Positions 1 to 64,000 of a stretch of 64,000 nucleotides of DNA are shown here, in pieces. The translations under genes were made by a program, and so were the position numbers. Numbering within the stretch: position 1 is the first letter of the stretch; the number at the start of each line of letters is the position of its first letter. This DNA is from an uncultured Christensenella sp. (GTDB lineage Bacteria; Bacillota; Clostridia; Christensenellales; CAG-138): NCBI GenBank assembly GCA_964383635.1, contig CAYLIG010000001.1, forward strand, positions 8,361 through 72,360, read 5' to 3'. Under the pieces are notes generated by a model. That model saw nothing but the letters and a program-made list of their open reading frames with translations, ran no database searches and was not told the DNA's origin.

Positions 1-731
1 ATAAAAACCCGCTTTACCCGCAGCTTTGCGATAAAATTGCTGTGCGGGAATTCGTGCGTAAACGCGCGGGAGAACGGTATTTTGTTCCGATTCTGGGTGT
101 GTGGGACGATCCGCGCGACATCGATTTTTCGTCTCTGCCGCAACAATTCGTGCTGAAATGCACGCATGATTCCGGGGGCGTGATCATCTGTACCGACAAG
201 TCCGCGCTGGATGTGGAAAGCGCGCGACGGACGCTGAAAAAGCGGCTCAGCCGCGATTATTCACGCCTCGGGCGGGAGTGGCCGTATCAAATGGTGCCGC
301 GCCGCGTGCTGGCGGAAGCGTTTATCGGAAACGAGGACGGTGCTCTCCCGGACGACTATAAATTTTACTGTGTGCGCGGAAGGGTGCTCTGGAGCTGCCT
401 TTGTACAAACCGACACAAGTCGGGCGCGGACTATATCGTGTATGACGCAGAGGAGCAGCCGATCTGGACGAATATTCGATCCGCGCGGCTCGAACAGCTC
501 GCGCTGCTGCGTTCGCCGCACTATGCGCAGATGCTCGAGCTGGCGGCGCGACTCTCCGAGGGACTGACGCATGTTCGGGTCGATCTTTATGATACACCCG
601 ACGGCGTGCGGTTCGGCGAGATCACGCTCTATGACCAGAGCGGCTTTATCGATGCGTATTGCGATGAATTCGACCGCAAGCTGGGCGGGCTTCTCGACTT
701 GAGCGGCGAACTCGCATCCGTCGAACTGTAA
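1..731 (+). CDS. ATP-grasp fold amidoligase, TupA-like (N-terminus cut by window edge)
   Basis: Frame is open from nt 3 (KNPLYPQLCDKIAVREFV...) to stop TAA 729-731. Co-linear paralog of ORF 1983-2897, sharing FVLKC[TS]HDSG, DYKF[YF]C and RVDLYDTPDGxRFGExTL. Family assigned by recalled similarity to TupA-type ATP-grasp proteins of polysaccharide loci. Confidence 0.8.
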   Translation, partial: KNPLYPQLCDKIAVREFVRKRAGERYFVPILGVWDDPRDIDFSSLPQQFVLKCTHDSGGVIICTDKSALDVESARRTLKKRLSRDYSRLGREWPYQMVPRRVLAEAFIGNEDGALPDDYKFYCVRGRVLWSCLCTNRHKSGADYIVYDAEEQPIWTNIRSARLEQLALLRSPHYAQMLELAARLSEGLTHVRVDLYDTPDGVRFGEITLYDQSGFIDAYCDEFDRKLGGLLDLSGELASVEL

Positions 732-801
732 GATAACAAAAATACGTCCGCTCGGAACGCCTGGGGACGAGGATTGGGCGAAACAAACTGGAGGAACCAT
801 C

Positions 802-1944
802 ATGAGTCTGGAAATTATCATTGGCGCGGATGTTGCGCCAACCGCGAAAAGAGCCGAATGGTCCGACGCGAGCGCATCGAATCTGCTTTCCGCCGACTTA
901 AAGGCGGTTTGGGATGCGGCGGATGCGCGTATTTTCAATTTAAAAACACCGCTGATCGACGACGCAGCCGCGACGCAGATATGCGGCCCGGCATATTCCG
1001 CGCCGCTTTCCTGCGCGGAAGGACTCGCAGCGCTGAGTCCGACGAGCGTCTGCCTCTGCAACGACCATATTATGGACTACGGCGAGGAGGGACTGCTTTC
1101 CACCCGCGCGGCGCTGAAGAAAAAGCATGTCGCTTCCTTTGGCGCGGGAGAAGACCTGGACGAGGCGGATCAGCCGTTTTTCTTTGCCAAACACGGGGTG
1201 CGCATCGGCGTTTACGCCGTTTGCGAGCATGCGTTTTCGTTTGCCACGGATCGTAAGGCGGGCGCAAATCCGCTCGATCTCATCAACATTGGCGATCGCG
1301 TGCGCGAGATCAAATCCACCTGCGACAGGCTTATTGTGCTCTATTATGGCGGACGGGAAGGATACCCCTATCCGTCTCCGGACGTGCAGAAGACCTGCCG
1401 GAAAATTGCGGACTGCGGCGCGTCGCTCGTAATCTGTCAAAGCAGCCACAGCGTCGGCAGTCAGGAGCACTGGAACAACGCTACCCTCGTCTACGGTCAG
1501 GGCGATTTCCTTGCCGAAAGCAGAGGGGATGCGCAGAGCGCCGATACGGCGCTGCTCGTGCGCTACACCGTCGGCGACTACGGCGCGGATAAAGTCGAAT
1601 TTGTGCCGATCGTCGGTAAAGACGGCGGAGCGGGTCTGGCAAACGAGGCGACGGCGGCGGAGATTCTCGAAGGGTTCCGGAAGCGTTCGACGCGCATCCG
1701 CATCGAAGGATTCGTCCCCGCGCGATATGAATCTTACGCGGCTGAGCAAAAGGACGGGCTGCTACGTGTCTTTCTTGGCGGCAGCGTGCTGATTCGCACG
1801 CTGAACATGCTCAATGGCCGGAGGCCGACGCGCGTATACGACCGACAGACGAAGATCAACATCCTCCACTCGCTTCGCTGTGAGTCCGTCCGCGAGCTGA
1901 TCATTCGTGGACTGCAGCGCGATGTTCTGCCGGCAGAGCACTGA
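802..1944 (+). CDS. CapA-family protein (PGA_cap, metallophosphatase fold; poly-gamma-glutamate capsule synthesis family)
   Basis: ATG 802 with GGAGGA at 790-795; 380 aa. N-terminal IIIGADVAP...NLKTPL...CNDHIMDYGEEG and later GGREGYPYPSP...VICQSSHSVGSQE...GQGDFL fit the CapA/PgsA pattern. Confidence 0.8.
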   Translation: MSLEIIIGADVAPTAKRAEWSDASASNLLSADLKAVWDAADARIFNLKTPLIDDAAATQICGPAYSAPLSCAEGLAALSPTSVCLCNDHIMDYGEEGLLSTRAALKKKHVASFGAGEDLDEADQPFFFAKHGVRIGVYAVCEHAFSFATDRKAGANPLDLINIGDRVREIKSTCDRLIVLYYGGREGYPYPSPDVQKTCRKIADCGASLVICQSSHSVGSQEHWNNATLVYGQGDFLAESRGDAQSADTALLVRYTVGDYGADKVEFVPIVGKDGGAGLANEATAAEILEGFRKRSTRIRIEGFVPARYESYAAEQKDGLLRVFLGGSVLIRTLNMLNGRRPTRVYDRQTKINILHSLRCESVRELIIRGLQRDVLPAEH

Positions 1945-1982
1945 TCACACCGACGTTTCGCGCTGACAAGGGGGGGAAGTCC

Positions 1983-2897
1983 TTGAAACAGCCGCTGGCC
2001 GGGGCGATCAAATCGCTTTGGAAAAATCCTTGGAAGCTGTTTGTGATTCTCACGCATTACGGATTTTTTACGCATATAGCGGACGAGCCATACCTGCGTC
2101 TTGTTTATCGCGGCGTGACCGGGAGGCGGCTGCGCCTTGACCCGCCCGAGACCTACAACGAGAAGATGCAGTGGCTCAAGCTCCACGATAAAAACCCGGC
2201 TTATCCGAAGCTGGTCGACAAACTCGCCGTTCGGGAGTTTGTGCGAGAGTGCGTGGGAGGAGAGCTTCTCAATCCGCTGCTCGGGGTCTGGAGCGACCCG
2301 CGCGACATCGACTTTTCCGCGCTGCCGGAGCGTTTTGTTCTCAAGTGCTCCCACGATTCGGGCAGCGCGATCCTTTGCTACGATAAAGCCGCGCTGGATG
2401 AAGCAAAAACCAGAAGAACGCTGAAAAGACTGCTCGCCAAAGATTATGCCGCTCCCGGACGGGAATGGCCATACAAGGACGTGCCGCGGCGCATTCTGGC
2501 GGAGTCGTACATTGGGTCAGCGGACGGTACGCCGCCGGTCGATTACAAGTTTTTTTGTTTCGACGGGAAAGCGCGCATTGTGCTCGTGTGTGTGAGCCAT
2601 CATGGCGCGCATGCGGAAAACTACACGTTCAACATGGAATTTGAACCCGTCAGCATCTATAGAGCGGGCAGCAACCGACCGGCGGATTTCACACCCGAAC
2701 GGCCGCCGCATTTTGCCGAAATGATCGAAATTGTCGAAAAGCTGGCCAAAGGCTTCAAGCACATGCGCGTCGATCTGTATGACACGCCGGACGGCATCCG
2801 CTTCGGCGAGCTGACGTTGCATAGCTCCAGCGGACTGAGCCAGACGCTGCTTGAAACAGGGGATCGCCTTTTGGGGGACTATTTGAACCTGGAATGA
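1983..2897 (+). CDS. ATP-grasp fold amidoligase, TupA-like (full length)
   Basis: TTG start preceded by a G7-containing SD (AAGGGGGGGAAG, 1968-1979); 304 aa. ETYNEKMQWLKLHDKNPAYPKLVDKLAVREFV, FVLKCSHDSG and RVDLYDTPDGIRFGELTL are typical of the family. Paralog of ORF 1-731. Confidence 0.85.
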   Translation: MKQPLAGAIKSLWKNPWKLFVILTHYGFFTHIADEPYLRLVYRGVTGRRLRLDPPETYNEKMQWLKLHDKNPAYPKLVDKLAVREFVRECVGGELLNPLLGVWSDPRDIDFSALPERFVLKCSHDSGSAILCYDKAALDEAKTRRTLKRLLAKDYAAPGREWPYKDVPRRILAESYIGSADGTPPVDYKFFCFDGKARIVLVCVSHHGAHAENYTFNMEFEPVSIYRAGSNRPADFTPERPPHFAEMIEIVEKLAKGFKHMRVDLYDTPDGIRFGELTLHSSSGLSQTLLETGDRLLGDYLNLE

Positions 2898-2980
2898 CAG
2901 CCGCGCGGGGAAATCGATCCGCCTAACTTTGCCTGACACAGGGCGATTGCGTTTGGCAACAACGAAAAGGAGAACTGGAC

Positions 2981-4021
2981 ATGCTCTTTAGCATATTGGT
3001 GCCGGTCTATAATTCGGAACAATATCTGAATGAATGCGTCGATTCCGTCCTGCACCAGAGCGAGCAGAACTTTGAACTCGTGCTGGTCAACGACGGATCG
3101 CTTGACGGCGGCGGAATGCTGTGCGATCGTTACCGCGCCATGTACCCCGACCGTATTCGCGTTGTGCATCAGCCGAACAAAGGCCTCATACTCGCGCGCC
3201 GTGCGGGTATCGCGATTGCAAAAGGGGACTATTGCGTCTTTCTGGACGCGGACGACGCGCTGGAACCGGAGTGCCTTGCGACCGTTCGCGAAACAATCGA
3301 GCGTACAGACGCGGATATCGTTATATACAACAACTACAGTTATTTTGAAACGGAGCGGATGACGGAGCCGAACAAGCCCGTATTTGCGGACAATACGGAG
3401 TTTATCGGCGAGGGCAGGCGCGCAATTTACGAGGTGCTCCTGACCACCAATCGACTCAACAACATCTGGATGAAAGCCATCCGAACGCCGCTGTTGCAGG
3501 CGGACGATACGCCCTATGACTTCTATGCCGATAACCCGCACGGAGAGGATCTGCTGCAGACGCTCTATCCTGTTACGCATGCGAACCATATTGTGTACCG
3601 CGATTGTGTGCTCTATCGATATCGCCGCCACAGCAGAAGCATTACGCGTCGGTTGGATGCAGGACGAATCAATCAACTGATGGACGAGCGGGTGACGAAT
3701 CAACTCAAGCACTATATGTCGATCTGGGGACTGGACACGCAGGAATATCTGGAACGCTTTCAGGCGCGGCGGCTGTCCTCCCTGCTCATCGTATTTTGGC
3801 AGCATTTCCGCGCTGCCGAAACAAGCGAGCAAAAACGGACGGTGCTGGATCATAACTGGAACGCATACATCAGCCGGACGGGTGGGGCAGTCAGGAACAA
3901 CCGTTTTCTGTCGCTTTCGCAGCGCGTCCAGATCTGGGCGCTGACAAAAAAGCATAAAATGGTGCTGGAGTGCATCGGCATACTCGGCACCATGAAAATG
4001 AGGGCCGCATATGGGGACTGA
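2981..4021 (+). CDS. Family 2 glycosyltransferase
   Basis: MLFSILVPVYNSEQYLNECVDSVLHQS...LVLVNDGSLDGG...FLDADD: the classic GT2 (GT-A) N-terminal signature with a DxD motif. Confidence 0.85.
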   Translation: MLFSILVPVYNSEQYLNECVDSVLHQSEQNFELVLVNDGSLDGGGMLCDRYRAMYPDRIRVVHQPNKGLILARRAGIAIAKGDYCVFLDADDALEPECLATVRETIERTDADIVIYNNYSYFETERMTEPNKPVFADNTEFIGEGRRAIYEVLLTTNRLNNIWMKAIRTPLLQADDTPYDFYADNPHGEDLLQTLYPVTHANHIVYRDCVLYRYRRHSRSITRRLDAGRINQLMDERVTNQLKHYMSIWGLDTQEYLERFQARRLSSLLIVFWQHFRAAETSEQKRTVLDHNWNAYISRTGGAVRNNRFLSLSQRVQIWALTKKHKMVLECIGILGTMKMRAAYGD

Positions 4022-4961
4022 AAGACCGCTTGTGTCCATCGTTTGCGATACCTATAACCACGCGCCGTTCATTCGCGATGCGCTGGACGGGTTTCTCAAT
4101 CAGAAGACGGATTTTTCTTTCGAGATCATCGTGCATGACGACGCGTCCACGGACGGCACGGCGGACATTATCCGCGAATACGAGCGCGCGCATCCGGCGC
4201 TGTTTCGCTGTGTCTACCGCACGCAGAACATCTATTCGCGCGACCCGAAGATTCTGGAGCATTATGTCTTCCCGCTCGCGCGCGGCAAGTATATCGCCAT
4301 TTGCGAAGGGGACGACTACTGGACGAGCCCGGACAAGCTGCAAAAACAGATTTCATATATGCAGGCGCACCCGGCATGCACGCTCTGCGTCTCGGCCGGC
4401 GAGCTGGTCGACCCGCGGGGGAACCGGATAGGCATGGTTGCGCCCTATGGCGAGGACACGGACGTGCCGACGGATGAACTCATCCGCGGCGGCGGCGGGT
4501 TTATCGCAACGGCGTCCATCGTTGCGCCGACGCGCCTGGCGCAAAACCGCGCGGCGTTTTGCGATCTTTCGGACGTGGACGACGCGGTGCTGCAGATCTG
4601 GTTTGCGGCAAACGGCACGACACATTACTTCGCGGAGCCGATGTGCGCCTATCGCCAGTCGGTTCCCGGCTCCTGGACGGAGACGTTTTTCGCCTCGAAT
4701 CACGCCGCGCGCATCCGGCACCACATGGGGCTGATCCGCGCGCTGGAGGCGTTTGATCTTGAGACGGGCGGGCGCTGGCACGACGCGGTGGATTTCTGCG
4801 TGACGCATCAGCAGCGCTACGAGATCCTGCGGCTGCAAAACGACGTCGTCGCGCTGTCAAAACCGCCGTATCGGGCGCAGTATAAAAAACTTCCGCCGCG
4901 CAGAAGGCTGCGCATGTGGCTGGCCTATCTGGGCCTTCTCAACGCGCGAAAGGAGAAATAA
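4011..4961 (+). CDS. Family 2 glycosyltransferase (tandem paralog A)
   Basis: ATG 4011 overlaps the upstream stop by 11 nt. VSIVCDTYNHAPFIRDALDGFLNQKTDFSFEIIVHDDASTDGT...GDDYW. Confidence 0.85.
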   Translation: MGTERPLVSIVCDTYNHAPFIRDALDGFLNQKTDFSFEIIVHDDASTDGTADIIREYERAHPALFRCVYRTQNIYSRDPKILEHYVFPLARGKYIAICEGDDYWTSPDKLQKQISYMQAHPACTLCVSAGELVDPRGNRIGMVAPYGEDTDVPTDELIRGGGGFIATASIVAPTRLAQNRAAFCDLSDVDDAVLQIWFAANGTTHYFAEPMCAYRQSVPGSWTETFFASNHAARIRHHMGLIRALEAFDLETGGRWHDAVDFCVTHQQRYEILRLQNDVVALSKPPYRAQYKKLPPRRRLRMWLAYLGLLNARKEK

Positions 4962-4963
4962 CG

Positions 4964-5929
4964 ATGGAACAGCCGCTGTTAACGGTTATATTGCCGACGC
5001 ACAACCACGCGCCGTTTATCGCGCAGGCGATCGAGAGCGTGCTCATGCAGAAGACGGATTTCCCGTTTGACATCCTGCTGCACGACGACGCATCCACCGA
5101 CGGCACGGCGGATATCTGCCGAACATATGCCGAACAATATCCCGAACGGATCACGCTGATTGCGCAGAGCGTGAATCAATATTCGATCGACCGCCGGATC
5201 CAGTCCCATATTCTGATTCCGCGCGTTAGCGCGAAATACACCGCCATTCTCGACGGGGACGACTACTGGACCGACCCGGACAAGCTGCAAAAGCAAATCG
5301 ACTATCTCGAGGCACATCCGGACTGCACGCTCTGCATCGGCGGGGCGGATCTGGTGGACGTCGACAACAAGGTGATCGGCCATGTCAGGCCGTATGAAAC
5401 CGACCGCGTCGTCGATCCGGCGGACATGATCCGCGGCGGCGGCGGGTTTAACGCGACGAATACCATCGTCATGCCGACGCAGCTGCTCAAGGACCTGCCG
5501 GAGTTTGCCGACCATGTGGAGGCGGAGGACATTCCGTTTCAGTTGCTTGGCGCGCTGAAAGGCTATGCCTGGTATATCGCGGATACGCTGATGGCATACC
5601 GAATTGCGGTGCCCGGCTCGTGGTCCACGCGACAGTATGCCTCCGCCATGGAGACGCGCATCAGGACGAGCCGCGACCTCATCGCGCTCAACGAAGGCTA
5701 CGACGCGTTTTCCGGCGGGAAATATCACGACGCGTTTGTCTACGCGATCCGCTATCAGGAGTTTTTGATCCTGACCTATCGGCATAAGCTCAAGGAGGCG
5801 AAGCAGCCGCCTTACCGGGTCTATTATGATCGGCTTTCGACCAAGCGAAAGATTCGTCTTTGGGGCGAAAAGTATCTTACCGGCATCACCACGCGATACA
5901 TCGCGTGGCAGCGCAGCCACAGAAAGTAA
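4964..5929 (+). CDS. Family 2 glycosyltransferase (tandem paralog B)
   Basis: ATG 4964 with AAGGAGAAA at 4950-4958, 3 nt after the upstream stop. LTVILPTHNHAPFIAQAIESVLMQKTDFPFDILLHDDASTDGT...GDDYW. The longer ORF start at 4916 was rejected because it has no SD and overlaps the upstream gene. Confidence 0.85.
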   Translation: MEQPLLTVILPTHNHAPFIAQAIESVLMQKTDFPFDILLHDDASTDGTADICRTYAEQYPERITLIAQSVNQYSIDRRIQSHILIPRVSAKYTAILDGDDYWTDPDKLQKQIDYLEAHPDCTLCIGGADLVDVDNKVIGHVRPYETDRVVDPADMIRGGGGFNATNTIVMPTQLLKDLPEFADHVEAEDIPFQLLGALKGYAWYIADTLMAYRIAVPGSWSTRQYASAMETRIRTSRDLIALNEGYDAFSGGKYHDAFVYAIRYQEFLILTYRHKLKEAKQPPYRVYYDRLSTKRKIRLWGEKYLTGITTRYIAWQRSHRK

Positions 5930-5937
5930 CAGGGTTT

Positions 5938-7452
5938 ATGGATCATACGTTTCGCAATAAAACCATATCGGGCGTCATCTGGAAAGCAATGGAGAGCGGC
6001 GGCAACCAGGCCGTGAAGTTTATCATCTCCATCGTGCTGGCGCGTATGCTCGACCCGCAGAACTACAAAACGATCACTGCGATCATCATGACGATCGATC
6101 TCGCGGATGTGATCGTGAAACGCGGCTTTGTCACTTCTCTGATTCAGCGCAAGGACGCGGATAGCGTGGATTTTTCCAGCGTACTGTGGATCATGCTTGC
6201 GCTGGCCGGTGTTTTTTACGCGGGTTTTTATTTCGCCGCTCCTTTGCTTAGCCCTCTGCTTGGCAAGGGGTACACGGATCCCGCGTTTGTTCCTGCCATG
6301 CGCGTTATCGCACTTTCTCTGTTCTTTGGCGCGTTCAACTCGGTACAGGGCGCAATCATACAGCGCAAACTGGAGTTTCGAAAGTTTTGCATCGCGACGC
6401 TCTGTGCGACGTTACTCTCCGGCTCGATCGGCATCTATATGGCCTATGCGGGCTATGGCGTCTGGGCGCTGGTCGCCCAGCAGAGCATAGGCGCATTCAG
6501 CAATGTCATCATTCTCTGGCTGCTGGATCGCTGGAAGCCCCTGATGGTGTTCTCACTGGAGAAAACGAAATCGCACTTCAACTTTGGCTGGAAACTGCTG
6601 CTTTCCAGCCTGCTGGACAAAGGGTATAACAATATTTCCGGATTGATCATCGGCGCAAGATTTGCCGATGCGTCTTTGTCGTTCTTTAGCCGCGGCAAAC
6701 AGTATCCGAGCATGATTTCGGAAAACCTAAACAGTGTGGCGCTGTCGGTGCTGTTTCCTGCCTACGCGCGGCATCAGGAGGACATGAGCCGCGTGCGCGA
6801 GATGGTACGCAAAACGAACCGCTCGACCTCTTTGATGATTTTCCCCATGATGGCGGGGCTGGCCGCAGTTGCGACGCCGTTTGTGCACGTGCTGCTGACG
6901 GATAAGTGGCTGCCGACCGTACCGTATCTGCAGATGATGTGCATCTATTCCGCGTTTTACCCGATGGAGGCGACGGATCTGCAGGCCATCAACGCCATCG
7001 GCCGCAGCGACCTCTACCTCAAAACGGAGATCATCAAAAAAATATTCGGCATTCTTGTGCTGGCGATCTCCGTATTCGCGTTCACAACACCGCTTGCAAT
7101 CTCCTGGGGACTTGTGCTCACAGGCATTTTTTCCATGATTGTGACTATGGCGTACATGAAGAAATTTTTTGCTTATCGCTGGCGGGATCAGATTTGGGAC
7201 ATGACGCCGCCCGTACTGCTCTCCGCCGTCATGTGGGGCGTGGTTTTCGCGGTCTCGCGCATTTCGATGCCGGAGCTGCCGAGTCTGATTCTTCAGATCG
7301 TTTGCGGGGTTGCGGTATACCTCGCGCTGGCGGTATTATTAAAGCTGGAGAGTTTCCGGTACCTCTGGCACTCAATGAAAGAATATTTCACGAAAAATCG
7401 GAACAAACCGTCCTGCGGGCCGGACGACCCCTGCGACTCGACTCCGCTATAA
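5938..7452 (+). CDS. Oligosaccharide flippase, Wzx-like (MOP superfamily polysaccharide biosynthesis protein)
   Basis: ATG 5938; about 500 aa with many hydrophobic spans. The N-terminus SGVIWKAMESGGNQAVKFIISIVLARMLDPQNY is typical of the Polysacc_synt family. Confidence 0.8.
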   Translation: MDHTFRNKTISGVIWKAMESGGNQAVKFIISIVLARMLDPQNYKTITAIIMTIDLADVIVKRGFVTSLIQRKDADSVDFSSVLWIMLALAGVFYAGFYFAAPLLSPLLGKGYTDPAFVPAMRVIALSLFFGAFNSVQGAIIQRKLEFRKFCIATLCATLLSGSIGIYMAYAGYGVWALVAQQSIGAFSNVIILWLLDRWKPLMVFSLEKTKSHFNFGWKLLLSSLLDKGYNNISGLIIGARFADASLSFFSRGKQYPSMISENLNSVALSVLFPAYARHQEDMSRVREMVRKTNRSTSLMIFPMMAGLAAVATPFVHVLLTDKWLPTVPYLQMMCIYSAFYPMEATDLQAINAIGRSDLYLKTEIIKKIFGILVLAISVFAFTTPLAISWGLVLTGIFSMIVTMAYMKKFFAYRWRDQIWDMTPPVLLSAVMWGVVFAVSRISMPELPSLILQIVCGVAVYLALAVLLKLESFRYLWHSMKEYFTKNRNKPSCGPDDPCDSTPL

Positions 7453-7534
7453 TCCGGAGAAAGTCGACCTGCAAAAAGCGCGCGGAATAATTCCCCGCGC
7501 AACTGTGTTTAGATCATGGAGGAACAAACAGCGT

Positions 7535-8824
7535 ATGAAACTTTCGGTTGCCGGAACGGGATATGTCGGCCTGGTCGCGGGCGTCTGTTTTGCACAGGTG
7601 GGACACAGCGTCACCTGCGTGGACGTGGACGAGGAGAAGATCGCGCGGATGCGGCAGGGCGTTTCGCCCATCTATGAAGCCGGGCTGGAGGAACTGCTGC
7701 GGCAGAATATCAAAGCGGGCAGGCTCTTTTTTACGACCGATTACGAGAGCGCCTATGCGGACGCGGACGCGATTTTCATCGGCGTCGGCACGCCGGAGCT
7801 GCCGGACGGCAGCGCGAATTTAAGCTACATCGCAGCGGTCTGCCGCGAGATTGCGCAGAGCGTGACGCGGGACTGCCTCGTGGTGGTGAAGTCCACCGTG
7901 CCGGTCGGCACAAACGATAAAGTCGAACAGTACATCAAGGACAACCTCGCGCGGGACGTAAAGGTTCGCGTCGCGAGCAACCCAGAGTTTCTGGCGCAGG
8001 GCAACGCCGTGCACGACACGATGCACGCCACGCGTATCATCATCGGCACGGACGACGACGAGGCGGAGCGGATGCTGCAGCAGATATACGCGCCGTTCGA
8101 TCTGCCGATCGTTTCGGTTTCGCGCCGCTCGGCGGAGATGATCAAGTATGCCTGCAACAACTTCCTCGCGCTCAAGATTTCCTATATGAACGACATCGCC
8201 AACCTCTGCGAGCTCGTCGGCGCGAACATCGACGACGTGGCGGAGGGCATGCGCTACGACCCGCGCATTGGCGCGAAATTTCTCAAAGCGGGCGTGGGCT
8301 ACGGCGGCAGCTGTTTTCCAAAGGACACAAAGGCGCTGACGTTTCTCGCGCGGCAGCACGGCGCGCAACTGAAAACCGTCGACGCGGCGGTGGAGATCAA
8401 CGCAGCGCAGAAGACGAAGCTGTTTGAAAAAGCGAAAAAACGCCTCATGACGTTTGAAAACATGAAGGTCGCGGTGCTCGGACTCGCGTTTAAGCCGGGG
8501 ACGGACGACCTGCGGGAAGCGCCCGCGCTGGACAACGTGCGCCTGCTGCTGGAGCACGGTGCGAAGCTGACCTGCTACGACCCGATCGCGGCGGAAAACT
8601 TCGCAAAGAGATTTCCCGATGTGCCGCTTGCGGACAGCGTGGAAGAAGCGCTCGACGGCGCGTTCTGCTGCTTTATCTTCACGGAGTGGGAGGAGTTTGT
8701 GCGCCTGACGCCGGAGGTGTTCCGCCGGAAGATGCGCGTGCCGCTCGTATACGACGGGCGGAATATCTTCGATCCCGTGAACATGAAGCGCGGCGGCGTG
8801 GAATATTATTCTATAGGACGATAG
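7535..8824 (+). CDS. ugd: UDP-glucose 6-dehydrogenase
   Basis: MKLSVAGTGYVGLV Rossmann start (ATG 7535, GGAGG at 7518-7522) and catalytic GGSCFPKD motif. Length and layout match the UDP-glucose/GDP-mannose dehydrogenase family. Confidence 0.9.
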   Translation: MKLSVAGTGYVGLVAGVCFAQVGHSVTCVDVDEEKIARMRQGVSPIYEAGLEELLRQNIKAGRLFFTTDYESAYADADAIFIGVGTPELPDGSANLSYIAAVCREIAQSVTRDCLVVVKSTVPVGTNDKVEQYIKDNLARDVKVRVASNPEFLAQGNAVHDTMHATRIIIGTDDDEAERMLQQIYAPFDLPIVSVSRRSAEMIKYACNNFLALKISYMNDIANLCELVGANIDDVAEGMRYDPRIGAKFLKAGVGYGGSCFPKDTKALTFLARQHGAQLKTVDAAVEINAAQKTKLFEKAKKRLMTFENMKVAVLGLAFKPGTDDLREAPALDNVRLLLEHGAKLTCYDPIAAENFAKRFPDVPLADSVEEALDGAFCCFIFTEWEEFVRLTPEVFRRKMRVPLVYDGRNIFDPVNMKRGGVEYYSIGR

Positions 8825-8837
8825 AAGGGACGAAGAC

Positions 8838-9827
8838 TTGACGCAGCGGGACGAAAAAACGATACTGATCACCGGCGCGGCGGGGTTTATCGGCTACCAC
8901 CTTGCAAGGCGTTTGCTCGAAAGCGGGCGGCGTGTTGCCGGCGTGGACAACATGAACGACTATTACGACCCCGCGCTCAAGCGCGCGCGGCTGAACGAGC
9001 TGCTCGCGTATGAGCGGTTTTCGTTTGCCGAGGGCGACATTTCCGACGAAGCCGTCGTTGAACGGCTGTTTGCTGAAACGCAGCCGGAGGTCGTCGTGCA
9101 CCTCGCCGCGCAGGCGGGCGTGCGATACAGCATCGAAAACCCGCGCGCGTATATCCAGAGCAACATCGTCGGGTTTTTCAATATACTGGAGGCGGTTCGA
9201 AACCGTCCTGTGTCGCATTTTCTCTATGCGTCCAGCTCGTCCGTCTACGGCAACCGCGACAAGACGCCGTTTTCGGTGGAGGACCGCGTGGACAAGCCCG
9301 TTTCGCTCTACGCCGCGACGAAGAAGAGCGACGAGCTGATGGCTTACACCTATTCGCATCTCTTTGGCGTACCCGCGACGGGGCTGCGCTTTTTTACCGT
9401 GTACGGTCCGTTTGGCCGACCGGACATGGCTTACTTCAAGTTCACGAAAGCGATTCTGGAAGGGAAACCGATCGACGTTTACAACGGCGGCGACATGCTG
9501 CGGGATTTTACCTATGTGGACGACGTGATATCCTGCATCGAGCGGATGCTCTTTGCCCCGCCGAAGCCGGACGAAACCGGCGCGCCGTACGCGATATATA
9601 ACATCGGCAACAACAAACCCGAGCGGCTGATGGATTTCATCCACGCAATCGAGACCGCGCTCGGCAAGAACGCCGAACTGCGATTTTTGCCGATGCAGGC
9701 AGGGGATGTGGAGAAGACGTATGCCGATATCGAGGCGACGACGCGGGACTTCGGCTTTGAGCCGACAACGCAGATTGGCGAAGGAATTCGCCATTTTGTC
9801 GCATGGTATCAAACATACTACAAATAA
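8838..9827 (+). CDS. NAD-dependent epimerase, UDP-glucuronate 4-epimerase type
   Basis: ILITGAAGFIGYHL, YASSSSVYG and YAATKKSDELMAYTYSHLFG (SDR YxxxK). Sits immediately downstream of ugd. Confidence 0.8.
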   Translation: MTQRDEKTILITGAAGFIGYHLARRLLESGRRVAGVDNMNDYYDPALKRARLNELLAYERFSFAEGDISDEAVVERLFAETQPEVVVHLAAQAGVRYSIENPRAYIQSNIVGFFNILEAVRNRPVSHFLYASSSSVYGNRDKTPFSVEDRVDKPVSLYAATKKSDELMAYTYSHLFGVPATGLRFFTVYGPFGRPDMAYFKFTKAILEGKPIDVYNGGDMLRDFTYVDDVISCIERMLFAPPKPDETGAPYAIYNIGNNKPERLMDFIHAIETALGKNAELRFLPMQAGDVEKTYADIEATTRDFGFEPTTQIGEGIRHFVAWYQTYYK

Positions 9828-9832
9828 TTTGA

Positions 9833-9862
9833 TTTACATTTGCTGTCATAAAATGTCATAAT
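9833..9862 (+). promoter_or_regulatory. Candidate sigma-A promoter for the pssA-like gene (TTTACA-18-TGtCATAAT)
   Basis: TTTACA at 9833-9838, CATAAT at 9857-9862 with upstream TG at 9854-9855, in an AT-rich gap. TGTCATAA occurs twice in direct repeat. Confidence 0.4.
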
Positions 9863-9927
9863 GCGTCTGACACAGTACGTATTAAGTTCGTTATGGGTAC
9901 TTTATTCTGAAACGGAATGGGATTTGG

Positions 9928-10554
9928 ATGGTTGGTTTTTATAATTATACGGTCGTTCTGACGTATCTCGGCGTCGTCAGCGCCGTGCTGGGCATCGGGC
10001 TTGCGATGTACGGGCATACGTCCATGGCCATCGTGTGCCTCATGATTTCGGGGTTTTGCGACCTCTTTGACGGCTCCATCGCGCGCACGCGCAAGCGCAC
10101 GGAGAGCGAAAAGAAATTTGGCATTCAGATCGACTCTCTGGCGGACATGATCTGCTTTGGCGTGCTGCCCGCGGCAATCGGTTTTTCGGTCGGCCTTACG
10201 CGCTGGTTTGAAGCCGCGGCGCTGATCGTGTATGTGTTAGCCGCGCTGATTCGGCTGGCGTACTACAACGTGACGGAGGACGAGCTGGAGTTTGCGGAGA
10301 ACACGCGGCGGGTATATTACGACGGTCTGCCGGTGACGACGGCCGCGCTCATCATCCCGCTGATCTACACGCTTCGCCCTGTGATGAAGAGCGGATTTTT
10401 GCTGCTCTACGCGCTCTGCCTGCTGGCGACGGCGGCGGCGTTTCTGATGAAGATCAAGGTGCGAAAGCTCGGCATGAAGGGCATGATCATCGCCGCGGTG
10501 ATCGGGCTTTTGATCCTTGCCATGCTCATCGTTGGCTGGAACAGCATAGCGTAA
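9928..10554 (+). CDS. pssA: CDP-alcohol phosphatidyltransferase, phosphatidylserine-synthase type
   Basis: DLFDGSIAR...GIQIDSLAD matches the CDP-alcohol transferase motif D-x2-DG-x2-AR...G-x3-D-x3-D. 208-aa polytopic membrane protein. Confidence 0.75.
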   Translation: MVGFYNYTVVLTYLGVVSAVLGIGLAMYGHTSMAIVCLMISGFCDLFDGSIARTRKRTESEKKFGIQIDSLADMICFGVLPAAIGFSVGLTRWFEAAALIVYVLAALIRLAYYNVTEDELEFAENTRRVYYDGLPVTTAALIIPLIYTLRPVMKSGFLLLYALCLLATAAAFLMKIKVRKLGMKGMIIAAVIGLLILAMLIVGWNSIA

Positions 10555-10592
10555 AATAGCGAATCAAGCGCTGAATCAAGTGACAAATCAAA

Positions 10593-10620
10593 GCCCGGCT
10601 TATGCCGGGCCTGTTCTTTG
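10593..10620. terminator. Bidirectional intrinsic terminator between pssA and the convergent operon
   Basis: GCCCGGC-TTAT-GCCGGGC stem-loop (10593-10610) with T-rich tracts on both sides. Confidence 0.6.
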
Positions 10621-10646
10621 TCTGAAACTTTGCAGTTGGCTTGAAA

Positions 10647-11024
10647 TCAGCTGAATAAAACCTTGAAAAAGCCGACGACCGCCGCGACCCATGCGTCCAG
10701 ATGCTGCGCTTTAAACGCCGCGTATGCGTCCAGCACGCCGCGCGGAATAGCGTTTCGCGCGCTGTCGAGTATGGCGCGCGCGGCGGAGGTGCCGTCTCCG
10801 CCCGCGGAGGCGACATAGTCGAGCACCACGAACGCGGCGGCGATGAGCAGCGCGAGCACGGCAAGCGAGAGCGCAAAACGAAACAGCCCGCCGAAAAAGC
10901 CGCCCCAGCCGCGGCGGGCGTGGTTCAAGCCGTTTTCCGCGCCGCAGTACGGGCAGTAGGTGCCCGTAAAGCGCGTGCGGCATTTCCGGCATACGGTATA
11001 TTTTTTACGAGTGCTTTGCGGCAT
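10647..11024 (-). CDS. Zinc-ribbon membrane protein, function unknown
   Basis: CRKC-x10-CPYC zinc ribbon at the N-terminus, followed by one clear TM span (LSLAVLALLIAAAFVVL). ATG 11024 overlaps the upstream thyX-like stop by 20 nt. Confidence 0.6.
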   Translation of the reverse strand: MPQSTRKKYTVCRKCRTRFTGTYCPYCGAENGLNHARRGWGGFFGGLFRFALSLAVLALLIAAAFVVLDYVASAGGDGTSAARAILDSARNAIPRGVLDAYAAFKAQHLDAWVAAVVGFFKVLFS

Positions 11025-11763
11025 GCTTCAACAGCTCCAGCGCTTCCTGTTTGCGGATGACGCGGCAGGCGGGGTTCTGAAACTCGTTTTCGGGACAGTA
11101 CCCGAGGGAGACGCAGCTCGGGCCCGCGTCCTGAAAGAGCGCGGGGGAGGCTTCCTTGCAAAGGCGCAGCATCTTGTTTGCCAGATCGCGAATCTCCGCC
11201 TGCGCGTTCATGCAGCAGCGGATTTTGAACCAGTCCAGCAGCGCGTGCGCGTTCATGCCGATGAGTGCCTTGAACTCCGTCGCCTGCGGCTTGAGATAGC
11301 GAAGATCCTCTTCCTTATAGCCCGCGTCCACGCCGGAATCATACCACTCCTCGAGCATGCCGAGAAGCTCCGCCGCGTCGAGAGAAACCTTCGTTCCGTC
11401 CGGCAGGGTGCACGCCGCGCGGTGCGGCAGGATAGAGTCCGGCAGAACGACGTCGTAGCCGCGCTTGCCGCCCTTTTGCACGCGTCCGCTCTTGATGAGA
11501 TAACTCGCGAGGCGCTTGCGAACGAGCTGCACTTCGGTTACGCGCGAATAGCCCTCCACGCCAAAGAGAAAATAGTCGAATTCCGTCGCCGCGAGGTGCC
11601 CTTTTTCGATGATGCTGCGAACGAGATCCGCGTTGTAGGGCGAGGCGATGATCTCGCTCAGGCTCCGTTCGCTGCGCGTAAAGCGCGCGGCCACGTCGGT
11701 ATACACCTTTCCGCCGCCCGCGAGGAGAACGACGGTTCCGTCCCCGACCCGCATTTGATTCAT
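11005..11763 (-). CDS. thyX: ThyX-family (FAD-dependent thymidylate synthase-like) protein, divergent motif
   Basis: GHLAATEFDYFLFGVEGYSRVTEVQLVRKRLASYLIKSGRV aligns by eye to the ThyX core (H-E-x-P-F-E...RHRxxSxxxxSxRY). NAHALLDWFKIRCCMNAQAEIR aligns to the second ThyX block. ATG 11763 forms an ATGA overlap with the upstream stop. Confidence 0.7.
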   Translation of the reverse strand: MNQMRVGDGTVVLLAGGGKVYTDVAARFTRSERSLSEIIASPYNADLVRSIIEKGHLAATEFDYFLFGVEGYSRVTEVQLVRKRLASYLIKSGRVQKGGKRGYDVVLPDSILPHRAACTLPDGTKVSLDAAELLGMLEEWYDSGVDAGYKEEDLRYLKPQATEFKALIGMNAHALLDWFKIRCCMNAQAEIRDLANKMLRLCKEASPALFQDAGPSCVSLGYCPENEFQNPACRVIRKQEALELLKHAAKHS

Positions 11764-12182
11764 AGCTTGACTTCTCCCTGTTGATTGATGACCTTTTCGA
11801 TGCCCGCGTTTTTGATAAGCCGGGTGCACATGATGCACGGCGTCGGATTCTCAATCGGGCGGTCGAACCCTTCAAAGCCCGAAAGATAGATCGTGCTGCC
11901 GAGCATTTCGTTGCGGCTCGCGCTGATGATGGCGTTTGCCTCGGCGTGTACGGCGACGCACTTTTCATACTGTTCGCCGTGGGGGATGTTATGCCGATCC
12001 CGCCAGCAGGAGCCGACGTCGCAGCAGTTTTCTTCTCCGCGTGGCGCGCCGTTATAGCCCGTTGCGATGATTTCGTCGTTTTTTACGATCACCGCGCCGT
12101 ACTGTCGGCGCAGGCAGGTTGAGCGCTTTGCAACCTCGGCGGCGATGGACAGATAGTAGTCCTGTTTTCCGATGCGTTCCAT
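11760..12182 (-). CDS. comEB: dCMP deaminase (ComEB-type)
   Basis: CVAVHAEANAI and PCIMCTRLI zinc motifs of the cytidine/deoxycytidylate deaminase fold. ATG 12182 is 9 nt after GGGGGAG; the upstream ATG at 12206 lacks an SD. Confidence 0.85.
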   Translation of the reverse strand: MERIGKQDYYLSIAAEVAKRSTCLRRQYGAVIVKNDEIIATGYNGAPRGEENCCDVGSCWRDRHNIPHGEQYEKCVAVHAEANAIISASRNEMLGSTIYLSGFEGFDRPIENPTPCIMCTRLIKNAGIEKVINQQGEVKL

Positions 12183-12259
12183 GAATTGTAACTCCCCCTT
12201 TTTCATATTTTCGCATACCGGGCGGACGCAGTCAACGCCGCATTCCGTCTTGTGTGCAT

Positions 12260-12286
12260 AAAAACAGGCGCGTTATGTTCGCGCCC
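12260..12286 (-). terminator. Intrinsic terminator after the MATE gene
   Basis: On the minus strand: GGCGCG-AACATAA-CGCGCC followed by TGTTTTT. Confidence 0.55.
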
Positions 12287-12295
12287 GTAAGAAAT

Positions 12296-13705
12296 CTATG
12301 TCAATTCCGGCGGTTCCGGTGGAAGCATGCGGATGCGGCGGTTGTAGATGTAGCCAAACATCGTCAGCGCGATGACGATGGTGAACACCTCCGCGACGGG
12401 GAACGCCCACCAGACCGCGGTAACCTCGCCAAACAGGCGCGAGAGCAGCCATGCGGCGGGAATCAGCACCACGAGCTGCCGCGCGAGCGAAAGATACATG
12501 CTGTAGGAACCCTTTCCGATGGCCTGGAACATGACGGAGCAGTTGATGCTGACCGACGAAAGCACGATGCAGGAGGGGATGATGGTCAGCGCCGCGCGGC
12601 CGATGCGCAGCATCTCCGGCGTAGCGTTGAACAGCCCCAGAATCTGATCCGGCAGCAGAAGAAACACCGCGGTCATGAGCGCCATCATCACGATGCCCGA
12701 TACAAGCATGATCTTCCAGGTGCGCATGATGCGTTTTTTATTCTGCGCGCCGTAGTTGAAGGCGATGATGCTCATGCCGGCGTTGGTCATGCCAAGAAGC
12801 GGCATGATGGCGATGGACTGCACCCGGAAATAGATGCCGAACACGGCGACCGCCGTTTCGGTATACGCAATCAGGATGCCGTTGAGCAGCAGCGTCATGA
12901 CCGTTCCGATCGCCTGAAGGACAATGGTCGGAACCCCGACGGCATAGATATCCCGCACGATCGGCGCGCTGAGCTTACAGTATTTCCAACGCAGGCGCAC
13001 GTCGTTCTTCTTGCTGAAGATGACGATAAACGAGATCAGCATTGCAAGGATCTGCCCGCCGACGGTCGCGATTGCCGCGCCCGCCATGCCGAGCTTTGGA
13101 AAGCCGAGCAGGCCGAAGATCAGAATCGGGTCGAATATGATGTTGAACACCGCGCCGCAGATCTGAATCATCATGGCGTAGATGTTTTTCCCCTGGGACT
13201 GCAAAATGCGCTCGCAGAAAATCTGCAGAAACAGTCCGACGGAAAACGTCATGATGATTGAAAGGTACGTCGCTCCATATTCGAGCGTATCGGGATCGGC
13301 GGTATACGCCGCGATGAACGGGCGCGCGCCGAAGATACCGAAGAGTACGAACACCAGCATGGAAACGAGCATCAGAACAAGTCCGTTGCCCGCCGCACGC
13401 TCCGCGTCGTCATGCCGCCGCGCGCCGAGTCTGCGCGAGATGAGCGAGTTGATGCCGACGCCGGTGCCGACCGCGACGGAGATCATGAGCATGAAGATGG
13501 GATATGACAGGGATACGGCTGTCAGCGCGTTTTCGCCGAGATAGGAAACGAATATGCTGTCAACGATGTTGTAGAGCGCCTGAATGAGCATGGAGAGCGC
13601 AAGCGGCGCACCCATGCCAAACAGCAGCCGACCCTCGGGCTGGATCGCCATCTTGTTGATCCGCGCGGGGGCGGCTTTGAATTGCAGTTCCGGATTTTGT
13701 TCCAT
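12296..13705 (-). CDS. MATE family efflux transporter
   Basis: PLALSMLIQALYNIVDSIFVSYLG N-terminal MATE signature, about 12 TM spans, 469 aa from ATG 13705. Confidence 0.85.
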   Translation of the reverse strand: MEQNPELQFKAAPARINKMAIQPEGRLLFGMGAPLALSMLIQALYNIVDSIFVSYLGENALTAVSLSYPIFMLMISVAVGTGVGINSLISRRLGARRHDDAERAAGNGLVLMLVSMLVFVLFGIFGARPFIAAYTADPDTLEYGATYLSIIMTFSVGLFLQIFCERILQSQGKNIYAMMIQICGAVFNIIFDPILIFGLLGFPKLGMAGAAIATVGGQILAMLISFIVIFSKKNDVRLRWKYCKLSAPIVRDIYAVGVPTIVLQAIGTVMTLLLNGILIAYTETAVAVFGIYFRVQSIAIMPLLGMTNAGMSIIAFNYGAQNKKRIMRTWKIMLVSGIVMMALMTAVFLLLPDQILGLFNATPEMLRIGRAALTIIPSCIVLSSVSINCSVMFQAIGKGSYSMYLSLARQLVVLIPAAWLLSRLFGEVTAVWWAFPVAEVFTIVIALTMFGYIYNRRIRMLPPEPPELT

Positions 13706-13715
13706 AATGATATGG

Positions 13716-13744
13716 ATTGTAGCATGAATAAAAAATCGTGGCAA
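13716..13744 (-). promoter_or_regulatory. Promoter of the MATE gene (TTGCCA-17-TGcTACAAT), only 10 nt before the ATG
   Basis: Minus strand reads TTGCCA cgattttttattcatgc TACAAT ccatatcatt ATG. No SD is present. Confidence 0.5.
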
Positions 13745-13847
13745 GCAAATCAACACACCGCTAAGACGGCGCGATTAAAATTCAGTTTATATAACAAAAA
13801 AAGCCCAAAGAAATCTAAGCAGAAGATTACAGGTGCATAAAGATATT

Positions 13848-14372
13848 TTATAGCAGCAGCATACGTTCGGCAAGATTATCTACCTCTATGCCGCTGTCGA
13901 GCGCGTAGTTGACGGTGTAGAGCGTGCCGCCGCGCATGCGCCGAAGATAGGCGACGCAGCGGAACGCGTGGTCGACGAGATAGCGGTTTCTGCGCCGCAT
14001 GGACTCCGGCGAGCAGCGCTCGGCTGCGTACCAGATACTATCCGCGCCGGAGAGGATCGCTTCATACCGCGCCAGGTCGCTGTCGCCCCAGCCCTCGGCC
14101 TGATTCTTTCCCGGCAGGGCAAGATGGAGGGAGATATCCGGACACTGCGCTTTCTGCCGCAAAACGGCCTCCGCCGCGAGCGTGTCAAACCCCTTTGCGC
14201 CGCCGACGTAGAAGCAGCTCGCTCCGTCGTCCAGCGCGGCGGTCACCGCGCGACCGAGCAGGAATACGAGCGTCTGCATCTCCTCCGCGCGTTCATCCCC
14301 CAGCGCGGGCAGCGCGTTCGGGCGGTGCCCGGTAAAGCAGCAGCCGGCTGCGCGGTCAAACGGGCGTTGCAT
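13848..14372 (-). CDS. SLOG-family protein (DUF1273, YpsA-like)
   Basis: CCFTGHRP...FYVGGAKGFDTLAAEAVL...YLVDHAF...GGTLYTVNYA matches the YpsA/DUF1273 pattern. ATG 14372 overlaps the upstream gene by 17 nt, with GGAGGA inside the upstream coding region. Confidence 0.75.
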   Translation of the reverse strand: MQRPFDRAAGCCFTGHRPNALPALGDERAEEMQTLVFLLGRAVTAALDDGASCFYVGGAKGFDTLAAEAVLRQKAQCPDISLHLALPGKNQAEGWGDSDLARYEAILSGADSIWYAAERCSPESMRRRNRYLVDHAFRCVAYLRRMRGGTLYTVNYALDSGIEVDNLAERMLLL

Positions 14373-15228
14373 CCATCCTCCGCGCGCCGATGAGCGCCAG
14401 CGCGTCGCAATCGTCCCCGGTCTCCATGGCGAAAAGAGCCGCGTTCATCAATCCCGGCGCTTCCGCGCAGGCGTTTTGAAATAGCTCGGCAAACGATTCC
14501 GTGCGCGGCGCCTGCGGTTTCCAAGGCGCGCGCCAGACGGCGTGGTTCAGGTTCAGCCGGTCTTCGGGATCAGAATGACGCGCAACAAGAAACCCCGTCA
14601 GCTTTCCGGGGATGCCGAGCAATCGCTCCAGCGCGCCGAAAAAGCGCAGCTTTCGGTTGGCCGGGTCGTAGGAAATCGTGTTGACGGCGATCCATTTGCG
14701 CCAGCTTCGGGCGAACGCATTGTCGATGTCGATGGAAAAGAGCCGAACGGACAGTGCCCGGTGCAGCGCGGCAAGTTCTTTGAGGTGATGTATCCTATAG
14801 AATATACGCGGTTTCTGCGGAACATCGGCGCGGCCGATCCGGTCCGCCATCATCAGGTCGATCTGTATTTCGGCGGGGGTGTGCAGCGCGCCGGGGAAAC
14901 GCGCCTCAATGTAGGGATGCGCGTTGGTATCCAGCAGAAAGTGGCACAGAAACCCGAGTGTATAGGCTTTTTGCGCGTCGCTTGTTCCGGAAAGCGGAAA
15001 CATGGCGGCAAAGAGATCGCGCGCGTCGAGCGCATGCAGGCGCGTCGCCGCGTCGAGATGGCAGGGCGAAAAGAGCGGCTTTGGCCGCGAGTCCCCGAAA
15101 AACGGATCGGGGCCCATGGTTCCGGCCAGAAATTCGCCCTGATTCGCCGCTATAAGCGCGCGGACGGCATCGTTCGATTGTTCCAGCGCGGTCAGTCCGA
15201 CCAGCGCATGTGTAAAATTATACGGCAT
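14356..15228 (-). CDS. Zinc-dependent phospholipase C-like family protein (cytoplasmic, no signal peptide)
   Basis: MPYNFTHALVG start, GPDPFF and FLCHFLLDTNAHPYIE histidine/aspartate blocks typical of the PF00882-like family. The ORF extension to 15360 is Arg/Pro-rich and was rejected. Confidence 0.7.
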   Translation of the reverse strand: MPYNFTHALVGLTALEQSNDAVRALIAANQGEFLAGTMGPDPFFGDSRPKPLFSPCHLDAATRLHALDARDLFAAMFPLSGTSDAQKAYTLGFLCHFLLDTNAHPYIEARFPGALHTPAEIQIDLMMADRIGRADVPQKPRIFYRIHHLKELAALHRALSVRLFSIDIDNAFARSWRKWIAVNTISYDPANRKLRFFGALERLLGIPGKLTGFLVARHSDPEDRLNLNHAVWRAPWKPQAPRTESFAELFQNACAEAPGLMNAALFAMETGDDCDALALIGARRMDATPV

Positions 15229-15234
15229 ACCCGT

Positions 15235-15264
15235 ATTATACGATCGCCGAGCGGCGGGCTTCAA
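15235..15264 (-). promoter_or_regulatory. Promoter TTGAAG-18-TATAAT ending 6 nt before the PLC-like ATG (leaderless mRNA predicted)
   Basis: Minus strand reads TTGAAG cccgccgctcggcgatcg TATAAT acgggt ATG. No SD is present. Confidence 0.55.
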
Positions 15265-15625
15265 CCCCTGCGCCAAAAAACAATTCAAGTCAGTTCCGGC
15301 ACGCATTCTGACGGAGTCGACCGGCGGCGGGCATGTTCGGTACACGTTAAGTTTCAACACGGGAATTTTGAACTTCCAGAAAACACGAAAGACGCGCCCG
15401 ACGGCGGGTAACCGGAAAGAAACAGGACATTCAAACAGAAAAAATCCGCAGAACGCGGCGCTTTTCAGGCTATCCGCAAGAAACGGTGAAGCGAAGATAA
15501 AAGGGGAAAGTCATGAAATTTTTCCAACAAAAACGTAGAAAATTTGAAAATCTTGCGTTTACCTATGGTACATTTCAAGAATAGCGTGTTACAATACCAA
15601 TGATAGCACGATTGAGGTGGAGAGC

Positions 15626-16501
15626 ATGAAGAAGATCGTTAAGCGCAGGAGAACTTTTCGAGTCAATAACCCGCTCGCGTTCGGTATTCTATGCGCTATG
15701 ATCCTGATTTTGCTCGCAGGCGTAACCTATGCGCTGATTGCGGGCGTTATTTCTCCCGCAATCGTAAGCTATCAGGTCGCAAACGCAACGCCGACGCCGT
15801 CTCCGACGGTTGCGCCGGTCACCGCGACGCCGTCTCCGACGGTCAATCCGGATCTGCCGACGCCGTCCCCGTCTCTGGAGCCCGGCGCAACGCCGACGCC
15901 GACGATTGAACCGGCAGGCGCGCTGGACGGGCATGTCATAGGCATCGATCCCGCGCGCGGCTACAGTTCTCAGATTCGCGGCGCATCGACGAAAATTTAT
16001 GCAAACCGGCTGAATTTTGCCGTCGCGACGCTGGTGAAGGAGAAGCTCGAAGCGGAGGGCGCAACGGTTATCTTCACGCTTTCCGACGTGAAGGACGATA
16101 AAACGACTGCCGCCCGCGTAACGCTGCTTAACGACGCAAAGGTGGAACTCGTCGTCCGCATCGACTGCAACTCCGTCAGTTCGGCCGACACGCGCGGCGC
16201 GATGGCCTGGGTGCCGGAGAAGCACGACAAGAAATCCGAATGCGACAAGCTGGCGTCCGCCGTGCTCGCGGCCTATATCGACGCGACGGGGCTGCCGCTG
16301 CGCGAGGTCAAAGGCGAATCGATTATCGACAAGTCCGATGAAACCTTCCTCAACGACGTGGACGCGCCGGTATTCACGCTCTTCCTTGGGCACATCAGCA
16401 ACACGACCGAGGACAAGAAGATCAACGACGCCGACTTCCAGCAGACCATGGCGAAGGGAATTGTCAACGGTATCCTGAAATACCTGGGCGTAAACGGATA
16501 A
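15626..16501 (+). CDS. Amidase_3 (MurNAc-L-Ala amidase) fold protein, catalytic residues substituted; N-terminal membrane anchor and Pro/Thr linker
   Basis: ATG 15626 after GAGGTGGAG. A TM span (FGILCAMILILLAGV) is followed by a TPTPSPTV-repeat linker, then IGIDPARGY...ELVVRIDCNS...PVFTLFLGHISNTTEDKKI, co-linear with the Amidase_3 consensus. Confidence 0.75.
   Translation: MKKIVKRRRTFRVNNPLAFGILCAMILILLAGVTYALIAGVISPAIVSYQVANATPTPSPTVAPVTATPSPTVNPDLPTPSPSLEPGATPTPTIEPAGALDGHVIGIDPARGYSSQIRGASTKIYANRLNFAVATLVKEKLEAEGATVIFTLSDVKDDKTTAARVTLLNDAKVELVVRIDCNSVSSADTRGAMAWVPEKHDKKSECDKLASAVLAAYIDATGLPLREVKGESIIDKSDETFLNDVDAPVFTLFLGHISNTTEDKKINDADFQQTMAKGIVNGILKYLGVNG
15793..15843 (+). repeat. 18-nt exact direct repeat (GACGCCGTCTCCGACGGT) within the coding Pro/Thr linker
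   Basis: Copies at 15793-15810 and 15826-15843, each encoding TPSPTV. Confidence 0.9.
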
Positions 16502-16517
16502 ACAGAAAAACGCAGTC

Positions 16518-16542
16518 AGCCGCCGAAAAGGGCGGCTTTTTT
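16518..16542 (+). terminator. Intrinsic terminator after the amidase-like gene
   Basis: AGCCGCC-GAAAAG-GGCGGCT stem-loop followed by TTTTTT. Confidence 0.8.
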
Positions 16543-16731
16543 CGGCGCTGGAAAGGCGCGGAAAGAAATATCAAAGAAATGTCGATTAAAATTCGGCTGT
16601 TTTTGCCGATACAAATGTTTTTTTGCGGGATCGATCTGTACATTTTAAGCTTAATTTCGTATACTAAAGTTTGGCAATTGGGCGTAGCTGACTATCGCTA
16701 CGCCTCAAATATGTAAGGCAGGTGGATTGGA

Positions 16732-18051
16732 TTGAGGAAATCGTTTCGGGGCGGCGTGCACCCGCTTCGCCATATCGGCGAAGGGAAACCGCTGGCTCAG
16801 GACAAACCCGCGCGCGTGCTTACGCCGGATATCGTCGTAATTCCCGTGGGAATGCATCTCGGCGCGCCGAGCGAGCCGTGCGTGGTCAAAGGGCAGCACG
16901 TTCAGCTTGGCGAGTTGATCGCAAAGCCGGTCGGCGGACTTGGCCTGCCGGTACACGCAAGTGTCTCCGGCGAGGTGCTGTTTGTTGAAGAGAGGCAGAT
17001 GCTCAGAAGCAAACCGGAGATCTGCATCGGCATTCAAAACGATCATCTCGACGACTGGGTCGAACTCACGCCTCTGGATGCGGAACACGCAAGCGCGGCC
17101 GAGATCATCGCCGCCGTGAAAAACGCGGGTATCTGCGGCATGGGCGGCGCGGCGTTCCCGACGCACGTGAAGCTCTCGATTCCGGAAGGCAAGCATGCAG
17201 ACACGGTGATTCTCAATGGCGCGGAATGCGAGCCGTATCTGACCGCCGACCACCGGCTGATGCTGGAAAGCCCGAAGCGCATCGTTGCCGGACTGAAGCT
17301 GATCCTCCGTGTGACGGGCGTAGCGCGCGGCATCATCGCCGTTGAGAAAAACAAGCCGGACGCGATCCTTTCCATGCAGAACGCGGCGGCGGGCGAGAGC
17401 GATATCGAAGTGCTGCCGCTGAAAACGAAATACCCGCAGGGCTCGGAAAAGCAGCTGATCTCGGTTGTAACCGGCAGAGAGGTTCCGCGCGGCAAACTGC
17501 CGATCGACGCGGGCGCGCTGGTCTTCAACGTCAGCACCGCCGCGGCGATCTACGACGCCGTCGCGCTGGGTAAGCCGCTTGTGGAGCGCAACACGACCGT
17601 TACGGGCTGCGTAAAGGAGCCGGGCAACCTGCGCCTGCGCGTTGGAACGCGCTATGAAGACGCAATCGCCGCCTGCGGCGGCCTGCTCGAAGGCGCGCGC
17701 AAGGTGTTTGCCGGCGGTCCGATGACCGGCCTTTGCGCCGCGAATCTTGAAGCGACCGCGACAAAGGCGACAAACGGCATCGTCGTGTTTGACGAGAAGC
17801 AGGCAAAAGCCGTTACGGAATCCGCCTGCATCCGCTGCACGCGCTGCGTGAGCGTCTGCCCCATCGGGCTGCATCCGTATCTCATGCGCACGGATCTGGA
17901 TCGCTTTGATCTCGACGGCGCGAAAGAACACGGATTGATGGACTGCGTCCTCTGCGGCGCCTGCTCGTATATCTGCCCTGCGCGGCGGTATCTGACCTCC
18001 AGCTTTAAGGCCGCGAGGGAAGAGCTGGCCGCAAAGCGGGCGAAGAGGTGA
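16732..18051 (+). CDS. rnfC: Rnf electron transport complex subunit C
   Basis: FRGGVHP N-terminus, GMGGAAFPTHVK, GAECEPYLTADHRLM, and two CxxCxxCxxxCP ferredoxin motifs. First gene of an rnfCDGEAB array. Confidence 0.9.
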   Translation: MRKSFRGGVHPLRHIGEGKPLAQDKPARVLTPDIVVIPVGMHLGAPSEPCVVKGQHVQLGELIAKPVGGLGLPVHASVSGEVLFVEERQMLRSKPEICIGIQNDHLDDWVELTPLDAEHASAAEIIAAVKNAGICGMGGAAFPTHVKLSIPEGKHADTVILNGAECEPYLTADHRLMLESPKRIVAGLKLILRVTGVARGIIAVEKNKPDAILSMQNAAAGESDIEVLPLKTKYPQGSEKQLISVVTGREVPRGKLPIDAGALVFNVSTAAAIYDAVALGKPLVERNTTVTGCVKEPGNLRLRVGTRYEDAIAACGGLLEGARKVFAGGPMTGLCAANLEATATKATNGIVVFDEKQAKAVTESACIRCTRCVSVCPIGLHPYLMRTDLDRFDLDGAKEHGLMDCVLCGACSYICPARRYLTSSFKAAREELAAKRAKR

Positions 18052-18056
18052 CCGAT

Positions 18057-19016
18057 ATGGAAGAAAAGAAACGCTTCGCGGTGTCTCCCGCGCCGCATAT
18101 CTTCGCAAAGGACACGACCGCAACTTTGATGCTGGACGTCGTTGCCGCGCTCATGCCGGCCGTTGCCGCGGGCATCTGGCTCTTTGGCTGGGACGCCGCG
18201 CGCGTCATCCTCATCTGCGTTGCGTCCTGTGTCGGATTTGAGTTCCTCTGGGAAGTCGCTTTTAAAAAGCCGATCACCATCAACGACCTTTCCGCCGTGG
18301 TCACCGGCATCATCCTCGCGATGAACGTGCCCTCGACCGCGCCGTGGTGGATGCTCGTCGTCGGCAGCGCGGTTGCGATTCTGCTCGTCAAGCAGCTCTT
18401 TGGCGGCATCGGCGATAACTTCGTCAACCCCGCTATCGCGGCGCGCGCGGTGATGCTGGCCAGTTGGCCGGCGCTGATGAGCGGCGGCGCGTATGTTGCG
18501 CCGTTTGATGCGGTGTCCAGCGCGACGCCGCTCGCGCTCTTTGGCAGCGCGGCGGAGGCGGTGTCCGGCGCGACGGTCGTCCCGCCATCCATGCTGGACA
18601 TGTTCATCGGCCGTATCCCGGGCTGCATCGGCGAGGTGAGCAAGCTCGCCATCCTGATCGGCCTTGTGTATCTTCTGATTCGAAAGACGATCTCCTGGCA
18701 TATCCCCATCACTATGATCGCCTCGTTTATGCTCTTTACCTGGATGTTCGGCAGCGATCCGCTGCAGGGCGTGCTGATGGGCAGCGTGCTCTTCGGCGCG
18801 GTGTTCATGGCGACAGACTATGTCACAAGCCCGATGACGCATGTCGGAAAGATCATCTTCGGCGCGGGAGCTGGCCTGCTCATCGCGCTCATTCGTGCGT
18901 ACGGCGGATATCCGGAAGGCACGACATACGCTATACTGATCATGAACGTGCTCACGCCGCTCATCGACCGCATGACGCACAGCAGGATGTACGGGGAGGT
19001 GAAGGCTCGTGCGTAA
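18057..19016 (+). CDS. rnfD: Rnf complex subunit D
   Basis: VSPAPHI start region. Polytopic membrane protein with a GxxFMATDYVTSP FMN-attachment region. ATG 18057 is 8 nt after GAGG; GTG 18048 is an alternative start. Confidence 0.9.
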   Translation: MEEKKRFAVSPAPHIFAKDTTATLMLDVVAALMPAVAAGIWLFGWDAARVILICVASCVGFEFLWEVAFKKPITINDLSAVVTGIILAMNVPSTAPWWMLVVGSAVAILLVKQLFGGIGDNFVNPAIAARAVMLASWPALMSGGAYVAPFDAVSSATPLALFGSAAEAVSGATVVPPSMLDMFIGRIPGCIGEVSKLAILIGLVYLLIRKTISWHIPITMIASFMLFTWMFGSDPLQGVLMGSVLFGAVFMATDYVTSPMTHVGKIIFGAGAGLLIALIRAYGGYPEGTTYAILIMNVLTPLIDRMTHSRMYGEVKARA

Positions 19017-19560
19017 GGTACTCATTCTCGGGCTGAAGCTGTTTGCGATTGCGGCGGTGGCCGCGCTTGCGCTGGGGCTGACCAACATGGTCACAGCTTC
19101 GGCAATTGCGCAGCAGCAGGTGGAGGCCGCGCAGGCGGCGCGCCAGGCGGTGCTGCCCGCGGCGCAGAAATTCACCGAACAGACCGCGCCGGAAGGCCTC
19201 AAGGACGCTTTTGCAGGCTATGACGCAAACGGCGCGCTCGTCGGCAAAACGGGCACCATCGTCGCCAAAGGGTACGGCGGCGAAATCGAGATCACGGTCG
19301 GCGTTGACAACGACGGCGTGGTCACGGGCGTTTCGATCGGCGGCTCGGCCTTTGCCGAAACCGCGGGTCTCGGCGCGCGCGCAAAGGAAGCCTGGTTCGG
19401 CGGACAGTACACCGGCAAGTCCGCGCCCATCTCGCTGAAAAAGGACGGCGGCGATATCGACGCCATCACTTCGGCAACCATCACGTCCCGCGCGGTGACC
19501 AAGGCAGTCAACGCCGCGGTGCTTGCGCTGGGCGGCCTGACGCCGCCGACGGAGGGATAA
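19009..19560 (+). CDS. rnfG: Rnf complex subunit G (FMN-binding)
   Basis: N-terminal TM span, GYGGEI and SGATITS-like (ITSATITSRAV) FMN-binding motif. Confidence 0.85.
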   Translation: MRKVLILGLKLFAIAAVAALALGLTNMVTASAIAQQQVEAAQAARQAVLPAAQKFTEQTAPEGLKDAFAGYDANGALVGKTGTIVAKGYGGEIEITVGVDNDGVVTGVSIGGSAFAETAGLGARAKEAWFGGQYTGKSAPISLKKDGGDIDAITSATITSRAVTKAVNAAVLALGGLTPPTEG

Positions 19561-19564
19561 CACT

Positions 19565-20194
19565 ATGGAACAGAGATCCTCGCTGAAAAGCGTATTTTTC
19601 AACGGTTTGATCACCGAAAACCCTACGTTTCGGCTCGTGCTTGGCACCTGCCCGACCATGGCGGTGACGACCAGCGCGACGAACGGAATCGGCATGGGCG
19701 CGGCGGCGACGTTTGTGCTCGTCGGCTCCAACATCGTCATCTCGATGCTGCGGCATTTCATTCCGGACAAGATCCGCATCCCGTCGTTCATCATCGTCAT
19801 CTGCACGTTTGTGACCATGGTGCAGATGTTCATGAACGCTTTCTTGCCCGCGCTGTACCAAAGCCTCGGCATCTTCCTGCCGCTGATCGTGGTCAACTGC
19901 ATCATCCTCGCGCGGGCCGAGGCGTTCGCGAGCAAAAACCCCGTGCTGCACAGCGCGGTGGACGGCATCGGCATGGGCATCGGCTTCACCATCGCGCTCA
20001 CGCTGATCGGCAGCATCCGCGAACTGCTCGGCAACGGCACGCTCTTTGGAACGCAGGTGTTCGGCGCGAACTATCAGCCGATGCTGCTTTTGATCCTGCC
20101 CGCCGGCGGATTCATCGTGTTCGGCCTGCTGCTTGCGCTGTTCAACGCCGTGAGCATGAAGGCCGGTAAGCGGAAGGAGGCGAAGAGCGAATGA
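19565..20194 (+). CDS. rnfE: Rnf complex subunit E
   Basis: NPTFRLVLGTCPTMAVTTSATNG and LGIFLPLIVVNCIILARAEAFA are typical RnfE/NqrD motifs. Confidence 0.9.
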   Translation: MEQRSSLKSVFFNGLITENPTFRLVLGTCPTMAVTTSATNGIGMGAAATFVLVGSNIVISMLRHFIPDKIRIPSFIIVICTFVTMVQMFMNAFLPALYQSLGIFLPLIVVNCIILARAEAFASKNPVLHSAVDGIGMGIGFTIALTLIGSIRELLGNGTLFGTQVFGANYQPMLLLILPAGGFIVFGLLLALFNAVSMKAGKRKEAKSE

Positions 20195-20787
20195 GCCCGA
20201 TCGTCAAGATTCTTCTATTCATGTTCAGCTGCGTGCTGACCAACAACTACATCTTCTCGCGCTTCCTCGGCGTCTGCCCGTTCCTGGGGGTGTCCTCCAA
20301 GGTGGAGACGGCGTTTGGCATGGGACTTGCGGTCACGTTTGTCATGGCGCTTGCGAGCCTGTTTACGTACTTCGTATACTACTACCTGCTCATCCCGCTC
20401 AACCTTGCGTACCTCAACACCATCGCGTTCATCCTGGTCATCGCCTCGCTGGTGCAGGTGGTCGAGATGTTCCTCAAAAAATCCGCGCCGTCGCTCTATT
20501 CCGCGCTTGGCATCTATCTGCCGCTGATCACGACGAACTGCGCGGTGCTCGGCGTTACCATTCTCAACATCACGCAGGGCTACAACCTGCTGTATTCGGT
20601 GCTCAACGGCACGTTCGGCGCGCTGGGCTTCCTTGTTGCAATCGTGCTTATGGCGGGCGTTCGCGAGCGGCTGGAGTCCGCAAAGATCGCCGCGCCGCTC
20701 AAGGGATTTCCCATTTCGCTCGTCATCGCGGGGCTCATGAGCCTTGCGTTTCTGGGCTTTTCCAATATGTTCGCGGGGGTGATGTAA
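20191..20787 (+). CDS. rnfA: Rnf complex subunit A
   Basis: NNYIFSRFLGVCPFLGVS and LGIYLPLITTNCAVLG are typical RnfA/NqrE motifs. ATGA overlap with rnfE. Confidence 0.9.
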   Translation: MSPIVKILLFMFSCVLTNNYIFSRFLGVCPFLGVSSKVETAFGMGLAVTFVMALASLFTYFVYYYLLIPLNLAYLNTIAFILVIASLVQVVEMFLKKSAPSLYSALGIYLPLITTNCAVLGVTILNITQGYNLLYSVLNGTFGALGFLVAIVLMAGVRERLESAKIAAPLKGFPISLVIAGLMSLAFLGFSNMFAGVM

Positions 20788-20790
20788 GCT

Positions 20791-21657
20791 ATGGCGCAAT
20801 ATCTGCCGATTATTTACGCCATCGCCGCGCTTGGCGGACTTGGCATCCTCTTCGGGCTGGTGCTCGGCCTTGCGGATAAGAAATTCGCGGTCGAGGTGGA
20901 CGAGCGGGTTCAGGCCGTTCGCGCGGCGGTTGCCGGCGCAAACTGCGGCGCCTGCGGATATGCCGGCTGCGACGCATACGCCGCGGCCGTCGTCAAAGGC
21001 GAGGCGCCCGCCACCGCCTGCACGCCGGGCGGGGCGAAGACGGTCAAGGCCATCGCCGCCATCATGGGCGTGGACGCGGAGGCGGCGGAGCCGCTGGTTG
21101 CGCGCGTGCGCTGCCAGGGCACCTGTGAAAACGTTTCCCTGCGTTACGACTACAGCGGCGTGCAGTCCTGCCGCGCGGCAAGCGGCATCTCCGGCGGCCC
21201 GAGCGCCTGCGAGTTCGGCTGCGTCGGACTTGGCGACTGCGTTGCGCACTGCGCGTTTGACGCGATTCAAATTGTGGACGGCGTCGCCGTGATCGACGAC
21301 GACAAGTGCACCGGCTGCGGCGTCTGCGTTTCCACCTGCCCGCGGAGCATCATTCAGATGCTGCCAAAGGATCAGACCGTCGTTGTCATGTGCCGCAACG
21401 AGGCCATCGGCCGCATCGCGCGGCTGCAGTGCAAGACCGCCTGCGTCGGCTGCAAACGCTGCGAAAAACAGTGCCCGTCGGACTCGATCCATGTGATCAA
21501 CGGCGTTGCGATCATCGATGAAACAACCTGCACACGCTGCGGCGCGTGCATCCCCGTTTGCCCGATGCACTGCATCGTGAACTTCTACGAGCGCGACCCG
21601 GAAGGGGAAGCGGCGGCGACCGCGCAGGCGGATCTGCTCAAGCCGAAAGAGAATTGA
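20791..21657 (+). CDS. rnfB: Rnf complex subunit B (polyferredoxin)
   Basis: N-terminal TM span, a CGACGYAGC cluster, and several CxxCxxCxxxCP 4Fe-4S motifs. Confidence 0.9.
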   Translation: MAQYLPIIYAIAALGGLGILFGLVLGLADKKFAVEVDERVQAVRAAVAGANCGACGYAGCDAYAAAVVKGEAPATACTPGGAKTVKAIAAIMGVDAEAAEPLVARVRCQGTCENVSLRYDYSGVQSCRAASGISGGPSACEFGCVGLGDCVAHCAFDAIQIVDGVAVIDDDKCTGCGVCVSTCPRSIIQMLPKDQTVVVMCRNEAIGRIARLQCKTACVGCKRCEKQCPSDSIHVINGVAIIDETTCTRCGACIPVCPMHCIVNFYERDPEGEAAATAQADLLKPKEN

Positions 21658-21674
21658 ACCAAACGAAAGCGCAT

Positions 21675-21703
21675 AAAAAAATCCGCCGAAGGGCGGATTT
21701 TTT
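21675..21703. terminator. Bidirectional intrinsic terminator (rnfB / convergent phosphoesterase gene)
   Basis: AAAAAAATCCGCC-GAAG-GGCGGATTTTTTT. Confidence 0.8.
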
Positions 21704-21722
21704 GCTGTTCGTAACAGCAGGG

Positions 21723-23051
21723 TTATTTCTTGTCTGCCGTCCCGGCTTCGGCGGAGCCGGTTTCCGGTTCGTCGTCGAATTCACCGTTTGGCACATATTC
21801 GACCGGATGATTCCGCTGGTGTTTCTTTTTTAGAACGAGCATCACGATCGTGACGACAAGCGCGGCGATGAGCAGCAGAATGACGATTCCGACCTTCACG
21901 GCGTTGTAGATGCCGGTCGTGGTGCTGAAATAGTACCGCAGAAAGCCGTAGCTTGCGGGCGTGTTGTAGCTGCTGTAGAGCACGTGCATGGTGTCGTAGT
22001 TGCGCACGTTATATTCGTTGAAACGGAAGAGCCGCACGCCGCGGATATCCTGCGAACCGTAGCTCGTGTAGGAACTGCCCGGCGCATTGGCAATGTCGAT
22101 GCCGTTGACGCTGCCAATGAATGAGTTGATGTGGTCGTGTCCGTTGACGGTGAGGAACACGTCCCCGTTTGCCCGATACGCGTCGAAGAGCCCGTGGTTC
22201 TCGCTGGAGGGACAAGGGGCTTCGTTTACCTCGCCGGTGAAGATTTTGTCCGTGTCGGGCAGGTAATAGTGTCCTTTGCCGACCCCGACGCCCTTGAGCG
22301 CGCCGCTGGTGCTCTTTGGCACCTCGGTCAGCAGCTCATAGACCTCCGGCACGGGAATATGGCAGAACGCGACGGAAGGCAGCGCCTGACCGTCGTTTTC
22401 GGCCTTGAATACGGCGCTTTGCTCGTTGTACCAGTCCACCTGCGCGGCGGAGACGGTGTCGTAATCCCCGTTTGCAATGTAGGAGCCGGAGTCGAAGAAA
22501 TACAGCGCCATGCCGAGCGTGTCCGTGCCTTTGAGATAAACAGGCAGCACAAACGCGCCGTCCTCGGTCGAAGTTGCACCATAGGAGACGCCGACGCAGT
22601 TGTCATAGCTTTCGTAGAGCGCCGCCTGTTGTTTGACGGGCATCGGCGCTTCGTAGTCATGGTTGCCAAAGACCACGGCAAAGGGAATGCCGCTGCTCTC
22701 GATGGGCGCAAGAAGCGTTCGGATCGTTTTTTCACAGTTGGCGACGCCGTTGCCGAGGTCAAGCACCGGGCTGGGACCCTCGAGCTGGTCGCCCAGCAGC
22801 ACGATCAGATCCGCCGGGTGGTCCGCAATAGCGTTTGTTTCGCCGCTGACGACCAAGTCTGTGGTATACTGCGTGTCCTGCAGATCCGAGAGGATCAGCA
22901 CCGTAAAGGTGCCGTCGTCACCGAAGCTGAGGCGGCTTGCGTCGGTTTCTTCGGCGCGTGCGCTTTGCCAGACGGGCAGAAGAGAGACGCCGAGCATCAG
23001 GATCGCTGCGGCAATGCCGAACAGCCGATGTTTTATTAAATATCGTTTCAT
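21723..23051 (-). CDS. Calcineurin-like metallophosphoesterase; signal peptide plus C-terminal TM anchor
   Basis: Signal peptide MKRYLIKHRLFGIAAAILMLGVSLLPVWQSARA. Metallophosphoesterase blocks VLILSDLQD, LLGDQLEG, FGNHDYE and NGHDH. C-terminal TM span (VGIVILLLIAALVVTIVMLVL) with an acidic tail. Confidence 0.75.
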   Translation of the reverse strand: MKRYLIKHRLFGIAAAILMLGVSLLPVWQSARAEETDASRLSFGDDGTFTVLILSDLQDTQYTTDLVVSGETNAIADHPADLIVLLGDQLEGPSPVLDLGNGVANCEKTIRTLLAPIESSGIPFAVVFGNHDYEAPMPVKQQAALYESYDNCVGVSYGATSTEDGAFVLPVYLKGTDTLGMALYFFDSGSYIANGDYDTVSAAQVDWYNEQSAVFKAENDGQALPSVAFCHIPVPEVYELLTEVPKSTSGALKGVGVGKGHYYLPDTDKIFTGEVNEAPCPSSENHGLFDAYRANGDVFLTVNGHDHINSFIGSVNGIDIANAPGSSYTSYGSQDIRGVRLFRFNEYNVRNYDTMHVLYSSYNTPASYGFLRYYFSTTTGIYNAVKVGIVILLLIAALVVTIVMLVLKKKHQRNHPVEYVPNGEFDDEPETGSAEAGTADKK

Positions 23052-23153
23052 TGATCAAGCGTACGGCAAGTCCCGACCGTCTGTCAAGAACGGCAAATCA
23101 AATATTAACAAATACTTGATGATCGGCGTGTTTTTACGCTTGTTGCAGGAAGG

Positions 23154-23182
23154 TTGTAATTCGTTCTTGCTTGCGATACAAT
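23154..23182 (+). promoter_or_regulatory. Candidate promoter TTGTAA-17-TACAAT for the PAP2-like gene
   Basis: Hexamers at 23154-23159 and 23177-23182. Confidence 0.45.
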
Positions 23183-23269
23183 AATCAAGCTACGGGAATA
23201 TACGGCAATCAAGCCACGGAATGCGCGGCGCCGCCGCGCATTCCGCAGAAAGATTCGGAAGAAGAGTAA

Positions 23270-23722
23270 ATGGAGTTTTTCAAAGGATTTCTGGAGAATA
23301 AAATACTGATCGCTGCGCTGGTTGCCTGGGCGATTGCGCAGGCGGCAAAGGCGATTCTATACACCGTTATCAACCGTGAATTCCGGATGGAGCGGCTCGT
23401 CGGAAGCGGCGGAATGCCGAGCTCGCACGCGGCGACGGTCTGCGCCCTTGCAACGGCGGTAGCCAAGCAGTTTGGGCTTGCGTCGTTCGAGTTTGCCATA
23501 TCGTTCGTGCTCGCGTCCGTCGTGCTGCACGACGCGCGCGGCGTGCGTCAGGAGGCGGGCAAGCAGGCGGTGACCATCACGGCCATCATCGACCATCTGC
23601 TCAAGGAAGGAACCATTATCGAACTGCCGGAGTGGGAACTCAAGGAGCTGATCGGCCACACGCCGCTGCAGGTGCTCATCGGTTCGATTCTCGGCATCGG
23701 CGTCGGTCTGTGGCTCGGCTGA
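23270..23722 (+). CDS. Divergent PAP2 family membrane protein (DUF212, acid phosphatase/vanadium peroxidase-related)
   Basis: NKILIAALVAWAIAQAAK...GSGGMPSSHAATV...HDARGVRQEAGKQA...LKELIGHTPLQV is the characteristic DUF212 pattern. Confidence 0.8.
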   Translation: MEFFKGFLENKILIAALVAWAIAQAAKAILYTVINREFRMERLVGSGGMPSSHAATVCALATAVAKQFGLASFEFAISFVLASVVLHDARGVRQEAGKQAVTITAIIDHLLKEGTIIELPEWELKELIGHTPLQVLIGSILGIGVGLWLG

Positions 23723-23750
23723 GCGGACGCGGGTAAGGAGAAGGCGGCGT

Positions 23751-24356
23751 ATGTGCGGACGATTTTACATCGATTTGGAAGACGAACTGTACCGCCGGTT
23801 TCTGGAGCGGATGCAGCAAAGGGATAATCAGGAACTGCCGCCGTTTCTGGGCGGAGAAATATTTCCAACGGATTTCGTGCCCGTGCTGGACGAAACCGGC
23901 CCACGCGCGATGCAGTGGGGATTTGCGCGGTTCGACGGCAAGGGAAAGGTCATCAACGCGCGCAGCGAATCCGCGCTGGAAAAGACGATGTTTCGAACGT
24001 TGATGCTCTCGTCGGTGTCGGGCAAAGACGGGGCGCTGTCGGGGCGCTGTCTGATCCCCGCGACGGGGTATTTTGAATGGGAAACGCGCGACAAAAAGAA
24101 GATTAAATATAAGCTGCGCCCGGCAAATGAAGGCATGTTCACCTTCGCGGGGCTTTACCGTTCGGAGGCGGGCGCAAAGACGCCGGTGTTCGTCATCCTC
24201 ACCGCGCCCGCGGCGGAGGGCATCTTGTTCATCCACGACCGCATGCCGCTGATTCTGCCGCCGGAGCGAAGAGCCGAATGGCTGAGCGACGCGTCGGCTG
24301 CGGCGAAGCTGCTGAAAGAGGGAGAGCGGGACATCGAATATAAACCCGCGATCTAG
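23751..24356 (+). CDS. SOS response-associated peptidase (SRAP/YedK family, abasic-site crosslinking)
   Basis: Starts MCGRF (Cys2 nucleophile). INARSE, IPATGYFEW, FAGLY and HDRMPLIL blocks. Confidence 0.85.
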   Translation: MCGRFYIDLEDELYRRFLERMQQRDNQELPPFLGGEIFPTDFVPVLDETGPRAMQWGFARFDGKGKVINARSESALEKTMFRTLMLSSVSGKDGALSGRCLIPATGYFEWETRDKKKIKYKLRPANEGMFTFAGLYRSEAGAKTPVFVILTAPAAEGILFIHDRMPLILPPERRAEWLSDASAAAKLLKEGERDIEYKPAI

Positions 24357-24370
24357 CAAACGCGAAATAA

Positions 24371-24402
24371 AAGTGCGGAGTCTGAACGACTCCGCACTTT
24401 TT
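24371..24402. terminator. Bidirectional intrinsic terminator (SRAP / malQ)
   Basis: AAGTGCGGAGTC-TGAAC-GACTCCGCACTT flanked by A- and T-tracts. Confidence 0.8.
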
Positions 24403-24412
24403 GTCGATTATG

Positions 24413-25900
24413 TCAGCCCCTGCCGTAGAGAGCCGTCATGCCGCCGATTTTTTCGGCGAGCTCGTCCGTGAATTCGCCGGGCAGCAGACGCCAGCGCCAG
24501 TTGTTTCCGCCAAGCGTGCCGGGCGTGTTCATGCGGCCGCCGGAGTCCAGACCGAGGTAGTCCTGCATCTGCGCGATGAACAGCTCTGCAACGGAGCCCG
24601 CACCGCCACGCAGAACGCCCCAGACATAGCCTTCGCTCTCATTTAACCCGAGATACCGCTGCGCAAACGCGACGTCGTCCGGGTTTGCCTCGGAAAACCA
24701 GCCGGCGACGGTGGTGTTGTCGTGCGTGCCCGCGTAGCAGACGCAGTGGCTGTCGTACGTGTGCGGCAGATAGTTGCTCGGCTCCCGCGCGTCGAAGGCG
24801 AACTGGAGCACCTTCATGCCGGGAAAGCCGCTTTCCGCCAGCAGCGTATGCACATCCTCGGTGAGAAATCCGAGGTCTTCGGCGATGATTTCAAACGATG
24901 GAAAATCTGCTTTCAGCAAGTTGACAAAATCCTTGCCCGGGCCGGGAATCCATTCGCCGTTTCGCGCGGTCGCCGCGTCCGCCGCGACGCTCCAATAGGA
25001 GGAAAGCCCGCGGAAATGGTCGATGCGCACGCTGTCAAACAGCGTGCAGGCCGAGCGCATGCGGCGCATCCACCAGGCATAGCCGGTCTGCTTCATATAA
25101 TCCCAGTCGTAGATCGGATTGCCCCAGAGCTGCCCGTCCGCCGTAAAATAGTCCGGCGGCACGCCCGCGACGCAGCGCGGACGGCGCTCGCCGTCCAGCT
25201 GAAACTCCTGCGGCGCGCTCCATACGTCCGCCGAGTCCAGCGGGACGTAGATCGGAAGATCGCCGACGATTTTGATGCCGCGCTCGTTTGCATAGGCGCG
25301 AAGACGCGACCACTGCTCGAAAAAGAGCTGCTGGATAAACTGGTAAAAGCGGATGCTCTCGCCAAGCCGCTCCCGCGCGGCCTGCAGCGCGTCGCTTTCG
25401 CGCATACGCAGTTCATACGGCCAGTTTGACCAAGGTGCGCCGCCGTGTTCGTCCTTGAGGGCCATGAACAGCGCGTAGTCGTTCAGCCAGTCCGCGTTTT
25501 CCGCGGCGAAGCCGTCCAGCGACCGCATGCGTCCGCCGTCCTCCTTTGCGCGCGCAAACGCCGCGCGAAGCACGGGGAAGCGACGCTCGAAGATCGTCCC
25601 GAAGTCGACCTGCCGTCCGCTGCCGCCCCAGTCGAGGGCACGGATCCAGTCGCGCTCAAGCAGGCCTTCGTCGCAAAGCGTGTCGAGGTCGATGAAATAC
25701 GGATTGCCCGCAAACGCGGAAAACGACTGGTAGGGCGAGTCGCCATAGCTCGTCGGCCCGAGCGGAAGCACCTGCCAGTAACGCTGGCGCGCGCTTTCGA
25801 GACGGTCGACAAAAGCATACGCCTCCTGCCCGAACGTGCCAATGCCGTACGGGGAGGGGAGCGAGGAGATATGCATGAGGATGCCGGAAGAACGGTTCAT
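24413..25900 (-). CDS. malQ: 4-alpha-glucanotransferase (amylomaltase, GH77)
   Basis: SSGILMHISSLPSPYGIGTFG start region. GDLPIYV, YWQVLPLGPT, DHFRG and HDNTT blocks. ATG 25900 chosen; 25951 is possible. Confidence 0.9.
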   Translation of the reverse strand: MNRSSGILMHISSLPSPYGIGTFGQEAYAFVDRLESARQRYWQVLPLGPTSYGDSPYQSFSAFAGNPYFIDLDTLCDEGLLERDWIRALDWGGSGRQVDFGTIFERRFPVLRAAFARAKEDGGRMRSLDGFAAENADWLNDYALFMALKDEHGGAPWSNWPYELRMRESDALQAARERLGESIRFYQFIQQLFFEQWSRLRAYANERGIKIVGDLPIYVPLDSADVWSAPQEFQLDGERRPRCVAGVPPDYFTADGQLWGNPIYDWDYMKQTGYAWWMRRMRSACTLFDSVRIDHFRGLSSYWSVAADAATARNGEWIPGPGKDFVNLLKADFPSFEIIAEDLGFLTEDVHTLLAESGFPGMKVLQFAFDAREPSNYLPHTYDSHCVCYAGTHDNTTVAGWFSEANPDDVAFAQRYLGLNESEGYVWGVLRGGAGSVAELFIAQMQDYLGLDSGGRMNTPGTLGGNNWRWRLLPGEFTDELAEKIGGMTALYGRG

Positions 25901-26007
25901 ACGATCACCGATTTTTTTCAAATTTCGTTTCATTATATCGTGTTTCTCCAAAAGGGCAACAGAAAAATGCGGATTCCCAGCGAAAACCCGCAGTTTCCCG
26001 CCCGCGG

Positions 26008-26850
26008 TTAACCTTTAACCGCGCCCTCGACCACGCCCTTGATGATGAACTTCTGCGCGGAGAGGTAGAAGACGATAATCGGCAGGATGCTGATGATGAT
26101 CAGCGCCATCACGGCGCCGAGATCCACATGGCCGTAGCTGCCCTGCAGATACTGAATGTGAATCGGTATGGTTTTATACTTCGTACGGTCCAGCACGAGA
26201 TATGGCAGCAGGTAGTCGTTCCAGATCCACATGATTTCGAGAACGCCAACGGAGATCAGCACCGGCTTGAGCATTGGAAACACGATCAGGAAAAACGTCC
26301 GGATCGGTCCGCAGCCGTCGATCGCCGCCGCCTCCTCAATCTCCAGCGGGATGCTCTTGACAAAGCCCGCGAACATGAACACCGCAAGCCCCGCGCCGAA
26401 CCCAAGATAGATGACCGGGATGGTGTACGGCGTGTCAAGGTGCAGCGTGTGCGCGGTCTTGGCCAGCGTAAACATGACCATCTGGAAGGGCACGACCATG
26501 GAAAAGACACACAGATAGTATACGATCCGTGCGACAATGCTGTTTACGCGGGAGATATACCAGGCGGCCATGGAGGTGCAGACGAGGATCAGCGCGGCGG
26601 AGGTCACCGTGATGATGAGACTGAACGCGGCGGATTTCAGAAACGGATATTCGCCGACGTTGATGCCATTGATGTAGTTGGAAAAGCCGGTGAACGTATC
26701 CGAACCTGGAAACGCGAAGGTGTCTGTGTTGATGGAGGCGTTGGTCTTAAAGGAGTTCATCAGCACGGTGAAGATCGGCATCAGATACAGAATGCACACC
26801 ACGATAAAAAGGCCGGTGAGCATGGCTTTCTGCGCATTGATTCGTTTCAT
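26008..26850 (-). CDS. Carbohydrate ABC transporter permease (MalG-like)
   Basis: Six TM spans and an EAA-type loop (IEEAAAIDGCGPIRTFFLIVFP). Confidence 0.85.
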   Translation of the reverse strand: MKRINAQKAMLTGLFIVVCILYLMPIFTVLMNSFKTNASINTDTFAFPGSDTFTGFSNYINGINVGEYPFLKSAAFSLIITVTSAALILVCTSMAAWYISRVNSIVARIVYYLCVFSMVVPFQMVMFTLAKTAHTLHLDTPYTIPVIYLGFGAGLAVFMFAGFVKSIPLEIEEAAAIDGCGPIRTFFLIVFPMLKPVLISVGVLEIMWIWNDYLLPYLVLDRTKYKTIPIHIQYLQGSYGHVDLGAVMALIIISILPIIVFYLSAQKFIIKGVVEGAVKG

Positions 26851-27767
26851 TACTGCTGCATCTCCTTTCTGCGCGTGGACGTGAACTGGATGAGCGCAAT
26901 TGCCGCCACGAGGACGAAGAACAGAACCGCCTTCGCCTGGCCGACGCCGCGGGAGTTGGCGTTGAGGTAGAACGTGTTATAGATGTTCAGCGCGAGCATC
27001 TCGGTGGACTTGATCACCGTGCCGTCGGACATGAACACAAACGGCTGTCCGCCGTTTAACACAAGGTTCTGATCGAAGAGCTTAAACGAGTTGGTCAGCG
27101 TTAAAAACGTGCAGATCGTGATGGACGGCATGATCGTCGGGATGGTGATGCTCCAGAGCGTGCGCCAGCCGTTCGCGCCGTCGATCTTCGCGGCCTCGAG
27201 CATATCCCCCGGAACGGACTGCAGGCCTGCGATGTAGATGATCATCATATAGCCGATCTGCTGCCAGGCCATCAGAATGATCAGACCCCAATAGCCGTAA
27301 GTGGTGCTCAGCACAATGGATGTTCCGTAATGGGAGAGGATCCCGTCGAATATCATCGACCAGATGTAGCCGAGCACGATGCCGCCGATGAGGTTCGGCA
27401 TGAAAAACACGGTACGGAAGATGTTGGAGCCCCGAATGCCGCGCGTGAGTGCGTAGGCGACGGCGAACGCGAGCACGTTGATGACGATCAGCGAGACGAT
27501 GGCCACAAGCGCCGTATACTTGAACGCGTGCACGAAGCCCGCGTCTTTAAACGCCTTGAGGTAGTTCTCAATTCCGACCCAACTGGCGTTGCTCGTCGTT
27601 GTAAACTTGCAGAAGGACAGATATACGCCCTTGAAGAACGGATAGATAAAACCGATGCTGAATGCCGCGAGTGTCGGCAAAAGGAACAGCGGAAACATTC
27701 GCTGGATGGGACGGCGGATCAACTTGGCACTCAGGGCCGAGTTGCCGCTTTTTGCTCTGCGCTTCAT
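26850..27767 (-). CDS. Sugar ABC transporter permease (MalF-like)
   Basis: EAA loop MLEAAKIDGANGWRTLWSITIP. One-nucleotide overlap with the downstream permease gene (shared nt 26850). Confidence 0.85.
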   Translation of the reverse strand: MKRRAKSGNSALSAKLIRRPIQRMFPLFLLPTLAAFSIGFIYPFFKGVYLSFCKFTTTSNASWVGIENYLKAFKDAGFVHAFKYTALVAIVSLIVINVLAFAVAYALTRGIRGSNIFRTVFFMPNLIGGIVLGYIWSMIFDGILSHYGTSIVLSTTYGYWGLIILMAWQQIGYMMIIYIAGLQSVPGDMLEAAKIDGANGWRTLWSITIPTIMPSITICTFLTLTNSFKLFDQNLVLNGGQPFVFMSDGTVIKSTEMLALNIYNTFYLNANSRGVGQAKAVLFFVLVAAIALIQFTSTRRKEMQQ

Positions 27768-27859
27768 GGCGACCTCCCTTGGTGCTGTGTGAAGAAGCGG
27801 GGGCGAGCGTTTCCACTCGCCCCCACAGTGTCGATTGAGCTGTCAGACCGGGTCAGCGG

Positions 27860-29203
27860 TTATTGCGCGGCGTACTGGGTGGCCCAGCCGGCGACAAACG
27901 CGGTGACCACGTCGTCCCAGGAACCGGTGCCCGCGGAGTACTGCGTCAGCGCCGCGACGACGCCTGCGCGCCAGTTGTCAACGTTCGGCGTGAAGTTGAA
28001 CGCCCAGGTCACGACATACTTGCCCTCGGCAAGATCCTGGTTCGCGTCGTTGAAGAACACATTCGCGGTGGGTTTGGCATCCTTGAACGGGATGGGTCCG
28101 AACTGCTCCGCCATCATGGTGGTGCCCTCGTCGGAGGTCACAACCCAGTAGATGAAGTCGAGGGTTGCCTGGATGTCTTCCGGAGCTGCCTGCGAGTTGA
28201 CCGCCCAGCAGTTCTCGGTGCCGCAGCAGAGACCCGCATTGGACTCGCCGTCAACGCCGCAGTAGATCGGGATCATCGCCAGATCGTCTGCGCTCATGCC
28301 GAACGTGCCGGTCAGGTTGCTGAATTCCCAGGAACCGTTCTGATAGAACACGGCTTCGCCCTTGCCAAATTCGGCCTCGGCCTGGTCGCCGGTCGCGTTT
28401 GCGAGCTGCGTCGGGTCGGTTGCGGAGTTGTTGATGTACAGATCCCAGATGTTCTTGTAGTTGTCGAGATATTTACCGGTGATGGACGCGGGCTGCGTGG
28501 TCACACCGTCATCGCGGAACTCGTAGAACAGGGGCATGTTGGCCAGATGGCCGGAGAAACGCCAGCTCGAAGAGCCGTCCATGCCGGAGGAGGTGAAGGC
28601 GTCAAATCCAAGCTCGGCCGCGCGGCTGTGGATGTCTTCCACAACGGCTTTCAGGGACGCGAAGTCCGTGATTTCGTCGAGGGAATGTCCCGCCTGCTCG
28701 AGCAGGGCCTTGTTGACGATGATGCCGAAGCACTCGTAGCAATAGCCGATGGCGGCGACTTCACCGCTGTCCTTGAAGAGGTTGAAGTCGTTGGTGGTCA
28801 TCTGCTTGTAGACGTCCGTGCCGCTGAAGTCATAGAGGAAATCACTCCAGGTGTCCACGCCGGCTTTGTTGCCGCACTGGAACAGCGTCGGCGCGGAGGA
28901 ACCCTTGTCCATCTCCGCGGTCAGGGTTTCGGAGTAGGTGCCGGATGCGGCTGTGACGACGGTTACGGGTACGCCGGTGAGTTCGGTGTACTGCGCGGCC
29001 AGCGCCTGCCAGGCGGCATCCGCCTCGGGCTTAAAGTTGAGATAGTAGACTTTGCCGGTTGCCGCAGGCGCTTCCGTCGCGGGCGCTGCGGTTGCCGCTG
29101 CTGCGGTGGTGTCCTGCGTTGCGGCGGGTTCCGCGGTTTTTGCGCAGGCAAAGCTTGAAACTGCCAACAGAACAACCAGAACGAGAGCAAACAGTTTTTT
29201 CAT
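27860..29203 (-). CDS. ABC transporter sugar-binding lipoprotein (family 1 solute-binding protein)
   Basis: ATG 29203 after AAAGGAAGGAAAG. Signal peptide with lipobox LAVSSFAC, then a Thr/Ala linker. About 447 aa. Confidence 0.85.
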   Translation of the reverse strand: MKKLFALVLVVLLAVSSFACAKTAEPAATQDTTAAAATAAPATEAPAATGKVYYLNFKPEADAAWQALAAQYTELTGVPVTVVTAASGTYSETLTAEMDKGSSAPTLFQCGNKAGVDTWSDFLYDFSGTDVYKQMTTNDFNLFKDSGEVAAIGYCYECFGIIVNKALLEQAGHSLDEITDFASLKAVVEDIHSRAAELGFDAFTSSGMDGSSSWRFSGHLANMPLFYEFRDDGVTTQPASITGKYLDNYKNIWDLYINNSATDPTQLANATGDQAEAEFGKGEAVFYQNGSWEFSNLTGTFGMSADDLAMIPIYCGVDGESNAGLCCGTENCWAVNSQAAPEDIQATLDFIYWVVTSDEGTTMMAEQFGPIPFKDAKPTANVFFNDANQDLAEGKYVVTWAFNFTPNVDNWRAGVVAALTQYSAGTGSWDDVVTAFVAGWATQYAAQ

Positions 29204-29399
29204 GATTCTTTCCTTCCTTTTGTTTTGTATTCTCCGGCGCTTGTACGCCAAGAATGATTCAGGCGATGCAAACCGTTTTGATCACGGGTTCCGTTTATAT
29301 GGAAGAGTTTGGGACGGTTTGCCGCGCTTGGTTACGGGGTGGGGGGATGAGGTGCGTTTCAATGCTCGGAACGCTTTGTCGCGCAGGGAGATTGGCAGG

Positions 29400-30422
29400 T
29401 TACACACCGGTTTGCCGAACCGACCCGCCGGGGCGGAGCACGGGTTCAAAGGTGAACTGCCTGTTTTCGCTCTTTTGCTCGATTCGCTCGATGAGCGTTC
29501 TTGCGCAGGCAAGCCCCATGTCCTCGACGGGCTGCACGAGCGTCGTAAGCGTCGGCAGCGTGTATTCCGAGAGGTCAAGGCCGTCGATGGCGACGACGGA
29601 GCAGTCCTCCGGCACGCGTCTGCCGTGATCGGCCAACGCCTTGATTGCCGCGATGGCCATCAGATCCGCAATGGCGAAGATGGCGGTAAAGGAGTTGTTC
29701 CGCTCAATGAGCTCCGAAGTTGTGCGATATACCGCGCCGAGATCGGAAAACGTACCGGCACAGGCGACGAAAGAGGGATCGAAAGGGATACCATGGCTTG
29801 CCAGCGCGTCCTTGTAGCCCTGAAAACGCAGTTCGCTGATGGACTTATCGTCCGTGTTGTCAGCCAGTATCGCGATTCTGCGGTGTCCGAGGGAAACGAG
29901 GGTGTCCACCGCGAAGCGCGCGGCCTGCCGATCGTCTATTGCAACGGAGCTGTAGGAGGCCGCGTCGAGATTGCCGAATGTGTTGGTATAGGTGCAAAAT
30001 ACGCTCGGCACATCGATGCGCGAGAACTCTTTCGGCGAATAGTTGAAGCGTCCGCCCAGAAAGAGAATGCCGATGAGCTTGCGTTCGTTGGCCAGCTGTT
30101 CGCCGATGAACAGCTCGTCGTCCGAAGTATCCATCTGGTGCAGCTCCAGCGTGTAGCCGCGCTGCGTAATCTCGCGTTCAATGACCTTGATCAGCTTTGA
30201 AAAGAAGGGGTTGCTCACGCCCTTGACCAAAAGCGCGATGGTGTCCGACGACGTGCGAACGAGATTTCGCGCGCTGTTGTTGGGGATGTAGTGCAGTTCC
30301 TTGACCGCCCGCATCACCTTTTCGCGCGTCTCGCCGCTGACGTCCGGGTGGTCGTTCAGCACGCGGGAGACGGTGCTGATGGCGACCCCGCAATATTTTG
30401 CAATGTCCTTGATGTTCGTCAT
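29400..30422 (-). CDS. LacI family transcriptional regulator
   Basis: MTNIKDIAKYCGVAISTVSRVLN helix-turn-helix followed by a periplasmic-binding-protein-like sugar-binding core. Confidence 0.9.
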   Translation of the reverse strand: MTNIKDIAKYCGVAISTVSRVLNDHPDVSGETREKVMRAVKELHYIPNNSARNLVRTSSDTIALLVKGVSNPFFSKLIKVIEREITQRGYTLELHQMDTSDDELFIGEQLANERKLIGILFLGGRFNYSPKEFSRIDVPSVFCTYTNTFGNLDAASYSSVAIDDRQAARFAVDTLVSLGHRRIAILADNTDDKSISELRFQGYKDALASHGIPFDPSFVACAGTFSDLGAVYRTTSELIERNNSFTAIFAIADLMAIAAIKALADHGRRVPEDCSVVAIDGLDLSEYTLPTLTTLVQPVEDMGLACARTLIERIEQKSENRQFTFEPVLRPGGSVRQTGV

Positions 30423-30579
30423 GTTGATCAGAGCGTTCCTTTGGTGTGTTTTTGTTTTGCGCCGGTTCACGCGCTTTTACGCGTTCATCCGGCTCGGCAG
30501 AGAGAAGAACACTTTGGTACTGCCGCGGCTTGCGAACAGGCGGTTTTTGAACCGGAATTTACGATCGTTGAGAAATGAT

Positions 30580-30606
30580 TGGAAACGTTACTGGAAACGT
30601 TTCCAG
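30580..30606. promoter_or_regulatory. LacI-family operator: perfect 16-bp palindrome CTGGAAACGTTTCCAG plus adjacent half-site TGGAAACGTTA
   Basis: Palindrome at 30591-30606 and half-site at 30580-30590. The central AAACGTTT is the LacI/CcpA-type core. It lies just downstream of the predicted lacI-family promoter. Confidence 0.7.
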
Positions 30607-30619
30607 AACTTGCAACTAC

Positions 30620-30648
30620 ATTATATTCAACCGCGCCGCGTCTGTCAA
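30620..30648 (-). promoter_or_regulatory. Consensus sigma-A promoter TTGACA-17-TATAAT for the LacI-family gene (and possibly the whole sugar operon)
   Basis: Minus strand reads TTGACA gacgcggcgcggttgaa TATAAT. Confidence 0.65.
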
Positions 30649-30846
30649 CACCAAGTTTAAGCTGTTAAGCTGAAAACCGGGGATGTATATACTATATGTA
30701 GGGGTCTGTATTGAAAAAACGAAAATATATTATTTTTTTCAGTGGGAAACGTACAAAAATGAGCATGTTTATTGCAAAAAGCATTCGGCAAGCGACCTTT
30801 ATGCGGGAAAGTTTGCTGAAATTTCACTTAGGCTGCGCGTGCCGTT

Positions 30847-30855
30847 TGATATAAT
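30847..30855 (+). promoter_or_regulatory. Extended -10 element TGaTATAAT upstream of the DUF2271 gene
   Basis: TG at 30847-30848 and TATAAT at 30850-30855. The -35 region is poor. Confidence 0.4.
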
Positions 30856-30963
30856 CAGGTGACGGTTTTTCACAGATCGCTCTTCGCTGGCTGGACGCGT
30901 TCCGAGCGGGCGGCGCGACTGGAACGGATCGAACGGGGTGAAGCTTGCCGGGAGGCAATCGAT

Positions 30964-31569
30964 ATGCGAATGAAAACAATTATCACGGCGGCCTTTCTGA
31001 TCGGGATGCTGATGCTTGGCGGGTGCGCCGCATCCGCGGCGCCGGACACAGCGATGCGACAGAGCGACATCGTGACGATTACCTTTGATTTTCAAAAGCA
31101 GTCCGGCTATGCCGCCAATCAGTTTGCGGTTTGGATTGAGGACGAAAACGGTGTTTTTATCAAGACGCTGTATGCAACGCGCTTCACCGCAAAGGGCGGC
31201 TTTCGGGAACGAGCTGACGCCATTCCCGTTTGGGTCGAGCGGTCGGGAATTTCGAATGCGACCGACGCGGACGCTGTTACAGGCGCGACGCCAAAGTCCG
31301 GAACGCTCCAGTATGTCTGGGATTTAACCGACGACACCGGCGAACGAGTTGCAAACGGAACCTACCGGTTTTATGTGGAAGGCACGCTGCGCTGGAAAAA
31401 CCGGGTGCTGTTTTCGGGCGAAATCAAGCTCGACGGCAGCGCGACGAGCGTCGACGCCACGCCGGAATATATCTATGAGGCATCTGCCGATCAGCCTGCG
31501 CTGACGGACGAATCGCCTGAAAACGAAATGATCACACTGGTTCACGCGGCGTACATTCCGCCAAATTGA
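30964..31569 (+). CDS. DUF2271 domain lipoprotein
   Basis: ATG 30964, 8 nt after GGGAGG. Lipobox MLMLGGC. FAVWIEDENGVFIKTLY...DAVTGATPKSGTLQYVWDLTDDTGERVANGTYRFYVEG matches the DUF2271 pattern. Confidence 0.65.
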   Translation: MRMKTIITAAFLIGMLMLGGCAASAAPDTAMRQSDIVTITFDFQKQSGYAANQFAVWIEDENGVFIKTLYATRFTAKGGFRERADAIPVWVERSGISNATDADAVTGATPKSGTLQYVWDLTDDTGERVANGTYRFYVEGTLRWKNRVLFSGEIKLDGSATSVDATPEYIYEASADQPALTDESPENEMITLVHAAYIPPN

Positions 31570-31685
31570 GCCGAATTGATACGAAACAAAACAGGATTGC
31601 GGCAATAGAGCAATCATTTCTGACGATGCGGGACGGACAGAGCGATCCTTGCAGACCGTTGGAGAAGCTGGAGGACGAAGCGAAG

Positions 31686-32630
31686 TTGAAATCGTTCCTG
31701 TACCGCGTCATCTGCGGGGTTGTCGTTGGAATTGGCGGCGTACTGCCGGGCGTTTCCGGCGGCATACTTGCCATTAGCCTCGGCATCTATGAAAAGATGA
31801 TGCTCGCGATTGGCAATATCTTTCAAAGTTTCAGAAAAAACGCAGCATATCTGCTACCGTTGGCCGCCGGAGTCGGCGTCGGTATTCTGTTGGCGAGCAA
31901 TGTGCTGAGCCTTCTATTTGAGCGCTATGAGGTGCAACTGCTTTCGCTCTTTACCGGGCTGGTGCTCGGCAGTCTGCCGGAGCTGTTTGGCGAGGTACGT
32001 CTGGGCGGGCAGAAGATCAACTGGAAGCATTTCGTTTCGGCGATACTAGGGCTCGGGTTTGTGCTTCTCTTCGCGCTTGGCGAATCGAGCGTTACGCAAA
32101 ACACGCAGATTGTGAAACTGACCATTCCCGGCGCGCTGATTGCGGGACTGGTGCTCTCCGTCGGAACGGTGATTCCGGGCATCAGCTCATCGTTCATCCT
32201 CGTCTATCTCGGCCTGTATCCCGCGGTGATCGCGGCCATTGCGGGCGTATTCGATATCTCGGCGCTGACGAGCGGCGGCATCGCCGGGTTGATCGGAAGA
32301 TTCGGCGAAACGCTGGTTCCGTTTCTTGCGATGGCTGCGGCGTTTGCGCTCGTGTCGCTGGGCATCATCAAACTCGTCAACCGTATGCTGGCGCGCCATC
32401 ACGCAACGTCCTACGCAGCCATCATCGGGTTTGTATTGGGCTCCGTCGCGCTCGTTCTGCCGCAGGTCGGCGGGCGTCTGACCTGGGCGTGCCCACTGCT
32501 GTTTGCGGTTGGACTTGCGTTGAGTCTGCTGGAATTTTACTTCAAAAAACGGGTGTCCGCGCGCGAACCCTTGCCCGCCGCCGCTGCGGAATCACGGGTG
32601 CAGGCAAGCGAGGATGTCGAGGCGCAATAG
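31686..32630 (+). CDS. DUF368 family membrane protein (PopT-type polyprenyl-phosphate transporter family)
   Basis: [25 protein letters not shown], with a second [15 protein letters not shown] repeat. TTG 31686 is 11 nt after GGAGG and gives the usual ~20 residues before PGVSGG. In-frame alternatives are at 31626 and 31566. Confidence 0.75.
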
Positions 32631-32665
32631 CGCGGGAAAAACGCGGTTTTTCGCTTTGCGCAGGT

Positions 32666-32695
32666 TTGACAAGATTTGTGCGCGCATGCTACAAT
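32666..32695 (+). promoter_or_regulatory. Strong sigma-A promoter TTGACA-18-TGcTACAAT upstream of the priming transferase
   Basis: TTGACA at 32666-32671, TG at 32687-32688, TACAAT at 32690-32695. Confidence 0.6.
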
Positions 32696-32805
32696 CGATC
32701 CGGCGGCGAACGGCGATTTGCCGGTTTTGGCTGCCGCGATTCAGGCACGGCGTCGGCGATTATTCCGGCGTTTTAGCATATCGGTTGGATAAAGGGGAGC
32801 GCAGG

Positions 32806-35154
32806 TTGTCCAAATTTTCACCCAAGCGGTTCAAAGGATCCCTCATACTTTTGTGTAAACTGGCGATTACGGCCGCAACGGCCGGCGCCTTTTTGTATTT
32901 GGTGCTGCATTATTATCCCGAGACGGATTTCTGGTTCAAAGGGTTTGTGGTATTCGTCTTTCTGTATCTCGTGGTTTTTCTAGCGTTTGCGTCGACCTAT
33001 CGCAGCTTCAACATCGGCACGATGCGCTACCGGGAGCTGACCTTTACCTACATACTGGCTACGTTTCTGACGAACTTCATCTTTTACTTCATCCTCGCGC
33101 TGACGGCCAAGCAGCTCCTGACGATTGCGCCGCTCGGGATTATGACGCTTGCGCAGTGGGGGATGGCGCTGCTGCTCTATTTCGGGGCGGACAGGCTCTA
33201 TTACGCGCTCTATCCCGCGCGCAAGAGCGCCGTCGTATGCTCGAAAGATAAGCATGAGATCGCGGTGTTTAAAAAGATTGATTCGATGAAAGAACGCCAC
33301 ATGATCTGTATGCTCGTGACCGAAGCCCAGGACGCCGAGGCGATCAAGCGCTGCCTTGAGCCGTATTCCACCGTGTTTATGGGCGATATCTCACGCGAAC
33401 TGCGGCTGGATCTGACCGAATACTGCTTTGAACACAACAAGCGGCTTTTTGTGCTCCCGACGGTGGAGGATATCATATTCCACAACGCGCATGAAAATGT
33501 CATTGGCGATTCGCTCGTATATCAATGCAAGGATCACACGTTTTCAATTGAGCAGCTCGCGATCAAGCGGCTCATGGACATCGCCATCTCGCTCGTCGGC
33601 ATCGTGCTGACGAGCCCGATCATGCTCGTTGCCGCGCTGGTCATCAAGCTGCAGGACGGCGGACCGGTGTTCTTCCGTCAGGTGCGCTACACGCGCAACT
33701 ATGAAAAGTTTACGCTCATGAAATTTCGCAGCATGATTGTTGACGCGGAGAAAAACGGCGCGCAGTTTACCAAGGCGGGGGACGAGCGCATTACGCCGTT
33801 CGGCAGATTCATGCGCGCAACGCGCGTCGACGAACTGCCGCAGTTTTTCAATATCCTCCACGGTGAGATGTCGCTGGTCGGTCCGCGGGCGGAGCGCATC
33901 GAAAACGTGGACTTCTATTGCGAGCGTATGCCGGAGTTTCGCTATCGCATGAAGGTGAAGGCGGGCCTTACGGGCTATGCGCAGATCTATGGAAAATACA
34001 ACACCAACTTCGAGGATAAGCTCAAGCTGGACATGCTGTATATCGAGAACTGCTCGCTGCTGCACGACCTGCAGCTGATCTTTATGACGATCCGGGTGAT
34101 CTTCATGCCGGAGAGCACGGAGGGATTCGATGTGACGAATCTCGGGGAGCTCAACCGGGGGGACGGGCTTTGTGAATATCCCTTTGCGCCGTCCGTGGAG
34201 GAGAGCGTCATCGAGCAGATTGTGAAAAACCCGGCGGCACGCATGGTCAGCGAACCGACGACAGAACGGAGTGACACGCATATGAAAGGCATCATTCTCG
34301 CCGGCGGGAGAGGAACCCGGTTTTATCCGAGCACCAAGGCGGTCAGCAAGCAGCTCTTACCTGTCTACGACAAGCCGCTGATCTATTATCCGCTCTCCGT
34401 GCTCATGCTGGCGTCCATCAAGGACGTGCTGATCATCTCAACGCCGGAGGATACGCCGATGTTTGAGCGGCTGCTCGGCAGCGGGGAGCAGCTCGGCATG
34501 CGCTTTTCCTATAAGGTACAGGAAACGCCCCGCGGACTGGCGGACGCGTTCATCCTCGGCGAGGAGTTTATCGGCGACGATCCCGTCTGCCTGATCCTCG
34601 GCGACAACATGTTTTACGGACAGGATCTGACCGCGACGCTCAACGCCGCCATGGATCAGACCACAGGCGCGACGATATTCGGATATCCCGTCAAGGATCC
34701 GCGCGCGTTTGGCGTCGTGGAGTTCGACGCGGAGAATAAAGTCGTCTCCATCGAGGAAAAGCCCGAGCAGCCGAAATCCGGCTATGCCGTGCCGGGATTG
34801 TATTTCTACGACAACCGCGTGGTGGAGATCGCAAAGCATGTGCGTCCGTCGGTGCGCGGGGAAATCGAGATTACGTCCGTGAACAACGCGTATCTGACCA
34901 TGGGCGAACTGCGCGTGGAGCTGTTCGGCCGCGGCATGGCGTGGCTTGATACCGGTTCGCCGGAGGGAATGCTCAAAGCGGCGGAATTCGTCGAGGCGGT
35001 GCAGTCGCGGCAAGGGTTTTACATCTCCTGCATCGAGGAGATCGCATGGCGCCGTGGGTTCATTACGACGGAACAGCTGAAGAAACTCGGCGAAGAACAG
35101 CGCATGACCGATTACGGAAAATATCTGCTTGCGCTGGCTGCGGAGGGGAAATGA
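32806..35154 (+). CDS. Polyprenyl-phosphate sugar phosphotransferase (WbaP/CpsE-type PGT) read in one frame with glucose-1-phosphate thymidylyltransferase
   Basis: TTG 32806, 6 nt after AAGGGGAG. TM-rich N-terminus, then the bacterial sugar transferase domain ([21 protein letters not shown]...[10 protein letters not shown]...FTLMKFRSM...[20 protein letters not shown]). No stop follows, and the frame continues into a complete RfbA module. Confidence 0.75.
34282..35154 (+). other. rfbA: RfbA module (glucose-1-phosphate thymidylyltransferase) inside the fused ORF; has its own GGAG and ATG, so independent translation is possible
   Basis: [44 protein letters not shown]...LILGDN...GLYFYD. GGAG at 34268-34271 lies 10 nt before ATG 34282. 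Confidence 0.85.
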
Positions 35155-36212
35155 TGCATATTCTCGTTACCGGCGGAGCGGGCTTTATCGGCGGGAATTT
35201 TATCCGCTGGATGCTTCAAAACGCGCCGGAGCACGATATTGTCAACGTCGACGCGCTGACCTACGCCGGCAATCTTGAAAGCCTGAACGATGTTGCCAAA
35301 GACGCGCGGTATCGCTTTGTCCGCGCGGACATCCGCGACCGGGCGAAGATGGACGAGCTCTTTACGGAATACGACATCACGCACGTGGTCAACTTTGCCG
35401 CGGAGTCGCATGTGGACCGCAGCATCGTCGACCCGGAAGTGTTTCTTACCACGAATATCATCGGAACGCAGGCGCTGCTCGATACCGCGAGAAAGCACTG
35501 GAAAACCGCGCCGGAGGATAAATACAGCAGGGAATTCCGACCGGGTGTAAAATTTTTACAGGTATCGACGGATGAGGTCTACGGTGCGTTGGGCAAAGAA
35601 GGCAAGTTCACCGAAAACACGCCGCTCGCGCCGAACAGCCCGTACTCCGCGGCGAAAGCGGGGGCGGATCTTGTCTGCCGCGCCTATGCGGAAACATTCG
35701 GCCTGCCGCTGAACATCACGCGCTGCTCCAACAACTATGGCCCCTATCAGTTTCCCGAAAAGCTCATCCCGCTTATGATTCACAACTGCATGCAGGGCAA
35801 ACCCCTGCCGGTCTATGGAGACGGGATGCAGGTGCGTGACTGGCTGCATGTGAGCGATCACTGCAGCGCGATCTACGCGGTGCTTTCGCGCGGGGAAGCC
35901 GGCGAGGTGTACAATATCGGCGGCAATAACGAGCGCGCAAATCTCGAAATCGTCCGGCAGATCGTCCATGCGCTCGGGGCGAGCGAATCCCTCATCACCT
36001 ACGTAAAAGATCGTCCGGGACACGACCGCCGCTATGCGATCGACAACACGAAGATCACGACCAGGCTTGGCTGGGCGCCGCAATACACGTTTGAGCGCGG
36101 CATCGTGGAGACGATCGAGTGGTATCGCAGCAACACCGGCTGGATGGAGCGCGTGCTCTCCGGCGAATACGCGAACTACTATGAACGGATGTATGCGCCG
36201 TCCTTTGCGTAG
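35151..36212 (+). CDS. rfbB: dTDP-glucose 4,6-dehydratase
   Basis: [21 protein letters not shown] and [15 protein letters not shown] (YxxxK). ATGA overlap with the upstream stop. Confidence 0.9.
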
Positions 36213-36260
36213 CGCAAGGAAGCGATTAGATCGAATCAAATAAAGTTACGCATATAAGCA

Positions 36261-36300
36261 AATCGCGTGTGACATGATAACACGCGATTCTTCTTATTTT
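36261..36300 (+). terminator. Intrinsic terminator after rfbB
   Basis: AATCGCGTGT-GACATGATA-ACACGCGATT followed by CTTCTTATTTT. Confidence 0.7.
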
Positions 36301-36393
36301 AAACAACATATGTCAAAATTACGCAATTATAAGATGAAAATAACTGAAATTACTACATTTGCTGATGAAATGTGTTACATTATTAATGCGTGG

Positions 36394-36422
36394 TTGAAAT
36401 TATCTAACCAAAGGTGTAATAT
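36394..36422 (+). promoter_or_regulatory. Candidate promoter TTGAAA-17-TAATAT for the GGDEF-EAL gene
   Basis: Hexamers at 36394-36399 and 36417-36422, inside a ~250-nt AT-rich gap. Confidence 0.5.
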
Positions 36423-36494
36423 GTAAATTGTCGTTGAAAACGGTGGCGTTCGCTTAAAATTACGTTCGGTCGATCCCCGAACAGCCGTCGTTGA

Positions 36495-38477
36495 GTGAGA
36501 AAAGAACTGGAGAGCTCGTTGACTGTGAAATTCAACATCGTCCCGGAATATATCTCTTTCGTTCTGCTGACGTTGATCTGCGTCTATATGCTGTCCGACA
36601 AAAAGACGCTCTCACCCAAGGAACTCACATTTCGATTCAGCTGTATATTCGCGATCATCGCAACTGTCAATAATATCGTCTCAATTTACGCGATCGAAAA
36701 CGCGGCGCGAATGCACGTGGCGTTTAACATCTATGTCAACTCGTTTTACTTTTTCTCCGTCGCGGTCATGACGACGATGGTCTCCATTACGACATATGTA
36801 TCCATGTTTGAGGGCAGATATGAAGAGCGGCGGTTGCGTGTGGCCGTCATCATATCGCTCTCTTATTTTATACTCGAGACCGCGTTGGTTCTTGTAAATC
36901 TTGCGACCGGATGGCTGTTTTATTTCGACGCGGACAAGGCCTATCATCGCGGTCCGCTGAATGCGGTCGGACTCTTGTTTCTTGCAATCTCAATCATCAA
37001 CGTACTGTGGTTTGGCATTTTGGAGTGGAAACGCGTTCGCAAGCTCTTTCGGCTTGTATTTTTTACGCTGCCGGCGATCGGCATCGTCATCGGCGCGATT
37101 CAATACCTATTCCCCACGACGATATTGACGGGAACGATCATCGCTTTTGCGCTCCTGACGCTCCTGATTTCGGGACAGCAGCAGCGCGCGCGTGTCGATG
37201 CGCTGACCGAATTGCCCAATCGCGAAGCTTTTTTTAATGACATCGACCGTCTCTGCCGGCAAAAGCAGCCGTATCGGATTATCGTCATCGGCCTGCGCAA
37301 TTTTAAACAGATCAACGGACAGTTCGGGCAGCGGGCTGGGGATGCTTTGCTGGTTTCTCTCGCCTCGTTTCTCTCGCATCTGAACCCGTGCGCCCTGGCT
37401 TATCGCTCCTCCGGCGTGCAGTTTATGCTCGTCGTTACGCAACTTGGGGAAAAAGAGTATGAATCACTGTTTTCCGCGGTGATGAATCGGTTTCATGAGC
37501 GCTGGGAAACAGGAGCGGAACAGGCCGAGCTGCACGCAATCTTCGCCGACGTCAAGTATCCCGATCATGCGGCGGATGTAGACGGCGTGATCGCCTCGCT
37601 GGAATATGCCACGCGGCTTGCCAAAGAGGACGCCAAGGGAAAGCCGGTGCGCTTCACAGCCGAACTGAAAAAAGCGTTTATCAGACGAAATTACGTGATT
37701 TCACAGATGGAAAAAGCGCTTCGAAAAGATCTGTTTTTCCTCAATATTCAGCCTGTATACGACGTAACCCGGAATCGTTTTGCCGGCGGCGAGGTGCTGC
37801 TGCGTCTCAACGAAGACAGCGGCATACCGATTTCGCCGGGCGAGTTCATCCCGTTTGCCATCGAAAGCGGTATTGCGACGAAACTGGGACTGATGGTTAT
37901 GGAAAAGACATGCCGGTTCTTGCAAAAGTACCGGGAGGAGGATATCGGCTGGCTTTCGATCAACGTCTCGTCCCAACAGGATGAGTTTGACGAAACCGCG
38001 CGTCATCTGGAGATGCTGCTGGATCGTTACGGTGTAGATCCGGGCCGTATCAAACTTGAAATTACGGAGACGGTGCTGCTCGAAGATTTGGATCGCGCGC
38101 GTGCGACGATGAATGAGCTGGGCAGGCAGGGGATCGGCGTGTATCTGGATGATTTCGGAACGGGCTACAGCAATCTCGTCAACGTAATGACGCTTCCGTT
38201 TGAATGCGTGAAGATTGACAAAGGGTTCATTCGCAATATTGCGAACAATCCCAAATCCAGCGGGATGCTGCAAACCATCGTAAGCGGGCTGAAGAGCCTG
38301 AATGTCATTGCGCTCGCCGAAGGCGTGGAAACGATGGAGCAGGACGAGATCGTCCGAAATCTTGGTATCGATCGAATTCAGGGTTACTATTACGCGCGCC
38401 CGATGCCGCCGGAGGAATTTGTCTGGATGCTGCGCGGCAAAGACGCCGCGCACAGCACGACGGACAAACAGCAATGA
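36495..38477 (+). CDS. Membrane sensor protein with degenerate GGDEF and intact EAL domain (predicted c-di-GMP phosphodiesterase)
   Basis: About 8 N-terminal TM spans. The GGDEF-fold region has SGVQF in place of GG[DE]EF. EAL domain blocks are GGEVLLR, SINVS, EITE, DDFGTGYS, KIDK, EGVE and QGYY. The start codon is uncertain (GTG 36495). Confidence 0.8.
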   Translation: MRKELESSLTVKFNIVPEYISFVLLTLICVYMLSDKKTLSPKELTFRFSCIFAIIATVNNIVSIYAIENAARMHVAFNIYVNSFYFFSVAVMTTMVSITTYVSMFEGRYEERRLRVAVIISLSYFILETALVLVNLATGWLFYFDADKAYHRGPLNAVGLLFLAISIINVLWFGILEWKRVRKLFRLVFFTLPAIGIVIGAIQYLFPTTILTGTIIAFALLTLLISGQQQRARVDALTELPNREAFFNDIDRLCRQKQPYRIIVIGLRNFKQINGQFGQRAGDALLVSLASFLSHLNPCALAYRSSGVQFMLVVTQLGEKEYESLFSAVMNRFHERWETGAEQAELHAIFADVKYPDHAADVDGVIASLEYATRLAKEDAKGKPVRFTAELKKAFIRRNYVISQMEKALRKDLFFLNIQPVYDVTRNRFAGGEVLLRLNEDSGIPISPGEFIPFAIESGIATKLGLMVMEKTCRFLQKYREEDIGWLSINVSSQQDEFDETARHLEMLLDRYGVDPGRIKLEITETVLLEDLDRARATMNELGRQGIGVYLDDFGTGYSNLVNVMTLPFECVKIDKGFIRNIANNPKSSGMLQTIVSGLKSLNVIALAEGVETMEQDEIVRNLGIDRIQGYYYARPMPPEEFVWMLRGKDAAHSTTDKQQ

Positions 38478-38500
38478 AATCGCTGCTTTGGCAGAAATAA

Positions 38501-38535
38501 ACACAGCGCCGCGAGAATGCGGCGCTGTGTTTTTT
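38501..38535. terminator. Bidirectional intrinsic terminator (GGDEF-EAL gene / proS)
   Basis: ACACAGCGCCGC-GAGAAT-GCGGCGCTGTGT followed by TTTTT, with AAATAAA upstream. Confidence 0.8.
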
Positions 38536-38557
38536 AGCTTTGCAAGGGTCGCTTGAT

Positions 38558-40294
38558 TCAGACCAGGTCGCCCTCGATTTGGTCAAAGAGCTCCTTTTTC
38601 AGCTCCAGCACGGCGGCGAGCGTCTCCGAAACGGGCACCTGCCGCTTCACCCGCTTGTCGCGCGTGGTGAGCTCCACCATGCCGGCGGCAAGGTTTCTCG
38701 GGCTGACGGTGAGCCTGATCGGCGCGCCGATGAGGTCGGCCTCCGAAAACATCACGCCCGCGCTGATCGTGCGGTCATCCATGATGGTGTCCACGCCCGC
38801 CTTCTGCAGCGCGGCATAGAGCTCCTCGCCGACGCGCTTGGGCTCCTCCTGATCGGCGCGCAGCACGCAGACCTGCGCCTCCCAGGGGGCGATGGTGATC
38901 GGCCAGATGGGGCCGTAGTCGTCGTGGCTTTCTTCGCAGACGCTCGCGGCGAGGCGGCCGACGCCGATGCCGTAGCAGCCCATGACGGGATACTGCAGCG
39001 CACCGTTCTCGTCGAGATACTGCATATCCATGCTGCGGGTGTATTTGTCCCCGAGCTGGAAGATGTTGCCGACCTCGATGCCGTTGCTGATGCGCAGCGT
39101 GGGTTTGCCGCAGACGGGGCAGATGCCGCCGGGAATCGCGCGGGCGACGTCGGCATAGCTTACCTTGCCGTAGTCACGCTCAATGTTGAAGCCGGTGTAG
39201 TGGTGATCGACCTTGTTCGCGCCGCAGACCAGCGCGCCGATACCCTCGAGCGAGCGGTCGAACAGCACGGTGATCTTGCTTGTGTCAAGCCCTTTCGGCC
39301 CGATGAAGCCTGCGACGATGCCGCTTTCGGGGGTGACGACGGCGGGATGGATCTCCGCGCCGATGGCGTTGCGCAGCTTGGTTTCGTGAATTTCGAGATC
39401 GCCGCGCACAAACGCGACGACATAGCTGTCGTCCGCGTTCCGCTGGTACACGACGGCCTTGCAGGTTGCGTTATGCGGCTTGTGCAAAAAGCCCGCGACC
39501 TCCTCGATGGTCGCCATGTCCGGCGTCGGCACGAGCGCGAGATCTTCGGTTTGGGACAGCGCGGAATTGTCCACCACGCTGGGGCAGGCTTCGATGTTCG
39601 CCTTGAAATCACAGTTTTCGCAGAGCACGAGCGTGTCCTCGCCGATGTCGGTGAGCAGCATGAACTCATGCGACACGCGTCCGCCCATCATGCCTGAGTC
39701 CGAAAGCACGGCGATGACGTTTTTGCAGCCCGCGCGCTTGAAAATGCGCTCGTAGGCGACATAGCAGCGATTGTAGTATTGTTCCAGATCCGCCTGCGAG
39801 GTATGGAAGGAATACGCGTCCTTCATCGTAAACTCGCGCACGCGAATTAAACCGCCGCGCGCGCGCGGTTCGTCGCGGAACTTGGTCTGAATCTGATAGA
39901 TCATGAACGGATATTTGGCGTAGCTCTTCGCCGCGTCGCGTGCAAGGTGAACCGCGGCCTCCTCGTGCGTCATGCCGAGCACCATGTCCGCGCCCATGCG
40001 GTCTGTTAAACGCACCAGCTCCTTGCCGACGCTGGTGAAACGTCCGCTCTCTTTCCACAAATCGGCGGGCAGCACGACGGGGAAGAGCACCTCCTGCCCG
40101 TCGATGGCGTCCATCTCCTCGCGGATGATGCGCTCGATCTTCTGCGTGATGCGCCGCGCGGGCGGCAGCAGCGTGTACACGCCCGTGTTGACCTGCTTGA
40201 TGTAGCCGCCGCGCACCATGAGCGCGTGGCTTTCAATTGTGCAGTCGGCGGGCTTTTCCTTGTAGCGCTCGCCGATGAGTTCGCTCATTTTCAT
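38558..40294 (-). CDS. proS: Proline--tRNA ligase (bacterial type with INS editing domain)
   Basis: ATG 40294 is 9 nt after GGGGAG. ALMVRGGYIKQ..., FRDEPRARGGLIRVREF and GCYGIGVGRL class II motifs. 578 aa. Confidence 0.9.
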   Translation of the reverse strand: MKMSELIGERYKEKPADCTIESHALMVRGGYIKQVNTGVYTLLPPARRITQKIERIIREEMDAIDGQEVLFPVVLPADLWKESGRFTSVGKELVRLTDRMGADMVLGMTHEEAAVHLARDAAKSYAKYPFMIYQIQTKFRDEPRARGGLIRVREFTMKDAYSFHTSQADLEQYYNRCYVAYERIFKRAGCKNVIAVLSDSGMMGGRVSHEFMLLTDIGEDTLVLCENCDFKANIEACPSVVDNSALSQTEDLALVPTPDMATIEEVAGFLHKPHNATCKAVVYQRNADDSYVVAFVRGDLEIHETKLRNAIGAEIHPAVVTPESGIVAGFIGPKGLDTSKITVLFDRSLEGIGALVCGANKVDHHYTGFNIERDYGKVSYADVARAIPGGICPVCGKPTLRISNGIEVGNIFQLGDKYTRSMDMQYLDENGALQYPVMGCYGIGVGRLAASVCEESHDDYGPIWPITIAPWEAQVCVLRADQEEPKRVGEELYAALQKAGVDTIMDDRTISAGVMFSEADLIGAPIRLTVSPRNLAAGMVELTTRDKRVKRQVPVSETLAAVLELKKELFDQIEGDLV

Positions 40295-40345
40295 AAAATC
40301 GTTCTCCCCGATGCCGGTAAAACATCTTTTTTTGTTAAACATCTT

Positions 40346-40374
40346 ATTATTGCGTAGAATAATCGATTTGGCAA
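40346..40374 (-). promoter_or_regulatory. Candidate proS promoter TTGCCA-17-AATAAT
   Basis: Minus strand reads TTGCCA aatcgattattctacgc AATAAT. Gives a ~45-nt leader containing the SD. Confidence 0.4.
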
Positions 40375-40439
40375 GGGGCGGCACGGGAAAACGTAGATTG
40401 AATTTTGCTGAATCTTTGGTGAGAAAGTCACGCTTTCGC

Positions 40440-40469
40440 TTGACAACGCCGCCGGGTTTGCCCTAAACT
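40440..40469 (+). promoter_or_regulatory. Candidate promoter TTGACA-18-TAAACT for the T-box leader
   Basis: Hexamers at 40440-40445 and 40464-40469. Confidence 0.4.
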
Positions 40470-40475
40470 AAACTA

Positions 40476-40760
40476 TAAATTTAAACAAAAAAGCGTTGCA
40501 TCGGAAAAGAGTAAGCGATTGCAGGCGTCAAAAGAGAGGGTTGGTCACCGGCTGAAAGCCGACCCGGACAAAGAACCGCCCAAGTGCCTTCCGAAAGCCG
40601 CCGCCGACAACCCGCCAGCGAAACGCGCAGGCAATAGTATCGGCGGACGCAGAAGCTGCGTTACAGCGATTGAGCGGGGGAAAACATGCGTTTTCTCCAA
40701 GTAAAGTGGAACCGCGATGCGCATTCGTCTTTATGATGGATGCGTATATTTTGTTATTTT
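40476..40760 (+). promoter_or_regulatory. T-box riboswitch leader (probable Cys specifier) controlling cysE-cysS
   Basis: AGAGUA at 40508-40513, AG-bay AGAGAG at 40533-40538, and the T-box sequence AAAGUGGAACCGCG at 40703-40716. This overlaps the 5' arm of a terminator helix (40717-40729 pairs with 40735-40747), which is followed by AUUUUGUUAUUUU. UGC at 40585-40587 sits on the 3' side of a hand-folded Stem I. Confidence 0.75.
40717..40760 (+). terminator. T-box terminator hairpin
   Basis: ATGCGCATTCGTC-TTTAT-GATGGATGCGTAT (13 bp including 3 G-U pairs) followed by a U-rich tract. Confidence 0.65.
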
Positions 40761-40800
40761 GGGCAGGCGGGGGTATCCTCTTCCTGCGAAAGGACAGCAG

Positions 40801-41538
40801 ATGATGTTTCAAACGCTCAGAAGCGATATACAGGCGGTGCTGCACCGCGATCCCGCCGCAAAGTCCGCGCTGGAGGTGCTGCTTTGCTATCCGGGGTTTC
40901 GCGCCGTGCGCATGCACCGACGGGCCAACTTTTTCTACCGGCACGGGATGCACCTTTTTGCGCGCATGACGAGCGAATGGTGCCGCTTTTCCACCGGCAT
41001 CGACATTCACCCGGGCGCGACCATCGGCAAGCGCCTCTTCATCGACCACGGCGAGGGCGTCGTAATCGGCGAGACGGCCGTCATCGGCGACGACGTGACC
41101 ATCTATCAGGGCGCGACGCTCGGCGGAACGGGCAAGCATACCGGAAAGCGGCATCCGACGGTTGGCAATCATGTGACCATATCCGCGGGCGCGAAGGTGC
41201 TCGGCCCGCTGACGGTTGGAGATCATGCTAAGATCGGCGCGGGCGCCGTGGTGCTCAAGGACGTGCCCGCGTTTTCCACGGTGGTTGGCGTGCCGGGGCA
41301 TGTCGTCCGGCTCTACGGATGCAAGGTGCCCTGCGAGCGCGTCGGCCGGTGTGACGACGGCAACTGCGAGTGTATCGGCACCGAGGACTGCGTCCGCATG
41401 AAGGAGGGCCTCGCCGGCGAGGCCGGCGTCGACCTCAACCAGGTCGACCTGCCGGATCCTGTGGAACTCCAGCTGCAGCAGCTCAAAAAGCGCCTGGACG
41501 CGCTGGAGGCGGCGCTGGACGGAAAAAGCAAAGAATGA
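40801..41538 (+). CDS. cysE: Serine O-acetyltransferase
   Basis: ATG 40801 after AAAGGA. DPAAKSALEVLLCYPGF, GIDIHPGATIGKRLFIDHGEGVVIGETAVIGDDVTIYQGATLGG hexapeptide repeats. Confidence 0.9.
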   Translation: MMFQTLRSDIQAVLHRDPAAKSALEVLLCYPGFRAVRMHRRANFFYRHGMHLFARMTSEWCRFSTGIDIHPGATIGKRLFIDHGEGVVIGETAVIGDDVTIYQGATLGGTGKHTGKRHPTVGNHVTISAGAKVLGPLTVGDHAKIGAGAVVLKDVPAFSTVVGVPGHVVRLYGCKVPCERVGRCDDGNCECIGTEDCVRMKEGLAGEAGVDLNQVDLPDPVELQLQQLKKRLDALEAALDGKSKE

Positions 41539-41602
41539 CACGGCCAAGCCGCGACGATTTTCGAAAAATATGATATAGTGAACAGAACACGGAGGAACCA
41601 CC

Positions 41603-42994
41603 ATGCAGATCTATAATACGATGACGCGCAAAAAGGAAGAGCTCGTTCCGCTCGTACCGGGTCAGATTTCAATGTATGCCTGCGGACCGACGGTCTATAA
41701 CTTTTTCCACATCGGCAACGCGCGCCCGTTTATCGTATTCGACACCCTGCGCCGCTATCTGGAATACCGCGGATATAATGTGCGCTTTGTGCAGAACTTC
41801 ACGGACATCGACGACAAGATGATCCGCCGCGCAAATGAAGAGGGCACGACGGTCAAAGAGCTCGGCGAGCGCTTCATCAAGGAATATTACCACGACGCGG
41901 ACGCGCTCGGCGTGCGCCGCGCGAGCAACAATCCGCGCGCGACCGAGCACATCGGCGAGATCATCTCCCTCGTCAAGACGCTGATCGAAAAAGGCCACGC
42001 CTACGCGACGCCGGAGGGGGACGTATACTTCTCCGTGCGCAGCTTTCCTGGATATGGCAAGCTCTCCGGCCAGAACATAGACGACCTTGAAAACGGCGCG
42101 CGCGTGGATCCGGACGAGGCCAAGCGCGACCCGCTCGACTTTGCGCTCTGGAAGGCGGAAAAGCCCGGCGAACCGAGCTGGGGCTCCCCCTGGGGCAAGG
42201 GCAGGCCGGGCTGGCACATCGAATGCTCCGCCATGAGCATGTCCATTCTCGGCGAAACGTTCGACATTCACGGCGGCGGGCAGGATCTCATCTTTCCGCA
42301 CCACGAGAACGAAATTGCGCAGAGCGAGGCGGCGACGGGGCACCCCTTTGCGCGCTATTGGATGCACAATGGCTATATCAACGTGGACAACCAGAAGATG
42401 AGCAAGTCCCTGAACAATTTCTTCACCGTCCGCGATATTGCAAAAGAATTCGATCTTGAGGCCGTGCGCATGTTCATGCTAGGCGTGCAGTATCGAAATC
42501 CCGTGAACTTCTCGCGCGAGATGATCCAGCAGGCGCAGAGCGCGCTGGATCGCCTGCGCACCGCAAAGGAGCGCCTTGCCGAAGCGCAGATTGCGCCGGA
42601 GGCGACGCCCGAGGACGCGGCGTTTGTCGGGCAGCTTGAGGACTTCAAGGCGCGCTTCAACGAGGCGATGGACGACGACCTGAACACGGCGGACGCGCTC
42701 GGCGTGCTCTTTGAGTTTGCGCGCGCGGCAAATACATTTGTCAGCGACCCGCGCGGCAAGGAAGCCGTCAAGGCGGGGAAAGCGCTCTTCGGCGAACTGA
42801 CCGGCGTTCTGGGGCTGCTCACGCGCGAAAAGGCGGAAGAGTTTCCCAAGGAAGCGCTCGACCTGCTGGAAGAACGGCAGACCGCGCGGAAAGCGAAGAA
42901 TTTCTCACGCGCGGACGAGATCCGCGACGCGCTGAGCAATATGGGCTATGCTGTGGAAGACACGCCAAACGGCCCGAAACTGAAGAAACTGTAA
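41603..42994 (+). CDS. cysS: Cysteine--tRNA ligase
   Basis: MYACGPTVYNFFHIGNARP (HIGH motif), KMSKS as QKMSKSLNNF, and WHIECSAM zinc site. Confidence 0.95.
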   Translation: MQIYNTMTRKKEELVPLVPGQISMYACGPTVYNFFHIGNARPFIVFDTLRRYLEYRGYNVRFVQNFTDIDDKMIRRANEEGTTVKELGERFIKEYYHDADALGVRRASNNPRATEHIGEIISLVKTLIEKGHAYATPEGDVYFSVRSFPGYGKLSGQNIDDLENGARVDPDEAKRDPLDFALWKAEKPGEPSWGSPWGKGRPGWHIECSAMSMSILGETFDIHGGGQDLIFPHHENEIAQSEAATGHPFARYWMHNGYINVDNQKMSKSLNNFFTVRDIAKEFDLEAVRMFMLGVQYRNPVNFSREMIQQAQSALDRLRTAKERLAEAQIAPEATPEDAAFVGQLEDFKARFNEAMDDDLNTADALGVLFEFARAANTFVSDPRGKEAVKAGKALFGELTGVLGLLTREKAEEFPKEALDLLEERQTARKAKNFSRADEIRDALSNMGYAVEDTPNGPKLKKL

Positions 42995-43084
42995 CAGGCA
43001 AACGGCTTTTTCAAACAACCCCCGAAAACGAAACAATAACGAAGCAATCGCGGACCAATAACAAAACGATAAGGAGAAAAACAT

Positions 43085-43600
43085 ATGACATCGGGTTCAC
43101 TTTCACTCTTCGACTGGCTGCTACTCGCCATGTCGGTCTACGTACTCTACGCTGGCGCCACCGGAAAGGGCCGTCTCTACAGCGTTGAAAACATCAAAGA
43201 GGACAAGCAGGAGGAATTCAAGAAATTCTCCCAGAGGATCTATATCTTCCTTGGCATCACGATGATCCTCAACAGCGGAACATCCATTCTGCGCAGCTAT
43301 ATCTATCCTGCGGATGCCACTACGGGCGCCGCGGCAACCACGCCGCAGATTGATCTTGGTGTATTTTCATTTTTAACATCGTCCGTGCTGAATATCATTT
43401 CGATCGTCGCGCTGGTTGTGACGCTTGGACTGATCGTTGTGCTCATCGTGATGATGCGTAAATTTGTCGACAAAGAAGCGCAGGCCAAGGCAAAAAGCGG
43501 TCAGGGTTCGTCCTCGTCCTGCGCGCGCGGCGGCTGCAACAACACGCTGCCGTCCTCCGCGTTTGAGTTTGACGACGAAGAAAAGACCGAACAGAAATAA
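43085..43600 (+). CDS. Small membrane protein, function unknown
   Basis: ATG 43085 after AAGGAGAAAAA. Three hydrophobic spans and a Ser/Cys/acidic C-terminal tail. No family recognised. Confidence 0.55.
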   Translation: MTSGSLSLFDWLLLAMSVYVLYAGATGKGRLYSVENIKEDKQEEFKKFSQRIYIFLGITMILNSGTSILRSYIYPADATTGAAATTPQIDLGVFSFLTSSVLNIISIVALVVTLGLIVVLIVMMRKFVDKEAQAKAKSGQGSSSSCARGGCNNTLPSSAFEFDDEEKTEQK

Positions 43601-43612
43601 GATTTTCCGGCG

Positions 43613-43652
43613 AAAAAAAGTCCGGACGGCGATTGCCATCCGGACTTTTTTT
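43613..43652. terminator. Bidirectional intrinsic terminator
   Basis: AAAAAAAGTCCGGA-(12 nt)-TCCGGACTTTTTTT. Confidence 0.8.
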
Positions 43653-43668
43653 GCTGTCTGTTTGCTTG

Positions 43669-45561
43669 TCAGGAGAGCTCGAACATGCCCATGTAGAGCT
43701 GGTAATACTTGCCCATCTGGGAGAGCAGATCGTCATGGTCGCCGCGCTCGATTACCTCGCCGCGCTCCAGAACAAGTATGGCGTTGCTGTTGCGAACCGT
43801 CGAGAGCCGGTGCGCGATGACGAACACCGTGCGCCCCTTCATCAGCCGATCCATGCCTTTTTCAATCAGCGATTCCGTGCGCGTGTCGATGCTGCTGGTC
43901 GCTTCGTCCAGAATCAGCACCGGCGGGTTGGCGACCGCCGCGCGCGCGATGGCGAGCAGCTGGCGCTGCCCCTGCGAAAGGTTTGCGCCGTCGGCGGTGA
44001 GCACCGTGTCGTAACCCTGCGGCAGATGCTTGATGAACGAATGCGCGTTGGCGAGCTTTGCCGCTTCGACGATCTCGTCGTCCGTCGCGTCCAGCCGCCC
44101 GTAGCGGATGTTGTCCCGCACGGTGCCGGTGAAGAGATGCGTGTCCTGCAGCACCATGGAAAGCGAGCGGCGCAGGGAGTCCTTTTTAATTTGCTTGATG
44201 TCGATGCCGTCGTAGGTGATGGACCCGCGCTGCACGTCGTAGAAGCGGTTGATGAGGTTTGTAATCGTCGTCTTGCCCGCTCCCGTAGAGCCGACAAACG
44301 CAATCTTCTGGCCGGGTTTGGCGAACAGGTTGACGTTTTTGAGCACATCCACCTTGCCGTCATAGCTGAAGGTGACGTCGTGGAAGCGCACGTCGCCCCG
44401 GAGCTCGGCATACTCGAATTCACCGTTTTCCAGCGAACGCTTCCAGGCCCACTGGTTGGTGCAGCAGTTCACCTCGTGAAGAACGCCGGACTCGTCCCGC
44501 TCCACGTTGACGAGCGTGACCGTGCCTTCGTCTACCTCCGGCTCGGCGTCTATGAGCTCAAAGATGCGCTCCGCGCCGGCCAGCGCGCTGACAAAGCCGT
44601 TGAAGAGCTGCGAAACCTGCACGAGCGGCTGGCTGAACGAGCGCGTGTATTGCAGGAACGCGGCAAGCGTGCCGATGTCCGCGCGGCCGAGGATTGCGAG
44701 CCCCGCGCCTGCCGCGGCAGCCGCCGCGTAAAGCGCATAGCTGAGGTTGCCCATGATGGGCATGAGCACCATGGCGTAGGTCATTGCGGAGGTGGAGGTC
44801 TGCCGGAGTTCTTCGTTGCGTTTTTCAAACTCGCCTGAGACATACTGCTCGCGGCAGAACACCTTGACCTCGCGCTGGCCTTCGATCATCTCTTCAATAT
44901 AGCCGTTGACGCCCGCCAGCGACTTTTGCCGCTTGCTGAAGAAGAAGGCGGACTTCTTGCCGAGCTTCTGCACCACGAGCAGCATGAGCGCGAACACGAC
45001 AAGCACGAGCGCCGTGAGGATCGGGGAGAGCACGAACATCATGAGGAGCACGCCGATGACCGTAATCGTGCTGGTCAGCAGCATCGGCAGACCCTGGCTG
45101 AGCATGTCGCGCAGCGCGTCCGTATCGTTGGAAAAGCGGCTCATGATCTCGCCGTGTGTCTGGGAGTCAAAATAGCGCAGCGGGAGCTTTTCGAGCTTGG
45201 TGAACATATCCACGCGAACCGCTTCAAGCGTCGCCGTGGAGACGTTGACGACGAGCCGGTTGACGATGTAGGTCGTCAGCGCGCCCATTCCGTAGACCGC
45301 CGCGAGGATCGCGATGTATCGGAAGAACACCGTAAAGTCCGTGGACTTCGTCTGCAGCATCTGCCCGATCTGGTTGATGATGGGCTTGAGCAGGTAGGTA
45401 CCCGCAACGCCCGCGCCCGCCGAAACGAGCAGGCCGACCACAATGATGATCAGACTGATCGTGTGAGGCTTGAGATAGCCGAACAGCCGGCCAAAGGTTT
45501 TCGCCGTGTTTTTCGGCTTGCTATGCGCGCCGTGCGCGCCGTGCGACATTGGACCCGGCAT
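43669..45561 (-). CDS. ABC exporter half-transporter (TMD-NBD), consensus-site subunit
   Basis: Walker A GSTGAGKTT and Walker B VLILDEATSSID, but signature LSQGQRQL (degenerate). Six-TM exporter-type N-terminal half. Confidence 0.85.
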   Translation of the reverse strand: MPGPMSHGAHGAHSKPKNTAKTFGRLFGYLKPHTISLIIIVVGLLVSAGAGVAGTYLLKPIINQIGQMLQTKSTDFTVFFRYIAILAAVYGMGALTTYIVNRLVVNVSTATLEAVRVDMFTKLEKLPLRYFDSQTHGEIMSRFSNDTDALRDMLSQGLPMLLTSTITVIGVLLMMFVLSPILTALVLVVFALMLLVVQKLGKKSAFFFSKRQKSLAGVNGYIEEMIEGQREVKVFCREQYVSGEFEKRNEELRQTSTSAMTYAMVLMPIMGNLSYALYAAAAAAGAGLAILGRADIGTLAAFLQYTRSFSQPLVQVSQLFNGFVSALAGAERIFELIDAEPEVDEGTVTLVNVERDESGVLHEVNCCTNQWAWKRSLENGEFEYAELRGDVRFHDVTFSYDGKVDVLKNVNLFAKPGQKIAFVGSTGAGKTTITNLINRFYDVQRGSITYDGIDIKQIKKDSLRRSLSMVLQDTHLFTGTVRDNIRYGRLDATDDEIVEAAKLANAHSFIKHLPQGYDTVLTADGANLSQGQRQLLAIARAAVANPPVLILDEATSSIDTRTESLIEKGMDRLMKGRTVFVIAHRLSTVRNSNAILVLERGEVIERGDHDDLLSQMGKYYQLYMGMFELS

Positions 45562-45562
45562 G

Positions 45563-47290
45563 TTACGCCACCCCCTTTTGCTGCGAAGTGTAGACTTCGC
45601 GATAGATTTCGTTGGTTGCCATAAGCTCCTCGTGGGTGCCCACGCCGTTGATGGCGCCGTCGTTGAGCACCACGATGCGGTCCGCGTCCATCACGGAGGT
45701 GATGCGCTGGGCGATGATGATCGTCGTCGCGTCCCCGTGCTTTTCGGCAAACGCCGCGCGGATGGCCGCGTCCGTCGCGGTGTCCACCGCGCTGGTCGAG
45801 TCGTCCAGAATCAGTATCTTCGGGTTTTTCACGAGCGCCCGCGCGATGCAGAGGCGCTGCTTTTGCCCGCCGGAGACGTTGACCCCGCCCTGGCCGAGCA
45901 TCGTGTCGTAGCCGTCCGGGAAGGAACGGATGAAGCTGTCCGCCTGCGCCGCCTGGCACGCGGCGACGAGCTCGTCGTCCGTCGCGTCCGGGTTGCCCCA
46001 GCGGAGATTTTCCTTGATCGTGCCGGAAAACAGCACGTTTTTCTGGAGCACCATGCCGATGGCGGCGCGCAGCGTGTCGATTTTATAGCTGCGCACGTCG
46101 TGATTACCGACGAGCAGCTCGCCGGAGAGCACCTCATATAGCCGCGGAATCAGCTGCACCAGCGTGGTCTTGGCCGAGCCGGACCCGCCGATGACGCCTA
46201 TGGTTTCGCCGGAGCGGATCGAAAGATTGACGTTTGAAAGCGTGAGGTTTTGCTTGTCTTCGGCGTAGCTGAAGCTCACGCTGCGAAACTCCACGCTGCC
46301 GTCGGCAACCGTCAGCGATGCGTCCGCGCCGTCGTCGTTGATGGCGGGCGTTTCGTCCAGAACCTCGATGATTCGCTTGGCGGAGGCGCTGGATAGCACG
46401 ATGTTGACGAACACCATCATGATCATCATCAGGGACATGAGAATCTGCGTGATGTAGCTGATGAAGCTCATCAGCTGGCCGGTCATGAGATTGCCCGCAA
46501 GGATATCCCGCCCGCCGACATAGAGCACGAGCAGGATGCTCGCATACATCGTCAGCTGCATAAACGGCATGGTGATGACGAGCACCTTCTCCGCGCGGCG
46601 CTGTGCGGTCTTAAGCGCGGCGGCCGCGTCCTTGAATTTTACGGACTCATAGTCTCCGCGGACAAACGCCTTGACCACGCGGATGGCGACGAGATTTTCC
46701 TGCGTGCGCGCGTTCATGCTGTCATATTTTTTCAGCATCGCCTCAAAGCGCGGAAACGCGATTTTGGTCAGCAGCGCCATCATGCCCGCCAGAATGGGAA
46801 TCGCGCTGAGGATGATGACCGAAAGCCGCGGACTGATGCGATATGCCATCACCGTCGCGAGGATGAGCATAAACGGCGCGCGCGCGAGCATGCGGATGAT
46901 CATCTGAAATGCGTTTTGAATATTGTTGACGTCGTTGGTCAGCCGCGTGATGAGCGACGGGGTCGTGAAGCGGTCCGTATTCTTAAAGGAAAACGACTCG
47001 ATCTTTTCGAACAGACCTTTTCTGAGGTTTTTCGCCATGCCGTTGCTGGCAACGACCGCAACGCGCGCGCAGAGCGCGCCGAAGATGAGCGCGCCGACGG
47101 CCATGAGCACCATGAGTCCGCCCATCTTGAGGATGTAGCCGAAATCCTGGTTGGGGATGCCGACGTCCACTATCTTGCCCATGTAGAGCGGAATGAACAC
47201 CTCCAGCACCACCTCGAAAAGAACGAGGATGGGCGAGAGGAGCGCCTGCGTCTTATATTTGCCAATAAAGGCGGAGAGTTTTTTAATCAT
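45563..47290 (-). CDS. ABC exporter half-transporter (TMD-NBD), degenerate-site subunit
   Basis: Walker A GGSGSAKTT, signature VSGGQKQR, and Walker B ILILDDSTSAVD (catalytic Glu replaced by Asp). Its stop lies immediately before the partner gene's start. Confidence 0.85.
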   Translation of the reverse strand: MIKKLSAFIGKYKTQALLSPILVLFEVVLEVFIPLYMGKIVDVGIPNQDFGYILKMGGLMVLMAVGALIFGALCARVAVVASNGMAKNLRKGLFEKIESFSFKNTDRFTTPSLITRLTNDVNNIQNAFQMIIRMLARAPFMLILATVMAYRISPRLSVIILSAIPILAGMMALLTKIAFPRFEAMLKKYDSMNARTQENLVAIRVVKAFVRGDYESVKFKDAAAALKTAQRRAEKVLVITMPFMQLTMYASILLVLYVGGRDILAGNLMTGQLMSFISYITQILMSLMMIMMVFVNIVLSSASAKRIIEVLDETPAINDDGADASLTVADGSVEFRSVSFSYAEDKQNLTLSNVNLSIRSGETIGVIGGSGSAKTTLVQLIPRLYEVLSGELLVGNHDVRSYKIDTLRAAIGMVLQKNVLFSGTIKENLRWGNPDATDDELVAACQAAQADSFIRSFPDGYDTMLGQGGVNVSGGQKQRLCIARALVKNPKILILDDSTSAVDTATDAAIRAAFAEKHGDATTIIIAQRITSVMDADRIVVLNDGAINGVGTHEELMATNEIYREVYTSQQKGVA

Positions 47291-47341
47291 GCGTCTTATA
47301 GTTCCTTCATAAAATTGGAATGCTTTCCTCGGTTCCTGCGG

Positions 47342-47818
47342 TTAAGGAAGGCAGTGCTTATACGCGCCGTCCATTGAGGCGAGCATCGCAAGGTCTTCCT
47401 CGGTTGCTATATTTTGAATCATGCGGTTTAGCATGTTCTCGAGCAGCGCCATTTCCTCCTCGGAAAACCCGGCGAACGTCTCGCGGTCCACGCGGTCCGC
47501 CAGCGTGCGAAACGAGTTCACGACCTCCTGCCCGGCGGGAGTGATGCGAAGACGGTTTTTGCGCAGATTGTCCGGGTCGCTGGTCTTTTCCAGAAGGCCG
47601 GCGCTCTGCAGGCGTTTGGTCGACTGCGCGACCGAAGCGGGGGAGACAAAGAGCATGGCCGCGAGATCCTGCTGCGTCGCGTCAGGGTGATTGCTCAGGT
47701 AGTTCAGCAGCGGGTATTGCCCCGGCACGATGTCGTGCTCGCTGTTTGCTCCGTGCATCAGCCTGCGGCGCAGCAGATTCAGCAGCATGACGCGCTTTCC
47801 CAGTGCATGCAGTTCCAA
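47342..47818 (-). CDS. MarR family transcriptional regulator
   Basis: TTG 47818 after AAGGAGGAA. The winged-helix region QQDLAAMLFVSPASVAQSTKRLQSAGLLEKTSDPDNLRKNRLRITPAG is typical of MarR. Confidence 0.85.
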   Translation of the reverse strand: MELHALGKRVMLLNLLRRRLMHGANSEHDIVPGQYPLLNYLSNHPDATQQDLAAMLFVSPASVAQSTKRLQSAGLLEKTSDPDNLRKNRLRITPAGQEVVNSFRTLADRVDRETFAGFSEEEMALLENMLNRMIQNIATEEDLAMLASMDGAYKHCLP

Positions 47819-47844
47819 GTGGATTCCTCCTTAGTTCAGAATAA

Positions 47845-47863
47845 TTAACCGTTTAACAGTTAA
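47845..47863. promoter_or_regulatory. Candidate MarR operator (TTAAC-CGT-TTAACAGTTAA)
   Basis: 11-bp palindrome TTAACAGTTAA at 47853-47863 plus an extra TTAAC at 47845-47849. Located between the marR promoter -10 and the SD. Confidence 0.45.
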
Positions 47864-47872
47864 GCGCTTATC

Positions 47873-47923
47873 AATATAACAGGCGGGCTTTTTATTGTCA
47901 AGTTTCTTTTTAGATGGTATGAT
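47873..47923. promoter_or_regulatory. Back-to-back divergent promoters sharing the -35 region (marR operon on minus, hflX on plus)
   Basis: Minus strand: TTGACA (47896-47901)-17-TATATT (47873-47878). Plus strand: TTGTCA (47895-47900)-17-TGgTATGAT (47915-47923). Confidence 0.55.
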
Positions 47924-48000
47924 ACGCGTAAGCGCAAAAAACGCCGCAAATCCGGCGAAAAACGCAATTGTGAAGAAACGGAAACATTCAGAAAACACGC

Positions 48001-49767
48001 ATGAAACATGAGATTCACGGCAACGTCGGCGGCATTCGGGACATCGTGCTCAACGAGATGCTGCTGCTTTACGACATGGAGATGTCGGCGGACGAGTTCC
48101 TCTCCGACGAGGTCTGCGACGCGCTGGTGCGCTTTACGTCCATCATCAACCGCGAGGTGCTCGTCTACGTTTCCCGCGTCGGCAAGATCGAGGACGTTCG
48201 CGTGGGGGACGACCACTCCGTGCATATGGACGAGATGCGCCTTGTGCGCAACATCGACCGTCTCAGCGGCGTTCGGTGCATCCACACGCACCCGAACGAC
48301 ACGGGGTACCTTTCGGATGTGGATATCGGTTCGCTCAACGCGCTGCGCCTCGACGCGATGTGCGCCATCGGCGTCAGGGAAGGCCGCGCGAGCAGTGTTT
48401 ACGCCGCGTTCATCGGGGACATGGAGGGCGAGGAGCGCGTGCCCGTCTGGTACGGGCCGATGCGCGCGCACCATCTGCCGCAAAGGCAGCTCATGGACGC
48501 GATTACGGAGGCAGACAAGCGGCTTTTAACCGACACGTACAATATCATCGAGATCAAGCCCGACCGTGCGGTACTTGCGGGAATCGAATCCTCGGACGGC
48601 TACGACACGCTCTCCGAGCTGGCGGAGCTCTGTGAGACGGCCGGCATCAAGGTTGTCGCCAGGGAACAGCAGCGCCGGCGCGCCGTGGACGCGGCGACCT
48701 ACATCGGCAGCGGAAAGGCGGAGGAACTCGCGCTGACCGCGTCCGCCTGCGAGGCGGATATCTTCGTCTTCGACGACGAACTCACCGCCGTGCAGCTTCG
48801 AAATCTCGAGCGGATACTGGGGCTGCCGATCGTCGATCGCACGATGCTGATTCTGGACATCTTCGCCCAGCGCGCGCAGTCGCGCGAGGGCAAGCTGCAG
48901 GTGGAGCTTGCGCAGCTCAAATACCGTCTGCCGCGGCTTCTTGGCATGGGCAAGGTGCTTTCGCGGCAGGGCGCTTCCGGCGTCGGCATGCGCGGGCCCG
49001 GCGAAAAAAAGCTGGAAATCGACCGCAGACGCATCAGACGACGTGTCTTTGAGCTGGAGCAGGAGCTTGCGGAGATTGAAAAACAGCGGGGGCTCAGACG
49101 CGCCAAGCGCGCGGCGAACCCGATTCCCGTCGTCGCGCTCGTCGGCTACACCAACGCGGGCAAGTCGACGCTTCTAAATCTGCTCTCCGGCGCGGACGCG
49201 CTGGCGGAGGACAAGCTCTTTGCAACGCTCGATCCCATCGTGCGAAAGGTCACGCTGCCAAACGGTACGGAGTGCCTCATCAGCGATACGGTCGGGTTCA
49301 TCAACAAGCTGCCGCACGATCTCGTGAACGCGTTTCGCTCCACGCTGGACGAGGTCTGCGACGCGGACCTGATCCTGCACGTCGTGGACTGTTCCAGCGA
49401 CTACTACGAGGTGCAGATGCGCGTGGTGGAGGAGGTGCTCGGTTCGCTCGGCGCGCTGGAAACGCCGCGCGTCGAGGTCTACAACAAGATCGATAAACCC
49501 GAGGCCAAGCCAAAGAACAACGGCGGCGTCGCCATCAGCGCGGCGCTGGGCACGGGCGCAGACGAACTGCTGCGCGCCATAGAGGAGGCGCTTGCCAAAA
49601 CCCAGGTGCGTCTGGAAATCGTCGTGCCGTATGAAAAATACGCCGCGCTGCAGATGATCCGCCAGACGGCGACCATCCTTTCGGAAACGCACGAGGAGGA
49701 CGGCACGCATATGACGCTGCTGATCAACGAAAGCGAAACCTGGCGCATCAAAAAGGCGATCTCCTGA
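48001..49767 (+). CDS. hflX: GTPase HflX with N-terminal JAB/MPN-like extension
   Basis: HflX core: LAQLKYRLPRL, GPGEKKLEIDRR, G1 GYTNAGKST, G3 DTVGF, G4 NKID. The first ~180 aa are extra and contain HTHPNDTGYLSDVD. Confidence 0.85.
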   Translation: MKHEIHGNVGGIRDIVLNEMLLLYDMEMSADEFLSDEVCDALVRFTSIINREVLVYVSRVGKIEDVRVGDDHSVHMDEMRLVRNIDRLSGVRCIHTHPNDTGYLSDVDIGSLNALRLDAMCAIGVREGRASSVYAAFIGDMEGEERVPVWYGPMRAHHLPQRQLMDAITEADKRLLTDTYNIIEIKPDRAVLAGIESSDGYDTLSELAELCETAGIKVVAREQQRRRAVDAATYIGSGKAEELALTASACEADIFVFDDELTAVQLRNLERILGLPIVDRTMLILDIFAQRAQSREGKLQVELAQLKYRLPRLLGMGKVLSRQGASGVGMRGPGEKKLEIDRRRIRRRVFELEQELAEIEKQRGLRRAKRAANPIPVVALVGYTNAGKSTLLNLLSGADALAEDKLFATLDPIVRKVTLPNGTECLISDTVGFINKLPHDLVNAFRSTLDEVCDADLILHVVDCSSDYYEVQMRVVEEVLGSLGALETPRVEVYNKIDKPEAKPKNNGGVAISAALGTGADELLRAIEEALAKTQVRLEIVVPYEKYAALQMIRQTATILSETHEEDGTHMTLLINESETWRIKKAIS

Positions 49768-49826
49768 ATAGAAGACGGACGACGCTCCGGTTTATTGCAT
49801 GAAACGCCGGAAATTTGAACATCACA

Positions 49827-49850
49827 AAAGCCGCCCCGCGGGGCGGCTTT
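49827..49850. terminator. Bidirectional intrinsic terminator (hflX / nadE)
   Basis: AAAGCCGCCCC-GC-GGGGCGGCTTT. Confidence 0.75.
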
Positions 49851-49871
49851 GCCATATGCGTCAGTGTGTTG

Positions 49872-51758
49872 TTATTGAAAGGCGCTGGGCTGCGCGTCGC
49901 TCGGCATGCGCCAGTCTCCGCGCGGGGAGAGCGCGACGTTGCCGATGCGCGGGCCGTCCGGGATGCAGTTGCGCTTGAACTGCTGGGAGAAAAAGCGGCG
50001 GATGAACAGCGCGTACCATTTTTCGATGGTCGCGTCGTCGTAATCCCCGTCAAAGGCGTACTTCGCCAGACGGATAATTTTTCCCTTGCCCGCGCCGCGG
50101 CGAATCATGTGGTAGAGGAAAAAATCATGCAGTTCGTACGGCCCGATGAGATCCTCCGTCACCTGCGCGATGGCGCCGTCCTTGGTCGGCAGCAGCTCGG
50201 GGCTCACCGGCGTGTCGACGATGTCGATCAGCACATCCCGCAGCGCGTCGCCGGATTTGCCCGCGATGTGGCGCAGCATGGCGCGAATCAGCGTCTTCGG
50301 CACGTCCGCGTTGACGCCGTAACTGGACATATGGTCGCCGTTAAACGTTGCAAATCCCAGCGCGAGCTCGCTCAAATCGCCTGTGCCGATCACGAGGCCG
50401 TTATACATGTTGGCAAGGTCCATGAGCACCTGCGTGCGCTCGCGCGCCTGCGCGTTTTCATAGGCCGCGTCGTGCAGGTCCATCGAATGGCCGATGTCCG
50501 AAAGGTGCTGCTTCACGCTCTCGCCGATCTGGATTTCGCGCATCGTTATGCCCAGCGCGTTGCAGAGTTTTTCCGCGTTGCCGCGCGTGCGGCTCGAGGT
50601 GCCAAAGCACGGCATCGTGACCGCGACGACGTCCTCCGCAGGGCGATCAAGCAGGGCGAGCGCTTCTTTTGCGACGATGAGCGCGAGCGTGGAGTCCACG
50701 CCGCCGGACACGCCGATGAGCAGCTTCTTCGCGTTTGTGTGCTTGATACGCTGCTTGAGGCCGTGACTCTGTATGGCGAGCACCTGATCAAAGCGCGTCG
50801 CCGCGCTTTCGGGGATATCCGGCACAAACGGGGTTTTCCAGAAGTTTCGCGTGAGTTTGGTTTGAGAAACGTCCATTGAAAACGGGATGCGCAGGATGTC
50901 CGTGTTGTCGAAGAGCTTTCGCGCAAAGCGCCTGCGCTCGCGGGAGAGAAACTCGAGATCGACCTCGCTGGCGCAATAGCCCTCGCCAAACGGCTTTGAC
51001 TCCGCGAGAAACACGCCGTTTTCGCAGATCATGTCGTGGCCGGAGAAGACCACGTCCGTGGTGCTCTCACCGTTGCCCGCGCTGCAGAAGACATAGGCGG
51101 AGTTTGTGCGCGAGCTTTGGGACTGCACGAGCACGCGGCGGTAGTCCACCTTGGTGACCGCTTCGTCGCTCGCGCTGAGGTTGAGAAGAATGTTTGCGCC
51201 GCAGTCCGCCAGCAGCGTGGACGGGGGTACCGCCGCCCAGAGGTCTTCGCAGATCTCCACGCCGACGTTGAAGAGCGGCATTTCGCGACAGCAGAACACG
51301 AGACGGTTGCCAAACGGCGCCTTCTGGCCGAAGAGCTCCATCTCCTCGATGGTCTCCAGCGCGGCGGCGTAGGTGCGCTTTTCATAAAACTCGCCGTAGT
51401 TGCCGAGATGCGTCTTGGGGATAACCCCCAGCACGCGCCCGTTTTGCACGACGGCGGCGCAGTTGTAGAGCAGATGCCCGAATACGATCGGCACGCCGAT
51501 GGCGACGAGCATGTCGCTGCCGCTCGTTGCGCGCGTAATGCGCTCCAGCGCGAGCATCGCCCTGTCCGTCAGCGCGGTGCTGAGCACGAGATCGCCTGAC
51601 GTGTAGCCGACGATGACGAGCTCCGGCAGCACGAGCACCTTGACGCCGTCCGCTTCCGCGCGGCGGATGATGCCGATGACCGCGTCCGCGTTGTACTCGC
51701 AGTCCGCAACCCGTATCTCCGGCGTTCCGGCGGCAACCTTGACAAATCCGTCTTTCAT
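49872..51758 (-). CDS. nadE: Glutamine-dependent NAD+ synthetase (nitrilase domain + NAD synthetase domain)
   Basis: ATG 51758 after GGAGAAAAAG. N-terminal CN-hydrolase domain (VLVLPEL...EICEDLW). C-terminal SGGVDST PP-loop. Confidence 0.9.
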   Translation of the reverse strand: MKDGFVKVAAGTPEIRVADCEYNADAVIGIIRRAEADGVKVLVLPELVIVGYTSGDLVLSTALTDRAMLALERITRATSGSDMLVAIGVPIVFGHLLYNCAAVVQNGRVLGVIPKTHLGNYGEFYEKRTYAAALETIEEMELFGQKAPFGNRLVFCCREMPLFNVGVEICEDLWAAVPPSTLLADCGANILLNLSASDEAVTKVDYRRVLVQSQSSRTNSAYVFCSAGNGESTTDVVFSGHDMICENGVFLAESKPFGEGYCASEVDLEFLSRERRRFARKLFDNTDILRIPFSMDVSQTKLTRNFWKTPFVPDIPESAATRFDQVLAIQSHGLKQRIKHTNAKKLLIGVSGGVDSTLALIVAKEALALLDRPAEDVVAVTMPCFGTSSRTRGNAEKLCNALGITMREIQIGESVKQHLSDIGHSMDLHDAAYENAQARERTQVLMDLANMYNGLVIGTGDLSELALGFATFNGDHMSSYGVNADVPKTLIRAMLRHIAGKSGDALRDVLIDIVDTPVSPELLPTKDGAIAQVTEDLIGPYELHDFFLYHMIRRGAGKGKIIRLAKYAFDGDYDDATIEKWYALFIRRFFSQQFKRNCIPDGPRIGNVALSPRGDWRMPSDAQPSAFQ

Positions 51759-51806
51759 ACCGTTTCTTTTTCTCCGATCGTTTGTGTGCAAAGATTTCCC
51801 ATGCTC

Positions 51807-51835
51807 ATTTTATGGCAGGACCGGGGTGATGTCAA
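51807..51835 (-). promoter_or_regulatory. nadE promoter TTGACA-17-TAAAAT
   Basis: Minus strand reads TTGACA tcaccccggtcctgcca TAAAAT. Confidence 0.55.
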
Positions 51836-51970
51836 TTCTCACGCGCGCGCAGGCTTGTGTAAAACATGAACTGTTCGCAGCCTTTGAACGCGTGCGTTGC
51901 AATGTTTGCGCGCGGCGGATTTTGTAAAGCCGCCGTCTGCGCATCGTAACAATATTGTGAAATCGGGTCG

Positions 51971-51984
51971 GATTGCGCGCAATC
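51971..51984. promoter_or_regulatory. Perfect 14-bp palindrome GATTGCGCGCAATC at the -35 position of the ABC-transporter promoter
   Basis: The palindrome lies 25 nt upstream of the extended -10 TGgTATAAT (52007-52015). Confidence 0.35.
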
Positions 51985-52085
51985 GATACCGTCAAACTGA
52001 TATCTATGGTATAATGGCAGGGAAAATTTGCCCTGAAGCGCAGGCGAAGATTCGCGCGGCTCAGGGGGGGCGCAAGGAGTACCGT

Positions 52086-52799
52086 ATGCTGAGCATTGAA
52101 CATCTGACAAAATCCTATGGCGGAGGCGTAAAGGCCGTGGACGACCTTTCGCTGAGCGTACTGCCGGGGGATATCTACGGTTTTATCGGCCACAACGGCG
52201 CGGGCAAGACCACGACGCTGCGCGCGGTTGCGGGGATTCTCTCGTTTGACAGCGGGACGATCACCGTTGACGGAAAGAGCATTGAAAAAGAGCCGATCGC
52301 CTGCAAGCGCGAGATGGCTTATATTCCGGATAATCCCGATCTCTACGAGCACCTGACGGGCATTCAGTATCTCAACTTCGTCGCGGATATCTATGGCGTG
52401 AGCGCGAGCCTGCGGGACGAGCGGATCAAGCGCTACGCCGACGCGTTTGAAATGACGCCGCGGCTCAACGACCTCATCGGCAGCTGCTCCCACGGCATGA
52501 AGCAGAAGATCGCGGTGATCTCCGCGCTGATCCACAGCCCGAAGCTGCTGCTGCTGGACGAGCCGTTTGTCGGTCTCGATCCCAAGGCGTCCCATACGCT
52601 TAAGGGCATCATGAAGGAGCTCTGCGACGGCGGAAGCGCGATCTTTTTTTCGACGCACGTGCTTGAGGTTGCGGAGAAGCTCAGCAACAAGATCGCCATC
52701 ATTAAAGACGGGCGCATCGTCGCGGCGGGGGACATGGACAAGGTCAAGGGCGACGACTCGCTTGAGACGCTGTTTTTGGAGTTGACGGAACATGCGTGA
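52086..52799 (+). CDS. ABC transporter ATP-binding protein (ABC-2/DrrA-like)
   Basis: ATG 52086 after AAGGAG. Walker A GHNGAGKTT, signature CSHGMKQK (degenerate LSGGQ), Walker B LLLLDEPFVGLD. Confidence 0.85.
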   Translation: MLSIEHLTKSYGGGVKAVDDLSLSVLPGDIYGFIGHNGAGKTTTLRAVAGILSFDSGTITVDGKSIEKEPIACKREMAYIPDNPDLYEHLTGIQYLNFVADIYGVSASLRDERIKRYADAFEMTPRLNDLIGSCSHGMKQKIAVISALIHSPKLLLLDEPFVGLDPKASHTLKGIMKELCDGGSAIFFSTHVLEVAEKLSNKIAIIKDGRIVAAGDMDKVKGDDSLETLFLELTEHA

Positions 52800-54396
52800 A
52801 TTCTGGATATTGACCAGGCTGCAGATCAGCTCTCTGTTCGGGATCAACAAGATCCGGCACATGAAAAACGAAGAGGAAAAGAAACTCGGCAAGCGTTCGC
52901 TCGGCGGCCTGGTCGCGATGGTCGTCGCGCTGGGCTACGTTTCCGTGTTTTACAGCATCATGCTGGCAAACGCGTTTGCCATGTTCGGCATGTTGCCGAC
53001 GCTGCTTGGCATCATGGCGCTCGCGTCGAGCCTGCTTGTGCTGATGTTTTCCATCTTTGAAACCAAAGGCGTGCTCTTTGGCTTTGGGGACTATGACGTC
53101 GTCATGAGCTGGCCGGTGGATGTCCGCGCGGTCGCGGCGAGCCGGGTGTTCAGCATGTACGCCTACAACTTCATCTACGCGGCGCTGCTGCTGCTGCCCG
53201 CCGGGGTCGTCTACGCGGTCAAGGCCGCGCCCGCATGGTGGTTTTATCCGCTGTTTCCGGTGCTGGTGCTGCTCTTGCCCGCGCTGCCGACCATCGTCGG
53301 CGCGCTGCTGGGCACGGGGCTGACCGTGATCACCGCGCGGATGAAGAAAAAGAACAACCTCATGAGCATCCTGCTGCAGATGGCGCTGGTCATCGGCATC
53401 ATGGCGATCTCGATGCGCGGCGGTTCAACGGTTGCGGATCCCGCGAAGCTGGCGGACAGCGCGACGGCCATTTCCGGCATGATTGGAAACGCGTATCCGC
53501 CCGCTGTGTGGTTTCAAAACGCGCTTTCGACCGGTTCGCCGGCCGATATCCTCTGGCTGCTGCTGCTCACCGCGGCGTCGGTCGGGCTATTGATGCTCTG
53601 GCTTGGCAAAAACTTCGTTTCGATCAACTCGCGCATCAAGAGCAAACCGCGCGGCGAGACGTTCGTCATGCGCAAACAGGTACGCTCCGGCAAGGTGACC
53701 GCGCTCTTTAAGCGTGAACTGTCCCGTTATTTCAGCTCGACACTGTACGTCGTCAATACGGCGTTCGGGTATGTCATGCTGCTTGCAGCTGGCGTCGCGC
53801 TGCTCGTCAAGGCGGACGCATTGAATCAGTTTATGGCCGAACAGGACATCCCGCTTGCCGGGGCGCTGGCTGCGCTGCCGTTTCTGCTCGGCTGGATTGT
53901 GTCCATGGGTTCAACGACGCCCAGCGCCGTCTCGATGGAGGGTAAATCGCTCTGGATCGTCAAGAGCCTGCCCGTATCCGCGCGGGATTGGTTTGCCTCC
54001 AAGCTGATGGTAACGCTAATGATGGCGGTTCCGAGCATTCTCATAGCAAGCACGCTGATCGTCATCGGGATTCGTCCGGGATTTGCGGATGCGCTCTGGC
54101 TCTACCTGCTGCCGCTTGCGTATGCGTTTGCGTTCGGGGTGTTCGGCCTTTGGATCAACATGCGTATGCCACGGCTGGACTGGCAGAACGAGGCGGAGGT
54201 GGTCAAGCAGGGCGGCGCGACCATGGTTAGCGTGTTTTCCGGCATGGGACTGGGTTTCGGTCCGGCAATTCTGGCGGGGGTGACCGGTAGCGCGCTGGTA
54301 AAGCCGATTATGTTTTTCGCGCTGGTCGTCGCGGGGCTGCTGTTCTGGCGTTCGCTCACGACGGACGGGGAGCGCAGGCTTCTGCTGCTGCACTGA
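52792..54396 (+). CDS. Putative ABC exporter permease (large multi-TM, ABC_export-like)
   Basis: 8-nt overlap with the ATPase gene. 534 aa with more than 10 hydrophobic spans. Family assigned from context. Confidence 0.65.
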   Translation: MREFWILTRLQISSLFGINKIRHMKNEEEKKLGKRSLGGLVAMVVALGYVSVFYSIMLANAFAMFGMLPTLLGIMALASSLLVLMFSIFETKGVLFGFGDYDVVMSWPVDVRAVAASRVFSMYAYNFIYAALLLLPAGVVYAVKAAPAWWFYPLFPVLVLLLPALPTIVGALLGTGLTVITARMKKKNNLMSILLQMALVIGIMAISMRGGSTVADPAKLADSATAISGMIGNAYPPAVWFQNALSTGSPADILWLLLLTAASVGLLMLWLGKNFVSINSRIKSKPRGETFVMRKQVRSGKVTALFKRELSRYFSSTLYVVNTAFGYVMLLAAGVALLVKADALNQFMAEQDIPLAGALAALPFLLGWIVSMGSTTPSAVSMEGKSLWIVKSLPVSARDWFASKLMVTLMMAVPSILIASTLIVIGIRPGFADALWLYLLPLAYAFAFGVFGLWINMRMPRLDWQNEAEVVKQGGATMVSVFSGMGLGFGPAILAGVTGSALVKPIMFFALVVAGLLFWRSLTTDGERRLLLLH

Positions 54397-54418
54397 ATAT
54401 AGCGTGAGAGTAAAATAA

Positions 54419-54448
54419 CATCCCGCGGGGTTTCCCCGCGGGATGTTT
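54419..54448. terminator. Bidirectional intrinsic terminator
   Basis: CATCCCGCGGGG-TTT-CCCCGCGGGATG, a 12-bp stem. Confidence 0.75.
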
Positions 54449-54469
54449 GACGTGCGATCAAATGCGAAC

Positions 54470-56092
54470 TTATTCGCGTTCCCATTCTTTGCTGATTTCG
54501 TTGATCTGGTTGGTGACGCTCCGGATTTCACGGTTGCTGCGGCCCTGAGCGGAGCGGATGAGGCCGCCGAGACGATCCAGCGCATTGAGCAGCTGCTGAT
54601 ACGGCGTGTCCTTGGGGCGTTCCTCTCGCTGCGCGCGCTCGCCGTGCTCGCGTTCGGCGATGGGTTCCGGTTTTGCCTCGAAGATATACTCGTTTTTGAC
54701 CAGATCGTAGGTTGAACCGCTGAACGGCGACGTCGCCGGGAGTCCGAACTCATCCTTCAGTCGCGCGGTAAACAGATCGCACACTTCGGTGTCGCCGTGG
54801 TTGACGAACACGCGGCGGGGTTTCGGCGAAAAATGCGTCGCCCACCTGATGAGCATGTTGGAGTCGCCGTGTCCGCTGATGCCGGGCAGCTGCTTGATCT
54901 CGGCGTTGACGCGGATCGTCTCGCCGAAGAGTTTGACCTTTTCCGCGCCTTCGATGAGCGCGCGCCCGAGCGTGCCGCTCGCCTGAAAGCCCACAAACAG
55001 GATGGTGTTGTTCGCGTTCCACAGACCGTGCTTGAGGTGGTGCTTGATGCGTCCCGCCTCGCACATGCCGCTGGCCGAGAGGATCACCTTGCTGCGGGTG
55101 TCAAAGTTGATCGCTTTGGACTCGTCGCTGGATTCGGTGACGGTCAGCCCGTCGAACGAGAGCGGGTTGATGCCCGCGTCGATGAACGCCTTTGCCTCCG
55201 CGTCGTAGCAGAATTCGCCGTTTTCAACATAGATGCGCGTGGCCGCGTTGGCCAGCGGGCTGTCCACAAACACCGGGAACCCGTCGTGGCCGCGGAGGAG
55301 GCCTTCGTCCTTGATGCGCCGGATGAAATACAGCATCTCCTGTGTGCGCCCGACGGCGAACGAGGGGACGATGACGCTGCCGCCGCGGTCGAACGTCTTT
55401 TGCAGCACGTCCGCCAGTGCTTTGGCGTAGTCCGGCGGCGCGTCGTGCACGCGGTCGCCATAGGTGGACTCGACCATGATATAGTCCGCCTCATCCACGA
55501 GCGAGGGATCGCGCAGCAGCGGCTGGTTGACGTTGCCGATGTCGCCGGAGAAGACCATCTTGCGCTGCTCGCCGTCCTCGTCGATCCAAACCTCGATATA
55601 CGCCGACCCCAGCAGGTGCCCCGCGTCGGTGAAGCGAACCTCGATTCCGTCGAACAGCGTGAATTTTTCATCATAGCGGTGCGGAACGAACAGCTTGAGA
55701 GCGCCCTGCGCGTCCTCCATGGTGTAGAGCGGGACATACGGCTTTTCGCCGCTGCGCTCGCCTTTGCGGTTTCGCCACTCGGCCTCGAATTCCTGGATGT
55801 GCGCGCTGTCGCGCAGCATGATGTCGCAGAGATTGCAGGTCGGTTTCGTGGCGTGCACGGGGCCCTTGAACCCGTTTTTGTAGAGCAGCGGAAGAAGCCC
55901 GCTGTGATCCATATGCGCATGGGTAAGCAGCACTGCGTCGATTTCGGTCGGGAGTTCCGGCAGCGGAACATTCTGATAGAAGTCCTTGCCCTGCTCCATG
56001 CCGTAGTCCACGAGGATGTGTTTTCCGCAGATTTCGAGGTGCGTGCAGCTGCCGGTGACTTCGTGATCCGCTCCGATAAAGGTGAGTTTCAT
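54470..56092 (-). CDS. MBL-fold beta-CASP family hydrolase (RNA-metabolising type)
   Basis: MKLTFIGADHEVTGSC...LLTHAHMDHSG (HxHxDH). Beta-CASP-length core and a C-terminal charged extension. Confidence 0.8.
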   Translation of the reverse strand: MKLTFIGADHEVTGSCTHLEICGKHILVDYGMEQGKDFYQNVPLPELPTEIDAVLLTHAHMDHSGLLPLLYKNGFKGPVHATKPTCNLCDIMLRDSAHIQEFEAEWRNRKGERSGEKPYVPLYTMEDAQGALKLFVPHRYDEKFTLFDGIEVRFTDAGHLLGSAYIEVWIDEDGEQRKMVFSGDIGNVNQPLLRDPSLVDEADYIMVESTYGDRVHDAPPDYAKALADVLQKTFDRGGSVIVPSFAVGRTQEMLYFIRRIKDEGLLRGHDGFPVFVDSPLANAATRIYVENGEFCYDAEAKAFIDAGINPLSFDGLTVTESSDESKAINFDTRSKVILSASGMCEAGRIKHHLKHGLWNANNTILFVGFQASGTLGRALIEGAEKVKLFGETIRVNAEIKQLPGISGHGDSNMLIRWATHFSPKPRRVFVNHGDTEVCDLFTARLKDEFGLPATSPFSGSTYDLVKNEYIFEAKPEPIAEREHGERAQREERPKDTPYQQLLNALDRLGGLIRSAQGRSNREIRSVTNQINEISKEWERE

Positions 56093-56141
56093 AATTGTAT
56101 CATGGCCTTTCCGTGTATTCGTTCAGGGCGGTGCCGCGCGT

Positions 56142-57593
56142 TCAGGAAACGGGATAGGCGGCGAACGCCTGCAGGATTGCGTCGTGCAGATGCGTGTTTT
56201 CGTAGGTTCCAGAGAAAAATTCGGACCCTATGCCGATGGCAAAGACGGGTACGTCCAGCGCCGAATGCGCGCCGGAACCAAACACGAGTCCCGCGCGTTT
56301 GGCAACGAGCGCCGCGCAGGCGGAGGTGATGGGCTCATATACGCCGTATTCCTCGTTCGCTTTGCTGCTCGGCAGGTCGCCCGCGAGCGTATGCGCGTAG
56401 GCGGTGCGCAGATAGTCCGTCTCCTGCTGCGTTAGATCCGCCAGTCCGAACGCGTCCAGAAACAGCGGGAGCGCTTCTTCAAACGGCGTCTGCGCCGAGA
56501 TGCACTCGGCAACCAGCGTGTCGTCGCACAGATCACAGGAGATCTTTTGCCTTAAAAGCGCGGCGCGGTCGCCCTCGACAAACGAAACAAAGCCCGTTTC
56601 GTGATCCGCCGTGACGACGACCAGCGTCTCGCTCGGATGCAGCTCGTAAAACGCAAGCGCGCTCTGCACCGCCTCGTTAAAATCAAGCACCTCCGCGACG
56701 AACGAGCCCGCATCGTTGTAGTGGCAGAAATAATCGATGCGTCCGCCTTCTATCATCATAAAGAATCCCGCGGGATTGTCCAGCCGCGCAATCGCGAGGT
56801 CGGTCGCCTTTTTCAGCCAGTGTTCGCGCGCGCCGCCGTCTATTGCGGGCAGCACGCCGTAGTCGCCAAAGATCAGAGACGAGGACAGGATCAGCCCGCC
56901 TTCAGAAACGGCGGACGCCTCTTCAAACGAAGGAACCAGCGTATAGCCGTTTTCCGCCGCGCGATCCGCCGCGTCCGGCGTGTCGTGAAATCCGCCGCCG
57001 GCAAAAAAGTCAAATCCGCTGGCAAAGAGATCGTCCGCAATGGTCGCATAGGTGCGGCGGGAGTCCACGTGCGCGTAGAATCCGGCGGGCGTTGCGTGGT
57101 CGAGCGAAACGGTGGTGAGAATGCCGATGCGTTTGCCCGCGTCTCGCAGGGTTTCGGAGACGTCCGTCAGCCTGCCGCCGGATTCGTCCAGCCCGAGATA
57201 TCCGTTGACGGTTTTTACGCCCGTGGCGATGGCCGTTGCGGCGGCGGCTGAGTCCGTTATTTCGCCCTCGGCGTTTGTTGTGTGCGCGCTGCCAACGACC
57301 GGAAGGAGCGGAAAGCACAGCGGCTCGCCTCCCGCGGCGGCAAGCGCGTCGTCAGCCGCCATAATCTGCCCGTATCCCATGCCGTCTCCAATGAAGAGAA
57401 ACACATACCGAAGCTGCGGCGCGGGGATGGGCGTTGGCGCCTGAGACGGCGCGGCAGTTTCAACATGGATGACAATCTGCTCGGGAGATGGGGTTGCCGC
57501 GGGCAGGACGGAACGGCCGCAGCCGATGCATGCCGGGATGAGCAGCGCGGCGAGAAAGATTGCGATTCGCATTTTTTGAGCGTGCGAAAACAT
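56142..57593 (-). CDS. Alkaline phosphatase family lipoprotein
   Basis: Lipobox LIPACIGCG. FIGDGMG and TDSAAAATA (active-site Ser) blocks. Confidence 0.8.
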   Translation of the reverse strand: MFSHAQKMRIAIFLAALLIPACIGCGRSVLPAATPSPEQIVIHVETAAPSQAPTPIPAPQLRYVFLFIGDGMGYGQIMAADDALAAAGGEPLCFPLLPVVGSAHTTNAEGEITDSAAAATAIATGVKTVNGYLGLDESGGRLTDVSETLRDAGKRIGILTTVSLDHATPAGFYAHVDSRRTYATIADDLFASGFDFFAGGGFHDTPDAADRAAENGYTLVPSFEEASAVSEGGLILSSSLIFGDYGVLPAIDGGAREHWLKKATDLAIARLDNPAGFFMMIEGGRIDYFCHYNDAGSFVAEVLDFNEAVQSALAFYELHPSETLVVVTADHETGFVSFVEGDRAALLRQKISCDLCDDTLVAECISAQTPFEEALPLFLDAFGLADLTQQETDYLRTAYAHTLAGDLPSSKANEEYGVYEPITSACAALVAKRAGLVFGSGAHSALDVPVFAIGIGSEFFSGTYENTHLHDAILQAFAAYPVS

Positions 57594-57598
57594 AAATC

Positions 57599-57627
57599 AT
57601 TTTAGCATGATTTTCCTTTGCGTACAA
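57599..57627 (-). promoter_or_regulatory. Promoter TTGTAC-17-TGcTAAAAT ending 5 nt before the alkaline phosphatase ATG (leaderless mRNA predicted)
   Basis: Minus strand reads TTGTAC gcaaaggaaaatcatgc TAAAAT gattt ATG. Confidence 0.45.
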
Positions 57628-57717
57628 CTGGACGCGGACGCACACCAATGGTAAGATATATTCAGAAGTATGCATTGTTGCAATGTAACAAACGGCGGAA
57701 GGATACGCAGCTGACAT

Positions 57718-58803
57718 ATGCGAAAGACACTAACTGCGCCGACGCTCGGCGTGATTGTACTGACTTGCCTGATGCTTGCCGCCTGTGCCGTAACCGGTAC
57801 ACCGGCGCAGGAACCCGCCGCGACAGACGCTGCCGGCTATGCGGCAATCGAACAGCCGCCGCTCGAGCCGACGCAGGCGCCGACGCAGGCGCCGACCCCG
57901 GCCCCGACCGCAACGCCGATCCCTGAGCCGACGCCGTTTTCTTTTGCCTGGATCAGCGATACGCAGGCGTATACCGCCAAGGACAGCGACGTATTCGGAA
58001 CCATGACGCAGTGGATTGCTGACACGCAAGACGAATACAACACGGTGCTGACCCTCCATACGGGGGACATCGTCTATAACGCATATCAGGATTATCAGTG
58101 GCAGAACAGCGTCGCCGCATTTGCCCGGTTGCCGGAGGGGATGCATATTGTCACGGCGCAGGGAAACCACGACCAGCTGCGCAAGGAAGACCCGCACACA
58201 CCCTATCTGGACAACCGGCCGGATACGGATTTCGATTTGCAGCACGCGTTTGATCCCGAGGGGTATACGTATTATACGACGTTTACCGAAGGCGGCGTGC
58301 CGTTTTTGGTGTTCTCTCTTTCTTACGGGATGGAGGTAACCGCCGCGGACTGGATCAACGAAGTATGCGGCCGGTATGCCGATCATTACGCCGTGCTCTG
58401 CCTGCACAACTACATCGACACGGCGGGGTATACCTCGGTCGGCAGGCGGCTCATTGAAAAGGTGGTCATGCGCTCGCCGAACATCCGCCTTGTCGTCTGC
58501 GGCCACGCGCACGGCTCCGTTTATAAGCCGGAGGCGATAGACGACGACGGGGACGGCGCGCCGGATCGCACGGTGCACCAGATGCTTTTCAACGTTCAGG
58601 ACGACGGAGCCAATGCCGTTGGATTTTTGCGGATTCTTCGTTTCGACCCGAAAGCGGATACCATCGAGGTGATCACCTATTCGCCTTGCCTGCAGAAGTT
58701 TGGCTATGAAGACCGGTATGGCGACCATTTCGGCGAGAGCCGGATACTCGAAGACGCGGGTCTTGGCGATTTTATGACGGACGGAACCGCGCAGCTGCAT
58801 TAA
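57718..58803 (+). CDS. Metallophosphoesterase lipoprotein
   Basis: Lipobox LMLAAC, a PTQA-repeat linker, then SDTQ...HTGDIVYN...QGNHD...CGHAHG blocks. Confidence 0.75.
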   Translation: MRKTLTAPTLGVIVLTCLMLAACAVTGTPAQEPAATDAAGYAAIEQPPLEPTQAPTQAPTPAPTATPIPEPTPFSFAWISDTQAYTAKDSDVFGTMTQWIADTQDEYNTVLTLHTGDIVYNAYQDYQWQNSVAAFARLPEGMHIVTAQGNHDQLRKEDPHTPYLDNRPDTDFDLQHAFDPEGYTYYTTFTEGGVPFLVFSLSYGMEVTAADWINEVCGRYADHYAVLCLHNYIDTAGYTSVGRRLIEKVVMRSPNIRLVVCGHAHGSVYKPEAIDDDGDGAPDRTVHQMLFNVQDDGANAVGFLRILRFDPKADTIEVITYSPCLQKFGYEDRYGDHFGESRILEDAGLGDFMTDGTAQLH

Positions 58804-58865
58804 ACAACCGCGCAACAATGGTTCATCAATCAAAGTGTGAATAACCATACAGGAGGAAACCAAAC

Positions 58866-61406
58866 ATGAGCCCTGACAACAGGCCGGGCGGACGGTCCAG
58901 AAGAACCGTTTCCGGCGGAGGGAATGTCTATCGCCGCGGGAGCGGACTTGGCGGCGGCAGCGTGGGCGGCGGTCCGCGCGGTTCATCCGGCGGTTCGTTT
59001 GGCGGCGGATCCGGCGATAATCGTGGAACCGGCGGCGGCGGACTGCTCGCCGTGCTGCTGGCGCTGCTCATCGGCGGCGCGAGCAATAACGCTAACGGCA
59101 GCAACAAGCGCGGCTGTCTTGGACGGCTCCTCGTGCTCGCGCTGATCGTCGTCGGCGTCATATTCCTGTTTAACATGTGCTCTGGCAGTTCGTCCGGCAG
59201 TTTTCTGAACGATCTGCTCGGCAGCTACACCACGACGGACAGCACGCTGACCGGCACGGATACGACGGACAGTTCCACTTCGTCCGGATCGCTTTCGGAC
59301 ACGCTGGGCTCGCTGCTGGGTTCCTACGGCAGCACGACGGGGCAGATTTCGGCGGTGTCCAGCTCGGACGATGTCTATAAGGTGCACGAACCGGATCGCA
59401 CGGTGGACGCCGCGGCGCGGGATAAATACACCGACACCGCCTCCGCCAAGACCGTTACCGTGCTGATCTACATGTGCGGAACCGACCTTGAAAGTAAGAG
59501 CGGCATGGCGACGGCGGATCTGCAGGAGATGCTCAGCGCGACGCTGAGCGACAACGTGCGCGTCATCGTCGAAACCGGCGGCGCGTCACGCTGGCAGAAT
59601 TCCGTGATCAAGAGCGGGACGAACCAGCGCTTCCGCCTCAAGCAGGGCGGTCTGGAGACGCTGGATTCAAACGTCGGCAAGCGATCCATGGTCGACCCCG
59701 ACACGCTGGCGGACTTCATTCAGTTCGGACGCAAGAATTATCCGGCGGATCGCTATATGCTGATTTTGTGGGATCACGGCGGCGGCTCGCTGACGGGCTA
59801 CGGCTATGACGAGCTGTATCCGGACGGCAGCATGAGCCTCGACGAGATCAACACCGCGCTTGCAAACGGCGGCGTGAAGTTCGACATCATCGGCTTTGAC
59901 GCTTGCCTGATGGCCACGCTGGAGACGGCGCTCGTTGCCGAGCAGTATGCGGACTATCTGATCGCTTCCGAGGCGGTAGAGCCCGGCACGGGCTGGTATT
60001 ACACCAACTGGCTTTCCAGCCTTTCCGCCGATCCCGCGATCGATTCGCTGGATCTGGGCAAGGAGATCATCGACGACTATGTCAAGATGAGCGGCGAAAG
60101 CGCCCAGACGACGCTCTCCATGACCGACCTTGCGCAGCTTAGCGGGACGGTTCCGGCGGCGTTTAGCACGTTTGCCTCGTCCACCGGCGAGTTGATTGCA
60201 GGCAGCGGGTTCGATCAGGTTGCAAGCGCGAGAAGCGGGTCGAGGGATTTTTCGACCAGCAGCAAGATCAATCAGATCGATTTGATCCACTTCGCGCAAA
60301 ATCTGGGTACGACGGAATCCGACGCACTGGCCGACGCGCTTAGCGCCGCGGTAAAATACAATCGAAACTCCACTGCCATCTCGCATGCAAACGGGCTTTC
60401 GATCTATTTTCCGTATCAGTCGATGAGCAAGGTCAGCACCGCGATTAAAACCTATAACGCAATCGGCATGGACAAGAGCTATTCCGAGTGCATCAAGAGC
60501 TTCGCCTCCGTCGCCGCGGGCGGCCAGGTGGCCAGCGGATCGAGCGAAAGCGCGCTCGGCACGCTGCTTGGCGACAACACGGGCAGTCTGCTCGGCACGC
60601 TGCTCGGCGGATCGACCAGCGCGAGCGACACGGCCAGCGGTTCGGCGGACACCGTTACGCAGCTGCTGGAGCTCTTCCTCTCCAACCGCAGCGTGGTCAC
60701 GGGCGACAAGGACTCGAGCTGGGTGGATGAGTCGCTCGTCCTCGCCTCGGCGGCCGACTACCAGGCGAATAACGCCGGCTTTGCGAACCTCATGATCACC
60801 TATAAGGGCGACACGCCGACGCTGGTGCTCACCGAGGAACAGTGGAGCAAGGTGGTCACGCTCGAGCAGAACGTGTATGTTGACGACGGCGAGGGGTATA
60901 TCGACCTCGGCCTTGACAACATTGCCGACTACGACGCGGACAACGACCTCATCATGGCGTACGACGGCACATGGCTCTCGCTCAACGGGCAGATCGTCGC
61001 GTACTATCTCGTCAGCGAAGATCAGGTGGGCGAAGGCTACACGATCCTCGGACGCGTTCCTGCAATGCTCAACGGCACGCGCGTCAACATCATTCTCGAG
61101 TTTTCGGACGCAAATCCGTACGGAACGGTGCTCGGCGCGCAGTATGACTATGCGGCGACGTCGACCGAAACGGTTATGAAGGGGCTTGTGGAGATCAAAG
61201 AAGGGGACGAGATCGACTTCCTTTGCGACTACTACAACTACGACGGAACGTTCAACGACGCATATATGCTCGGCGAGCAGATGATCGCAACGGGGGACTG
61301 GACGATCGGCAACGCGACGATCGGCGACGTGAACTGGCAGATGTGCTATCGCCTGACGGACGTCTACGGCGGGCAGTACTGGACGCCGACGGTCTCGAAC
61401 TACTAA
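58866..61406 (+). CDS. Clostripain-related cysteine peptidase (family C11) with Gly-rich N-terminal tail and TM anchor
   Basis: ATG 58866 after AGGAGGAAA. VLIYMCGTDLES...YMLILWDHGGG...IGFDACLMATLE (C11 His/Cys dyad context). About 60 Gly/Ser/Arg-rich residues precede two hydrophobic spans. Confidence 0.75.
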   Translation: MSPDNRPGGRSRRTVSGGGNVYRRGSGLGGGSVGGGPRGSSGGSFGGGSGDNRGTGGGGLLAVLLALLIGGASNNANGSNKRGCLGRLLVLALIVVGVIFLFNMCSGSSSGSFLNDLLGSYTTTDSTLTGTDTTDSSTSSGSLSDTLGSLLGSYGSTTGQISAVSSSDDVYKVHEPDRTVDAAARDKYTDTASAKTVTVLIYMCGTDLESKSGMATADLQEMLSATLSDNVRVIVETGGASRWQNSVIKSGTNQRFRLKQGGLETLDSNVGKRSMVDPDTLADFIQFGRKNYPADRYMLILWDHGGGSLTGYGYDELYPDGSMSLDEINTALANGGVKFDIIGFDACLMATLETALVAEQYADYLIASEAVEPGTGWYYTNWLSSLSADPAIDSLDLGKEIIDDYVKMSGESAQTTLSMTDLAQLSGTVPAAFSTFASSTGELIAGSGFDQVASARSGSRDFSTSSKINQIDLIHFAQNLGTTESDALADALSAAVKYNRNSTAISHANGLSIYFPYQSMSKVSTAIKTYNAIGMDKSYSECIKSFASVAAGGQVASGSSESALGTLLGDNTGSLLGTLLGGSTSASDTASGSADTVTQLLELFLSNRSVVTGDKDSSWVDESLVLASAADYQANNAGFANLMITYKGDTPTLVLTEEQWSKVVTLEQNVYVDDGEGYIDLGLDNIADYDADNDLIMAYDGTWLSLNGQIVAYYLVSEDQVGEGYTILGRVPAMLNGTRVNIILEFSDANPYGTVLGAQYDYAATSTETVMKGLVEIKEGDEIDFLCDYYNYDGTFNDAYMLGEQMIATGDWTIGNATIGDVNWQMCYRLTDVYGGQYWTPTVSNY

Positions 61407-61424
61407 CCGATAGCAAATTCAATA

Positions 61425-61458
61425 GACAAGCGCCGCGGCAATTGCCGCGGCGCTTGTC
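61425..61458. terminator. Bidirectional intrinsic terminator
   Basis: GACAAGCGCCGCGGC-AATT-GCCGCGGCGCTTGTC, a 15-bp stem. Confidence 0.75.
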
Positions 61459-61476
61459 GTGTTTGAACGACTATTT

Positions 61477-62052
61477 TTATTGTTCCTCGTGCAAAAACCG
61501 CTCCCATACGGCGGGCAGCTTATCCTGCACAAAGCGCGTGTAGGCATTTTCCAGCTCACCGGCGGAAAAGCTCTCGCGCAGCTCCTCGAGCACGATGCCG
61601 TACCAGAGCGAGAGCGAGGCGGGGGTCAGGGCTTCATATCGCTGGACGACGAGCCTGCCTTCCTGCTCGCGCCGGAGCAGCCACGCGCCGAGGTCTTCAA
61701 TTGTATCCGCGTGCGAAACGGGGATCGGCTCCGGCGAAAGGCGCAGGCTCTGGTGCGTCGGAAACCGCAGGAGCGTCTTATCGTCCGCCTCGCAGCAGTA
61801 GAGATACCCTTTCTTGCCGGAAAACGTGTCCGCAAAAGCGTTTTTCCAAACCTCGGTATAGGTGATCCGCCCCTGCGCATCGTAGGTGTACGGCACCCAG
61901 TAGTACGGGCGCTCGACCACGCGAGCCGCGTAAAACGCCGCCGAAACGTCGCTGGTTGTAAAATATACATATGGCCTGCCGTGATCGGCGGTAAACGGCT
62001 GCAGGGTACGGATACCGCCGGTGGAGGAGCCGTGGTAGAGGAGAATTGACAT
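61477..62052 (-). CDS. Hypothetical protein (191 aa)
   Basis: ATG 62052 after GGGAGGG. Balanced, protein-like composition, unlike the Arg-rich plus-strand ORF it overlaps. No family recognised with confidence. Confidence 0.55.
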   Translation of the reverse strand: MSILLYHGSSTGGIRTLQPFTADHGRPYVYFTTSDVSAAFYAARVVERPYYWVPYTYDAQGRITYTEVWKNAFADTFSGKKGYLYCCEADDKTLLRFPTHQSLRLSPEPIPVSHADTIEDLGAWLLRREQEGRLVVQRYEALTPASLSLWYGIVLEELRESFSAGELENAYTRFVQDKLPAVWERFLHEEQ

Positions 62053-62325
62053 ACGCCCTCCCGGAAATGCGGAAAATGAAGTGCTTCCACTTGATTTTAA
62101 CACGATCCTGTGCAAATAATAAAGCAAAAGATATTCCGGCTGGTTTCACAGTTGACACGGTGGCATTGCACAGGAAAGGACGGTATTCTGCCGACTTGGG
62201 CGAGTGCCGGGTGCAGAACGCATAACGCAGGGGTTTATGCGTAAATTTTCCACGGAAAATTCAAAATTAGACGGGGCGAAGCGTTGCCCGATATGGTATA
62301 ATAAGCGCGTTAGGCAGGAGATTCC

Positions 62326-62526
62326 ATGAAAACAAAAGTTCGCAAGCTCGACGGACTGCCGATCGAGGAACCGGTGCTGGACGACGAAGGCCTGCGCAGG
62401 CAGAAAGAGCTCTCCGAGCTTGCCGTGCGGGAATATGAAGAATCCGGCAGGCTCACGGGCAGGACGCTCAGCGAAAAGGTCATCGCATACGAAACAGACA
62501 TCGCCGATCATGTGATCGACGAGTGA
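62326..62526 (+). CDS. Small acidic hypothetical protein (66 aa)
   Basis: ATG 62326 after GCAGGAG. An extended -10 TGgTATAAT (62294-62302) lies upstream, and the ORF ends 50 nt upstream of cdaA. Confidence 0.4.
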   Translation: MKTKVRKLDGLPIEEPVLDDEGLRRQKELSELAVREYEESGRLTGRTLSEKVIAYETDIADHVIDE

Positions 62527-62575
62527 TTTTTTTATCCTTGCGCGGGGAAGAATTTAAGGAAAGGGGAACGGGATA

Positions 62576-63442
62576 TTGTCGTATAACAGCATTACAAGAG
62601 CGCTTGCCAGCGGCTTTTCGCAGTTCTCGATCCTGGACTTTCTCGATATCGTCATCATCGCCGTTCTGATCTATAAACTTATCGTCTGGACCAAGGAAAC
62701 GCGTGCATATGAGGTGCTCAAAGGCGTTGGGCTCCTGTTTTTGTGTTCCATCGTTAGCCAGCTGCTCTCGCTGACCACGCTGAGCTGGCTGCTTGATTCC
62801 ATACTGACGTCCGGTTCGATCATCATCGTGCTGTTCATCCTGTTTCAGCCGGAGATCCGCCGCGTGCTTGAAAAACTCGGCCGTAGCGGCAAGCGTCTCG
62901 GCAAGGCCTGGTTCGATGCCTCCAGCATGAAGAGCACGGCGCTGATTCGGGACATGCAGACCGCGATTCTCTCGCTTTCCCGCCGCCGCGTCGGTGCGCT
63001 GATCGTCTTTGAGCAGAAGACCGGTCTTGGCGACATCATCAGCACGGGCACGCGCATCGAGGGCATCCTCTCCGGCGCGCTGATCGAAAACATCTTCGAA
63101 CCGAACACGCCGCTTCACGACGGCGCGGTCGTCGTCCGCGGATCTACGCTGATTGCCGCGGGCTGCTTTCTGCCGCTGTCGGACGATCTCACCGTTTCCC
63201 GCGAGCTGGGCACGCGCCACCGCGCGGCGCTCGGCGTATCGACCGTTTCGGACAGCGTGACCATCATCGTCTCCGAGGAGACGGGCGCGATCTCCATTGC
63301 GCGGGACGGCAAGCTCGTGCGCTACATTGACGCAAAGGCGCTCTCGAATGTGCTGGAAAGCCTGTTTTTGCAAACAGGCGGTACGTCCGCGTTCAGCTGG
63401 ATCAAACGCAAGCCATCGGAGGGGTCGCATGAACATTCCTAG
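62576..63442 (+). CDS. cdaA: Diadenylate cyclase CdaA (membrane-anchored DisA_N domain)
   Basis: Three N-terminal TM spans. LHDGAVVV and GTRHRAALG motifs. Confidence 0.9.
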   Translation: MSYNSITRALASGFSQFSILDFLDIVIIAVLIYKLIVWTKETRAYEVLKGVGLLFLCSIVSQLLSLTTLSWLLDSILTSGSIIIVLFILFQPEIRRVLEKLGRSGKRLGKAWFDASSMKSTALIRDMQTAILSLSRRRVGALIVFEQKTGLGDIISTGTRIEGILSGALIENIFEPNTPLHDGAVVVRGSTLIAAGCFLPLSDDLTVSRELGTRHRAALGVSTVSDSVTIIVSEETGAISIARDGKLVRYIDAKALSNVLESLFLQTGGTSAFSWIKRKPSEGSHEHS

Positions 63443-64000
63443 AATCGACAAGGCGAAACTCCTTAAGGGTTTGAAAAACTTTTTTACAAAGAACACGGCG
63501 CTTAAAGTGATCGCGCTCGTGTTTGCGCTGCTGCTTTGGGGCTATGTGCTCACCGACCAGAAACCCGTGCGAACAAAGATCGTGCCCGAGGTGGCGACGA
63601 GCTTTGACGGCGAAGCGGAGCTGATCGCGCAGGGGTACTGCATTCGGGGCGACCGCAGCGAGATTCTGCAGAACGTCACCGTAACGGTGCGTACGCAGAT
63701 TACGAACTACGCCTATGTGACGGCGAACTCCATCACCGCGTCCATCAGCCTTCGAAACATCAGCGAGGCACGCGAATACGACCTGCCGATTCAGGCGACG
63801 GTCAACTCCTCGCTCGGCGTGGTGCAGTCCGTCTCACCGAGCACGGTGAAGGTGGAGATCGACACGCTCGTGACCAAGACGATCCCGATTACGACGTCGT
63901 TTTCCGGCGCGATTCCGGACGGATACTGGGCGGATATGGACTCGCTCTCCACGACGTCCCGCCTCGACATCACGGGCCCCAAGACGGATATTTCCACGAT
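63429..64000 (+). CDS. cdaR: CdaR (YbbR-domain regulator of CdaA), 3' end beyond the window
   Basis: ATG 63429 overlaps the cdaA stop. The frame stays open to the window end. N-terminal TM span (ALKVIALVFALLLWGYV) followed by YbbR-like repeats. Not in the supplied ORF track because it has no stop codon. Confidence 0.75.
   Translation, partial: MNIPRIDKAKLLKGLKNFFTKNTALKVIALVFALLLWGYVLTDQKPVRTKIVPEVATSFDGEAELIAQGYCIRGDRSEILQNVTVTVRTQITNYAYVTANSITASISLRNISEAREYDLPIQATVNSSLGVVQSVSPSTVKVEIDTLVTKTIPITTSFSGAIPDGYWADMDSLSTTSRLDITGPKTDIST

Follow-up and report, generated by a model that had tools for sequence, protein, structure and literature searches.

A divergent JAB/MPN+-like domain fused to the N terminus of HflX in a large clade of Bacillota

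The window analyzed here, a stretch of 64,000 nucleotides from an uncultured Christensenella sp., encodes a GTPase HflX that carries a JAMM-type motif in a domain preceding the HflX core. The fusion is one ORF conserved over a large Bacillota clade. Judged from the alignments, the residues of the E...HxHx7Sx2D motif are almost never substituted, and the predicted fold has the element order of a JAB domain. The N-domain (residues 1-186) is very probably homologous to the JAB superfamily, in which it is a remote, new family and not a textbook one. On balance, we favor the explanation that it is a very divergent but catalytically intact JAB/MPN+ hydrolase, fused to HflX and working on a ribosome-bound substrate. 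A first-pass annotation of the window had proposed a JAB/MPN+ domain on HflX, and this proposal was supported, in that JAB matches and a JAB-like predicted fold were both found and the motif proved to be conserved.

The long-form hflX gene and its motif

The features of the gene, all on the + strand, were as follows.

47895..47923, +, sigma-70-like promoter candidate for hflX (tentative, from a consensus scan only)
48001..49767, +, long-form hflX, complete (ORF listing; 588 codons plus stop)
48001..48558, +, JAB-like N-domain, residues 1-186 (new unannotated JAB/MPN+-like family)
48154..48156, +, E52, putative general-base Glu of the JAMM site (codon checked)
48283..48324, +, H95-T-H97-P-x6-S105-x2-D108, with H95, H97 and D108 as putative Zn ligands and S105 as putative oxyanion Ser
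48607..49110, +, HflX N-terminal domain (GTP-bdg_N, 203-289) and helical middle domain (GTP-bdg_M, 291-370), from Pfam
49132..49731, +, HflX G domain (MMR_HSR1, 378-496) and HflX C-terminal domain (507-577), from Pfam

The gene was monocistronic, with a marR-ABC exporter operon on one side and nadE on the other. The promoter candidate found in the consensus scan consisted of TTGTCA, 17 nt, and TATGAT with a TG extension, the ATG lying 78 nt downstream. No Rfam leader, riboswitch or attenuator was found upstream of hflX in 45000-52000.

Residues 191-531 matched the NCBIfam model TIGR03156 (GTP_HflX) with 447.6 bits against a cut-off of 216.75 (2.6e-134). A Pfam scan of the window protein returned PF13167 (GTP-bdg_N, 3.5e-31), PF16360 (GTP-bdg_M, 5.7e-29), PF01926 (MMR_HSR1, 3.5e-21) and PF19275 (HflX C-terminal domain, 2e-06) in this order, which gives the ND1, helical, G and CTD architecture of HflX. 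A score above the equivalog cut-off of TIGR03156 and the HflX domain order were thus both found, whereas the cut-off of NF008280, the E. coli-type 'ribosome rescue GTPase HflX', was not reached (309 vs 441 bits). By these profiles the window protein counts as an HflX that lies outside the enterobacterial equivalog. The HflX core had been placed near residue 185, and this agreed with the start of TIGR03156 at 191, that of GTP-bdg_N at 203, and the first ND1 strand, 'DRAVLAGI', which we take to begin at about residue 187 from comparison by eye with the E. coli HflX. From about residue 187 to 588 the protein corresponds to the standard HflX of canonical HflX and HflXr (E. coli, Listeria). Homologues open with the same M-K/E-x-x-I/V-x-G-N start as the window protein.

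Relatives of the N-domain formed 940 clusters at 50% identity (E<=1e-3), with full-length fusion members of 580-620 aa. The fusion was present in at least 410 species genomes of the Clostridia and Negativicutes, from gut and environmental bacteria, including many gut Clostridia such as Christensenellaceae and Oscillospiraceae, and the proteins were annotated merely as "GTPase HflX". Among the related loci, 78 of the 80 had an intact single ORF of ~588-600 aa together with the motif. Three sequences in which the N-domain seemed to be joined to Trans_reg_C, AIRS_C and Ribosomal_L16 (P0386, P0391 and P0397) were set aside, since they are chimeras assembled on short contigs, with the break at about residue 155. 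Our search of the literature on HflX with JAB, JAMM, MPN, metalloprotease or N-terminal extension, or on JAMM in ribosome splitting, found no description of the fusion.

The signature E-x(n)-H-x-H-x7-S-x2-D is present in full in the N-domain. Translation placed IHTHPNDTGYLSDVD at nt 48280-48324, with codons for H95 at 48283-48285, H97 at 48289-48291, S105 at 48313-48315 and D108 at 48322-48324; E52 and H95-x-H97-x7-S105-x2-D108 thus lie at exactly the nucleotides that the first-pass annotation had given. E52 and H95 are 43 residues apart. The corresponding spacing is about 45 in AfJAMM and about 55 in AMSH-LP, and the value in the N-domain is consistent with the range of known JAMMs. The bare motif is not diagnostic, and across a genome it amounts to no more than chance: the regular expression H.H.{7}S..D has a chance rate of ~8e-4 per protein of this composition and occurred 2 times in the six-frame translation of the window, the second time in an Rnf/Nqr membrane subunit. 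Such chance occurrence is one point in favor of the view that the motif arose by convergence or chance on an unrelated fold, and that the N-domain is not a JAB/MPN homologue at all, a view that we consider highly improbable. What rises above chance is that the motif is almost invariant throughout the family, in combination with what the fold and the profiles show. All five residues were retained in 242 of 246 homologous N-domains (E52 in 250/251, H95 in 253/254, H97 in 253/254, S105 in 251/251 and D108 in 250/251) and ranked within the nine most conserved columns. Among 45 representatives with 28-44% identity only 11 columns were invariant, and these included all five motif residues. The survey of long HflX proteins suggested earlier therefore bore out the conservation of E52, H95, H97, S105 and D108.

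Predicted fold and probable remote homology of the N-domain

Modeling of the N-domain with AF2 defined three further features.

48106..48465, +, predicted JAB core, residues 36-155 (DSSP on the AF2 model)
48205..48270, +, loop of residues 69-90 at the JAMM 'Ins-1' position (AF2; pLDDT 71-85)
48481..48552, +, long C-terminal helix of the N-domain, residues 161-184 (AF2 secondary structure)

The first model had a pLDDT of 78.8. A deeper MSA, used without templates, raised this to 93.3 with a pTM of 0.88, and the Foldseek scores did not gain. Because the more confident model brought no gain, the weak TM-scores are put down to true divergence or to additional elements and not to the quality of the model. 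DSSP assigned to the core a helix (36-49), strands 53-58 and 62-68, a loop, strand 91-97, helix 106-114, and then strands 119-126, 129-137 and 149-154. In the model E52 stands just ahead of strand 53-58, HxH ends strand 91-97, and S105 and D108 lie at the start of helix 106-114, so that the MPN order of helix, Glu, two strands, HxH strand, SxxD helix and three strands was found throughout. This order matches the canonical JAB core, as in AfJAMM and AMSH-LP. The loop of residues 69-90 was the least confident part of the model and had no regular secondary structure; it may correspond to Ins-1, by position only. It contains the basic residues R80, R83 and R87, and R83 was kept in 235 of 243 homologues and R87 in 224 of 255. 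Hardly any residues separate helix 161-184 from the first ND1 strand of HflX.

Searched with the first model, Foldseek returned MPN/JAB proteins as 38 of the top 40 matches, among them SRU_2040, AMSH, Rpn11, CSN5/6, PfJAMM1, RadC, BubCD and Npl4; the others were one deaminase and one plant complex. With the second model MPN/JAB proteins still headed the list, and 2kcq (SRU_2040) was the best match for the N-domain. The E values were 1e-3 to 1e-2, the TM-scores 0.22-0.54 and the rmsd 6-8 A, with probabilities up to 1.00. The structural comparison that had been proposed at first therefore yielded the JAB element order and an MPN/JAB lead in Foldseek, but with weak structural scores.

The profile searches gave a similarly divided result. 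No JAB-clan match was obtained from Pfam and NCBIfam for residues 1-190 of the window protein even at E<=10, and its sole sub-threshold match, Pertussis_S2S3 (E=0.04), was dismissed as it did not recur in relatives. A Pfam scan of 45 diverse members matched Prok-JAB in 31/45 and RadC in 13/45, all sub-threshold, and no other family matched more than 2/45. The curated gathering scores of PF01398, PF14464 and PF04002 were reached by none of the 45 members (best E ~1e-3), and PADLOC JAB models matched 19, 15 and 6 of the 45. The expectation of a JAB hit in HMM searches thus failed for the window protein alone and held in its relatives, in which sub-threshold JAB-clan matches recur. When the family profile was compared with PDB sequences, AMSH-LP was found at E=0.001 with the alignment centered on the motif, and IHTHPTQTAFLSSVD of AMSH/AMSH-LP aligned residue for residue with IHTHPNDTGYLSDVD. 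Alignment of the family with the RadC profile by hhalign extended over 63 columns (P=5.6e-4, probability only 30%), with Glu and HxH..S..D in register and E52 opposite the conserved RadC Glu (R-E-I). Its score was 31.5, while the shuffle null gave 13.0 +/- 3.0, a distance of about 6 SD, and 0 of 200 shuffles reached 31.5. Lambda gpK was rejected as a Prok-JAB reference, because the annotated protein begins inside the JAB domain and only the 20-residue motif aligned. No RadC or other JAB gene was found in the window or in the 80 related loci.

An unrelated fold would agree with curated thresholds that are never reached, with TM-scores below 0.5, and with the dependence of all weak HMM matches on one short conserved segment in members that are mutually non-independent. 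However, in the template-free AF2 topology the Glu, the HxH and the SxxD fall on their canonical elements, MPN/JAB proteins rather than other alpha/beta folds made up most of the Foldseek lists, and the hhalign alignment, which includes the distant Glu at the correct spacing, beat 200 of 200 shuffles.

The relationship to RadC also bears on what a JAB-fold enzyme might act on. An active hydrolase of this fold could bind or cut nucleic acid, either single-stranded rRNA (H68-H71) or the tRNA 3' end, in which case the rRNA-disordering role of the mycobacterial HflX extension would be carried into a chemical step; we judge this quite unlikely. Consistent with it are the RadC matches in 13 of the members, the in-register alignment far above the null, the presence of RadC (2qlc) among the top Foldseek matches, and conserved basic residues (R83, R87 and R92) in or beside the loop adjoining the active site. 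It has been argued that single-stranded nucleic acid would fit the JAB pocket well and that JABs of the RadC type are probable nucleases (Iyer et al. 2011, PMC3239186). HflX ND1 is, moreover, naturally surrounded by rRNA helices (PMC12493154). Against an action on nucleic acid, peptidase-type models (Prok-JAB, and the Cap3-type JAB of PADLOC) match more members than RadC does, the top PDB sequence matches are the isopeptidases AMSH and AMSH-LP, and the N-domain has no HhH or other nucleic-acid-binding module. RadC itself, moreover, is not known to have been shown to act as a nuclease, which also counts against it.

Comparison with known JAB and HflX proteins

The N-domain resembles Prok-JAB (PF14464; SRU_2040/2kcq, archaeal JAMM1/5ld9 and the CBASS Cap3-type JAB) in E...HxHx7Sx2D and in domain size, but it has a pair of additional helices at its N terminus and a long connector helix at its C terminus, and it is joined to a translational GTPase, whereas Prok-JAB stands alone or beside Ubl/E1/E2 genes. 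In Ubl-coupled JAB systems (Mec+/CysO, QbsD, CBASS Cap2/Cap3 and Bil/Bub) Ubl/E1/E2 genes are adjacent, whereas no small beta-grasp (Ubl), ThiF/E1 or E2 gene was found in the flanks of the window hflX; the comparison of neighbor conservation over the 80 related loci covered three window neighbors of hflX. The eukaryotic JAMM deubiquitinases AMSH, AMSH-LP and Sst2 were the best PDB sequence matches of the N-domain. The likeness to AMSH/AMSH-LP does not reach beyond some 40 residues surrounding the active site, at E=0.001 at best, and the AMSH-specific Ins-1 and Ins-2 had no recognizable conservation in the N-domain. We know of no ubiquitin system in the host lineage. RadC/YicR-type JABs (PF04002) are bacterial and have the catalytic signature in common with the N-domain. 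Unlike RadC (PF04002 + PF20582), the N-domain has no HhH N-terminal module, has HTHP in place of HNHPSG, and lacks the C-terminal SFAERG/FAERG signature. With neither the HhH module nor the RadC signatures found, it is not RadC-like, and the relationship is a remote one between profiles only.

Mycobacterial HflX, like the window protein, has extra sequence before ND1. That extension is 39-58 aa long, has no enzymatic motif and disorders rRNA (PMC12493154), whereas the window protein has a folded domain of 186 aa with a complete putative metallohydrolase site.

Catalytic and structural readings of the N-domain

The N-domain is probably enzymatically active, judged by the retained motif. By this assignment H95, H97 and D108 would bind Zn2+, E52 would activate water, and S105 would stabilize the intermediate. 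A mainly structural or regulatory N-domain appears unlikely; it would serve as an intersubunit wedge for splitting or anti-association, or as a Zn-sensing or autoinhibitory module, with the conserved site holding a metal for stability or sensing and no turnover. Only a few residues away from ND1, a domain of 20 kDa would probably collide with the 30S subunit of a 70S ribosome, and a partner or substrate gene was not found in the hflX neighborhood. The mycobacterial extension, too, works without catalysis (PMC12493154). Catalytically dead paralogues of the N-domain (P0085 and P0115) exist elsewhere, and non-catalytic copies in LptE-fused proteins indicate that the domain can be a binding module. 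The same paralogues, however, also argue for catalysis: the LptE-fused copies lost these residues and the HflX N-domains did not, and since the fold persists without the motif in P0085 and P0115, the fact that HflX has kept the motif suggests selection for chemistry. A scaffold needs neither a general-base Glu nor an oxyanion Ser, yet E52 (250/251) and S105 (251/251) were conserved as strongly as the metal ligands. MPN- scaffolds typically lose both.

For the catalytic reading that we favor, the position of the domain on the ribosome can be proposed. Because the last N-domain helix runs into ND1, binding of GTP-HflX would place the hydrolase on the 50S intersubunit face. In mycobacteria the N-terminal appendage of HflX is seated on this face (PMC12493154), and by analogy of the 186-aa N-domain with that 39-58-aa extension, the domain may lie near uL16, H38 and H69-H71. 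A substrate held there in extended conformation would be hydrolyzed by the N-domain, and subunit splitting would be coupled to an irreversible chemical step. We tentatively consider a peptide or isopeptide on the ribosome as the substrate, and the most likely target would be the tail of a protein or a bound factor, attacked at an amide or isopeptide bond. HflX may in this way deliver isopeptidase activity to the ribosome, as was proposed at first. In its full form, the proposal is a bifunctional HflX in a large Bacillota clade, in which GTP-dependent splitting positions a Zn-dependent JAB hydrolase and a ribosome-bound substrate is irreversibly cleaved; this is a speculative possibility. Candidate substrates would be factors for hibernation or silencing, tails or lysine acylations of ribosomal proteins, the linkage in a nascent chain or in peptidyl-tRNA, and single-stranded rRNA or tRNA.

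HflX and HflXr have been studied for ribosome splitting, hibernation reversal, and resistance to macrolides and lincosamides. To our knowledge, the current mechanisms of HflX are all purely mechanical, consisting of GTPase-driven rearrangement. The retained motif suggests that the N-domain of HflX may bring a second enzymatic activity to the ribosome. At a minimum, a sizeable domain family lies outside Pfam and NCBIfam, hidden under the name 'GTPase HflX'. If the proposal is true, the N-domain would be the first enzyme of the JAMM family to act directly on bacterial ribosomes, the JAB/JAMM superfamily would reach into a ribosomal setting that has no ubiquitin-like partner, and ribosome rescue would gain a chemical step in hundreds of species.

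The N-terminal motif of the long HflX

The 588-codon hflX ORF of the window encodes a standard HflX part preceded by an N-terminal extension, here called the N-domain (residues 1-186). TIGR03156 in NCBIfam matched the protein at 2.6e-134, with 447.6 bits vs a cut-off of 216.75.

The hflX ORF (ORF listing) and its domains (Pfam/NCBIfam scan)
48001..49767, + strand: hflX ORF, 588 codons
residues about 191-577: standard HflX part (Pfam and NCBIfam)
residues 203-289: GTP-bdg_N
residues 291-370: GTP-bdg_M
residues 378-496: MMR_HSR1
residues 507-577: HflX_C

Residues 1-190 gave no match in Pfam or NCBIfam, even at E<=10. The first-pass annotation had placed a JAMM (JAB/MPN+) metalloprotease motif here, and translating the ORF confirmed each coordinate: the E52 codon lies at nt 48154-48156, and IHTHPNDTGYLSDVD (nt 48280-48324) gives H95-x-H97-x7-S105-x2-D108. 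The motif by itself was not beyond chance. The regular expression H.H.{7}S..D is expected to match ~8e-4 times per protein of this composition, and it matched twice in the six-frame translation of the window. The second match was a chance occurrence, a control showing that the bare expression is not diagnostic:

about 19732-19773, + strand: HRHLDAAAFHSGQD, inside ORF 19565-20194, an Rnf/Nqr membrane subunit (PF02508, 1.3e-69)

Since the bare motif was no more than chance, any argument for a real JAMM site must come from conservation, fold and profile comparisons.

Conservation, profiles and predicted fold

All 19 close homologues (51-92% identity) kept the five JAMM residues (E52, H95, H97, S105 and D108) unchanged. 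An exhaustive profile search across 1.84 billion representatives yielded 940 clusters (50% identity level) with E<=1e-3, of which 506 reached E<=1e-10; its full-length members measured 580-620 aa, the size of long HflX. Of 46 full-length representatives, 43 carried the motif; one exception had x6 spacing and the other two were not HflX. When 45 representatives with 28-44% identity to the query were aligned, only 11 columns were invariant, five of them the JAMM residues. The conservation among long HflX proteins that the first-pass annotation had proposed checking was found: by an hmmalign-based count of all collected N-domains, 242 of 246 kept all five residues, which fell within the nine most conserved columns, and the other four carried single substitutions in metagenomic fragments. 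In 78 of 80 related genomic loci, a single ORF of ~588-600 aa encoded both N-domain and HflX and retained an intact motif. A word-indexed search with the N-domain as query returned truncated fragments almost exclusively, and its counts are not domain-architecture statistics.

Residues outside the JAMM signature were also conserved. R59 (48175-48177) and D118 (48352-48354) reached 100% in a set of about 250 sequences and so equalled the catalytic residues, and G7, G61, G69, L88, R92, T96 and P98 were conserved like them. R83 and R87 belong to the loop next to the active site, and R92 sits at the start of the following strand (R83, R87 and R92, 48247-48276). These conserved non-JAMM residues could provide a surface for binding substrate or RNA.

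Among PDB sequences the JAMM isopeptidases AMSH, AMSH-LP and Sst2 matched best, with alignments that fell exactly on the motif. The E value improved with the query, being 0.2 for the single sequence, 0.07 for the 14-sequence profile and 0.001 for the 45-sequence profile. The HMM support sought in the first-pass annotation was absent for the window protein alone but appeared, below threshold, among its relatives: in a Pfam scan of each member Prok-JAB was matched by 31 of 45 (best 1e-3) and RadC by 13 of 45, with no other family matched by more than two. JAB models of PADLOC, an independent library, matched 19, 15 and 6 members. A RadC-JAB reference profile made from real E. coli YicR homologues was aligned to the N-domain by hhalign over 63 columns (P=5.6e-4), with a score of 31.5 vs 13.0 +/- 3.0 (maximum 26.6) in 200 column shuffles; in this register the conserved RadC Glu fell on E52 and HNHPSG..PS..D on HTHP..LS..D. 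The JAB matches were all below curated thresholds and all driven by one conserved core, and the relationship to JAB/MPN appears remote, with no routine family assignment.

The AlphaFold2 model reached a pLDDT of 78.8 with the 14-sequence alignment and 93.3 (pTM 0.88) with the 45-sequence alignment.

JAB-like core in the AlphaFold2 model, in order
helix 36-49, E52, strands 53-58 and 62-68, 20-residue loop
strand 91-97 ending in H95/H97, helix 106-114 starting at S105/D108, three strands

This is the order of the canonical JAB core, as in AfJAMM and AMSH-LP. Outside the core, the model had two additional helices on the N-terminal side and one long helix (161-184) on the C-terminal side. When the first model was compared with the PDB by Foldseek, MPN/JAB proteins made up 38 of the top 40 matches (SRU_2040, AMSH, Rpn11, CSN5/6, PfJAMM1, RadC, BubCD, BRCC36 and Npl4), the other two being a deaminase and a plant complex; MPN/JAB proteins again headed the list with the second model. 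Scores were weak (E 1e-3 to 1e-2, TM 0.2-0.5), with no gain from the pLDDT 93.3 model. The structure prediction proposed in the first-pass annotation yielded a modelled JAB-like topology. Conservation, profile and topology evidence support the first-pass claim of a JAB/MPN+ domain fused to HflX; the family had gone unannotated, is widespread, and is a very divergent one within JAB/MPN+.

Distribution and genomic context

The nearest genomes were Christensenellaceae/Christensenellales MAGs (up to 94% identity), and the window probably comes from this lineage. At least 410 species genomes matched in a search limited to two narrow peptide patterns, and the best 80 of these 410 were all Clostridia (Christensenellaceae, Oscillospiraceae, Eubacteriales); farther members came from Phascolarctobacterium (Negativicutes) and unclassified Bacillota. 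Public records call every member either 'GTPase HflX' or 'hypothetical protein' and nothing more, and their precomputed Pfam domains never reach the N-domain. We found nothing relevant in the literature on HflX with JAB, JAMM, MPN or metalloprotease, where non-open literature and InterPro/CDD may differ, and no relevant report on JAMM with ribosome splitting or rescue. Neither of two Aravind-group surveys on JAB domains in prokaryotes mentions an HflX fusion, and PMC12493154, which mentions an HflX N-terminal extension, is silent on its nature.

Three metagenomic proteins (P0386, P0391 and P0397) were rejected as real fusions: the N-domain breaks at about residue 155 on short contigs (about 1-7 kb), and they look like chimeric assemblies. 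Downstream of the break lay an OmpR-type Trans_reg_C, AIRS_C or ribosomal L16 fragment. Two further proteins from outside the window, P0085 (1090 aa) and P0115 (869 aa), were not HflX; an LptE-type lipoprotein N-terminus (PF04390) was followed by 4-5 tandem HflX-N-like domains. These repeats kept the fold signature and lost the HxH/S/D residues (e.g. FIRTGFDGKGIS, LIHFNPHKSRVS). By sequence they are catalytically dead paralogues, and they probably sit in the cell envelope.

The hflX gene looks monocistronic. Its downstream neighbour, a NAD synthetase gene, is convergent, and no Rfam element was found near hflX. Two sigma-70-like promoter candidates stand back-to-back and overlap inside the 182-nt marR-hflX intergenic region.

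Features upstream of hflX
45563-47818, - strand: divergent marR-ABC exporter operon
47873-47901, - strand: promoter candidate for marR, TTGACA-17-TATATT, TG-extended
47895-47923, + strand: promoter candidate for hflX, TTGTCA-17-TATGAT, TG-extended

This overlap suggests that MarR could co-regulate hflX. The marR-ABC cassette adjoined long hflX in 40 of the 80 related loci (among L001-L059 and L075), and was missing in L058 and L060-L080, L075 excepted. In L045-L059 it lay downstream on the same strand as hflX instead of upstream and divergent; since side and orientation differ there, the linkage survives rearrangement. This linkage may point to a drug or stress response in common.

A predicted hydrolase, possibly at the ribosome

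For activity, substrate and ribosomal placement of the N-domain we offer hypotheses. From JAMM enzymology, H95, H97 and D108 would be the Zn2+ ligands, E52 would activate water, and S105 would stabilise the tetrahedral intermediate. HflX structures place the first N-terminal domain, ND1, at the intersubunit face of the 50S, where it displaces H69, and the mycobacterial extension before ND1 touches uL16 and H38 and extends to the H69-H71 junction (PMC12493154). Because the last N-domain helix of the AlphaFold2 model ends only 2-3 residues ahead of the first ND1 strand, bound HflX-GTP should keep the predicted hydrolase near the uL16/H38/H69-H71 region of the 50S.

Iyer et al. 2011 (PMC3239186) argue that only long, narrow substrates fit the JAB cleft, namely a peptide tail in extended form or a single strand of nucleic acid. 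We prefer the reading that the N-domain would cleave a ribosome-bound protein or factor at an amide or isopeptide bond and would thereby render rescue irreversible; an RNA-directed activity is a live rival. The other live rival is a mainly steric or metal-sensing role, a scaffold, which best fits the lack of any partner gene but leaves unexplained why invariance extends, to the same degree as in the metal ligands, to the general-base Glu and the oxyanion Ser, a contrast sharpened by the LptE-fused paralogues, in which the fold signature remains but these residues are gone. The HflX-JAB finding is a domain-fusion prediction drawn from sequence and models; such a fusion would probably surprise a ribosome-rescue specialist, and the hypothesis is directly testable.
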